Shown piece after piece: positions 1 to 49,133 of a DNA stretch of 49,133 nucleotides. The stretch lies in the NCBI GenBank assembly GCA_013416795.1, contig RQSC01000598.1, positions 1 to 49,133 on the forward strand, written 5' to 3'. The stretch comes from Prasinococcaceae sp. CCMP 1430 (lineage: Eukaryota > Plantae > Prasinodermophyta). The position numbers and the translations under genes were made by a program. Numbering within the stretch: position 1 is the first letter of the stretch; each line of letters begins with the position of its first letter. Below the pieces are notes generated by a model. The model was not told the DNA's origin, did no database searches, and saw only the letters and a program-made list of their open reading frames with translations.

Positions 1-676
1 GCCTCCCCACAGCCACCCCACCCAACCCCACCCCGCGCGGCCTCCCCCTGACCGGGCGGGAGGGCTGCCCGCGCAGCCTCTGCGCCCCCTGCGCGCACGC
101 GTTGTGGCGGGCCACCGCGCGCGCGCGCGCGCGCGCGCAGCAGCGACCACGCCGCCTCCGCAAAATACCGCAAACATACCATCAGATATGACCCTTTTCA
201 CGGCTAATCACACCGCGAAATATCTTCCGTGAATGCCGGGCGCGGTGGCCCACGGCGCAAACCCTCGTTCGGATTCCATTAGGAATCCATATTATACGAA
301 CACATACGAAGTATCCACAAACATGTATGGACATATAAATGAATTAAATAGGATTCCATATTTCGCGCGGGGCGCGACGCGCCCCTTGCGGTCCCCGCGA
401 GCCCGTTTTTTTGGAGGTGTGGTTTTACAGTATTTTTCCCACGCGCCCGTGTTTTCTCCTTCACATTCATTTTGATGTTGATGTTGATTTTGATTTTGAT
501 ATTTTATTTTTAGTTGGTGCGGAAATCGCTCCCCGGAGAGGTGGGAATTTTGCGGCGCGCGCTCGGGGGCGGGCGCGGAGGCAGGGCTGGCCACTCCGCG
601 CTCCTCTGGCGGCGCCGGGAGGGGGGGCGTCGAGGGGCGGGCCTCTGGCGCGCGCGCGTGCGAACGAACGACAGCC

Positions 677-1183
677 ATGCAGGTGCGCTGGCGCGCTGGC
701 GCGCGCGCGCGCGAGCGAGCGAGCGAGCGAGCGAGCGAGCGAGCGAGTGGGGAAGGGGGGGGCGGGTGCGCGCGGGAGGGATGGCGCGCGCCCTAAATTG
801 GCGACGCTCGGCGCCAGCGGGGCGCATGCGCGGCGGAGGCAGGGGCCGCACGTCCGCGTCCGCGTCCCCGTCCGCCGGCCCGCCCGCCCGCCCGCGCTGC
901 CCGCGCTGCTCGCGCGCACGTGCAGTCGGCGGACCGCTTCAACATCAACTCGCAGCTCGAGCACCTGCAGTCGAAGCATGTGGGCACCGGCCACGCCGAT
1001 CTGAGCCGCCACGAGTGGGCGACGAACATCCATCGCGACTCGATCGCCTCGTACATCGGCCACAGCGCCATGACGCGGTACATGGCCGTCGCGGAGAATG
1101 AGGCGGTGGGCCGTGTGCGCTTCAACCTCATGCAGAAGATGCTGCTGCCATGTGGCCTCCCACCTGACAAGGGCGAGGACTGA
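677..1183 (+). CDS. SF3B5: Splicing factor 3B subunit 5 (SF3b10); exons 677-682 and 926-1183
   Basis: ATG CAG|GTGCGC at 677-688, intron 683-925 ending TGCAG. Spliced protein MQSADRFNINSQLEHLQSKHVGTGHADLSRHEW...MQKMLLPCGLPPDKGED is the recognisable ~87-aa SF3b5 sequence. TGTAA twice downstream (1231, 1243). Confidence 0.96.
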
Positions 1184-1228
1184 CCGCGCCGCACCAGGCC
1201 GTGCCGCGGCGGCAGCGCCCGTGCGCAT

Positions 1229-1306
1229 GTTGTAATCAATACTGTAACGCCCTTTGCAACTGCTCTCGCTCGCTCGCTCCCTTCGGCAGTCGTGTGTGAT
1301 TACAAT
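1229..1306. terminator. Shared 3' region of convergent SF3B5/GT4 with TGTAA polyadenylation signals on both strands
   Basis: TGTAA at 1231 and 1243 (+) and TTACA at 1300 (TGTAA on -). TGTAA is the established chlorophyte poly(A) signal. Confidence 0.65.
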
Positions 1307-3539
1307 ACAGTGGGTGAGATCTTAGTGTTGTGGCTACCCCGTTTGTGCTTGGCGTTCGCCGCTAGTGGGATGAGGTCGTTGGCGCGCGAGCGCGCGAGCA
1401 CCTCGGCAAAGAGCGCATCTGCATCGTGCGCCTTGGCGGCGGCCGCGCGCTCTGCGCTCATCGCGGCGTTGCCCTGCGAGCCCACGCCAATGTTGTGCCG
1501 CTCAGACTCTCGCGCGCGTCGGAGCTTGCTGATGCGCCCCCGAAAGTGCTCCTTGTCAGCGTGCGTGCGCGGCAACTGGCGGAGAGAGTCCGCGCTCCCT
1601 CCGGCCCCGCTGCCATCCGCATCAGCAACGTCGCTGCTCCGAGTCACGCCGCTCTCACTGGCCGCGTCAATCGCCTCGAGTACCTTCGTAGGCAGCGCCT
1701 CTCCCCTGGCGATGCCAGCCTCCGCCTCGGCGAGACGGCGTGCGGTCAAGCGCGAGAATGCACCCTCGAGGCGCTCCGTGAGCGCAACAGCGAGGCGCGC
1801 AGGCGACCAGTGGCGCCGGAGCTCCGCGCTGAGGCGCGCCCCCGCCGAGGCGGCGCCTGAAGGCCCAAGCTCGTACAGCGAGCGCATCGCGCTGCGGAGC
1901 TCGGCGATGCTGGGCTCGGCGTCACTGCTCGTCCTGTCGACGGCGACGTCGACCATCGCGTAGGCCGTCCGCGCGTCGCAGAAGCCCGTAAAGCCAGAAA
2001 AGTTTGTCACTATGGCAGGCAGGCCGCTCATCATGGCCTCCATAGCCGGCAGCCCCCAGCCCTCGCCCCGCGATGGCAACACGAACGCATCGGCAGCGCG
2101 ATACATGGCCGCCAGGCCCGACCTGTCGAGCTCGCCGTCAAGCACCGTCGCCGCAGCGGCGCTTGCCTCGTCGAGCCCCATGCTTTTCATAATCGCGTCC
2201 ATCTCGGCGCCCACGGTCGAATACTGGATGACATCCCACGGCGCCATGTACGTGCGAAGGTACAGCTCGACGTTGTCGCCCGCGCCAAACTCCTCCCAGT
2301 ACGCCCGTAGGAGCGCCCCGTACCCCTTGCGCTCCGTCCACCGAAAATTCGAGAGGAAGCGGAACGGCCGCGCGCTGGAAGCTGCTCCTCTCGCCTCAAT
2401 TTCATCGCTCGTCCGTGGCACGAAGAGTGCATCGCTGTCCACAGCCTCGCCCAGCACGTGCACGTCTGGGCAGCCCGCATCCTCGTAGACTCTCGCGTGC
2501 CACTCCGTGGGCACCCACGTCTCGTCTGCGAGCTTGCAGCAGCGCACATCGTTGGCGGGCACTTGCATGCTCTCAGACATTGTGCGCATGACGCGGTATT
2601 GGCGACACTTGCCCGTGCGTGAGCACAGCGGCTCACGCACGGGCTCGCGCCGGCCATGGCCTCGCCCAATTCCCCACCCGCGCGCGTCGGTCCCCCCCCA
2701 CTCGCATTCGTGTCCGACCGAATGATGGGACACATGGACGGGCGCGCCTTTTGCGTGCGCCTTGAGCACGGCGCCTTGGTGCGCTTTCACAAGTGCGCGC
2801 TCAGTCTGCGTGAGCTTGCCCAGCATAGCATCGCTGCAGTCGCCTACGCGCATGGAGACAAGCCACTTGGCATCTGAATGACCGCCATGGTGCCCATGAC
2901 CGCCTGCACGCGTCGAGAGTGTGCATCCACGCGCCCATGAGCGTGGGCGCGCGGGCGCGCATACGCAAACACACAGACACAGAGGGAGCAGCGTCCAGTC
3001 AGCACGAGGCGCATCGGGCTGCTGGGTGTGCGAGCGGCGAGCCTCACAGGGGGCACCCCCGTACCGTTGGCATCGCCGTCCATGGCGAGCGCACGCGCGC
3101 TCGCAAAGCGCTCGGCATCCGCGTCGACGGCCGTCGCGAAGCCCAAGAACTCAGAGAAGAAGCCTGAGAAGTCGCACCCGACGCCAAAGTCCCACGATGC
3201 CACGCGTGCGGGGAGCATGGCCGCGTTCTGCGGCAGCACGAACGGGACTGCCTCAACGTCGGCTCCGCCCGCGTTGCTCTTTCCTGTGCCTGCGGCGCCG
3301 GTCCCACCCCCGGCGGTACCGCGGAGCTCGTGGGCGCTGCCTCGCCTGTACGGGCGCGCGCGCGAACGGCCACGCGCGGCAGTGATGCCCGGCTCTCCCA
3401 CCAGCTCCGCCGCGCCACCCCACTGCCCGCCGCCCTGCCCTGGCAGCAGCGCCATGAACGCCCATGCCGCCAACGCGCACGCCGCCAGCGCAGCCGCGGC
3501 CACGAGCGCGGCTGTGCGCGAATCCCGTGCGCTTCCCAT
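1300..3539 (-). CDS. GT-B fold family 4 (group 1) glycosyltransferase with N-terminal membrane anchor; 2 exons (intron ~2904-2980)
   Basis: ATG 3539 (MGSARDSRTAALVAAAALAACALAAWAFMALL, TM-like). Acceptor TGCAG at 2904 joins to the frame of ORF 1300-2853, which has FRFLSNFRWTERKG and AADAFVLPSRGEGWGLPAMEAMMSGLPAIVT (GT4 EX7E motif). The exact donor (2980 or 2974) is uncertain. Confidence 0.85.
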
Positions 3540-3710
3540 CCCGCCGCAACCACCACCCCACACACCTCCCTTGCTCCACAGTCGAGGTGTGGCGCACCGC
3601 AGCAGGTCCTGAAAGAAAAAAGATCGCACTCGGGTGCGCGCGCGCCACATGGCGGGCGCGCACGCACACCACCCGGCGCGCGTGCTTCCGCCAAGCTCGC
3701 AGCGCTCGGC

Positions 3711-5782
3711 ATGAACGTTGAAGGCGGCGGCCCGGAGGACGCGGAGGAAGCCGCCGCAATGGAGGGCGCCAGCGGCTCGGACGGCGACGCGAGCGACGCG
3801 AGCGGCGACACCTGCTTCCCGGACGGCGACGCGAGCGACGCGAGCGGCGACACCAGCCTCTCGGACGGCGACCCGAGCGACGCAAGCACTTCGTCCGAGG
3901 CTGACTATGCGTACTACGAAGAGGACGACGACCCGGATGCGGGGATGCACAACATCGACGAGGGGGGCTTCGCCGCCCTACTCGCGCAGCTCGGGGCAGA
4001 CTTCGAGCCAGCACGCGAGGCGCTCGACACCGGGAGCGAGCTTGCGGCCGAGTTGCGGGCACTCACTGGAGGCGGTGGCGGCGGCGGCGGCGGTGTCGAT
4101 GGTGCTCACACGCCGCCTGTTATGGCAAGTGCGTACGCAATGCTCGCGCGGCGCGAGGGCAACACGCGTGCGCATGTGCGGGCTGCGCCGACGCTAGCGC
4201 CAGCGGAGACAGGCGGGGCAGGGGGGGAGGTGGCGCCGTCGCCGGCGTCGACTCCACCTCCAAAGCGCGCGCGCGCAGGCAGAGAGAGTGGCTTGGACTT
4301 CACGGGTAGCGGAACGGGCGTTGGTGGCGCGGACGCGGGAGCTCCGCCCGCCCTCACAGCGGACCCAGGCTCCCCTGCCACACCACCCGTGGGCGCTGCT
4401 GCCCGGCCGCCCCCGCGCAGCATGCCCGGTGGCTGCGGCTTGGGGGCGCGCACGGGAACGTTCAGCCCGGCGGCACAGCGCCACCTCGCACAGCGCTTCC
4501 TGCCGACGTGTGCGGCTGGGAATCTCGACGACCGCCCCGCGCGCGCGTATATCGCGCGCTTCTCGCGCGACGGCTCCGTGGCCGTCGCAGGCTTCCAGGA
4601 CAGCCGCATCCGCCTGTACGACGCCACAGGCGCTGGCGCGGGCGAGGGCGTTGGCACGAGCATGGGCGGCGCTGCCGTGCTGAAGGACGTCAGTGCGCGG
4701 TCGGTGCAGTGGACAGTGACGGATGTCGACCTCACGCCTGATGGGGAGGTCCTCGCGTACTCGTCGATCAACCCGACGGTTCGCCTGGCACGCGTGGGCG
4801 CCGCAGGGGGTGTCGAGTCCGTGGCCAACGTGACTGACGTGCACGAGAATGTTGACCTCCTCACCGAGCGCGAGACCGAGGCGGGCTTCCATATGGGAGT
4901 GTGGGCGGTTGAGTTCAGTGCCGACGGTAAGGCTCTGCTCGCGGGCACCAGTGCGCACGCCGCGGTGGTGTACGACATGGAGAGCGCACAGACGACCGCT
5001 TGGATCCTCGGGCACAACGACGACGTGAACGGGTGCTGCTTCGCGGATCAGTCCGGCCACATCTTCTTCACGGCGTCCGACGACTGTACCGCGAAAGTGT
5101 GGGTGCGTGCGCGTGCGCGTGCGAGCGCTCGCCTGTTTGCGCGTCTGTTCAAGCACGCGCGCGCGCGCGGCGCCTCTGACAACCTGCGCCGCCCGCTCAG
5201 GACACGCGCACGCCCGGCTGCCAGCGCGGCCGGAGGCGCCAGGCCACCCCGTGCGGCGTGTTTATGGGGCACACGGAGGGCCTTACGCACGTCGCCAGCC
5301 GCGGCGACGGGCGCTACCTGTGCACCAACGGAAAGGACCAGCTCCTGAAGCTGTGGGACACGCGCCGCATGACCGACGCAACAACGCACTACTTCCGCGG
5401 CTTCGACCTGGGGCTGCCCAGAGGCGTGCGTGGTGTCACCACGGGCTTCGACTATAGGTGGATGCCCTACCCGCTGAGCCGCCTGCGTTTTCACAACCCG
5501 CACGACACGTCGGTGGCGACCTTTCGGGGCCACTCGGTGCTAAAGACGCTCATCAGGTGCAAGTTTAGCCCACAGCACACCACCGGGCAGCGGTACATCT
5601 ACACCGGCTCGAACTGCGGAAGAGTTCGCATCTATGATATCCTCACGTCGGAATGCGTGGGCACGTGCGCGGGCGTACACCAGGGCCCAGTGAGGGACGT
5701 GAGTTGGCACCCAACAGAGCCGTTGATGCTCACGGCGGGCTGGGACGGCCGGGTGCACACGTGGACGCCGCCGGAGCTGTGA
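3711..5782 (+). CDS. DCAF11: WD40 protein DCAF11/WDR23/LEC14B-like (CUL4-DDB1 substrate receptor); exons 3711-5102 and 5201-5782
   Basis: Motifs AYIARFSRDG, ARSVQWTVTDVDL, GHNDDVN, ASDDCTAKVW|DTR, GHTEGLTHVASRGDGRYL, GFDYRWMPYP, TFRGHSVLKTLIRCKFSP, TGQRYIYTGS, VRDVSWHP. Intron 5103-5200 is GTGCGT...CTGAC...CAG and restores the frame. Confidence 0.92.
3780..3890 (+). repeat. Coding tandem repeat, 42-bp unit x ~2.7 (DGDASDASGDTxxx) in the acidic N-terminus of DCAF11
   Basis: GACGGCGAC recurs at 3780, 3822 and 3864. Confidence 0.85.
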
Positions 5783-5916
5783 TCGGCCTTCTCCGCTGCG
5801 CGGCAGACGCTGCGCGCCCGCGGCCGCGCGTACGGCGCAGTTTTTGCACACACGGCGCCCGTGCGCGCGCGCTCGCCTCCATCAGTGTACACTGTATTTC
5901 TGTACTGCAGTAACCA

Positions 5917-7876
5917 TTACTGTACTATTGTTGACCACGGGGAGGCCATGAAGGCAGCGTGGGCACCGACCGCCATTCCTGCGCTCGTCGCGCTGCCGCT
6001 AAGCGTGCGTGCGGGCTTGTGGGCGCTTCCGCGTGACACGCTCGCTTGGCGAGGCGGCGCTCGGCGAGGACGGGGCTTACTGTGCGGACACGCCCGCGCG
6101 TGCCTCCGCAGCTGCCATTTCCTGTCCGGGGCGGTCATATCTGTGCCGCTCCCGCTCCTCCTGCAGCCCCTCCTCCTGCTCCTGCTCCTGTGCCTGCAAG
6201 CTCTTTGCCGCGAGCCTCGCGGCCACCTCGTCCGAGCGGTGCGCCAAGACGTCGCCGTCGCGCGCGGAGCGGCGAGCGCGCATCGCCGCCGCCCGCGCCC
6301 GCGGCACCAGCGCGGCGTGTGCGTGGCGCACCGCGAGAGCGCACAGCGACTCGAGCGCCGCGCACGCGAGCTGCGGACGCGCGCAGGCCGCGCCTACAGC
6401 TGCCGCGCTGGCAATACGCTTCGCCGCGGGAGAGAGAGCGACATGGCTCGACGCCGCAGCTATGTACCAGGCGACACGGGGCGGGACGTGGTGCGTGCGG
6501 GTTAGCAAAGTGCACGTGGGCGTCCGGGCGAGTGCACGACCACGTCCCGACGTACGCAGGATGGCGTCCCGTTCGACGCTGCCATGCCGGCACGAACGCT
6601 AGTGCGTGGCGCCCACGCGCACAAACACGCACGCAGGCACGCACGCGACACAGGAGTACACAAACGAGCGCACGCACCGGCGGCGGCTTCAGAGGCCATC
6701 TGCCTACCGCGTGTGGGCAGGCACTGATACAGCGCGAGCTCGAGTGCCTCGAAGGCGTCCTCGGCGACCGTCGCGGGTGCAACCGCCAGCGCGCTCGCCA
6801 ACGCCGCCGCGAGCAACGTGGCCTCGGCGGCTTCGGCGGCGGGCACGGCGCTGGCCGCTTCGGACGTTACCGCAAGCGCAAGTGCCTGCCACGCCGCACG
6901 CCGCTCGAGCACGGCAGGCTCCGAGCGCACCATCGCCACGAGGCCCTCACGCAGCACGAGCCGACAGCGCGCGCCGTAGTCGCACTCTGCCCCAGCACTC
7001 GCGGAGGGGAGGGGCGCTGCATGCATCTCCATGCACGTCACGACGAGCTCCTCGAGCGTGCCGACCGGCGCCTCGCGCGCGCAGGCGGCGAGCAGCGCCT
7101 GAGCGACCGCTGGTCCAAGGCCGCACGCTGCAGCAACGGCCGCGCCCAGCGCTGGCCTGGACGCAGCAGCTGCTGCGGCGAGCATGCCTTCGGCGGCGGC
7201 CAGTGCTACAGCCGGTGCCGGCTTGCCCCACGCGCTGCCGCTGCGCACGCCCTCTGCGAAGCGCTTGAGATCGTTCGGAGCAGTGCTCGCGCCGCTGCCG
7301 ACGAGCGCTGCCGTCCACAGCGGCATGTCGATAGCCGCACGCAGCATCGGCGCTGCCGTCGCCTCGGACGCGCACGCAGCGACGGCCGCGGCGGCCCCGC
7401 GCGCGCCCAGCGCACCCTTCCGATACCAGCACCTGGGGGAGATGATGTCGCTGGGCAAGACGAGTGGCGTCCGCCAGCAGCTCCACTGCTGCCGCAGGCT
7501 CGATCACAAATGCCGACGCAAGGAAAAGTTCGGCCGCCTCGAGCGCCGCTGCAGCAGGGGGTGCACTCTCCCTCTCCCTCGCTCTCGCGAACGCCCCGAG
7601 GTAGGGCGCGAGCAGCGCTGCATGCGCACGCGGTGCCGCCGCGCCAGCCGGCAGCGCCGCCGCACGTTGCAGGAGCGCGGGTGCCTCGGCGAGCACGGCC
7701 GCCTCAGTCGCGCCGTCATCATTGCCCTCGAGCGCAGACGCAGCGGCCGATGCGGCGACTGCCCTCGCCGCCACGGTGGCCGCGCTCTCGCCGCGCTCGG
7801 CAGCAGCGAGCCACGCGCGCACAACGCCCAGTGCGGCCGCAGCGGGTGCGGGCGCCTCCCCACCCGGCGCCGCCAT
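5917..7876 (-). CDS. Hypothetical Ala/Leu-rich alpha-helical (ARM/HEAT-like?) protein, multi-segment; exact structure unresolved
   Basis: ATG 7876 (MAAPGGEAPAPAAAALGVVRAWL). Protein-like stretches continue in ORFs 6947-7993, 6502-7458 and 6077-6508, with intron-like simple sequence at ~6510-6700. It is convergent with DCAF11 at a TGTA-rich 3' region. No family recognised. Confidence 0.55.
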
Positions 7877-8126
7877 CACCGTCCTGTGCGGCGCGTTCGC
7901 GCTGCACGGGTGTGGCACGCCAGGGAATGTTCGGGCCCCCGACTCTGGCGGGTGTTCGAGTGCGTGCGTGGGTGCGTGCCGAGCATGCCACAAACACTCA
8001 CACGCATGCGCGTGCGCTCACGTGCGCGCACTTGCGCGCGCACGCCCACCCACGCGCACCTTGCGCTCGCCAGGGAGCGCGCGGCGGCGCACGGGGGCTG
8101 CACCTGGCAGGGCGTGCACACTCACA

Positions 8127-10148
8127 ATGCGCTCTCCTGTGGCAGCAGCAGCCACATGCTCGGCGGCCGTGCTCTCAGCGGCTCTACTGCTGCTGCTGCC
8201 GCCGCTGCTCCTGCTGCCGGCGGCTCCATGCGCTGCTGCGCTGCGCGTGCTGCACATCTCCGATGTGCACGTGTCCGAGGCGGAGCGCGTTGCGCTCGAG
8301 GCGGCCGGCGGCGTACGGCTGGCACGAGCGGCGGCGCTCGTTGAGCTCGCGGCAGACGCGGCGCTCGCACCAACGCTCTCGTCCGTCGACGCCATCGTAC
8401 TCACGGGTGACGCGGTCGACGCCAAGCACGGCGCGCGCGGGCGTATCATCCGGCAGGATGAGCGCGAGTGGCGCGCGTACGCCACGGCAGTCGACGCGCT
8501 TGTCGCTGCGGCGGGGCTGTCGCCCGAGCGGGTCTTCGATGTTCGCGGCAACCACGACACGTACGCTGTGGGCGTCGGTGGCTACGATGGATTCCTCGCA
8601 CACAGCGCGACAGCCCGCGCCGGCCGTGACGCTCGCGCTCCCGCACACGCTGTGCTTATCGCCGATGACGGCGACGGCGGCGATGGCCACCGCTACGCGT
8701 TCGTCGGCGTCGACGCCACACAGCGCGCTGACGCAGCGGGCGGGCTCACCCGTGCGCTCAACTTCTACGGCCACGTCAGCGCCGACGCGCTAGCCGCCGT
8801 TCGCGGCCACCTCACCGATGCCGCGGCGGCCAACGCGACCGCCGTCGCTTTCGGCCACTATCCGCTCTCATTTGCGCGCGGTGGCAGCGAGCTGCGCGAG
8901 CTGCTCGCCGAGGGCGGCGCGGCCGCCTACCTCTGCGGCCACGTCCACACACTCTTCGGTGAGCGCGTGCGCGTGCGCCATGCCGGCGGCCTGTGGGAGC
9001 TGCAGCTCGCTGACTGGAAGTCCAACCGTGCGCTGCGCGTGCTCGAGCTGTACGCGGGCGAGGTTGTTGCTGCCGTCGACGTGCGCTGGCCCTCGGCCGC
9101 GCGCCTCGGCACAGGCGCTGGCGCGGGAGCGTCGGGCGATGGCGGCCTCGGCGCAGGCGGCCTCGCCAGCGCAGTGCTGCGCTTCGGCACGGAGCTCGTG
9201 GTGGGAATGACGGGGGTTGGTGGTGCCGAGGGCACGCCCGACGAGCGTTCAGAGCGAGCCGCAGCGGCGGCTACTGTCGAGCGCGCGGCGAAAGGAGCTG
9301 ACGCTCGCGTGGCCATCGCGGCGGCGATCGCGACCGAGTACATCGTGCACGCGGCGGAGGAGGCGGCAGGGAAGGGCGCGATGGATGAAGGCGCAGCCGC
9401 CTCGCCGGTGCCACGGAGCCTACAGGAGCTTGCGCTCGACGTCGACTGGTATGCCGCCGCGCCTGTGATGCTACAGCTGTGGCAGTTGGGCGCGCTGGTG
9501 CTCCTGATCGCTCCGCGGATGGTGGCGCTCGCGCGCAAGAATTGCTGCCCAAACGCCGACGCGCAGGCCACGTCCGCACGGCCGCCAGTGCCGCGGGCGT
9601 CCATCACGTACGCGTGGGAGGCACACGTGCGCTCGAGCACGCGCACGGGCTTGTGGATCGCCAAGGTACTGCTGGTGTGCCTGATCCCCTCCATGCCGTG
9701 GTTCATGGCCGAGGTGGACGGCTCGGCGCGCGTCGCATGGGTGGCACCCACTCGCGTGTTCTTTGGCGGCGTGCTTGGAACGACCGTGGAGAGACACGAG
9801 GGTGTCGCGATCGCACTGCCGCACCTGGTGGCGGTGTGGCTGCCAGGTCTGGCGCTGCTACCGCTCGTGCCTCTCCTCGCCGGAAAGCGCGCGCGCGACG
9901 AGAAGTGCTCGGCGGGAGGCAGTGCTGTGTGGGCCGCGCTCGTGTGCGTGCTGTTGGCGCCACTGCTGGCGTATCACGCGCACTCGCTGAAGCGCGCGTA
10001 CGATGCCTTCGGCTGGCGCTGCGTTGCATACTCGCCCGCGTTCGCATGGACGCTCCCCACGATTGCGCTGCTGGTTCTGTGGGAGGCGCGCATTCATGCA
10101 AGGGAGGACGCGCTTGACGCGAAGCGAGCCGAATCCAAGTCGGACTAG
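8127..10148 (+). CDS. Calcineurin-like metallophosphoesterase with signal peptide and C-terminal TM segments (TMEM62-like), intronless
   Basis: Motifs HISDVH, LTGDAVD, VRGNHD, FGHYP, YLCGHVH, WELQLADWK. N-terminal hydrophobic signal and several C-terminal hydrophobic helices. Confidence 0.88.
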   Translation: MRSPVAAAATCSAAVLSAALLLLLPPLLLLPAAPCAAALRVLHISDVHVSEAERVALEAAGGVRLARAAALVELAADAALAPTLSSVDAIVLTGDAVDAKHGARGRIIRQDEREWRAYATAVDALVAAAGLSPERVFDVRGNHDTYAVGVGGYDGFLAHSATARAGRDARAPAHAVLIADDGDGGDGHRYAFVGVDATQRADAAGGLTRALNFYGHVSADALAAVRGHLTDAAAANATAVAFGHYPLSFARGGSELRELLAEGGAAAYLCGHVHTLFGERVRVRHAGGLWELQLADWKSNRALRVLELYAGEVVAAVDVRWPSAARLGTGAGAGASGDGGLGAGGLASAVLRFGTELVVGMTGVGGAEGTPDERSERAAAAATVERAAKGADARVAIAAAIATEYIVHAAEEAAGKGAMDEGAAASPVPRSLQELALDVDWYAAAPVMLQLWQLGALVLLIAPRMVALARKNCCPNADAQATSARPPVPRASITYAWEAHVRSSTRTGLWIAKVLLVCLIPSMPWFMAEVDGSARVAWVAPTRVFFGGVLGTTVERHEGVAIALPHLVAVWLPGLALLPLVPLLAGKRARDEKCSAGGSAVWAALVCVLLAPLLAYHAHSLKRAYDAFGWRCVAYSPAFAWTLPTIALLVLWEARIHAREDALDAKRAESKSD

Positions 10149-10367
10149 AGCGGGTGGGGAAGCTAGGGCTGGGGACATGTCGTCGTGCTCATTGCATTCG
10201 CTACAACGCCGGACGTGGCCTCGAAGCGCCGCAGCAGGGGGCGAGTGCGCGCGCGCGCAGAACAAACACCGATTCATACAAAATAATTATCGTGCAATGC
10301 ACTTTCCACCCCGTGCCGAACGTCGACGAGAGCGTGCGAGACGTGAGCGTCCCCGAAGGCCTCGGCC

Positions 10368-12744
10368 TCAAAAGCGCTTGCGCTTTGTGCGTCGCACAGG
10401 GCTCGACGGCTCGGGTGGAGGCTCTCGCTTCAAAGCACGCTCTTCGGTGGCCTCTTCAGTGGGCACGGCAGTGCCGGCCCCTCCGTCGTCGGCAACGGCG
10501 TCGATTCCCGCACCGCCATCATCGCCAGCGCCCCCGGGAGCAGGTGCACGGTCGTCGCTGTCGGCGCCACTGAGTGCAGGTTTCTGATCTTCCGCGTCCG
10601 CATCCGCGACATCATTGGGGGCATCTTCGGAAACGCGTGGTGCTTCAGTCGTGGGAGTCACCCGCCCCTCGGCGCCATCGCCGTTCGCATCCTTCGCGCC
10701 TTCGTCCACAGCAGCCTGCGCCATCTCCGCCGCGACATCCATGCCACCACCAGAGGCCACTTGCGAGGCGCCTCCAGCCGCTGCCGCCGCGGGCGCATCC
10801 GCCACAGCACCTCCACTACTCGACCTGCACTTGGCATGCACAAGCTTGCCACCAAGGCTGCTGTCTCGCACCACGCCCTTGTACATCCACTCCTCGTCTT
10901 TGGCGCTCCATACTACTTCGAAGGGCTCGCCGCAAAGCGCGCAATCAGGCTGGCTGTCGTCCGCGGGCACCATAAGGTTATCTATGTCGAGCTGCGTGTC
11001 GGCCTCGTCCTTCTGCTTTTGAAAGAACGATGGCGCTTCAGACTCGCCCTGCTTGACGCCCGACAGCCACGCGGCGCTCGAGACGTACCACTGGCGCGAG
11101 GTGCCGCCGCGCTCCTTCGCACGCTTGCGCCGCTCGAAGAGCGCGTCATGGTATTCATCGAGCGCACGGCGAGAGCGAAAGCGCCGTCCGTCCGCTTTGC
11201 ACTGGTGTGGCTGGTCCGAGTACAGAGCGCGGATCACGCGCTCGTTGCGCACTTTAAAGGCGGGCGTGCCAAAGTCGATGGCATCCCCGCTGTCACCGCC
11301 GGCGGCCTGATTCGCGCCCTGTGCGCCACCCTGCGCACCCGAGGGTTGCTGCGCCTGCTGCTGCTGTTGTGGCGGCTTGGGTGGCACAACGGGCTGCGTT
11401 GGCACCGCTTTGGGCCCGGCTTGCGCCTGCGCACGTGCCGCTTGAGCCGCCATCGCCGCCTGCTGCGCAACCTGCTGCAGTGTCTGGGTGGGCATTCCAG
11501 GTATCTGCGGCGCCATACCAATCTGCTGCATATGGTGCATGCCACCCATCATCATCTGCTGCTGCTGCGGATATCCCTGCGACGCCATGGGTTGCTGCTG
11601 CTGCTGCACCTGCTGCTGCTGCTGCTGGGCGCCTATGGCCATGCCAAGTGCGTTCACAGCCCCAACTGCGCCCAGGGCCATGCTCACGCCTCCTACCACG
11701 CCGTTGGATTGCTGCATCTGCATGTTGGGTGGTGGCATCGCGGAGATGAGCGCTGGCATGCCCATGCTTTGCTGCATGGGCTGCTGCACTGCCATGTTAA
11801 AGCCGCCAGCTCCAACTAGGGGCTGTTGCATCTGCGCTTGCACGCCCATCATCGGCGGGGCGCCCGCTTGCTGCATTTGTGGCACCTGCGCGATCGTTGC
11901 GATCTGTGGCGGCACGTGCGGCGCGCTATGCACGTTTTTCTGCGAGGCGACGAAGGCATCGATGGGCTGCAGCGTGGCGGCAGGGAACACGCTCCACCAT
12001 GTCTTCAGCAGGCGCTCCATCGAGTGGCGGGTGGGCGGGTCGACCGCCATCCAGCTGTGCGGCGGGCAGCAAACGGCAAAGCAAACGCCGCGCGGGCGCG
12101 GCCTGCGTCAGAGCGAAGTAGGGGGGCGCGAGCAGCGGGTGGTGCGACCGAGGGGAAGCTGTTCGCCCCGGCCAATCGCGAGAGTAGCACGGAAGCGCAA
12201 CATCACAACGCCTGGCGCAGGCAACGGGAGGAGTCTGCACCGTGCGGGCCCCGCGGGCCGCGGGCGCGGGTCGAGTGCTTAGGGTTGCGCCGGCGGCGCG
12301 ACGCAAGTGCTGTACAAGGCGCGCGTCACCGCGCGCACGAAGGCGCGAGGAGGCCATCGGCGTGGCCGCGGACGAGGACAATCGGCTGGTCCGCTGGCCG
12401 CGCGCTGAGGGGTGAGGGCGCGCCGCACCCGCGACCGTGCGCCGCGGATCGTTACTCTGCGCGCGCACGCACGTCTCTTTGAAGATGGCCGCCAGCGAAG
12501 ACGAGAAGAGGGGCACATACGCGCCCCCGACGTTCTTCGCGATCGAGTCGAGCAGGTGCAGCGCGGGGAGCTTGAGCGCAGGCTCGCAGCGCTGCAGGTG
12601 CGCCTCGATCGCGCCCGCCACCGCGCCCGCCGCCGCGGCGTTCTCGCCGGCGACCATCGTGAGCGAGTTGATCGTGCCCTTGGCGCTCGTGCGCAGATCC
12701 TGCAGGAAGTCGGCATACTCGGACGCGAGCTCGGCGGCCGACAT
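10368..12744 (-). CDS. PCF11: Polyadenylation/cleavage factor PCF11 (CID domain, Q/M-rich linker, zinc fingers); exons 12744-12473 and 12054-10368
   Basis: CID: LQDLRTSAKGTINSLTMVA...KLPALHLLDSIAKNVGGAYVPLFS. The 418-nt intron (GTGCGT...CACAG) gives KET-WMAVDPPTRHSMERLLKTW. C-terminal SRQWYV and CALCGEPFE...EEWMYKG...VHAKC. Confidence 0.92.
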
Positions 12745-12839
12745 GGCGCCGCCGCACCCGCACCCGCCACCGCGGGCGGACGGCGCGCGGTGCCCGCGCT
12801 CGAGCCGCGGCCCACCCTCCTCAACCTGATCCAGATCAT

Positions 12840-13180
12840 CTGAGCGGGACCCACTTTTTTTTTTTTCCGCTCGCGCGTTTTCGCGCGCTCGCATGCAAAG
12901 TGACCTCGCACAAACAAACAAACAAACAAACTCACCCACCCCGCCGCTTCAGTCTCGCAACCCAAATCCACCGATGGCATCACCTCCCATCTGATGGCGC
13001 TTTTCATCCGCTTTTCATCCGACGAGCCGCGATATTAGGGTGAAAGAGAGGGAATGAGGGTCTACGATGGTACTTCTGACGCCTTCCAATTCCAGCTGCT
13101 GCTAAAATGCGCCGGTCCGCAAGCCCTCGAGGTCAAAATGCATGGCGTGTATTTCCTATCAAAATGCATGTGGGACCGAT
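12840..13180. promoter_or_regulatory. AT-rich bidirectional promoter island (PCF11/AKR); similar islands at ~180-510, 17050-17190, 28300-28560, 33480-33680, 47880-48050
   Basis: Sharp AT enrichment, mostly upstream of gene starts, several with telobox-like TAGGGT motifs. Confidence 0.55.
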
Positions 13181-13312
13181 GGCGGTGCGCTGGGAGCGCG
13201 CGCGTGGCAGCGCGAGGGGCCGGCGGCACGCGCGACGTGTTGGTCAGGGTCAGCTCCTCCCGGCGCGTCGTGTCATTGAGCGGTGGCGGCGGACGGGGCG
13301 GCGGCGGAGGCG

Positions 13313-14479
13313 ATGCCGCGGCTGGCGAAGCGCACGCTCGGCTGGAGCGGCGAGCGCGTGTGCGCCGTCGCGCTGGGCTGCATGACCTTCGGCGTGCAGA
13401 ATGACGAGGCAGAGAGCCACGCCATCATCGCCGAGTACATAGCGCGTGGGGGCGACCTTCTCGACGCCGCTGAGATGTACCCGGTGCCGAGCAGCGACCC
13501 GCGGTGGCACCCCGGCGCCACCGAGGAGATCCTGGGCTCGTACTTCGCCGCGCACCCCGAGCAGCGCGAGGGGGTGATTGTCGCCACCAAGGTGATCGGC
13601 TACACGCCCGGCAGCGAGACCGCGGGCAACCGCAAGCTCACGCTGGGCACGGGCGGCACGAGGCAGGAGAACGGCCTGCCCGCCGGGGCGCCCGGGCGTC
13701 TCGACCGCGCCAGCGTGCTCGAGGCTTGTGAGGCCTCGCTCAAGCGGCTGCGCATGGACCGCATCGACCTGTACCAGATCCACTGGCCCGACCGCTACTG
13801 CCCGAGTTTCGGCACGCTCGGCTACGACGTCGCGAACGAGCGCGACGCGGTGCCCATCGAGGAGACGTGCGGCGCCATCAAGGAGCTCATCGACGCGGGA
13901 AAGATCAGGTACTATGGCCTCTCGAACGAGAGCCCCTACGGCCTGATGAAGTGGTGCGAGGCGGCCGACAAGCTCGGCTGCCCGCGGCCCGTGTCGGTCC
14001 AGAACCAGTTCAGCCTCTTGCTCAGGGTCGACGAGCACCACCTGGCCGAGGCGCTCTCGCCGTCAAACCTCGATGTGGCGTACCTGCCCTGGACGCCCCT
14101 CGCGGGCGGCCTCCTCACCGACAAGTACCTCGGGGAGGACGGCAAGGTGAAGCCGAGGGCGGAGTGGCCAGCCGGCGCGCGGCACGCGCTCTATGACAAC
14201 TTTATGTCCCGCTTCCGCTCGCCGCCCTCGCTGGAGGCTATCGAGGCGTACGCTGCCATCGCCCGCGCGGAGGGCGTCTCGCTCGCCTCGCTCTCGCTGA
14301 AGTTTTGCCTGAGCCGCTGGTTCTGCACCAGCACGATCATGGGCGCCACGTCCCTTGAGCAGCTCAAGGAGAACCTGGACGCCTTCGAGGAGGACGACGG
14401 CGAGCCTCTTTCGGCCGAAGCCCTGCGCGCGATCGACGAGGTGCATTTGCGGGCCCAGAACCCCATCATGGTCATGTGA
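13313..14479 (+). CDS. Aldo-keto reductase, Tas-like, intronless
   Basis: LGCMTFG, DAAEMYPVP (Asp/Tyr), ATKV (Lys), IDLYQIHWPDRY (His), GKIRYYGLSNE, SVQNQFSLL, PLAGGLLT, STIMGATSLEQLKENL. First in-frame ATG is 13313. Confidence 0.93.
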   Translation: MPRLAKRTLGWSGERVCAVALGCMTFGVQNDEAESHAIIAEYIARGGDLLDAAEMYPVPSSDPRWHPGATEEILGSYFAAHPEQREGVIVATKVIGYTPGSETAGNRKLTLGTGGTRQENGLPAGAPGRLDRASVLEACEASLKRLRMDRIDLYQIHWPDRYCPSFGTLGYDVANERDAVPIEETCGAIKELIDAGKIRYYGLSNESPYGLMKWCEAADKLGCPRPVSVQNQFSLLLRVDEHHLAEALSPSNLDVAYLPWTPLAGGLLTDKYLGEDGKVKPRAEWPAGARHALYDNFMSRFRSPPSLEAIEAYAAIARAEGVSLASLSLKFCLSRWFCTSTIMGATSLEQLKENLDAFEEDDGEPLSAEALRAIDEVHLRAQNPIMVM

Positions 14480-14624
14480 CGCCCGCGTCGGTGTCACCCC
14501 CGCGCGGCTGTGTACGGACTGTACAGTACTTAACTACAATACGGGAGTGTTCCTTACATACATTCAATCAAAATACGAGCCGCGCGCGCGCCGTCGCGCC
14601 TGGCGCCGCCGCGGGTGGCACGCG

Positions 14625-16813
14625 TCACCACCACATCGCGTCCTCGTCGTCGGTGTACTCCCCGGCGCTGTAGGACTCGACCGCGAGTGCCCCGGCGACG
14701 TCGTCCGCCACGAGCAGACTGAAGACCTGCGCCGTGCGCGCGGGAAGATACATGAAGGCCGACGCGGGCCTGCGGTCGTGGCTCTCGAACGGCCCCAGGC
14801 TGTGCGCGTACACGCCGCCGCTCACGCGCCCGTGGCCGGCGAAGCGCTGCTCGTCCGTGTCAAGCACGCGCTCCCAGGACCCGGCGGCCCCGAACGGCAC
14901 GGCATAGTTCTCGTGGGAGAGCGTGGGGTGGAAGTTGAACACGAAGAGCAGCGACCCGCGCTCCAGGATGATCACCTTGGCGTCCTCGTTGCAGTGGAGC
15001 ACGTCCAGGTGCGCGGCGTTGAGGATGCCACGCTCCTCGTCCAGCGCCATCAGCGCCGCACCGAATCGCCCGAGCGCCGCGTGGCGACCATCCTCGTCCT
15101 CGTCAACCAGGCTCCATCGCCGCCGCGCGTGCTCGAAGGACTGGCCGTTGCCCTCGCGTGGGAAGTCGATCCAGCCGGGGTGGCCGAACTCATTGCCCAT
15201 GAAGTTGAGGAAGGCATCCCCGCCGGCCGCCACGGTGAGCAGCCGCGTCATCTTGTGTAGCGCCACACCGCGGTGCACGCCTGCAGTCTCCGGCGTGCCG
15301 GTGCGCATGTGGTGGTGAATCTCTTCGCCCATCAGCGCCTGCGCGAATGACATGCCCCCGACCATCGCCTGGTCGTGCGACTCGATGTAGGCCACCGTTT
15401 TTTCCGTCGGACGGCGGCGCGTGAGCATCGACACGAGATCCCCCATGCCGATGTGCTCATCCGGGCGTTGGATCAGCCGGAACCACTCGTCCGCCGGCCC
15501 CATTCCAAGCCGCAGATCGAACCCGAGGCCCCCGCACCGCGTCGGCTGCGTCGAGCCCGGCATGGCGCTAACGTCCTCACAGATCGTCGTCACGTCCTTG
15601 TTGACGGTGCGCGCCAGGTCGTTGGCCACCATGAGGTAGGTGACGGCGTCCTCGTCCACGTGCTCCCCAAAGTACTCCGACACACCGCCGATGAAGTCCC
15701 AGTGCACCCCGCGGTGGTGGTAGAGCATGGCCGTGACGCCGTCGAAGCGGAAGCCGTCGAATCGGAACTCGTTCAGCCAGTAGCTCAGGTTGCTCAGCAG
15801 CAGCCGCTGCGTCTCACGGCGGCCGTAGTCGTACATGCGCGTCGTCCACAGCGCGTGGGTGCCGCGCCCGGTGTAATCGGAGTGGAAGTAGCAGCTGTCG
15901 GTGCCGTCGTACATGTTGAGGCCGTCCATGACGTTGGACGAGGCGTGCGAATGCACCACATCCAGCAGCACGCGCAGGCCCATGCCATGCGCCGTGTCGA
16001 TGAGGTACTTGAGGTCCTCGGGCGTGCCGCAGCGGTGCGAGGGCGCGAAAGGCGAGGTCACCTGGTACCCGAACGACGAGTAGAGCGCGTGCTCCTGCAC
16101 GCCCATGAGCTGGACGGTGTTGAACCCCCCGGCCTTCACGCGCGGCAACACGTCGTCCGCGAAGTGCCTGTACGAGGCGACGGCGTGCGCCTCGCTTGAC
16201 ATGCCAACGTGCGCCTCGTATATGCGCGCCGCTGCGGGCTTCGGCGGCGCCGCGTGCTGCCACGCGTGGCGCTCCTCGCTTGGCGGGTCCCAGTGGAGAC
16301 CGTCGAGGTACGGCTGGTCGTCCTTCGCGGGGCAGCAGGCGCGCGCGTAGGCGGGGATGCGAGTGAACTCGCTGCCGTCGTGGCCGCGGAAGGCCACGCG
16401 CACGCGCGAGCCGTGCGGCACGCCCCCCGGGACAACGCACCGCCACAGCCCGTCCTCGCCGCGCTCGCACGGGTTGGCGCCCGTGTCCCAGTCGTTGAAG
16501 TCTCCGACCAGCGAGCACGCCTCCGCCGCGGGCGCCCAGTCGGCGAAGCGGGTGCCGCCGCCGTCGATCGCGTGCAGGCCGAGGTCCTCGTACGCGCTGG
16601 CGAACGCCTGCAGCCCGCCCGCCTCGGCCTCCAGCGCGCCTAGCAGCCCGCGGTGGCGCTCGCCGCGCCATTCCACGGTGCCCGCATGCGGCTCCAGCGA
16701 CGGGTCGTCGCGCACGAGCTGCAGCGAGAAGTGCTGCGCGAGCGCCGCGCGCGCCGCCGAGCGCCGCGGCGGCGCTCGCACGCCGCCGCCGCGACCGGCC
16801 CGGAGGCCGCCAT
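14625..16813 (-). CDS. SBE: 1,4-alpha-glucan (starch) branching enzyme, GH13_8 with CBM48; start codon out of frame with the main ORF
   Basis: FADWAPAAEACSLVGDFNDW, IYEAHVGMSS, FGYQVTSPFAPS, DVVHSH, FRFDGVTAM (nucleophile), ICEDVS (acid/base), YIESHDQ, FLNFMGNEFGHP. The only nearby ATG (16813) is in another frame. Confidence 0.93.
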
Positions 16814-17255
16814 CGCCGGACGCAGACCCCCTATCCGGGCGCGCCGCGCGGCACGCCCACTCTCGCTCTCCGTGTGGCCCCTCGCCGCACGCGCTGCCCC
16901 TCCCTCCCTCCCTCCCTTCCCCCCGCCACCTCCACCACCACCCACGCGCGCGCGCACTCAGCGGCCGCCGGCGCCAGGTGCGCCGAGAGCCACTCGTTCG
17001 GCGACGGGGGGAACGGCGCACTCCCGCGCCCACGGCGGGGTTGCGGTTACGATGAGTTCCAAATGAGATTTGATGTATATGGCTGAGTCTCCCGTGGTTA
17101 TATTTGATTCTACATTTTATTGTGTCAATGGACACTTTGGGGCATGGTATGACCGTGGGATTTGGGGTTAATATTGTAGGGTTCGTTGCGCCCTCGGAAC
17201 GCGCGTTTTCGCGCGCGGGGGCGGCCGCGGGCGCGGGCCACACCGCGCGGCGCCG

Positions 17256-18216
17256 NNNNNNNNNNNNNNNNNNNNNNNNNNNNNNNNNNNNNNNNNNNNN
17301 NNNNNNNNNNNNNNNNNNNNNNNNNNNNNNNNNNNNNNNNNNNNNNNNNNNNNNNNNNNNNNNNNNNNNNNNNNNNNNNNNNNNNNNNNNNNNNNNNNNN
17401 NNNNNNNNNNNNNNNNNNNNNNNNNNNNNNNNNNNNNNNNNNNNNNNNNNNNNNNNNNNNNNNNNNNNNNNNNNNNNNNNNNNNNNNNNNNNNNNNNNNN
17501 NNNNNNNNNNNNNNNNNNNNNNNNNNNNNNNNNNNNNNNNNNNNNNNNNNNNNNNNNNNNNNNNNNNNNNNNNNNNNNNNNNNNNNNNNNNNNNNNNNNN
17601 NNNNNNNNNNNNNNNNNNNNNNNNNNNNNNNNNNNNNNNNNNNNNNNNNNNNNNNNNNNNNNNNNNNNNNNNNNNNNNNNNNNNNNNNNNNNNNNNNNNN
17701 NNNNNNNNNNNNNNNNNNNNNNNNNNNNNNNNNNNNNNNNNNNNNNNNNNNNNNNNNNNNNNNNNNNNNNNNNNNNNNNNNNNNNNNNNNNNNNNNNNNN
17801 NNNNNNNNNNNNNNNNNNNNNNNNNNNNNNNNNNNNNNNNNNNNNNNNNNNNNNNNNNNNNNNNNNNNNNNNNNNNNNNNNNNNNNNNNNNNNNNNNNNN
17901 NNNNNNNNNNNNNNNNNNNNNNNNNNNNNNNNNNNNNNNNNNNNNNNNNNNNNNNNNNNNNNNNNNNNNNNNNNNNNNNNNNNNNNNNNNNNNNNNNNNN
18001 NNNNNNNNNNNNNNNNNNNNNNNNNNNNNNNNNNNNNNNNNNNNNNNNNNNNNNNNNNNNNNNNNNNNNNNNNNNNNNNNNNNNNNNNNNNNNNNNNNNN
18101 NNNNNNNNNNNNNNNNNNNNNNNNNNNNNNNNNNNNNNNNNNNNNNNNNNNNNNNNNNNNNNNNNNNNNNNNNNNNNNNNNNNNNNNNNNNNNNNNNNNN
18201 NNNNNNNNNNNNNNNN
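17256..18216. other. Assembly gap; other N runs 33840-34180, 35183-35919, 48800-48898; single-n joins at 21749, 25573, 37624, 47782, 48181
   Basis: Directly visible. Confidence 0.99.
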
Positions 18217-20607
18217 GTGCCCGCCGCGGCGTCGCGCGGAGCGCGTGACGCGCTGCGACTGGGCGAGCTGTGCGCTCGCGCCGAAGCACGGCCGGCGCCG
18301 CGTCGCGCGGCGCGGCAGGTGTTTGCAGGACGCGCGCGCTGGGCCAATGTGGCGCACGCTGCGGTGGCTGACGAAGCGGCCCGCGCCGTCTACTACGTGG
18401 ACGCTGCGCTGGGGTCCGACGATGGCAGCGGATCGCTGGCGTCGCCCTTCCGCACCGTGCAGCGCGGCCTCGATGCCGCGGCCTCCGGTCGCGGCGGCGG
18501 CGAGGTGCGCCTCAGGGCGGGCGTGTACCGCTCGGCCGACGAGCCTGGCGGGCGAGGCGCTGCGCTGGGCGCACGCCACTCGGGCATCACGCTGCGCTCG
18601 ACGCCAGGGGAGCGCGCCACGCTCTCCGGTGCGGCGCCGCTGGGCGAGCTGGCGTGGCGGCGCGCGCCCGTCGGCCGCGCGGGGGCACCTGCGGACGCCG
18701 ATGTGTGGGTCGCACGGCTGGGTGACCGCCGCACGCCGCGCCGCTTCGACGCGCTCCGCGTGGATGGTGCCCGCGCAACGCGCGCGCGCTTTCCCAACTG
18801 CGACCCCGAGCGAACGGTGCCCGACGCGCGGCTGCCCTCTGCGGCCGCGGCTGCATGGGCGCCGCCGCGTGCGGTTGGTGGCGCCTCGTTTGTGTCGGTG
18901 ACGAAGCCGCGGCGGGACAGCGCCACAGCCGGCCTCTTTGCCACGCACGAGGTCGGCGTGGGCGGCGCATGCGGCGTGTACGACCCACCCGTCAGCTACT
19001 GGTGCGCCGCCTCGGCGCAGGGCGGCCTCGCCGCGCCCTTCCAGACGCCTGCGGGGCTGTCCGCCAACGCGAGCGCTCTACCCAACCTGCCGCGCTACAG
19101 GGCTCACGAGGCGCCCGTCTTCAACGTTTGGCGGCCGGCGCGCTGGGCGAACTGGATGTTCGAGGCGCGCGTCGAGGGCCTCGAGATTTCCGACTCCAAT
19201 GAGGCGGCGACGGCCACCTTCAACTTCACGCGCGGCGGCTTTCAGGGAGCTCGCGGCGCGCCCACAGGTGGTGACTGGTTCGTGGAGAACGTGCTCGCGG
19301 AGCTCGACGCGCCGAACGAGTTCTACCTGGACACGCGCACGTCCGAGCTCTACCTGTGGTACAACGGAACGGGAACGTCCCCCGGCTCGCCGCCGCCGGT
19401 GGGCGCGGTCGAGGCGGTGGTGGCCCCCTCGCTGCTGCGATTGGAGGGCACGCGCGCTGCCCCGGTGGCCAACGTGACCATCGCAGAAATTGACTTCGTC
19501 CACGCCGCGCCGACGTACCTGAGCGCGCCCCACGGCGTGCCCTCGGGCGGCGACTGGGCGCTGGAGAGGCAGGCAGCGCTCTTCGCCGAGGGCACTTTTG
19601 GCCTGACCGTCGAGGCGTGCAACTTCAGCCGGCTGGATGGCAACGCGCTGATGCTCAGCGGGTCGCATAGGGCCGCTCGCGTGCGCCGCAACGAGTTCGG
19701 CTGGCTGGGTGGCAGCGCCGTGGCGCTGTGGGGCCGCGCCGAGCTGCTTGACGGCACCGGCGGCGAGCAGCCGTGGGACACGCGCATCGAGGGCAACCTG
19801 TTCCACGAGGTTGGCATCCACGAGAAGCAGTCGGCCTTCGTCTTTCAGGCGCTGGCCGGTCGGAGCACCATTGCTCGCAACGTGGCGTATAACGCGCCGC
19901 GTGCGGGCATCAACCTCAACGATCCCTTCAGTGGCGGCCACCGCGTCGAGGGTAACGTCATCTTCAACACCTGCCGCGAATCAGGCGACCACGGCCCGAT
20001 CAACTCGTGGGATCGGCAGCCTTTCCTGTGGCAGGTGCCCGCCGACTCCGAGAGCGGCGGTGGGGAGGCATCGGCGCCCTCGCTCACTCCTGAGGTGACG
20101 ACCGTGGAGCACAACCTGCTCATCGCCAACTACCAGGCGCAGGGTAACATCGACAACGATGATGGCAGCGCCTTCTACCTCACGCGCTCGAACGTGCTCT
20201 TTCTGGGCGAGGTGGGCCTCAAGTCGGACTGGGGTGGCCACGACAACGCGCACGTCGGTAACATGCACCTGTGGGTGGGCACCTGCGCCGACAGCGGCCC
20301 GCAAGGGCAGCTCGACGGGCACCAGGACGCCTTCGTGGGCAACGTCTGCTTGCTGCGCCCGGGCGGCACGTACGTCGCGGACTACGCCCTCAACTGCAGC
20401 GCGCCGCCCGCGATGCGCATCAGGCTCGCGAACAACACGCTACTCGCGGAGCACGGCAGAGTGGAGGTGTGCGGCATGAGCCTTGCCGCGTGGCGAGCGC
20501 TTGGCAACGATCCGGGCACCACCGTAGCGCGCACGCCGGAGAGCTTCGAGGCGCTCCTCGACAGCGCCGCGCGACTGCTGGGCTCAGGCATGACACAGTG
20601 GTTATGA
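18217..20607 (+). CDS. Right-handed parallel beta-helix (pectin-lyase-like) protein, probable carbohydrate-active enzyme; 5' end lost in N gap
   Basis: YYVDAALGSDDGSGSLASPFRT...VRLRAGVY N-terminal motif, ARFPN, WANWMF, GGFQGARG, WFVENVLAELDAPNEFY, then PbH1-like repeats (GNLFHEVG, RNVAYNAPRAGIN, GNVIFNTCRESGDHGPINSWDRQP, NIDNDDGS). No introns evident. Confidence 0.8.
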   Translation: MPAAASRGARDALRLGELCARAEARPAPRRAARQVFAGRARWANVAHAAVADEAARAVYYVDAALGSDDGSGSLASPFRTVQRGLDAAASGRGGGEVRLRAGVYRSADEPGGRGAALGARHSGITLRSTPGERATLSGAAPLGELAWRRAPVGRAGAPADADVWVARLGDRRTPRRFDALRVDGARATRARFPNCDPERTVPDARLPSAAAAAWAPPRAVGGASFVSVTKPRRDSATAGLFATHEVGVGGACGVYDPPVSYWCAASAQGGLAAPFQTPAGLSANASALPNLPRYRAHEAPVFNVWRPARWANWMFEARVEGLEISDSNEAATATFNFTRGGFQGARGAPTGGDWFVENVLAELDAPNEFYLDTRTSELYLWYNGTGTSPGSPPPVGAVEAVVAPSLLRLEGTRAAPVANVTIAEIDFVHAAPTYLSAPHGVPSGGDWALERQAALFAEGTFGLTVEACNFSRLDGNALMLSGSHRAARVRRNEFGWLGGSAVALWGRAELLDGTGGEQPWDTRIEGNLFHEVGIHEKQSAFVFQALAGRSTIARNVAYNAPRAGINLNDPFSGGHRVEGNVIFNTCRESGDHGPINSWDRQPFLWQVPADSESGGGEASAPSLTPEVTTVEHNLLIANYQAQGNIDNDDGSAFYLTRSNVLFLGEVGLKSDWGGHDNAHVGNMHLWVGTCADSGPQGQLDGHQDAFVGNVCLLRPGGTYVADYALNCSAPPAMRIRLANNTLLAEHGRVEVCGMSLAAWRALGNDPGTTVARTPESFEALLDSAARLLGSGMTQWL

Positions 20608-20857
20608 GGTCGAGCACGTAACAACATGTACAAACCAATGTCTCTCAAGTTGGCATGTGTGCGCGCACACAGCGCGCGCTCTTCTCCTCATCATCCGCTC
20701 TCCGTCGCTTCCTGCGAGGCGTCCGCGCGCGCGCGCATGACGTGCCTCCTCACGGGCGCGGCGGGGGTAGGTCGTTGTCGCCCGTGGTAACGGCCACCGC
20801 CTCGCTGTGCTTTTTTTTTGTTTCCTCTTCCTCGTTGCTCCGCTTCTCCGCGCCCTT

Positions 20858-21617
20858 TCACTCCTCCTCGGCCGCGGCGCGCGCGCGTGCCGCCCTCCTC
20901 TCGCGCTCCTCGGCCTCCTCGGCCGCAATGCGCCGCGCGTGCTCGGCGTCGCGCTCGGCGACCTCGCGCGCGCGTAGCTCCGCCTCGGCTCGCAGGTAGC
21001 GCGAGCGCCGCACCTGCTCCTTGCTGGGCCGCCAACCCTGGCGGAGGTGCACCGACTCGATGTCGTCGACGTCCTTCGAGCTGAGGCCCCCCGGCCCGCC
21101 TCCTCCGCGGCGGCCCTCGCCGCCCCCTCCGTCGCCACCGCCGCGTTCGCTCCATAGCAAGTAACCCGCCACGAACGCCGCTGTGAGGCTCGCGGCGATA
21201 GTCAGCCGCTCCGGAAGCTCCTGCACGAAGCCCGCCACGTTGCCCACCGCCACCGACGCCGCCCCGGCCGAGGGTGGGGTGAGCACGAAGGCGCCGTACG
21301 CCAACGCGACCAGCGCGAGCGACGCAGCAGCGGCCACGATGACCTGCAGCGCATGTGTTCGTGTGTTCGTGTGTGTGTCAGGACCACGAGCGGCAACGCA
21401 CGTGCGCGCGCGCGCACGCATCGCGGCACGAGTTTGCGCGCGTGCGGACCTGCAGCGCGGCTGCCCACAGTAGCAGCAGCATCTGCCTGTCGCCGTCGGC
21501 GTCGGCGTGTGGCTCGGCGGCGGAGTCGTCAGAGGCCGCATGCGAGGTGATCGTTGAAGAGGAAGGTGAGAGCGAGACGTCGGCATCGGAGTCCTCCGAC
21601 ATCTCGGCGTCGCCCAT
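20858..21617 (-). CDS. Hypothetical membrane protein (2-3 TM segments, acidic N-terminus, C-terminal coiled coil); exons 21617-21450 and 21343-20858
   Basis: ATG 21617 (MGDAEMSEDSDADV). Phase-0 intron 21344-21449 (GTCCGC...CTGCAG) joins LLLLWAAALQ-VIVAAAASLALVALAYGAFV. Confidence 0.7.
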
Positions 21618-21749
21618 GGAGGAGGTCGCGCCTGCCGCCGTGGCTCTGCGCACGAGCCGGTGCGCTCGCACGCCGGCGTGCGCGTGTGTGTGCGCGTGCG
21701 CGTGCCTGCTCCGCAGCAGCAAGCGCGCGCGCGCCGCCGCGCGCGCCGN

Positions 21750-23720
21750 GCGCACGGAGGCGGAGTCAATGCGCCGGCAGGTGGCGGCGGCGCGGCGCGC
21801 GCGGGCGGCAAGAAGCTTGCCAAGCGGCTCGACGCCATCTATGGCGAGCTCGCCGCGAAGGGCTTCACGGAGGCGCAGATCCGCGCGGCGCTCGAGCGGC
21901 TTGCCGATGCGTACGCAGGCAAGCTACCCACAACGGGCGACGCGCTCGACTGGCTGTGCATGAACGTGCCCGCCCACGAGCTTCCGGCCAAGTTCGCGCG
22001 GTCTGTGCGCGCCTCAGACCTCAGCAACGCCGCCAAGGGCGGCTCAGTGGCCGTCAAGTCCAAGCAGAAGAAGCTCAGCAAGGCCGAGGAGGCCGCGCGG
22101 GCGAAAGAGCAGAAGGCGCGCGACAAGGCGGCGCAGGCCGAGGCTGCCAAGGCGGCGGCTGCCGCGATGCCCGCGCGCGCGGCCAGGCGAGGCGGCGCCT
22201 CGGCAGAGGACGACGCGCAGGCGGCGAGGCGCTGGATCCTGCAGAACTACGACGAGTCGGAGGAAGAGCAGGACGACGTAAGCGAGGGTGAGCTGGATGC
22301 CGGCATCGAGGACTGGCTCGTGTGCGGCGATGCTCGCGAGCGCGAGCGCCGCGCAGCAGAGCGCCGCGAGGCCGCGCGACGCGCGGCGCTGCCGCGTGAC
22401 GAGCACGGCGAGCTCATCGCAAGCGAGTACGCGCGCGCGAAGGAGGCGGCCGTAGCCGCCAAGAAACGCGGCGAGAAGGACGCGCAGAGGGAGGCAGGTA
22501 TGGCGATCAGGGAGCTCAAGGCCGAGGCGGATGCACTCAAATTGACGCAGCAGGAACTTGAACTCGGGCCCAGGGCCGCGGCGAAGGCCCTTGCCGCCGC
22601 GCAGGCTCGTGCAGAGGCGGCCGAGGCGGCGGTGACTGGCGGCGACAGTGACAGCGACGGCAGCGAATTCGTCCTTGAGGATCCGCTCGGGGATGGCGAC
22701 GATGGCGGATTGGAGGACGGTGCCGATGGCGGAGGGGACATCGGTGGCAGTAGCACCACCGGTGGCACAGGCGGGTGTGGGCTCGAGGCAGGCGGCGGTG
22801 CCGAGTGCGAGGCTGCTGCTTCTGGTGCATGCGCTGCTGCGCCCGCCACTGCCGCTGCCCGTGCTGCAGTCTCGAGTGACGAGGATGGCTTCGACCTGGC
22901 GGATGTGTGGGACTCGCTGCCCGATGAGGCGACGCCAAGTCTGGCTCCTGAGCCCGCGGTAGAGCCCGGCCTCGAGATGTGGGGGGACTACTCGCGGGGC
23001 AAACGCTCCAAGCTCAAATCGGACCCGCGGCTGGCCGCCAAAGCAGCGCAGGCTAAGGCGCTTGAGCAGCAGCGCCTCCCAAAGGCCGTCCTACAGGCGC
23101 ACTGCCAGAAACAGGGACTGCCGCCGCCGCGATTCGAGAGGCGCGACGCCGATCTGGCGTTCCCGCAGGCGCTGCGCTACGTCGCGCACGTGGCGGCGCC
23201 GCAGCAGCGTCGCAGGAAGGGGGCGTCGGGCTCAGCGCGCCCCAGTGGGCCCGTGGAGGCGGGTTTGACCTCCGAGGACACAGAATGGCTGCTGTCATCG
23301 CAGACTGCCGCCGGTGGGATAGAGGCGCTGCGCACGGTGCAAGCTGCGCAGAACGCCGCCGCGACCGTGGCTCTCTTCGCTTTGCTGCCCGACCAGCCGC
23401 TCGCACGGACGCTACCGCGACCGTATAGCGAGCTCTGGTCCCGCCTCGAGGCGCGGAGCGCAGAGGAGGCGCAGGCGGCCGCTCGTGGCGAATTCGACAA
23501 GAAGCAGGACTTCATTGACTCGCTCGTGGGCGCTGATGTTGCCCGAACGCGGTCGCACGTCGCCGGGGGGGACCTGGACGCGGCGCTGGGCGACGCGGCG
23601 GCGCGGCGGCTCGTCGTGCATCTCGTCCGCGAGGGGCTGCTGCACGTCGAGCCTGTGGACGAGGAGGACGGCGAGGAATTGCTCGAAGCTGGGGTCCAAG
23701 ACGATGACGACTGGCCGTGA
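21750..23720 (+). CDS. N-terminal module of a DHX29/DExH-box RNA helicase (UBA-like + coiled coil + dsRBD-like) with no helicase core; true start probably hidden at n21749
   Basis: KRLDAIYGELAAKGFTEAQIRAAL...DALDWLCMNVPAHELPAKF, WILQNY, IASEYARAKEAAVAAKKRGEKDAQREAGMAIRELK, LPKAVLQAHCQKQGLPPPRF...AAQNAAATVALFAL match my recollection of plant DHX29-type N-termini. Stop at 23720 comes before any DEAH/P-loop motif. Confidence 0.78.
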   Translation, partial: AHGGGVNAPAGGGGAARAGGKKLAKRLDAIYGELAAKGFTEAQIRAALERLADAYAGKLPTTGDALDWLCMNVPAHELPAKFARSVRASDLSNAAKGGSVAVKSKQKKLSKAEEAARAKEQKARDKAAQAEAAKAAAAAMPARAARRGGASAEDDAQAARRWILQNYDESEEEQDDVSEGELDAGIEDWLVCGDARERERRAAERREAARRAALPRDEHGELIASEYARAKEAAVAAKKRGEKDAQREAGMAIRELKAEADALKLTQQELELGPRAAAKALAAAQARAEAAEAAVTGGDSDSDGSEFVLEDPLGDGDDGGLEDGADGGGDIGGSSTTGGTGGCGLEAGGGAECEAAASGACAAAPATAAARAAVSSDEDGFDLADVWDSLPDEATPSLAPEPAVEPGLEMWGDYSRGKRSKLKSDPRLAAKAAQAKALEQQRLPKAVLQAHCQKQGLPPPRFERRDADLAFPQALRYVAHVAAPQQRRRKGASGSARPSGPVEAGLTSEDTEWLLSSQTAAGGIEALRTVQAAQNAAATVALFALLPDQPLARTLPRPYSELWSRLEARSAEEAQAAARGEFDKKQDFIDSLVGADVARTRSHVAGGDLDAALGDAAARRLVVHLVREGLLHVEPVDEEDGEELLEAGVQDDDDWP

Positions 23721-24124
23721 GCGTGTCGCCGTCTTCGGGGCCAACCCCGTCGGGCTTCGGCGGCCTGAGCGGCGGGTCTCAACCGCCGTCGTCTTTGCCG
23801 AGTCGGACGTCGACGCTACACAGCGACGGAAGCGTCGCGTGGTAGACGCCGTGCGCAGGTCAGACGACCGCAGTGCCCCGCACTCATGCTTGTACTAATA
23901 GTGTACTAGTGGACGTGTGTGTATATAGAAAAGTGCGGGACGTCTTGTTTACACTACAACGTTGCACACATCATACATCAGTGAGGGAGCCTTGCCGCGC
24001 CATGGCGCTCCCTCTTGGACTCGATATTGCCAGCGCAAGAGCGCTCCTCACGCCACCGTCAGTCGAGCTCGCTTCCAGTGGTCTAGAGAACTCTCGGCGT
24101 GTGCGCTATTTGGCCTCAGGTCGT

Positions 24125-24726
24125 CTACTTCGCCTCCGGCGCCGGGGCAGGGCCCAGGTGGCTGTCCAGCAGCTTGCGGCGCGCCTCGGGCGCCGGGGCA
24201 GGGCCCAGGTGGCTGTCCAGCAGCTTGCGGCGCGCCTCGGGCGCCGGGGCAGGGCCCAGGTGGCTGTCCAGCAGCTTGCGGCGCGCCTCGGGCGCCGGGG
24301 CAGGGGATAGGTCCTTCAGGAGCAGCTTGCGGCGCGCCTCGGGCGCCGGGGCAGGGGACAGGTCCTTCAGGAGTAGCTTGCGGCGCGCCTCGGGCGCCGG
24401 GGCAGGGCCCAGGTGGCTGTCCAGCAGCTTGCGGCGCGCCTCGGGCGCCGGGGCAGGGCCCAGGTGGCTGTCCAGCAGCTTGCGGGCGTTGACCGTCTCT
24501 GCACGAGCATGGCATCGTCAACACAGCCACGGCGCGAGATACGTGTCAGCGAGTGGCGGCAAGCCAAGCAGCGCACATGTGAGCACGCCCCGCCTGCAGT
24601 GTGTCTGAGGGAATGCTATCACCAGGCGCCGAGCCATGCGCGCGCGCGCGCCCACGCACCGACCGCGCAGGCCGCCAGCGCCAGCAGCGCGAGCGCGAGG
24701 GCGAGGAGCGTCGTCGGGCGCCGCAT
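24125..24726 (-). CDS. Secreted multi-peptide precursor / AGP-like polyprotein, 146 aa: signal peptide + 7 Pro-rich peptides separated by (R)RKLL; exons 24726-24660 and 24498-24125
   Basis: Exon 1 = MRRPTTLLALALALLALAACAV+G, donor GTGCGT at 24659, acceptor GTGCAG at 24499. The spliced ORF is 441 nt and ends GAG GCG AAG TAG. Same-type repeat copies differ only at synonymous sites in this frame. Absent from the ORF track because exon 2 has no start codon. Confidence 0.85.
24137..24486. repeat. 51-bp tandem repeat, 7 units, two variants (order A-A-B-B-A-A-A on the coding minus strand)
   Basis: The (G/C)GGCGCCGGGGCAGG unit start recurs at 24137, 24188, 24239, 24290, 24341, 24392 and 24443. Confidence 0.97.
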
Positions 24727-24751
24727 CCTGGCGGCGTGGCTGGTGCCGTGC

Positions 24752-25348
24752 CGGCAAGCTCTTCCTCACGGTGGCTACGTACAAGTCGCCGGTGCACTTC
24801 CATCCCATCGACGGCGTCGGCGTCGCGCCAGACATCAAGTGCACGGTGACGCCCAGGCGCGTGATGGCGCTTGCGCAGTAGTCCGCTTCGCTCTGACGGC
24901 GTGCGAGCGCGCGCGCGCGTCGCGCGGGTTTCGAGCAGTCGTGCTGACACTCGAAGCTTCCTCTCGGCGCCCCGTCCTCCTTCCCATGCCATGCTCTACT
25001 GCAACGCAGGGAGACGCTACCTGCGGCAGCCGCGCGTGCGGCGGCGCTGGCGCCGCCCACCATGGATCACATCGCGCGGGCCATGCGTGGGGGGGAGAAT
25101 GGCACCGCCCGCAAGCTCACGCGCGGGACGGGCCTCGCCGCGGAGGTGCTGGCCGACTCGTGCGTGCTCAAGGCAGAAGAGACGTGCGTCGCGCGGCTTC
25201 GCCCAGCCCTTGCGTGCGTTCTCGGTGCCCCGCGCGTCCGCGCGCCTGCAAGTGCGCGGGCTGACACGGATCCGCGCGCGACATTCGCAGGCTCGTGGGC
25301 AAGATGGACGCTGAGACGGCGGGGGTGACTAGTAGCCGCGACGTCTGA
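24752..25348 (+). CDS. ctpA: 3' exons of a carboxyl-terminal processing peptidase (CtpA, S41A; CTPA1-like); 5' exons including the catalytic residues absent
   Basis: GKLFLTVATYKSPVHFHPIDGVGVAPDIKC resembles the S41A TxAxYxxP...IDxxGVxPD motif, and EVLADSCVLKAEE resembles the CTPA1 tail. Exons ~24752-24856, 25010-25183 and 25291-25348 are joined by a GC-AG intron and a GT-AG intron that keep the frame to TGA. Confidence 0.72.
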
Positions 25349-25394
25349 GAGGCGCGTTGAGTGTGCACGAGAGCGATCAGATGTGTGTAGAGAG

Positions 25395-25572
25395 TTAGAA
25401 AAGGCTGCCCTGCACGTCCACCTCGTTGGCCCAAATGTCCTCGTAATTCTGCCTCTTGCGGATCACGTGCAGCGTCTTGTCTCCGCCCACCATGACCTCG
25501 GCCGCCTCGGGGAAGGAGTTGTAGTTCTTCGTGGACATGCCAGCGCAGTAGGCGCCGGAGCCCTCCATGACG
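25395..25572 (-). CDS. lysA: C-terminal fragment of diaminopimelate decarboxylase (LysA-like, group IV PLP decarboxylase); remainder lost at n25573
   Basis: [50 protein letters not shown] matches the GAY..SM..NYN..P..AEV.V....IR.R..Y.D motif of LysA. Confidence 0.82.
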
Positions 25573-25749
25573 NCGCGCGGGCGCGGGCGCCAGGCTGGGG
25601 AGGGCGCCGCGCCGCCGTGCGGATTCGGGTTCGCGCCAGGTGTTGGGTGCGCGGCGCGCCGACACCTGGCAGCCTCGCCGGTCGCATCGATGGCGGCGGC
25701 ACGACGTGACGTGACGTGAGGCGGGCGGGCGACTGGCATGGGAGGCGGC

Positions 25750-26263
25750 ACTCCCACGCGTTCGTGCGTGTGAGCGCCCGCATGGCAGCGCGAAGTGCAC
25801 AGACGTATGCGTCGTCGCGTGCTTTGACAGGTGGGACACGTTGCGTCGCCGCCGTTGACTTCGCGTGCCAGAAAAAGTACCAACCATAGGTCGTACCTGC
25901 GTGGCGGTTACACTTCGTTGCGGCGCGTGTGGTGTCAACGCTGCCGAGTCGGCTGATGACGCTTACGATGCTCTCGTCGCCTGTGGCCGGCCGAGGCAGC
26001 TCGAAGCGGACGATGGCGGCCGGGGGCGAGAAGCTGCTAACTGCAACGAGGGTTAGCGGCCGCGCGTCGGCGCCTCGGCGCAAACCCATGCGCCAATTTC
26101 GCGGCCCCACGCCGGCGGCGTGCCGCGGCGCGGGCGCGGATGAGGAGCCGGGCGCCGAGGCGCAGGCGTGGGGGGCGCCGTCCGGCAGCTCGCACGCGCG
26201 GGGGAGCCCCAGCCGGGCAGGCCGAGCGCCCCGGACCGCGAACAGCGAGCGCGTCCGCGGCAT
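25750..26263 (-). CDS. Probable exon(s) of an unidentified gene
   Basis: GCTAAC...TTGCAG acceptor near 26042, followed by GC3-rich codons SSFSPPAAIVRFELPRPATGDESIVSVISRLGSVDTTRAATKCNRHAGTTYGWYFFWHAK. No family recognised. Confidence 0.4.
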
Positions 26264-26571
26264 TTGCGCGCGCCGTCGTCGCTGAGCAGTCCCTGTGCTC
26301 GAGCCATGGCCGGGTCAGTTGTTCAACGATGCCGCGGCACGTGAGGGATTCAATTTCCAGCTATGCGGTCCTGGGCCTGACCTGATGCATGCTCTCTCGC
26401 TGCGCGAAGGGGCGCGCGGCCGGCCATGGGGCGAAGGCGCACCGGATGAAGAGAACCGCGACGGCGTCCGGAGGGGGGCGGAGGGGCGGGATGGCCGGGA
26501 GCACTCGGTCGTCACCGTGACGCGTGTCGCGGGAGAACTCTGCCGCGCTGAGTGGGGGCAACTCTCCCCGC

Positions 26572-27996
26572 TCATCGCAGCGCCGAGCCCCCTCCCCGCC
26601 CCCAAAAAGGCAGGCCCTCGTCGCGCAGCTGCGCGTCGAGCGCTGCGTGCTCGCCCGATGCATACAGCGCCACTTGCGCGTCGCGCCGCTCCAGGCGCCG
26701 CTCCAGCTCGGCCACGCGCGCCTCCACGATGAGGCGATACTTGGACAGGGCGGACATCGCGTCGCCCCACTCGGCCGCACAGGCGGCGCCCGACGACGAC
26801 GCGGCCTCGGGCTTTGGCATGCCGCCGGCGCCGCCGCTGGCGCCCTCTGGCGCACCATCCGCTGGAGAGTCCACCATCACGAAGTCGTCGGACGGCATCC
26901 GGCGGACGCCAGCCGGCCCGGGAGCATCTGGCGCTGCTTCGGACAGCAGCGTCTCCACGGCCGCCAAGCGCTTGCGCACATCCACATTGCCTGGGTCGAC
27001 CTCCTTGGCCGCGCGAAACGCCGCGCGCGCGTCCGTGTAGCGCGCGAGCGCCTCGAGCGCGACACCGCGCCGGTAGTGACCCTTCACCCACATCGGGCGC
27101 AGCTCGATGCATCGGTCGGCGTCTGCGAGGCTGGCCGCGTGGTTGCCCAGCTGCATGTAGCTTGCGGCGCGGTTGGAGAAAAGCGTGTGCGCGCCGTCGC
27201 CAGTTGCGCCCGCGCCGCCTAGTGCGACCGTGTAACACGTGACCGCCTTCGCGTACTCGCCCGCGCGGAAGGCCTGGTTGCCGCTCCTCCGCGCGGCGTC
27301 ATGCCCCGCTGAGCCGGCGTCCGACTCGGATGCAGTCACGTCGGCGTTGGTAGCGGCAGTGGCAACAGGCGTCTTTGGCTCTTCCTGCTTCTTGTCGGCC
27401 GCCGACTGAGAGGGCTGCGGCTTGGTGGGCGTCCCAAGCGGCTGCGACGCGCGCGCCGCTGGCTCGGGCGCCGGTGCGCCTGCGGCGGACATCGAATGCG
27501 CCGTTTTGTAGCTCTCCTCGGGCGTCTTGAGCGTCTCGGCCGGCCGCTGCGCTGCCGCTGCGCCCGACGAAACGCGGTCGGCCGCAGTGCGAGCCTCGGC
27601 GAGCTTGTCCGTGACTTCCGCGTTGCCAGCGTCGAGCTTGAGCGCATCCTCGAACGCGCGCGCCGCCTCGGCGTGGCGCAGCAGCCCTTGCAGCGCGAGG
27701 CCACGGCGGTAGTGCGCCTTGAGGTGGCCCGGCTTGATTTTTGCGGCGCGCTCGGCGTCGGCGAGGCTCTCCTCAAGGCGCCCCAGCATAAAGAGGCTCG
27801 CCGAGCGGTTACAAAGCGTCGTGTGCGACGGCGCGTTGCCTTCTTCCTCGAGCGCCGCCGCGTACAGCTCGACGGCGCCGGCGTAGTCGCCGTTGCGGAA
27901 GGCCGCGTTGCCGCGCTTTTTTGGCGTGCCCTGAAAGGCGTGCGCCCCCGGCCCTTGCGCCGGCGCCGCTGGCGCCACCTCCTCGATCTCGACCAT
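26572..27996 (-). CDS. TPR co-chaperone-like protein with two 3-TPR clamp domains, a DDFVMV AIM/LIR-like motif and a C-terminal coiled coil
   Basis: ATG 27996 (MVEIEEV). KKRGNAAFRNGDYAGAVELY...NRSASLF...KAHYRRG and RRSGNQAFRAGEYAKAVTCY...SNRAASY...KGHYRRG are carboxylate-clamp-type TPRs. Confidence 0.87.
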   Translation of the reverse strand: MVEIEEVAPAAPAQGPGAHAFQGTPKKRGNAAFRNGDYAGAVELYAAALEEEGNAPSHTTLCNRSASLFMLGRLEESLADAERAAKIKPGHLKAHYRRGLALQGLLRHAEAARAFEDALKLDAGNAEVTDKLAEARTAADRVSSGAAAAQRPAETLKTPEESYKTAHSMSAAGAPAPEPAARASQPLGTPTKPQPSQSAADKKQEEPKTPVATAATNADVTASESDAGSAGHDAARRSGNQAFRAGEYAKAVTCYTVALGGAGATGDGAHTLFSNRAASYMQLGNHAASLADADRCIELRPMWVKGHYRRGVALEALARYTDARAAFRAAKEVDPGNVDVRKRLAAVETLLSEAAPDAPGPAGVRRMPSDDFVMVDSPADGAPEGASGGAGGMPKPEAASSSGAACAAEWGDAMSALSKYRLIVEARVAELERRLERRDAQVALYASGEHAALDAQLRDEGLPFWGRGGGSALR

Positions 27997-28175
27997 CGCG
28001 CGCCTCGCGCGCGCGTCGGAGCCGCTCGCCCCGCTCGCCGCCCCGTCTCCCCTTTTTCTCGCTCGCTCGGAATGCCCCCGCTTGCAGCCCTCACGGCGGG
28101 AAGCCGCGATGTGGCGGGCGCGAGGTGGGTCCCCCCTCCCCCGCACCCGCCGATGCAATCACGCGCAGCCCACGC

Positions 28176-28210
<35 letters not shown>

Positions 28211-28630
28211 GGTGGCCCACGCCTGCGTCCGTCTGAACGGGCACGCCGGCTCTGCCGCGCGCGCGCCGCTTCGGTTTCGTCGGATCCTCCGCTCGAAACC
28301 CTTCCCAAACCGAATCCGTCGAATCGAATGCACCTCAGAATGGCTTCTCGACGGCCCGAAGCCGCGGGGCGCGCGCCCCCGGCGCGTGCCCAGAAACGGT
28401 CCCCTGGGATTAAGGTTTTGTTTAGGGGTCAATATTTTCAGGGTTAAAATTGCGTTCCCGGCCGTTGGAAGAGCCTGCGTGCGCAGCGCATCCCTCCACA
28501 TTTGAGGTCAAAATATGTAGGGTCTATTTTATCCCCATGTTTGACTCAATTTGACGTCTGGTTGCTGGAAAGTGAGAGGGTTGAGGTTGGGGTTGGGGCG
28601 CGGGCGTGCGCTGCCAGGGAAGCCGCCGCG

Positions 28631-29995
28631 ATGCTGGACGCGTACAAGAACAAGGCGGCCTCGCGCCGCGAGGACGCCGCGATGCGCGTGGTGGCGTCGC
28701 GCGCGCGCGCCTCGGCGCGCGAGGCGCGGCAGTACCTGCAGCGTCGGCGCGTGGAGCGTGGGGAGCCCGCGTTTCCCGAGGCGGAGGGCGGCGCGGGCAG
28801 GGGCGTGATCAGCGAGGCCGCCGCGGCCGTGTACATCCAGTCGCACGCGCGAGGATTCCTCGCGCGTAAGCACGCCACCGAGGAGCGCCGCGAGCGAACG
28901 CGGGAGAGCGCCGCGACGCTCCTGCAGATGCGCGATGCGCAGGAGGCGCATGGCACCAACGCGCGCTGGCAGAACTACCCGCCGCGGCCGCGCGCACGCG
29001 TGCGCCCCATGCCCGCTGTGCCGTCGGCCGTGCAGGCCAGCGCTGCTGCCAAGGTCATCGACTGGCTCAATGCCCAGCCCGCGCCGCACGAATTCGAGCC
29101 GCTTGGCGACGAGGGCAGCGAAGCCGAGGGCGCGCGTGTAATGCTGCCTCCGCGCCCGCGAAGCGCCTCGGAGGCGCTCGACGCCAGTCTGCGGCGCGGC
29201 GCGGGTGCTGAGGAGCGAGTGAGCGGCGTGGTGGCGCGCGAGGCACTGCAGGGCTTCAACCTCAACGTCCTCGATGGCAGCCTCGGACGCACGGCGCTCG
29301 ACGGCGGGCACAAGGCTGCCCCCGCACCAGCGCAGGAGCCCATGCATGCGCACGACGACGTGCAGGGCGCTCCTCGCAGCGGTGCGGGTATGGCTGGAAG
29401 CAGCTCGCGCGCGCCCCACGCACTCAACCGCGGTCCACCGCGGGTGGGCGGAGCGGCCGAGTGGAAACCGGCGGTGCGCGCGTCGACCGCCGCGGCGGGC
29501 ACCTCGCGGCGCACGCGCGCGGTGGTGCAACAGCAGCATCCAGCACACGCTGTGCGCGCTCGTGCGGCAGCGCGCGAGAAGTCCCAGCCGTCGCAGCTGC
29601 CGTCAATCGCCTCGCGCCCGGCATGGGGAGGAGGCGGTGGCCGTAGAGCAGGTGCTCGAACGAGCGCAGGCGCGCGGGGGGGCGTGCGTCCCATCGCGCG
29701 CGCTGTGACGGCGATGGGCGAGGCAGCCGGCGCGCGCGGTCCGGCGCGCCGACAGCAGTCTGCACCATCGCGGCGCGTGGCCAAGCTCGGCGTCGCCGAG
29801 CTCTTCCGCCAAATGGACCAGGCCGAGTCGGGAGGGGGCTACCTGCCCGAGCGTGCGCTCGACGCCCTGCACACCGGCGCCGTTGCGCACTTCGGTGGCG
29901 TTCTGCATGGCGCCACTCAGCGCCGTCGCGGCGCAGCTCTCGCGGCGCGCGAGGCCGAGCGCAACTCGCTCTTCGCGCGCGGCCTGCGGCACTGA
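28631..29995 (+). CDS. Hypothetical largely disordered protein with one IQ calmodulin-binding motif
   Basis: ATG 28631 with long open frame. AAVYIQSHARGFLARK fits IQxxxRGxxxR. Confidence 0.7.
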   Translation: MLDAYKNKAASRREDAAMRVVASRARASAREARQYLQRRRVERGEPAFPEAEGGAGRGVISEAAAAVYIQSHARGFLARKHATEERRERTRESAATLLQMRDAQEAHGTNARWQNYPPRPRARVRPMPAVPSAVQASAAAKVIDWLNAQPAPHEFEPLGDEGSEAEGARVMLPPRPRSASEALDASLRRGAGAEERVSGVVAREALQGFNLNVLDGSLGRTALDGGHKAAPAPAQEPMHAHDDVQGAPRSGAGMAGSSSRAPHALNRGPPRVGGAAEWKPAVRASTAAAGTSRRTRAVVQQQHPAHAVRARAAAREKSQPSQLPSIASRPAWGGGGGRRAGARTSAGARGGVRPIARAVTAMGEAAGARGPARRQQSAPSRRVAKLGVAELFRQMDQAESGGGYLPERALDALHTGAVAHFGGVLHGATQRRRGAALAAREAERNSLFARGLRH

Positions 29996-30086
29996 CAGGG
30001 ACGCGCGTCATAATATAATGGACTTCCGCATTCTCCTACGCGCGCGCGCGCCGGTCCTCCCACCCGAGGGCAGCTTCGGGCGCGCG

Positions 30087-31369
30087 CTAGAGGCTGGCCT
30101 TGTGCAGGGTGATTCGCCCGACGCGCGCCATCTTCGCCGCGGCGGCTGGTGCCGCGGGGGCCGCGCCCGGGGCGAACTCGCCGCCCACGGGGACGTACGC
30201 GTAGCCGCCCGCGAACGCGTTCACGAGCACCTCTTCGATGCGCGTGACCGGGATGAGCTCCAGCTGCTCACGCACCTCGACGGGGACGTCCTTGAGGTCG
30301 CGCATGTTTCGCCGCGGCAGGATGACGCGCCGCACGCCACCGCGGTGCGCGGCCAGCAGCTTGTCGCGCACGCCGCCCACTGGTAGCACCACCCCTTGTA
30401 GCGTGATCTGCGCGCGCACGCGGATTGTGTCAGTCAGGAACTGCGCGCGCGCGCGAGGCCTCGTCGCCGCGTGACCCGCACGCAGCACCCGCGCGCGCCT
30501 GCGCGGGCGCGCGCGCGCCTGCGCGAGCGACCGCGCCCACTCACCTCCCCTGTCATGGCTGTATCCGAGCGCACGCGCCTGCCGCTCAGCAGCGAGGTGA
30601 AGCACGTCGCCATGGTGATGCCCGCGCTGGGCCCGTCCTTGGGCACGGCGCCGGAGGGCAGGTGCAAATGCACATCGCGCCCGGCGACGAGCGCCGCCAC
30701 CTCCCGCTCGAGGCCGAGCGCACGCGCGTGCGCCTTGACCCAGGTGAGCGCCAGCTCGGCGCTCTCCTTGATCACGTCGCCCAGCTGCCCGGTGAGCTTG
30801 AGCTGGCAGCCCTTGCCGGCCACGGAGGTCGCCTCCACGTACTGGATGGCGCCGCCGACGGCCGTCCACACCAGGCCCGTAACGATGCCCGGCACGCAGA
30901 CGCGGTCCGTGCCGTCGTGGTCCTCGAAGCGCGGCGGGCCAAGCACGCGCTCCACCATGGCGGTGTCGGCGGTGAGCGCCACGCCCGCGGCGCGCGCGGC
31001 GGGCGAGCTCTCGCCGCCGCCCTCGGCGGCCTCGGCCACCTCCACGGCCGCCGCGCGACAGAGCGCCGCCACCTGCCGCTCGAGCGAGCGCACGCCCGCC
31101 TCGCGCGTGTACCCCGTCACCAGCGCGTCGGCGGTCTCGCGGGGCACGACGAGCTGCGCGGCGTCGAGCCCGTGGTGACGAAGCTGGCGCGGCACGAGGT
31201 GGCGCTCGCAGATGTGCAGCTTCTCGTGGTGCGTGTACCCGTCGATCTCCACCACCTCGAGGCGGTCGAGCAGCGGCGCGGGGATGGTGTCGCCGCGGTT
31301 GGCCGTCGCGATGAAGAACGACTTGGAGAGGTCGAACGGCGTGTTGATGTAGTGGTCCATGAAGGCGCC

Positions 31370-31404
<35 letters not shown>

Positions 31405-32387
31405 CCGCGGGGTCGCCCCGCGAGTCGCGCCCCAGCTTGTCCACCTCGTCGAGCAGCAGCACCGGATCGCACACGCCCGCGCGCCGCACCGCCTGCAGGA
31501 TCCGCCCCGGCATCGCGCCGACGTACGTGCGCCGGTGCCCCCGCACCTCCGCCTCGTCGTGCACGCCGCCCAGCGCGATGCGCTGGAACTCGCGCCCCAG
31601 CGCGGCGGCGACGCTGCGCGCCAGCGACGTCTTGCCCACGCCGGGGGGGCCGAGAAGGCACAGGATGGGGCCCGGCGCGTCCGCGCGGATCTTGCGCACC
31701 GCCAGGTACTCCACCACGCGCCGCTTCACGTCCTCCAGGCCGTAGTGCTCCGCGTCGAGGATCGCGCGCGCCGCGGACAGCGACTCGGCCGGCTCGGGCG
31801 GCAGCGGCGGCGCAACGACGGCCTCAGCCACCGCACCGCCCACAGCGCCCGCTCCCCCCACGCCGCCCGCCGCGCCCGCGCCTGCGCCAGATCCGCCGTC
31901 GGGGGCGGCGCCCTTGCCGCCGTCGTTGCTCTGGGCGGCGGCGAGGCGCCTCGCGCGCCTCTCCTGCGAGGTGAGCCCCCACGGCAGCTCGGCCATCCAC
32001 TCGAGGTACGTGCGGCTGGCGCCGTACCCCGGCGCCTGCGGCGGCGTGCGCTTGAGGCGGCGCAGCTCCCTGCGCGCCGCCGCGCGCGCCTCGCGCGGCG
32101 CCTTCACGAGGGCGGCGTCGAGCGCGCGCTCGAGGGGGGCGAGCTCGTCGTCGTCGTCGCCCTCACCGCCCCCCTCACCGAGCTCGTCCCTGATGGCCTT
32201 GAGCTGCTGGCGGAGCACGTACTCCTTCTGCGACTTGGTGACGCTGTCCTCTACCTTGCGCTGGATGCCCGCCGACACCTTGTGTGCGCGCGTGCGCGCG
32301 CGCGCGCGGGTGAGCGCGCGTGTGAGCGCGCGTGCGCGTGCGCGTGCGCAACATGCGCGCGCGCACGTGCGTGCGTGCGTGCGCACG

Positions 32388-32430
<43 letters not shown>

Positions 32431-32989
32431 GCGTACCTCGATCGCCGCCAGCGAGCGCTCGACCAGCTCGGTGGCAAGGTGCACGCGGCGCCTTGGGTCG
32501 GCGCACTCGAGCACCGCCAGGCGCTCCTCAGAGCTCGCGTCGAGGCTGGCGGAGAAGATGTCCACGACCTGCGAGGGCGCGCCGGCGTCGAGCACCGCCG
32601 CGATGGCGCGCTGCGTGAAGGCGCCCACGCGCCCGCGAAGGCCGCGCAGCAGCGCGCGCGCGCCGGTGCGCAGCCGCTCGCACGCCTGCGAGTACGCGTG
32701 GTCGCCGTCGAGCTTCGTCGCGTCCGCGCGCGTCTCGATGGGCGCCACCGCGCCCCAGAAGTACCCCTCACCGCCCCCATCAACGCCCCCCCCTGCGCCT
32801 CCTTCCCCGCCTCCCCCCCTCCGCTCGACGTCGCCGCTCACGCGGAAGCGGCCGTAGGGCAGGCCCTCGACGAGCACGGTGAGCCCGCCGCTGCCCGAGC
32901 GGTAGAGGCGCACGACGCGCGCGGCGCAGCCCGCGCGCCCACGCAGGTCGCCCGCAGTGACGTCGGGTGTGTCGGCGTCCGCGCCCTTC

Positions 32990-33028
<39 letters not shown>

Positions 33029-33333
33029 TAGGTCGGTGGATGGGGACAAGCGTCAGCACACACGACGTACACACACTCGCACGCACGCACACTCGCACGC
33101 TCCGCGCGCGCGCGACACACACATGACACGCGCGCACACACACACACCTCGCTCTCGCCCGCGTCGCCCGCCTTGTCCTTGTCGCCGCCGGGCGCGAGCA
33201 CCGGCACGAGGCCGAAGGCGTTGGGCGCCGCATTGTTCCCGGCGACGGCCTCGAGCAGCGCGACGTCGCGCGCGTTGGCGACCTTGAGGCGCATGATGCC
33301 GTGCGGCAGCAGCACGCTCGCGCGCTGCGGCAT
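30087..33333 (-). CDS. LON2: Peroxisomal Lon protease 2; exons 33333-33148, 32985-32437, 32278-30545, 30407-30087
   Basis: LON N-domain (VLLPHG), HYGLEDVKRRVVEYLAVRK, Walker A GPPGVGKTS, LLDEVDK, GDPAAALLEVLDPEQN, YTREAGVRSLER, catalytic DGPSAG and LPVGGVRDKLLAAHR. C-terminus HKASL* is PTS1-like. Confidence 0.94.
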
Positions 33334-34289
33334 GAGGCCGCGGATGGCAAGCCCGCGCGAGGCGTGCTCACCCGCTGGGTCGCCACGTCACCGCCACGCG
33401 ACGCTGGCCGCGCAGCGCAACGACGGCCGGGCGCGCCCCGCGCCCCGCCGCAAATTCGAATTCGAAAAGAGCAAACCGCGGCTTTCCTCCGGTACACATA
33501 TCCTATAGACATGTGATAAATAATAAACGTGAATAATTTAGAGAGGAAATACGCACGCATTACGTAAGTTCATGCGGTTTCAGGTTCGATTGCGGTGCAT
33601 TCCATGCGTGGCGCGGAGCGGTTGGTTAGGGTTGTGCAGTATTTTGGGTTTGAGGGTTTGGGAGGGTCTAGGGTCCGATGCTGGCGCCCGCTGGCGCCCG
33701 TCGGCGGCAGCGCGGCGCGGCGAGGCAGCGACCCAAGGGGGGTCGCGAGGGAGCGCGAGCCCGAGCCCGAGCCCGTGCCGGGCCTTGGCAGGGGGGTCCA
33801 GCCTGACGACCTGACGGAGGGGTCGCCGTCGGCTGCCGCNNNNNNNNNNNNNNNNNNNNNNNNNNNNNNNNNNNNNNNNNNNNNNNNNNNNNNNNNNNNN
33901 NNNNNNNNNNNNNNNNNNNNNNNNNNNNNNNNNNNNNNNNNNNNNNNNNNNNNNNNNNNNNNNNNNNNNNNNNNNNNNNNNNNNNNNNNNNNNNNNNNNN
34001 NNNNNNNNNNNNNNNNNNNNNNNNNNNNNNNNNNNNNNNNNNNNNNNNNNNNNNNNNNNNNNNNNNNNNNNNNNNNNNNNNNNNNNNNNNNNNNNNNNNN
34101 NNNNNNNNNNNNNNNNNNNNNNNNNNNNNNNNNNNNNNNNNNNNNNNNNNNNNNNNNNNNNNNNNNNNNNNNNNNNNNNCCAGGTGGACCCGCCTCGCCT
34201 CCGCCTCGCCTCGCGGCGCCGCGCCGATCGGGCCCGCGCGGCCGCGGCAAACGCGGAAGCTGCTGCCGCGTACTCAGCATCCGGCTTTT

Positions 34290-34850
34290 TCCCCCATTTT
34301 TATTTTAATTTTCTTCTTTTTTCGAAGGATATGATGAATGCTGAGTGACGTTGCCTTCCTTTTTTCTTTTTTCTTTTTCTTTTTCTTTTTATCTTCTTCT
34401 TTTTCGAAGGATGTGATGAATGTTGTGTGACGTTGCCTTCCTTTTTCTTTTCCCCTTTTTCTTTTTCTTTTTTCTTTTTCACTGGCTGGAGAGACTCTGG
34501 CTCGCTAGTGGCGGAAATCCGATGTGTGGTGAGGTCTGAGTGCGCCACCGGCGCCCGAAGCGCCCCGAGCGGCGCCCGCTGCTCGGATCTGTGGCGGGGC
34601 AAAGTCGGTCGATTGCCACTGCTGTACGGTACCGTCGTGACTGTGACGACACACCATTGTCCAGTGCACAGTGTCCGTATCGATACGATGTGACGGTGGG
34701 CTCCTTTTTTCTTTTTCTTTTTAAATTTTGCGGCATTTTCATTTCCTTTTCTTTTTCTTGGTCGCGGGATGCGATGCTTCGTGATAGTGCTGCGATCGCA
34801 TTTCACGTTCTTTTTTAAGTTTTTTTTTTTGAAACGGGCGCCGGAACCGG
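34290..34850. other. Strongly AT-rich island with T-tracts and an internal ~55-bp imperfect direct duplication
   Basis: TTCGAAGGAT(A/G)TGATGAATG(C/T)TG(A/T)GTGACGTTGCCTTCCTTTTT at ~34321 and ~34403, inside (TTTTTC)n, in a background that is otherwise extremely GC-rich. Confidence 0.85.
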
Positions 34851-35112
34851 GCTTTTTTGATGACGATGGCGCGCGCGCGGGCGCGGGGGCGCACCACACG
34901 GCGCGCGCGTGGCGCACCGGGCGGGGAGGGGTGGGTCGGGGGGGCGCAGAGGGTGCCCTCTCTCTCTCTCTCTTGCGCGCGCGTCGTCCGAGGCGGATCG
35001 CCTTCGCGCAGAGGAGGGCGGGGAGGGTGTCGAGGCGGGCGCCGGCTGTGCCGCTGCCCGCGTGTCGAGGGAGGGGGGAGGAGGATATAGCGGGGGAGGG
35101 AGGGCGGCGGCG

Positions 35113-37170
35113 ATGGCGAGCGAAGCGGCGATGCTGCGCCCGGCGCACGCGCACGCGGCGCTGGGCGCGGCGGCGCACCTGGNNNNNNNNNNNNNNNNNN
35201 NNNNNNNNNNNNNNNNNNNNNNNNNNNNNNNNNNNNNNNNNNNNNNNNNNNNNNNNNNNNNNNNNNNNNNNNNNNNNNNNNNNNNNNNNNNNNNNNNNNN
35301 NNNNNNNNNNNNNNNNNNNNNNNNNNNNNNNNNNNNNNNNNNNNNNNNNNNNNNNNNNNNNNNNNNNNNNNNNNNNNNNNNNNNNNNNNNNNNNNNNNNN
35401 NNNNNNNNNNNNNNNNNNNNNNNNNNNNNNNNNNNNNNNNNNNNNNNNNNNNNNNNNNNNNNNNNNNNNNNNNNNNNNNNNNNNNNNNNNNNNNNNNNNN
35501 NNNNNNNNNNNNNNNNNNNNNNNNNNNNNNNNNNNNNNNNNNNNNNNNNNNNNNNNNNNNNNNNNNNNNNNNNNNNNNNNNNNNNNNNNNNNNNNNNNNN
35601 NNNNNNNNNNNNNNNNNNNNNNNNNNNNNNNNNNNNNNNNNNNNNNNNNNNNNNNNNNNNNNNNNNNNNNNNNNNNNNNNNNNNNNNNNNNNNNNNNNNN
35701 NNNNNNNNNNNNNNNNNNNNNNNNNNNNNNNNNNNNNNNNNNNNNNNNNNNNNNNNNNNNNNNNNNNNNNNNNNNNNNNNNNNNNNNNNNNNNNNNNNNN
35801 NNNNNNNNNNNNNNNNNNNNNNNNNNNNNNNNNNNNNNNNNNNNNNNNNNNNNNNNNNNNNNNNNNNNNNNNNNNNNNNNNNNNNNNNNNNNNNNNNNNN
35901 NNNNNNNNNNNNNNNNNNNTGCACGTCCTTCGACGCGCTTGCGATCCCTTGCCCGCCTAGGGGGGGGAAGGAGGAGGGGTTGAAGGGTTGTCGTCGGGAC
36001 GGCGCGCGCGAGCCGGAGGGGGAAGGGTGTGGCGCGCGCGGCGGGGCGCGGACTGGCCGGCGCCGCCCGCGGACTGTTTTCTTTTCGCGTTCGCTGACGC
36101 GGCGGCGCGCACCCCGCTGCCCATGCCAACCCCCCTCCCTGCCCTCTTTCGCGCAGGACGGCGCCGATGCGAGCTCGCCCGGGCGCGAGTGCTACCTGGT
36201 GCCCGAGCTCCCGGGCTCGCTGCAGGCGCTGGACGGGAGCTTCAACGCTGGCGGCGAGTGCGACCTGCTGCTCGAGGGCTTCAGCGTGAGCAAGTCGCTC
36301 GCGCTGCCGAGCGACGATGACGCGGGATGCCCGAGCGTCTGCGATTCCGAGGCGGAGTCGGTGCCGGAGTCTGACGACGAGACGGACGCCGCTGACGACT
36401 CGGACGACGAGGCCATGAGCGTCGAAGATTCGCTCGCGCTGATCACCGGCCCCGCTGGCCCAGGCACGGTCCCCGTGCTGAGCGCCGGCGCCGCGCCGCC
36501 GGGCGATGACGCGCGGGCGGAGGAGGAGGCGGAGGCGCAGCGCGCGCACACACAGCAGCTGGAGGATGGCCTGGGCCGCGCGCCGTCGCCGCGCGCGCTG
36601 GCGTCGCTGCGACCGCGCGTGCGCGCGCCGAGGGCCTTCGAGGAGGCCTTCGAGGAGGCCGAGTCGTTCAAGCCGCGCACGCCGCCGCACCAGCAGCCCA
36701 GCGGCCCGCTCTCCGCCGACAGCGAGAGCGAGAAGCAGGACAAAGAGGACGGCGGGAACGAGGGCGAGGACGAGGACGGAGGGGGGCACGAGGTGGAGGC
36801 TCAAGCTCGCGGCGCCCCGAAGAAGAGCCGCAGCGGCCGGAGGAAGACGGCCGCCGAGAAGGCCGCCATCTCTGCGGCGCTCGCGCGGGCGTCGCGCAAC
36901 GGGCCGCTGTCGGCAGCGCAGGTGCGCGCCGTGACGGCGCGCGCAGTGGGCGGCCGCGGCGGCCGCGCGGCCGCGCGTGCGCCTGTGCGCAAGAAGATCG
37001 CGAAGGCGGGCGGAAAGGGGAGCAAGTCCTGCAAGCGCGGCTGCTCGTATTGCGGCGCTACATCCACGCCGCAGTGGCGGCACCACCCCAAGACGAACGA
37101 GCTGCTCTGCAACGCATGCGGCGTGAGGCTGAAGAAGACCGGCACCCTCAAGCTCGCCAGCGCCTGCTAA
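35113..37170 (+). CDS. GATA zinc-finger transcription factor (C-X2-C-X18-C-X2-C at the C-terminus); 5' part interrupted by N gap
   Basis: CSYCGATSTPQWRHHPKTNELLCNACGVRLKK. The last exon probably starts after CGCAG at 36156. Candidate ATG 35113 lies before the gap. Confidence 0.85.
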   Translation: MASEAAMLRPAHAHAALGAAAHLXXXXXXXXXXXXXXXXXXXXXXXXXXXXXXXXXXXXXXXXXXXXXXXXXXXXXXXXXXXXXXXXXXXXXXXXXXXXXXXXXXXXXXXXXXXXXXXXXXXXXXXXXXXXXXXXXXXXXXXXXXXXXXXXXXXXXXXXXXXXXXXXXXXXXXXXXXXXXXXXXXXXXXXXXXXXXXXXXXXXXXXXXXXXXXXXXXXXXXXXXXXXXXXXXXXXXXXXXXXXXXXXXXXXXXXXXXXXXXXXXXXXXXCTSFDALAIPCPPRGGKEEGLKGCRRDGAREPEGEGCGARGGARTGRRRPRTVFFSRSLTRRRAPRCPCQPPSLPSFAQDGADASSPGRECYLVPELPGSLQALDGSFNAGGECDLLLEGFSVSKSLALPSDDDAGCPSVCDSEAESVPESDDETDAADDSDDEAMSVEDSLALITGPAGPGTVPVLSAGAAPPGDDARAEEEAEAQRAHTQQLEDGLGRAPSPRALASLRPRVRAPRAFEEAFEEAESFKPRTPPHQQPSGPLSADSESEKQDKEDGGNEGEDEDGGGHEVEAQARGAPKKSRSGRRKTAAEKAAISAALARASRNGPLSAAQVRAVTARAVGGRGGRAAARAPVRKKIAKAGGKGSKSCKRGCSYCGATSTPQWRHHPKTNELLCNACGVRLKKTGTLKLASAC

Positions 37171-37540
37171 GCGAACTAAACCTAGATCGGCATGCCAAAC
37201 ACTTACGTAAGCGACTGCCGCAATGTACTTTACTCACACCGGCACTCGCAAGTGCGCGCGCGCGAGGCCGGCCTCGGTGCAACACACACACTTACAGATG
37301 CTCGCGCGTGCGCACACTCGCTGGCGCCCGCAGTCGCGACGGCTCGTCCACGCGCATCGCCACCCACCTCTGCGCACCTCCTCGAGGACGTTTCGAGCGA
37401 GCGTGGTGCGCGCCGTGCGCGTCAGCCTCGGAGCGCGCCGCACGCAGGCGCGCACCGCCCGGCATGACGGCGCGCACCGGGCGACGTGCGGCACGCCGTC
37501 ATCCGCGATCTCGCACGATGCGGCAGCGGCGTGCGCCCTT

Positions 37541-37545
37541 CCCCC

Positions 37546-37616
<71 letters not shown>

Positions 37617-37620
37617 ACCC
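37541..37620. repeat. Poly-C tract (70-nt pure run 37547-37616); a 30-nt run also at 28177-28206
   Basis: Directly visible; the longer run is next to single n37624. Confidence 0.9.
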
Positions 37621-38043
37621 CGCNATCACCTGGGACGCCACGCGCTGGCGTGTTTCCTAACACGCGGCGACCTCTGGCAGCACTGGGAGCGCGGCGCGGA
37701 GCACTTCGGCGCGCGCCACTGCGTCCCCGGGCTGCAAGCGCCGGCGAGGCAGGCGAGCGCGTTCGCGCGCAGGCCCGAGGGCGCGAGCGGGAGAGGGCAG
37801 GAGGGAGGGGAAGGGGGGGGGGGGAGAGAGAGAGAGACAGAGAGAGAGACATTGGAGCGCGGTCGCACCGAGGGCGGCGAGGGGTTGGGCAAGGGCAGGC
37901 GGGCGGGTGAGGCGAGCCGCCGTGCGGGAGGGCGGGCGAGCCGACAAGCCTACTGAAGCGCGCAGCCGCGCGCGCTACGGAAGCGCGCGCGCGCGTGCGA
38001 ACGCGCGCGCGCGCCTCGGCTCGCGCGCTTGGTCGCGCGCGCG

Positions 38044-39379
38044 ATGGCGGCGCTGGTGGGCAAGGCAATGGGCGGCAAGGCGGTGTCGTTCGCGGCAAGC
38101 TCGATGCGCGATCGCATCGTGGGCGCCGCCGCAGACGCGCGCAGCTCGCTGGGCAGCACGATCGATTGGGAGGTGTGTGCGCGCTTTCGCCTTGCGAGCG
38201 AGTTCGTCCGCCCTCGCGTACGCCTGCGCACGGGCTGCGAGGCGCGCGCGCATGCGGCTGCGTCCTGACTCTGCGCACGGACCTGTGCCCGGACACATGC
38301 GCACGCACGCTCGCGCGGCTTCCCCGCACAGAACTACAATTACCCGCCGTGCCTGCACGTGGTGCACCTCGACGTGGACGACTGCGACTCGGATGACTCC
38401 CGGAAGGTCTGTGAACGTCGCGCTTGCGCGTGCACTTGCGCGCCCCCGCGCTCGCACGCGTTCTCGCACGCGCACGCGAGTGTGCTGTCCCGCGCGCAAG
38501 CTCAAGTGCGCGCACGTGCGCTCGTGCTCACGCGCGCGCGCGCGCCCTTTTTCGCTCACGCGCGCGCGCGGGCGCTGCAGGCTGTGCGCACTGCGCTCTT
38601 TGCGTATTGGGTAGGCTTCTCCATGTGCGTGCTGAACACGCTGGTGACGGTAGTCCTCGCTGCCGGCGGTGTGGACGGCAAGGGCGTGGCGGTGCTGTAT
38701 TCGCTTTTCAACTTCGCGCTGTACGGTGTCCTGGGCTTCTACTCGGTGTACCATGCGTACAAAGGTGAGCGAGCGAGCGAGCGAGCGCCTCTACAAGTGC
38801 GTGGACATGCTAGCGCGCGCGTGCTCTTTCGACATGCGCGGCTCTCGTCTCGTGCCCCGCACGCGCTGACTGCCGCCCGCTGATTTTGGTGCGCGGGCGC
38901 AGGCCTGGTGACGGGGAACATGAGCCTCTCGGCGCGCTACCTGGGCATTCAGGGCCTCGTGCTGGTCTTCATGTTCCTGGCGATGCTCACGCCCGGCTCG
39001 AGCTTCAATGGGTACATGTCTATCTCGAGGTGCGCTCACTCGCTCGCGTCTGTGCTTTTTCCGATGCGCGCAAGCGCGCGCGCCCGCCCGCCCGCGCTGG
39101 CACTCGTGCCCACGTGTCACTCACGCGCTGACTCACTTGTTGTACGCGCACCCCCTCACCCACTGACGCAACGTACACGCCCTCACACGCGCGCGCAGGG
39201 CGCGCAAGTCCGAGGCGAGCATGGCCCGTTTCTACTTGGGATGGGTATACGTGGAGGCGACGCTTTGGCTCCTGAACATGGTGCTCGTGGGGTATGCGCT
39301 GTACGTCGTGGCGGTCAATCGGCGGGCGGGGCGGCCAGCGGGCACGCGCTCCAACATACCCTCGCTGGCGGCCATCTAG
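38044..39379 (+). CDS. SCAMP: SCAMP-family secretory carrier membrane protein lacking NPF repeats; exons 38044-38172, 38332-38406, 38581-38764, 38903-39029, 39199-39379
   Basis: Four GT-AG introns give a continuous ORF: NYNYPPCLHVVHLDV (the N-W-P-P..+H.D motif), four hydrophobic helices, FNGYMS, LWLLN. Confidence 0.75.
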
Positions 39380-39935
39380 CCGGCGGCCGAGACAGGGGCC
39401 TGAGGCGCGCGCGCGATAGCGGCGCGGGCAGGCGCGCAGCTCACGCCCGCCCCCAGTAACCGTGCACAGCCGCTCGTACGCACGCACGCACGCACGCTCC
39501 GCGACGCGCGCCACCTGAGCGATACCAGTTTTCCGCTGCTTTTTTTACTTTTTTTTTCGCGCGCCGACGTGTTCGCCCCGCTCGCGGCGGAATGGCGTTT
39601 GATGGGCACATGCCAGGGCCAGAAATTGATGTTTTTTTTTTTTTTACTTTTACGGCACGTTGTTGGTCAGCAGCGCCGACGAGGCGTCCGAGAAGCAGGC
39701 ACGAAACGTGGCAGTGGTGGGCGTGGGGGCGCTGTGAGTGAGCGTGCGGAGGGGCTGTGGCAGGCGCCACACGGCCGCGCCGCGCGCGGACACAGCCCGC
39801 CGGTGCAGCGGCTGGCGGTGGGAGCGTCGCGCGACGCGCCGCGGACATCCGGCAGGCCGCCGGCTCGCCTCAGGCAGAGCGACCGATCGAGGGGTCACAC
39901 TTGACAGGCAGGTGGGCACCGTCCCCGCGTGACCA

Positions 39936-40601
39936 ATGGCCCTCTCGGCGGTGCGCGCCGAGTTCGGCCTGGCCGAGGGCCTGCGCCAGGCAGACGTGCT
40001 CCTCGACCAACTAACCAGCAGCTCCGGGGACCGCGACGTGCAGGTGCCCCCGTGGGTACTCAAGGAGGCGAGAGGAGTCGCATTTTTGTTCACGTACAAG
40101 GTGGGCGTCTTCGCCTCGGTCTCGGGCGGCACGGGAGTGGTTATGCGCCGCCTGCCGGGCTCCGACGCCTGGGGGCCGCCGGTGGCCATCGGCTTGGGTG
40201 GTGGCGGAGGCGGCCTTGACTTCGGCGTGAACAAGACGCAGCAGCTGGTGGTGCTGCGTACCGACAAGGCGGTGGAGGCGTTCGTGAAGCCGAATGCCAA
40301 ACTCTCGATCGGCCTCAACATCGCTGCCGGCCCCGTCGGCCGCCAGATCGAGGAGGCAGGCCATATTAGCAGGCACAAGGCGGTCAACGCGTTCACGTAC
40401 AGCCTCACGCAGGGTATCTTTGCAGGCGTCGGCGTCCAGGGCATGTTCGTCAAGGAACGCGACGAAGAGAACCGCCGTTTCTACGGGCTCGGCGCCAAGC
40501 AGGCGGCGGTGGGGCTGTCAGCGACTGAGATGGATGACTACCCTGAAGAGGTCATCAAGCTCCAGAATACGCTCGACAAGAGAGCGGGCGGGGCATCGTA
40601 G
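39936..40601 (+). CDS. Stand-alone SYLF / Ysc84 actin- and lipid-binding domain protein, intronless
   Basis: VPPWVLKEARGVAFLFTYKVGVFASVSGGTGVVMRR..WGPPVAIGLGGGGGGLDFG, LVVLRT..AVEAF, AAGPVGR, YSLTQGIFAGVGVQG, RDEENRRFYG. Confidence 0.9.
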   Translation: MALSAVRAEFGLAEGLRQADVLLDQLTSSSGDRDVQVPPWVLKEARGVAFLFTYKVGVFASVSGGTGVVMRRLPGSDAWGPPVAIGLGGGGGGLDFGVNKTQQLVVLRTDKAVEAFVKPNAKLSIGLNIAAGPVGRQIEEAGHISRHKAVNAFTYSLTQGIFAGVGVQGMFVKERDEENRRFYGLGAKQAAVGLSATEMDDYPEEVIKLQNTLDKRAGGAS

Positions 40602-40763
40602 GCGAGGCGCAGGAGTTAGCCGAGGGATGCGTGTTTGTGTGTGCGGAGGAAAGTCCGGCGAGGGCGCGCTGCGTGTTTCAAGTTATCTACTATTCGTGAC
40701 TTTCGCCCTTGGCCATGCCGCGCGCGAGAGGAAGAGCTTACAAAAGGACGGCTGGTCGATGTT

Positions 40764-42117
40764 TTACAGCCCCTTGCGGTCGACGTTCTCGTTGTCGTTG
40801 AAGCCGGCTCCGTGGATGAAGACGGGCGACTAATTTCCGGGCCGTGCGCGTGTCGGGGGTGGTGTGGTGGGTGCGATGGGCGCGCGGCCAGCGCGGTCAG
40901 CGCCGTGCACGCATGGGCGCCTCTACGCACGACCTGCGAATGCATATGTCGGCGCACGCACGCCACACGCACGCACGCACGCACGCACGAGCCATGCAGG
41001 CACGCGCGCACGTGTCCTCGCACGCGCGCGCGACCGAGCGAACACGCTTCGATCGCAAAGGCTGCCCGTGGCCACTGCGCACGCGCGCGGAGGCGGCGCA
41101 CACAAAGCGTCGAGCTGGTAGCGAGGCGTGCCGCCAGCGACCCGCGTGCTGCCGCAGCGGCAGCGACGCGCACCTCCATCGTGTAGACCCGCTCCTCCTT
41201 GGCCAGCGCCGCGCGCACGCTCTTCGAGAGCGCCGTGATGGCGGCGTGGCAGCGGCCGTCGTAGTGCGCGAGCTCGCCCTCGACGCGCGCGGCGATACGC
41301 GCGTCGATCTCCGCCTCGCCCAGCTCCGCGCCGGTCGCTTCGTCGCAGAAGGCGATCTGCCAGCCCCACGTGTCGGCGAACGACGGCACGTGGTGCGCGG
41401 CGGGCACAACCTTGGGAAAGACCTGCTTGAGCGTGTTGTGGATGACCGTGTACACCTCGGTGCAGCTGAGCACGCCCGCGGGGCCGCTCTGCGTCACCAG
41501 CACGCCGCCGGGGTTGAGCTTCGACTTGCACATCTCGTAGTACGCCTGCGTGTACAGCTGGTAGCAAGGGTTGCCCCACACTGCGGGCAGCCGCAAGACA
41601 GGCGCGTGCGCACGTGCGGCGGTGCGAGGGGGCGCGGGGGGGGGAGTGAAGGGGGGGATGGGAGCGTCAGAAGGGGCTCGTGCGCACATCGCGCGCGTGT
41701 CTGCGCGTGCGCACACACACGCAGGGACGCACCCGGATCGGCGAGGTCCCCGACGATGACGTCGAACTTGCCATCGTATCCCTCGAGCCCGGACCGCGCA
41801 TCGCCAATGATGAGCTCCAGCCTGGGGTCCTCGAACGCCTCCTTGTTCACATCCAGGTGCTTCTTGCAGAAGGTGACCACCACGCCGTCAATGTCCACCA
41901 TGACGCACTTCTCGACCGTCTTGTGGCGCAGCACCTCACGTGCGGTGGAGCCCTCGCCGCCGCCCGCGATGAACACCGTCTTGGGGCACGGATGCGCCAG
42001 CAGCGCAGGGTGGACCAGGCACTCATGGTACACGAACTCGTCGCGCTCAGCGGACTGGAGCTTGCCGTCGAGCAGGAGGACCTTGCCGAACGGCCCGGTG
42101 TCGACCAGCTCGACATC
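40764..42117 (-). CDS. ACL5: Thermospermine/spermine synthase (ACL5-like); exons 42117-41733, 41580-41174, 40829-40764; first exon(s) not found
   Basis: [98 protein letters not shown]. The DLADP/ADTWGW signature is ACL5-type. Confidence 0.88.
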
Positions 42118-42270
42118 CTGGCGTTGATGGGCGTGACGTGTAAGAGCACGCGCGCGGATATGCGTGCGCGTGCATGCGCGCCCTCGTCAGCGCAAGCGCG
42201 GGCCGTGTGTGTGTGCGCGCGCGTGCGTGGGTGCTCGTGTGGGAGTGCGTGCGCGTGCCTGCGCACGGGC

Positions 42271-43967
42271 ATGTGTGCAGGCGCGCGCGCGCCGGCGGCC
42301 GCGCGGAGCGCCGCGGCCCACCAGACACTTGCCGTCGTCGCGCTGTGGTACCTCTCCAACACGTCGGTGCTCGTGTTGAACAAGATGCTCCTGTCCTACC
42401 ACGGATTCAAGTTCCCCATTACACTCACCATGATACACATGGTACGTGCGCGCGAGCCCGAGTGCGTGCGCCAGCTCTCCCCCGATTGTCCGACCGCGTG
42501 CGTGACCCCTGCCATGCCTGTCGCCTGCCGCGTGACAAGTCGCGAGCGCGAGCTCAGGTCGCCTCCTGTCTCGCGCCAAGGCCGTGCCCGTCCTCACGCC
42601 ACCTGCCGCAACACACGTGCACACGCAAACGCACGCGCGCGCGAAAACACAGGCGTGCTGCGCGCTCCTGAGCTACGCGACGATCGTCGGCATGCAGGTG
42701 GTGCCGCTGCAACGCATATCCTCGGCTGACCACCTGCGACGCGTGGCGACGCTCGCGGCCGTCTTCACCCTGAGCGTCATGGCGGGAAACACCAGTCTCA
42801 AATACATCCCCGTGTCGTTCAACCAGGCGATCGGCGCGACGACGCCCGCATGGACCGCAGGTATCGCGTACGCCTTCGCGGGCACCACCGAGAAGCGCAG
42901 CACATACCTTGCGCTGGCGCCGGTGATACTGGGAGTCGTGCTCGCCACCGGTGAGTGCGCGCGGGCGCGCGCGCGCGCGCGCGCGCGCGCGCGTGCGTGC
43001 GTGCCCGCGCTGACATCCTCCCCTCCGTGCGCCGCCGCCGCCTGCGCGCGCGGTGCGTCGCCGGTCGCAGGCGCCGAGCCCTCCTTCCGCTTCGTGGGCC
43101 TCGTTGCGGCCCTGACTGCCACCGTCATGCGAGGAATCAAGAGCGTGCTGCAGGGCATCCTGCTCACAAACCCGGCAGAGACGCTCACCTCGCAAAATCT
43201 GCTGCTGTACATGGCACCCATTTCATTGGTCATGATGGCGCCTTTCGCTCTCTACATCGAGGTGCGGGCGCGGCCGCTGCTGAGGACACACACGTGCGCG
43301 CGCACGCGCACGCACCCAGCTGGGCGACACATGGATCCACGCACGCGCTCGCCGGCGCGTCGATACGAGGTGCTAACGAGCCGCTTTATTTCATCGCCCT
43401 CGCCCCGAACGATCCGCGCATCCGCCTTGGGCAGGGGCGCGCGCTGTTGGAGTACGACGGCCTGACGCCAAGCATGATGGCCATGCTGCTGCTCAACGGC
43501 TGTGCCGCGTACCTGGTGAACCTGTCCAACTTCTTGGTCACCAAGTACACGTCGGCGCTCACGCTCCAAGTGCTGGGCAACGCCAAGGTGCGTCCGTGTC
43601 TGTGAGCGTGCGTGCGTGCGAGGCCACTGCTGTATGCATTCGTTGGGGGCAGGGCTGACTCGAGCGCTGGCTCGACGTGCCCCGCAGGGCGCCTTTGCAG
43701 TGTTCGTGTCGGTGCTCATCTTCCAGAATCCCGTCACTGCGGGCAGCGTGGGGGGCTACGGCGTGACGCTGGCGGGCTGTGCGCTCTACACCGAGCTCAA
43801 GCGGCGCGACAGGCTCGAGGTGTGGATGCGCACGCATGCGTTGGTGCGCGCTCGAGGGCTCGCGGGCGCGTGCGCGCGCGCACACACACGCGCTGACATG
43901 CACACGCGCGCGCGCGCAGGCCGTCAACGCACTGCCCACCACCGTGAGCAAGGAGGCGCTCCCATAG
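42271..43967 (+). CDS. Triose-phosphate/nucleotide-sugar transporter family (DMT, TPT domain) protein; ~6 exons
   Basis: [111 protein letters not shown] introns at 42442-42652, 42951-43070, 43262-~43434, 43588-43687, 43820-43919. Start ATG 42271 is tentative. Confidence 0.9.
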
Positions 43968-44055
43968 CTGGCGCGGGGCGCCGGCGCGGTCGGCGTGCGC
44001 GCCGCCAACGACTCAAAAAGAATTCCCCAAACGTAACATTGATCGCAGCGGCCCG

Positions 44056-44135
44056 CACGCGCCCACGCTCGCGCCCACGCTCGCGCCCACGCTCGCGCCC
44101 ACGCACGCGCCCACGCTCGCGCCCACGCTCGCCCA
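44056..44135. repeat. 12-bp minisatellite (GCGCCCACGCTC)n, ~6-7 units, between the convergent TPT and COX11 3' ends
   Basis: Directly visible. Confidence 0.85.
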
Positions 44136-44184
44136 CACGTGCGCGCGCGCGTGCGTGGTGCTTGTGCGCGTGCGTGTGCGCGCG

Positions 44185-45430
44185 TCACGCCACGGGCGGC
44201 CCCATTTCGGGCGCCTCAGGTATGCGCTGGTCGCCCGACCTGAAGAAGGTGTACGACAGTGTCAGGCTCGACACGCCGCGCAGCCGGCGGTCGGTGGCGA
44301 GCTCGGGGTCGATGTAAAAGAACACCGGCATGTCGATCTCCTCGCCAGGCAGCAGCCGCTGCTCCTCGAAGCAGAAGCACTGGATCTTGTGAAAGTACGC
44401 GCCCGCCTTCTGGGGCGTCACCTGTGTGCGCGCAGGCGGTGCGTGCATGTGCGCGTGTTGTGAAGTTGTCGCACGAACGTGCGCGCGTGTGCGTGCGTGA
44501 GTGTGTCAGGACAACGAGCGTGAAGGCACGCACGCACGCACGCAAGCACGCACGCACGCACGCATTGCGGTGCGCGTTCGCACACGCGCGCGGGCGCACG
44601 CACATTGTACGCGCTCACGCCCGACAGCGGCTTGTCGCTGCGATTCTTGACGGTGAAGAAGGCCAGCGTCGACTCGCCGGGCACCGCGACGACCTCCTTC
44701 TGCACGGGCCGGAAGCTCCACTCGAGGCCACTCGCGACGTCGGTGTTGAACGACACGCGAATGGGGCGCAGGTCCTCCGCGGGCACCGGCTCGCGCTCGT
44801 ACTTGGCGATCTTCTCCTCGACGGTGGCACGCGAGACACCCACCGTACCGCCGTACCCGGTCGCCTGCGCGCGCCAGCGGCCGTTTGCGTTTGGCGCGAT
44901 GGCGGGCGCACGCAGCAGGGATGAGTCAGCGCAGGCCTGCGCACTCTCTGGTGCGCGCGTGGACGCGTGAGCGGGCGCGCGGGGGCTGACGCGTGCGCAC
45001 ATGCGCGCTGGAGCCTCGCGCACCTGACAGAAGAGCCTGTAGAGCGGCACCGACGCGTACGTGAGCCCTGTCATCCCTGCGACGATGGCCAGCAGGTAGC
45101 CCATCATGCGCCCTGCGTTGGCCTGCTGCGCGCGCATCGCTGCTGCCGTCGCCGCTGTGGACGACGCCTGCGCGCTCCCTCCGCCGTCGCGCGGCACACC
45201 CGCCGCCGCGAAGCCGCGCGCACGCCCCGCCAGCGCAAGGTGCGGGCGCGCAGGCGCCGCGCGCGCGCGCGCGAGCACGTGCATGTGCATGTGCATGTGC
45301 TGCTGCACACGCACGCATGTGTTTGCGGCGCGTGCGTGCGCACACGCGCGCGCACATGTGAGCGCGCGCGCGCCGCCGCCGCCGCCGCCCCTGCAGCGGC
45401 AGCAGCAGCAGCTCGCCGCGTGGGCGCCAT
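44185..45430 (-). CDS. COX11: Cytochrome c oxidase assembly protein COX11 (mitochondrial)
   Basis: [67 protein letters not shown] (Cu-binding CFC), IDMPVFFYIDP, TLSYTFF. Introns 44865-45023 and 44422-44603. The 5' exon (ATG 45430) is tentative. Confidence 0.94.
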
Positions 45431-45593
45431 GGCGTGGCTCGCGGGGGAGTATTGGTCGCCCGCCCACTCGCCTCCAACCCCACCCACCCCACGCTCGCGC
45501 GCGCGCGCGCGCGCGCTCGCGGTGTGCCGCGCATAGGGCACACGCGCGCCCTCTTCGCTCTGTGCCACACATAGCGCGATCTGCGCCGCGGCC

Positions 45594-46656
45594 ATGACGT
45601 CGCTGCGCCCCTTCCGCTGCGACGACCTCTTCCGCTTCAACAACGTCAACGTCGATGTGCTCACCGAGACGTTCAACCTCGGCTTCTACCTCTCCTACCT
45701 CGCCAAGCACCCGGAGTACTACTCGGTGCGTGCGTGTGCGCGTGCACGTGCGCGTGCGCCCGCCGCCGCGCTTGTCTACGTGCGCGTGCGCGCACGCGCG
45801 AGCGGGTGCTGACGCAGACACCTGGTCGCGCCTGCCGCGTGGGTGCGCATGCGCACACGCGGCCGTCGCCGCGCGCGCGCAGGTCGCCGAGGGCGCCGGC
45901 GGGCGCACCATGGGCTACATCATGGGCAAGGCCGAGGGCGTGGGCGAGTCCTGGCATGGCCACGTGAGCGCGGTGACCGTCGCCCCCGAGTTCCGCCGCA
46001 TGGGGCTCGCGCGCACGCTCATGTGCAACCTGGAGGAGGTATGGTTCTGCACGCGCACACACACGCACGCGCGCGCGCGCGCACGCGCACACATGCGCGC
46101 GTATACGCACGCACGCACGGACGCCCTGCGCTCCGTTGCGCGCGCAGCGAGGCGCGCAGGGCAGGCGCCGGCAGACGCGTGTCCGTCACAACCAGTGCGC
46201 ACACGTGGCGGCGCGACGATTTTCGTGCGAGCACTCACGCCCCCACGCCCGCGCACGCCGGCGCACACGCGCGTGTGCAGGTGACCGAGCGCCGGCACAA
46301 TGCATACTTCGTCGACCTGTTCGTGCGCGTGTCCAACTCGATGGCGATCAGTATGTACGAGGGCTTCGGGTACATCGTGTACAGGTGTGCGCGCGCGAGG
46401 CGCGCCCGCTGGCGCTGCGCCTGCACTCGCGCACAGCAGGCGTCGGTGCGCGCACGCAGGTGCGCATGCCTGTGCGGGTGTGTCTGTGTAGATGCTAACA
46501 CGTGGACACCTTTTTACGCTCAGGCGCGTGTTGGGCTACTACTCCTCGGAGGAGGACGCGTTCGACATGCGCAAGGCCATGCCGCGCGACCGCGACAAAA
46601 AGAGCGTCGTGCCACTCAAGAAGCCTGTGCACCCGTGGGAGCTGGAGTGGAGCTGA
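45594..46656 (+). CDS. NAA20: N-terminal acetyltransferase B catalytic subunit (NAA20/NAT3); exons 45594-45725, 45883-46038, 46281-46384, 46524-46656
   Basis: MTSLRPFRCDDLFRFNNVNVDVLTETFNLGFYLSYLAKHPEY, MGYIMGKAEG..WHGHVSAVTVAPEFRRMGLA, FVDLFVRVSN..AISMY, GYIVYR-RVLGYYS..EDAFDMRKA. Confidence 0.96.
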
Positions 46657-47760
46657 AGGGCGTGAGACCGTCCTCGTCATCGACACCGCTCGCATCGCTC
46701 CCCGCGTCGCTCGCGTCTGAGGGCCACGATCGCTCGCATGCCAAGTCGTGGCCCTGCCCGCCGGTGATGATGCTTAGGCCGAGCACCGGGTCTGTGGCCA
46801 GCTCCTCGCCAAACTCGCCCAGGCTTTCGAGACGCCGCCTGATGTGCTCCGCCACACCTTCAACGATCCCTGCGATCTCGGCTTCGAACCCATCGCTGAG
46901 CTCATCAAGGGCATCACCCTGCACGCGCCTTCCGTCGTCGAGCGCTGCCTCGTCCAGCGGCGCTTCGGCGTCGGACTGCGCGAGGACGAGCTCGCGCGCG
47001 AGGCTTCGCGCGAGGCTGAGCATGCCTGTGCCCGGCTGTGCGCGGCCATCGCCGGCAGCGGCGAGCTCTCGCAGGCGATGCGCGCGCGCGCGCGCGCGGG
47101 CATGGACGTCGGCCGCCCGCGCCTCGAGCACGTGCTGATCCTGCTGGCGCTCTTGGAAGGCGGCGGCAGTGCCCGGCGCCGGCTCGAAGCGCGGTGGCAT
47201 TGGAGCGCGTGCGCTCGAACGCGCGCGGGCGCGCGGCGACAGAAAGTCACCTCCGGGCGCCTGCGAGCAGGCGTCGGCCGATGCGCCCTCGCGCCCTTCG
47301 CGCTCCGGGCGTCCGTGCTGGTGAGACGGAGAGTGGCCCTCTGGTCCGCGCGCCGCGCCGCCATCGATGGCAGCACCCGGTGGAGTCGACCCCTCGCGCG
47401 AGCGGGCGCTGAGCGCGCGAGCGCGTTCCCAACGCTGTGCGTGTCCACGCAGCAGCTCGAGCTGTTCCGCCGCGGCGGCTGCCGCGCTTACGGCATCATC
47501 AACCTCTTCTCTGTCACGACCTTGCGTGCGCGTGGCATCGCCACTGTCCGCGTCGGGCGCAGGCGAACGCGCGCGCGCGCGCGCCCGGCGCCGCGCGTAC
47601 CAGCGCCACACTGCGCCAGCGAGCACGCCCCAGCGTGCCGCCGAGCCGAGCGTGCCACCGGTGAGGATGACCTGCGCAGGCAGCGCGATTGCCCACGCGC
47701 TGCTGCGTGCCACCGGTGAGGATGACCTGCGCAGGCAGCGCGATTGCCCACGCGCCGCGG
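46616..47760 (-). CDS. Hypothetical protein (N-terminal TM segment, acidic helical C-terminus); 5' end disturbed by n47782 and a local duplication
   Basis: Long frame with VILTGGTLGSAARWGVLAGAVWRWY and ALDELSDGFEAEIAGIVEGVAEHIRRRLESLGEF. The opposite-strand ORF 46844-47719 looks like its shadow. Confidence 0.5.
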
Positions 47761-48083
47761 AGCGCGCGCCCCGCGAGCGCGNGCTGCTGCTACCGCGGCC
47801 GCGCGCCGACGCGACGCCGACCCGACCCCCCGGGGGAACCGCGCGCGCCCACGCGTCGCGCGAGAGGTTAAGGTTACGCCACCACCCCTCGGGGGAAAAA
47901 AACAACCACATCAAAATGCTTTTGTATATGTGGCCGTTTTCGGTGATAGACCCTTTTCAAATGTTGAATTCTTGTTTTGATGAGAAAGACTTCGGGTTTT
48001 ATGAACTGCAGGGTCACGCGTTCGTTGATGTGACCGTTCAAATTTTGGCTGGGGGCGGTTCCCCCGCCTGCGCGTGTGTGCGC

Positions 48084-48084
<1 letters not shown>

Positions 48085-48180
<96 letters not shown>

Positions 48181-48181
48181 N

Positions 48182-48237
<56 letters not shown>

Positions 48238-48711
48238 GTGTGTGTCGTCCCATGGGCCTAGTGCGAGCGCGCCAGTCCGCGCGCCGCGCGAGCTTGAGCC
48301 AGCGCCGCGCGCGCGGCTCCGTGCGCGTGTGCGCACGGTCAGGCGCGCAGGGGCAAGGGCAGGAGCGGGGCGTGCGGCGGGCGCTCCGCCATGGCTCCCC
48401 CCATGGCGGGCGTCGGCCGCGCGCCGACGTACACCGCCGCCGTCGCCGCGGACGCGCCGGCGTCGACCGGCCGGCTGGCGGACGCGCTCTTCACGCCGAC
48501 GAAGGCGTCCGTCGGCGGGCGCATGCGCATCGAGGAGGAGCGCAGGCACGCACGCGCGCGCGCTTGCGCGCGCACGCACCTTCCTCGCGCTCGCGCACAT
48601 GTGCTCACACGCGCGCGTACGCGCACACGCCACACGCCACACACGCACGCGCACACGCGCGCACGCATGAGTGTGTTACTCGTGCGCACGCCGACCCACC
48701 CACGCTCGTAC

Positions 48712-48799
<88 letters not shown>

Positions 48800-48898
48800 N
48801 NNNNNNNNNNNNNNNNNNNNNNNNNNNNNNNNNNNNNNNNNNNNNNNNNNNNNNNNNNNNNNNNNNNNNNNNNNNNNNNNNNNNNNNNNNNNNNNNNN

Positions 48899-48952
<54 letters not shown>

Positions 48953-49041
48953 AAACGCATGCGCGAAGCACACAGCGCACCACGCACACACACCTACCGC
49001 CTTCGGCTGCCCTCGGCACGCACCCGGGCGCTCGCGGACAC

Positions 49042-49133
<92 letters not shown>
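48085..49133. repeat. Long microsatellites: (GT)n 48085-48231, then (CA)n 48710-48950 (with N gap) and 49045-49133
   Basis: Directly visible dinucleotide arrays in opposite orientation. Confidence 0.95.
48390..48545 (+). CDS. Probable first coding exon of a gene continuing beyond the window
   Basis: ATG 48390/48402, GC3-rich codons (MAGVGRAPTYTAAVAADAPASTGRLADALFTPTKASVGGRMRIEEER), followed by AG|GCACGC and intron-like simple sequence. Confidence 0.4.

What the first reader, a model, noticed from the sequence alone, without database searches (positions are those of the whole stretch)
24125..24726. Hidden multi-peptide secreted precursor: signal peptide + 7 Pro-rich peptides separated by (R)RKLL (candidate algal peptide-signal or glycopeptide system)
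Seen: the 51-bp repeat read on the minus strand, in a frame the ORF track misses, splices via a canonical GTGCGT...GTGCAG intron (24659-24499) to a hydrophobic first exon. Product: MRRPTTLLALALALLALAACAVETVNA-RKLL-DSHLGPAPAPEA-RRKLL-DSHLGPAPAPEA-RRKLL-LKDLSPAPAPEA-RRKLL-LKDLSPAPAPEA-RRKLL-DSHLGPAPAPEA-RRKLL-DSHLGPAPAPEA-RRKLL-DSHLGPAPAPEA-K* (146 aa). Known: R-x-L-x/RRxL is the site-1 protease (SKI-1/SBT6.1) motif used on plant precursors such as RALF; RRK is a kexin/furin-type basic site; Ala-Pro-Ala-Pro is an arabinogalactan-type hydroxyproline glycomodule; land plants make several Hyp-glycopeptides from one precursor (HypSys). Inference: the gene yields seven 12-17-residue, probably Hyp-glycosylated, secreted peptides of two types. 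This would be a plant-style polyprotein peptide system in an early-diverging green alga. Alternative: a processed AGP-like wall or adhesive component.
Basis: partly seen in the sequence, partly recalled or inferred. Interest (0 to 1): 0.92.

Follow-up and report, generated by a model that had tools for sequence, protein, structure and literature searches.

The report
Unannotated secreted seven-repeat peptide precursor
A small, unannotated two-exon gene in a GC-rich marine green alga (probably Prasinoderma coloniale) appears to encode a secreted protein made of seven short proline-rich units, each bounded by the protease-type motif RKLL. It is a plausible but untested multi-peptide precursor.

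Summary
A 51-bp x7 tandem repeat lies at 24131-24485. On the minus strand it joins, through a 161-nt GT..AG intron, to an ATG exon encoding a signal-peptide-like segment, giving 146 aa.

Sequence evidence favours a real gene:
- The proposed frame is the only coding-like frame of six (0.41 bits/codon; real genes 0.28-0.59).
- The three substitutions between same-type units are silent.
- The ATG exon has the most hydrophobic start of 778 open ATG starts in the window.
- The intron resembles a verified Lon protease intron.

No transcript evidence could be obtained. No protein containing this repeat was found in about 15 billion public proteins, so it appears unannotated and orphan.

RKLL occurs seven times: once 6 residues after the likely signal cleavage, then at every unit boundary. 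It fits the R-x-hydrophobic-L subtilase/S1P site. RKLL is the putative processing motif of plant PME17. The layout most resembles diatom silaffin Sil1p (seven units, RRIL/RRNL removed). It shows no kinship to plant peptide families.

Hyp-glycosylation and signalling remain speculation. My own added idea: cleavage after RKLL would expose Asp-Ser-His, a copper-binding ATCUN N-terminus.

The neighbourhood holds gene fragments, so rearrangement or misassembly is not excluded. The same stretch was noted twice by first readers of this scan.

The parts
24660..24726 (-). Exon 1: ATG (A at -3) plus 22 codons. It has an MRRP n-region and a 15-residue Leu/Ala h-region. A-C-A precedes the likely signal-peptidase site at residue 21/22.
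   Evidence: It has the most hydrophobic 14-residue stretch of 778 open ATG starts in the window. It is one of 2/992 ATGs passing a crude SP filter. Codon LLR is +0.23/codon.
24499..24659 (-). Intron of 161 nt, phase 1. The donor is G|GTGCGTGGGCGCG, there are CTGAC and TTGAC branch-like sites, and the acceptor is GTGCAG|AG.
   Evidence: No frame is coding-like and GC is flat across codon positions. The donor, branch and acceptor closely resemble the Lon protease intron at about 30541-30408 (GAG|GTGAGTGGGCGCGG ... CTGACTGAC ... GCGCAG|A), which is verified by the conserved AMTGE|ITLQG junction.
24125..24498 (-). Exon 2: ETVNA, RKLL, then seven 12-residue Pro-rich units separated by RRKLL, then K and a TAG stop (24127-24125).
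   Evidence: Codon LLR is +0.41/codon, the best of six frames and within the range of real genes. GC1/2/3 is 0.85/0.56/0.93 against a reference of 0.75/0.55/0.84. An unsupervised codon scan picks it out at 52 bits.
24131..24485 (.). 51-bp x7 tandem repeat (17 codons per unit), unit order A-A-B-B-A-A-A.
   Evidence: TRF, the repeat finder D1 and the codon-aligned units. The three within-type substitutions all fall at codon position 3 and are silent. They are silent only in this frame and its antisense partner.
24473..24484 (-). First RKLL tetrad (residues 28-31), 6 residues after the likely signal-peptidase site. Six further RKLL tetrads follow at 51-nt steps: 24422-24433, 24371-24382, 24320-24331, 24269-24280, 24218-24229 and 24167-24178.
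   Evidence: RKLL at residues 28, 45, 62, 79, 96, 113, 130; exact DNA copies at the five A-type units. That these are protease sites is inferred, not shown.
23861..24000 (.). AT-rich dip (GC 0.41), 125-265 nt downstream of the stop. It is the probable 3'-3' intergenic spacer shared with the convergent DHX29-like gene.
   Evidence: Similar dips lie just after the stops of the aldo-keto reductase, PCFS4-like and beta-helix genes. The TGTAA at 23953 is not a general signal in this window and is not counted as evidence.
21660..23720 (+). Flank: DHX29-like N-terminal ORF (UBA_DHX29 and DSRM_DHX29) with no helicase core. The ORF end coincides with a possible GTGAGC donor.
   Evidence: Pfam and sequence. 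No helicase domain was found in the other ORFs scanned.
24750..24878 (+). Flank: a 43-codon coding-like remnant resembling the C-terminal end of an S41/CtpA peptidase. It lies antisense in the presumed 5' flank of the peptide gene.
   Evidence: Codon LLR is 21.6 bits. The only NCBIfam hits are two S41 models, at E 0.05-0.07, and the CtpA match lies near that model's C-terminus (350-384 of 401). Pfam and PDB searches were blank.

Best explanation
This is a real but unannotated two-exon nuclear gene. Its product enters the secretory pathway through a cleavable signal peptide. It is a pro-protein that a subtilisin-family endoprotease cuts after each of seven RKLL tetrads (S1P/SBT type: Arg at P4, Leu at P2 and P1).

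Cutting would remove a 10-residue N-terminal propeptide and release seven short Pro-rich peptides. Five would be DSHLGPAPAPEA-type and two LKDLSPAPAPEA-type, each at first carrying a C-terminal RRKLL that may be trimmed.

Shown directly: the sequence, the frame, the coding-like composition, the silent substitutions, and the signal-like exon with a canonical intron. Inferred: transcription, splicing, secretion, cleavage, and everything about what the peptides do.
For: Gene model:
- Searches give the structure.
- The proposed frame is the only coding-like frame, at 0.41 bits/codon against 0.28-0.59 for six Pfam-supported genes, and the intron is non-coding-like.
- The three within-type changes are all silent.
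- The N-terminus ranks 1/778 for hydrophobicity and is 1 of 2/992 SP-like ATGs. An SP-like start lying by chance within 300 nt upstream on the same strand is therefore roughly a 0.5% event.
- The intron signals match a verified local intron.
- An AT-rich spacer typical of gene ends lies downstream.

Processing:
- RKLL is the one invariant tetrad at all seven boundaries, including right after the signal peptide.
- RKLL is annotated as the putative basic processing motif of AtPME17, which SBT3.5 processes at a single motif (PMC7694680).
- Diatom Sil1p has a signal peptide, an RXL motif just after it, and seven units whose C-terminal RRIL/RRNL are absent from the mature peptides (PMC4557024).
- AlphaFold gives only local helices and no global fold (pTM 0.19), which fits beads on a string.
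- One EukProt protein, P0027, has a hydrophobic stretch followed by five units of RRML-DAHTVDAPPESG, the same grammar.
Against: - There is no transcript, proteomic or comparative support.
- No protein with this repeat was found among the public collections searched. Either annotators did not call it or it is not expressed.
- The repeat units are nearly identical, so the effective coding evidence is about 17 codons. A single unit's score (6.3 bits) is reached by about 8% of presumed non-coding 51-nt windows.
- The three silent changes are few.
- AlphaFold places RRKLL inside predicted helices, not loops.
- No S1P-like enzyme was examined in this genome.
- B-type units show that the peptide core is not conserved, whereas the spacer is.
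- The locus sits among gene fragments, so the region may be rearranged or misassembled.
Confidence: 0.4

Rival explanations
1. This is a real secreted protein that stays intact. It would be a small, basic (pI about 10.3), Pro/Ala/Leu-rich repeat protein of the cell wall or colony matrix, possibly Hyp-glycosylated on the APAP modules. The RRKLL-containing segments would form short amphipathic helices that mediate binding, not cleavage.
For: - The gene-model evidence is the same as for the best explanation.
- AlphaFold predicts seven helices of 10-12 residues over the PEARRKLLDSHL segments, joined by GPAPAP linkers.
- APAP is a non-contiguous-Pro module of the AGP type (established knowledge; not tested here).
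- A bacterial protein, P0005, has the same 17-residue period and an LLxxHLGxxPxPxxA pattern without any secretory-processing context.
Against: - PAST is 40.8%, below the usual 50% for classical AGPs. There is no GPI-type tail, no Cys or Tyr for cross-linking, and no N-glycan sequon.
- pTM is 0.19, so no fold is predicted.
- An RKLL placed 6 residues after the signal cleavage site is hard to explain structurally. It is typical of pro-peptide removal, as with the Sil1p RXL.
Confidence: 0.25
2. This is not a functional gene. It would be a young minisatellite in a rearranged, gene-fragment-rich or misassembled stretch, whose open frame and upstream Leu/Ala-rich ATG segment arise from GC-rich low-complexity sequence. 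Alternatively it is a decaying or never-expressed proto-gene.
For: - Four of six frames are open across the repeat.
- A single unit's coding score is reached by about 8% of non-coding windows.
- It is absent from all public protein sets searched.
- The flanks are a DHX29-like ORF without its helicase half and isolated S41-like and other coding-like remnants.
- The window is a gapped draft with N runs.
Against: Independent features converge on one frame and strand:
- the best codon score of six frames;
- silent-only substitutions;
- the top-ranked signal-like ATG exon 228 nt upstream;
- a canonical phase-compatible intron like a verified one;
- a period that is a multiple of three;
- a stop codon followed by a typical AT-rich gene-end spacer.

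Tandem-repeat masking before gene prediction is a common reason for such genes being missed (inference).
Confidence: 0.2
3. One reading: the seven peptides are Hyp-O-glycosylated extracellular signalling peptides, a plant-style polyprotein hormone system already present in an early-diverging green alga.
For: - The architecture.
- The RKLL tetrad is annotated as the putative processing motif in plant PME17.
- Peptidergic signalling with convertase-processed precursors exists in Chlamydomonas (PMC6919629, PMC6313938).
Against: - There is no similarity to CLE, CEP, RALF, PSK or HypSys.
- There is no evidence for prolyl hydroxylation or glycosyltransferases acting here.
- No receptor candidate is known.
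- The variable part is the peptide N-terminus, while the invariant part includes the spacer.
- The gene is an orphan, so there is no evolutionary link to land-plant systems.
Confidence: 0.08

Closest known systems
Diatom silaffin precursor Sil1p (Cylindrotheca fusiformis) and other RXL-processed diatom wall proteins
   Same: - A signal peptide.
- An RXL motif shortly after it.
- Seven tandem repeat units, each ending in a basic-plus-Leu tetrad (RRIL/RRNL) that is absent from the mature peptides (PMC4557024).
- Here RKL(L) follows the signal peptide, and six of the seven units end in RRKLL.
   Different: - Silaffin units are Lys/Ser-rich and heavily modified for silica deposition. These units are Pro/Ala-rich with no Lys clusters.
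- The lineage differs (stramenopile against green alga), and there is no silica biology.
- There is no sequence homology.
Plant subtilase (S1P/SBT6.1, SBT3.5) substrates: type-I pectin methylesterases (RRLL/RKLL) and RALF (RRxL)
   Same: The identical tetrad RKLL is annotated as the putative basic processing motif of AtPME17, which SBT3.5 processes at a single motif (PMC7694680). The general rule is Arg at P4 and a hydrophobic residue at P2 (established knowledge).
   Different: Those substrates have one or two sites that release a folded domain or a single peptide. They are not a seven-fold polyprotein. There is no PME, PMEI or RALF domain here.
Fungal KEX2-processed repeat proteins (KEPs; alpha-factor, Rep1 and others)
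   Same: A signal peptide plus tandem, nearly identical short peptides separated by basic protease sites. They are released outside the cell and are mostly lineage-specific orphans (PMC6339444, PMC7329392).
   Different: The KEP site is dibasic KR/RR, cut by kexin. Here the invariant motif is RKLL, with RR preceding it in six of seven sites. The organism is not a fungus, and there is no homology.
Chlamydomonas prepropeptides processed by subtilisin-like prohormone convertases and amidated by PAM
   Same: They are green-algal secreted peptide precursors with basic cleavage sites (PMC6919629, PMC6313938).
   Different: Amidated peptides need Gly before the basic site. This protein has none (0 G-[RK][RK]). 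Those precursors are not seven-fold tandem repeats.
ATCUN (Xaa-Zaa-His) copper/nickel-binding N-termini: histatin-1 (Asp-Ser-His), serum albumin (Asp-Ala-His)
   Same: If cleavage falls exactly after RKLL, five peptides would begin Asp-Ser-His. This is the same tripeptide as histatin-1, which binds Cu(II) with a femtomolar Kd (PMC8277166). The look-alike P0027 would begin Asp-Ala-His.
   Different: The free N-terminus is hypothetical. The two B-type units lack His at position 3. No polyprotein source of ATCUN peptides is known to me.

Membership tests
Fungal KEX2-processed repeat proteins (KEPs) | N-terminal signal peptide | tested here: met
   The n/h/c regions are present, with A-x-A at residues 19-21, and the start ranks 1/778 for hydrophobicity. 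No SignalP run was available.
Fungal KEX2-processed repeat proteins (KEPs) | At least 3 near-identical short peptides separated by dibasic KR/RR kexin sites | tested here: inconclusive
   There are seven units. RR precedes KLL at six boundaries, but the first boundary has only A-R-K-L-L. The invariant motif is RKLL, not KR/RR.
Fungal KEX2-processed repeat proteins (KEPs) | Fungal origin / homology to a KEP family | tested here: not met
   The genomic context is a GC-rich green alga, and there are no homologues.
Diatom silaffin-type RXL-processed precursors | Signal peptide followed by RXL, and repeat units ending in RXL-type motifs that are removed | tested here: inconclusive
   The sequence pattern is met: RKL after the signal peptide and at every boundary. 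Removal cannot be tested in silico.
Diatom silaffin-type RXL-processed precursors | Lys/Ser-rich units (KxxK) modified with polyamines and phosphate; silica association | tested here: not met
   The units are Pro/Ala/Leu-rich. Each B-type core has one Lys and A-type cores have none; the other Lys residues lie in the spacers and at the C-terminus. There are no KxxK clusters.
Plant secreted peptide families (CLE, CEP, RALF, PSK, HypSys) | Family-specific conserved peptide domain | tested here: not met
   Pfam gives only a sub-threshold hit to a viral family (UL21a, 18.8 bits against a cut-off of 27) and no plant peptide family. NCBIfam gives only sub-threshold chance hits. In the 1.84-billion representative search, 93 of the 150 listed hits matched my NUMOD3-like motif filter, and none of those I read resembled these families.
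Arabinogalactan proteins / AG peptides | PAST >= 50% (classical), or a short AG-peptide with dominant A/S/T-Pro dipeptides | tested here: not met
   PAST is 40.8% and Pro 16.8% in the mature protein. AP/PA dipeptides are confined to the PAPAP of each unit.
Arabinogalactan proteins / AG peptides | C-terminal GPI-anchor signal (most classical AGPs and AG peptides) | tested here: not met
   The C-terminus is ...PAPAPEAK, with no hydrophobic tail.
Arabinogalactan proteins / AG peptides | Prolyl hydroxylation and Hyp-O-glycosylation | not testable with these tools
   This needs mass spectrometry or Yariv binding.
S1P/SBT-type subtilase substrates | R-x-(hydrophobic)-(L/T/K/F) tetrad in a secretory-pathway protein | tested here: met
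   RKLL occurs seven times, after a signal peptide. The same tetrad is annotated as the putative processing motif in AtPME17.
S1P/SBT-type subtilase substrates | Actual cleavage by a cognate subtilase present in the organism | not tested
   Other first-stage notes mention subtilases in this genome. I did not check them, and no S1P orthologue was identified.
ATCUN metal-binding peptides | Free N-terminal Xaa-Zaa-His with Zaa not Pro | not testable with these tools
   Asp-Ser-His follows RKLL in five of the seven units. Whether it becomes a free N-terminus depends on the exact cleavage position.
PAM-dependent amidated propeptides (Chlamydomonas type) | Gly immediately before the basic cleavage site | tested here: not met
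   There are 0 G-[RK][RK] motifs.

The most novel reading that the evidence does not exclude
The gene is a polyprotein factory for extracellular metal-binding peptides. S1P-type cleavage exactly after RKLL would free five peptides with an Asp-Ser-His N-terminus. This is the ATCUN tripeptide of histatin-1, which has femtomolar Cu(II) affinity. A marine picoalga would thereby gain a genetically encoded, secreted copper (or nickel) ligand for detoxification or acquisition. The only look-alike found, EukProt protein P0027, has RRML followed by Asp-Ala-His, the albumin ATCUN, repeated five times. That hints at a wider, unrecognised class of repeat precursors in protists.
Probability: 0.07. Interest if true: 0.85.

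Novelty: new variant of a known kind. Interest (0 to 1): 0.5.

Why it matters
If the gene is expressed and processed, it would be a tandem polyprotein peptide precursor in Prasinodermophyta, the lineage that diverged before the Chlorophyta/Streptophyta split. It would show that basic-hydrophobic (RxLL) subtilase processing of repeat precursors occurs in the green lineage outside land plants. Such processing is known separately from diatom silaffins and plant PMEs/RALFs.

It would give concrete peptides to synthesise and test. The ATCUN reading would link a gene to the long-standing question of which molecules make up the strong copper-binding ligands that marine phytoplankton release.

It also illustrates that short tandem-repeat secreted genes may escape annotation. 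No protein with this repeat was found in about 15 billion public sequences. All of this currently rests on sequence inference alone.

Tried and rejected
**Homology**
- The search for homologous proteins with exon 2 (123 aa, candidates of 68-215 aa) and with its first 42 aa (candidates of 23-73 aa) were both blank.
- The full HMMER search of 1.84 billion representatives gave 255 hits. Of the 150 listed, 93 matched a NUMOD3-like homing-endonuclease motif filter (SPETRRKLSEAHKGK type). The rest I read looked like unrelated repeat proteins. I rejected these as periodicity and low-complexity matches.
- P0005 has the same 17-residue period but is bacterial, lying next to a ParE/Phd toxin-antitoxin pair. 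I rejected it as kin.
- P0027 could not be placed. It has no contig on record and its species is unknown.

**DNA scans**
- A scan for the start of exon 2 in JGI metagenomes was blank.
- Scans for the back-translated motif in metagenome, viral and prokaryotic genome collections were all blank. None of these collections holds algal genomes, so the blanks say nothing about algal relatives.

**Locating the annotated reference locus**
- Exact look-up of three likely single-exon neighbours (TPR protein, aldo-keto reductase, PCFS4-like) found none on record.
- A search with the DHX29-like ORF was also blank within its length band.

**Other checks**
- TGTAA as a poly(A) signal: it is present 172 nt after the stop but absent downstream of seven other genes in the window, so I dropped it as evidence.
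- Mobile-element hypothesis for the 1.2-kb block: there are no terminal repeats or duplications beyond GC-rich simple sequence.
- Rfam gave nothing relevant.
- The 23-nt inverted similarity 24477-24499 / 25095-25117 is at chance level by my estimate.
- The AlphaFold model had too low a pTM to justify a fold search.
All searches used exon 2 by reference.
Full report
**1. What is there**

The window is about 70% GC with several N runs, so it is a gapped draft. TRF finds a single array at 24131-24485: period 51, 7.0 copies, 93% matches.

- Exon 1 is 24726-24660 (67 nt). It has an ATG with A at -3.
- The intron is 24659-24499 (161 nt), GTGCGT...GTGCAG, phase 1.
- Exon 2 is 24498-24125 and ends in TAG.

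The spliced CDS is 441 nt and gives 146 aa. The protein has a hydrophobic N-terminus, then ETVNA, then RKLL. Seven 12-residue units follow in the order A-A-B-B-A-A-A, separated by RRKLL, with a final K.

Without splicing the ATG frame stops after about 35 codons. The repeat frame has an upstream in-frame TGA and no ATG.

**2. Is it a gene?**

I built a codon log-likelihood table from six Pfam-supported ORFs in the window: Lon protease (two ORF segments), aldo-keto reductase, a TPR protein, a DHX29-like protein and a PCFS4-like protein.

- *Codon usage.* The proposed exon 2 frame scores +0.41 bits/codon. The reference genes score 0.28-0.59. The other five frames score +0.08 to -0.49. GC at codon positions 1/2/3 is 0.85/0.56/0.93, against a reference of 0.75/0.55/0.84. 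The intron has no positive frame and flat GC.
- *Unsupervised scan.* A scan of all stop-to-stop frames picks out 24128-24499 (-) at 52 bits.
- *Caveat on repeats.* The array repeats 17 codons, so I scored a single unit. Its 6.3 bits is reached by about 8% of 51-nt windows from presumed non-coding stretches. This line of evidence alone is therefore modest.
- *Substitutions.* The three substitutions between same-type units all fall on third codon positions and are silent. They would change the protein in four of the other five frames.
- *Signal-like exon.* Only 2 of 992 ATGs on both strands pass a crude signal-peptide filter, and this is one of them. It has the most hydrophobic 14-residue stretch of all 778 ATG starts with at least 22 open codons. 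By my estimate, such a start lying by chance within 300 nt upstream on the right strand is about a 0.5% event.
- *Intron signals.* The donor is G|GTGCGTGGGCGCG. CTGAC and TTGAC are branch-like sites, and the acceptor is GTGCAG|AG. These closely match the Lon intron, GAG|GTGAGTGGGCGCGG ... CTGACTGAC ... GCGCAG|A. The conserved AMTGE|ITLQG junction verifies that intron.
- *Gene end.* An AT-rich dip (GC 0.41) at 23861-24000 follows the stop. Similar dips follow the stops of three other genes.

Taken together I put about 0.8 on a genuine protein-coding unit.

The missing piece is expression. The tools gave no access to the alga's RNA-seq. No protein containing this repeat was found in the 5.8-billion-cluster or 1.84-billion-representative libraries, and two metagenome scans were blank. 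Masking of tandem repeats before gene prediction, and collapse of 51-bp repeats in short-read transcript assemblies, could explain the absence. That is inference.

**3. Organism and neighbourhood**

Earlier notes of this scan name Prasinoderma coloniale. The window's GC matches the published 69.8% (PMC7455551). I did not verify identity further.

The gene lies convergent to a DHX29-like ORF at 21660-23720 (+). That ORF has UBA_DHX29 and DSRM_DHX29 domains but no helicase core. No helicase domain was found in any other ORF I scanned. The ORF end coincides with a possible GTGAGC donor.

In the presumed 5' flank, on the opposite strand, lies a 43-codon coding-like piece at 24750-24878. Its only family hits are S41/CtpA peptidases, at E of about 0.05, and the CtpA match lies near that model's C-terminus. 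Another orphan 55-codon coding-like piece lies at 25407-25571 (-).

So 23.7-26.6 kb is unusually fragmentary for a compact genome, as another first-stage note (s1-400127) also remarked. No transposon-like repeats bound the block. Rearrangement or misassembly cannot be excluded, and this is the main reason for keeping 0.2 on the "not functional / artefact" rival.

**4. How it most likely works**

The n-, h- and c-regions, with A-C-A at residues 19-21, predict signal cleavage after residue 21. This rests on the -3/-1 rule applied by hand, because no SignalP run was available.

RKLL then occurs at residues 28, 45, 62, 79, 96, 113 and 130. One copy lies 6 residues after the signal cleavage site and one at each unit boundary. 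RKLL is the invariant tetrad. The extra Arg is absent at the first site.

R-K-L-L fits the S1P/subtilase rule of Arg at P4, a hydrophobic residue at P2 and Leu at P1 (established knowledge). The same tetrad is annotated as the putative basic processing motif of Arabidopsis PME17, which SBT3.5 processes at a single motif (PMC7694680).

The closest architectural precedent is diatom Sil1p. It has a signal peptide, an RXL motif just behind it, and seven units whose C-terminal RRIL/RRNL are missing from the mature silaffins (PMC4557024). Fungal KEX2-processed repeat proteins (PMC6339444, PMC7329392) and the Chlamydomonas prepropeptides (PMC6919629, PMC6313938) show that such precursors are widespread, including in a green alga.

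AlphaFold without an alignment gives seven local helices over PEARRKLLDSHL and no global fold (pTM 0.19). That is compatible with a string of peptides. It is equally compatible with an intact flexible repeat protein.

I commit to "secreted pro-protein cut at RKLL" at 0.4, and to "intact secreted repeat protein" at 0.25.

**5. What the peptides might do**

- PAST is 40.8%.
- There is no GPI tail.
- There is no Gly for amidation.
- There is no Cys or Tyr.

No plant peptide family is matched.

*An alternative lead.* Cleavage exactly after RKLL would expose Asp-Ser-His at the N-terminus of the five A-type peptides. Xaa-Zaa-His with a free amine is the ATCUN Cu(II)/Ni(II) site. Asp-Ser-His is the histatin-1 version, with a Kd of about 2 fM, and Asp-Ala-His is the albumin version (PMC8277166).

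The only non-trivial look-alike among the 150 listed hits from 1.84 billion representatives is P0027 (EukProt, species unknown). It has a hydrophobic stretch followed by five copies of RRML-DAHTVDAPPESG. BLASTP aligns it unit by unit on R-[RK]-x-L-D-[SA]-H ... AP-PE-[SA].

This similarity is suggestive but weak. The units are short, and repeats inflate the E-value. P0027 was found through that very similarity. The B-type units also lack His at position 3. I give the ATCUN reading about 0.07.

**6. Novelty and score**

The kind of system is known: a secreted tandem-repeat precursor with recurrent protease sites. This would be a new variant. It uses an RKLL (S1P-type) spacer with Pro-rich units, it is an orphan gene, and it sits in the earliest-diverging green lineage.

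The gene model is well supported in silico, but expression, secretion, cleavage and function are all untested.

Noticed in passing
window 21660-23720 (+): A DHX29-like ORF carries only the N-terminal UBA and DSRM-like domains. The ORF ends at a possible GTGAGC donor, and no helicase core was found in the other ORFs scanned. It is either a truncated gene or an assembly break.
   Followed up: partly
window 24750-24878 (+): An isolated 43-codon coding-like remnant resembles the C-terminal end of an S41/CtpA peptidase (NCBIfam E about 0.05, two S41 models). No upstream S41 exons were seen. It overlaps the presumed promoter of the peptide gene on the other strand.
   Followed up: partly
window 25407-25571 (-): A strongly coding-like 55-codon fragment (45.6 bits) has no Pfam match and abuts a single N at 25572. 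The surrounding 24.9-26.5 kb has no other clear exons, which is odd for a compact genome.
   Followed up: partly
window, 80-nt GC dips (e.g. 10261-10340, 14501-14600, 20581-20660, 23861-24000, 28381-28600): Short AT-rich dips (GC 0.41-0.49 in a 70% GC genome) coincide with gene ends and intergenic spacers. They could serve as a simple gene-boundary marker in this genome. TGTAA is not a general 3' signal here.
   Followed up: partly
window 32290-32440 (-), Lon protease intron: The intron between the Lon substrate-binding and AAA exons is almost entirely (CGCA)n/(CG)n microsatellite. It has a GTACGC donor and an unusual CACAAG acceptor.
   Followed up: no
P0027 (EukProt 'gene7222-329_t', 200 aa): A protist protein of unknown species has a hydrophobic stretch followed by five 16-residue units, RRML-DAHTVDAPPESG. 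This is the same 'basic-Leu spacer, then Asp-x-His, then Pro-rich, then acidic' grammar as the window's gene. The gene model looks mis-terminated, with read-through at the C-terminus.
   Followed up: partly
P0005 (JGI metagenome 3300010883, 168 aa): A bacterial tail-anchored protein lies next to a ParE/Phd toxin-antitoxin pair. It has a 17-residue repeat, LLxxHLGxxPxPxxA, with the same period and several of the same positions as the algal units. This is probably convergence.
   Followed up: partly
window 17255-18216, 33839-34179, 35182-35919, 48799-48898 and single Ns at 21748, 25572, 37623, 47781, 48180: N runs and isolated Ns show the window is a gapped or ambiguous draft. The apparent low-GC islands in the composition profile are artefacts of these Ns.
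   Followed up: yes
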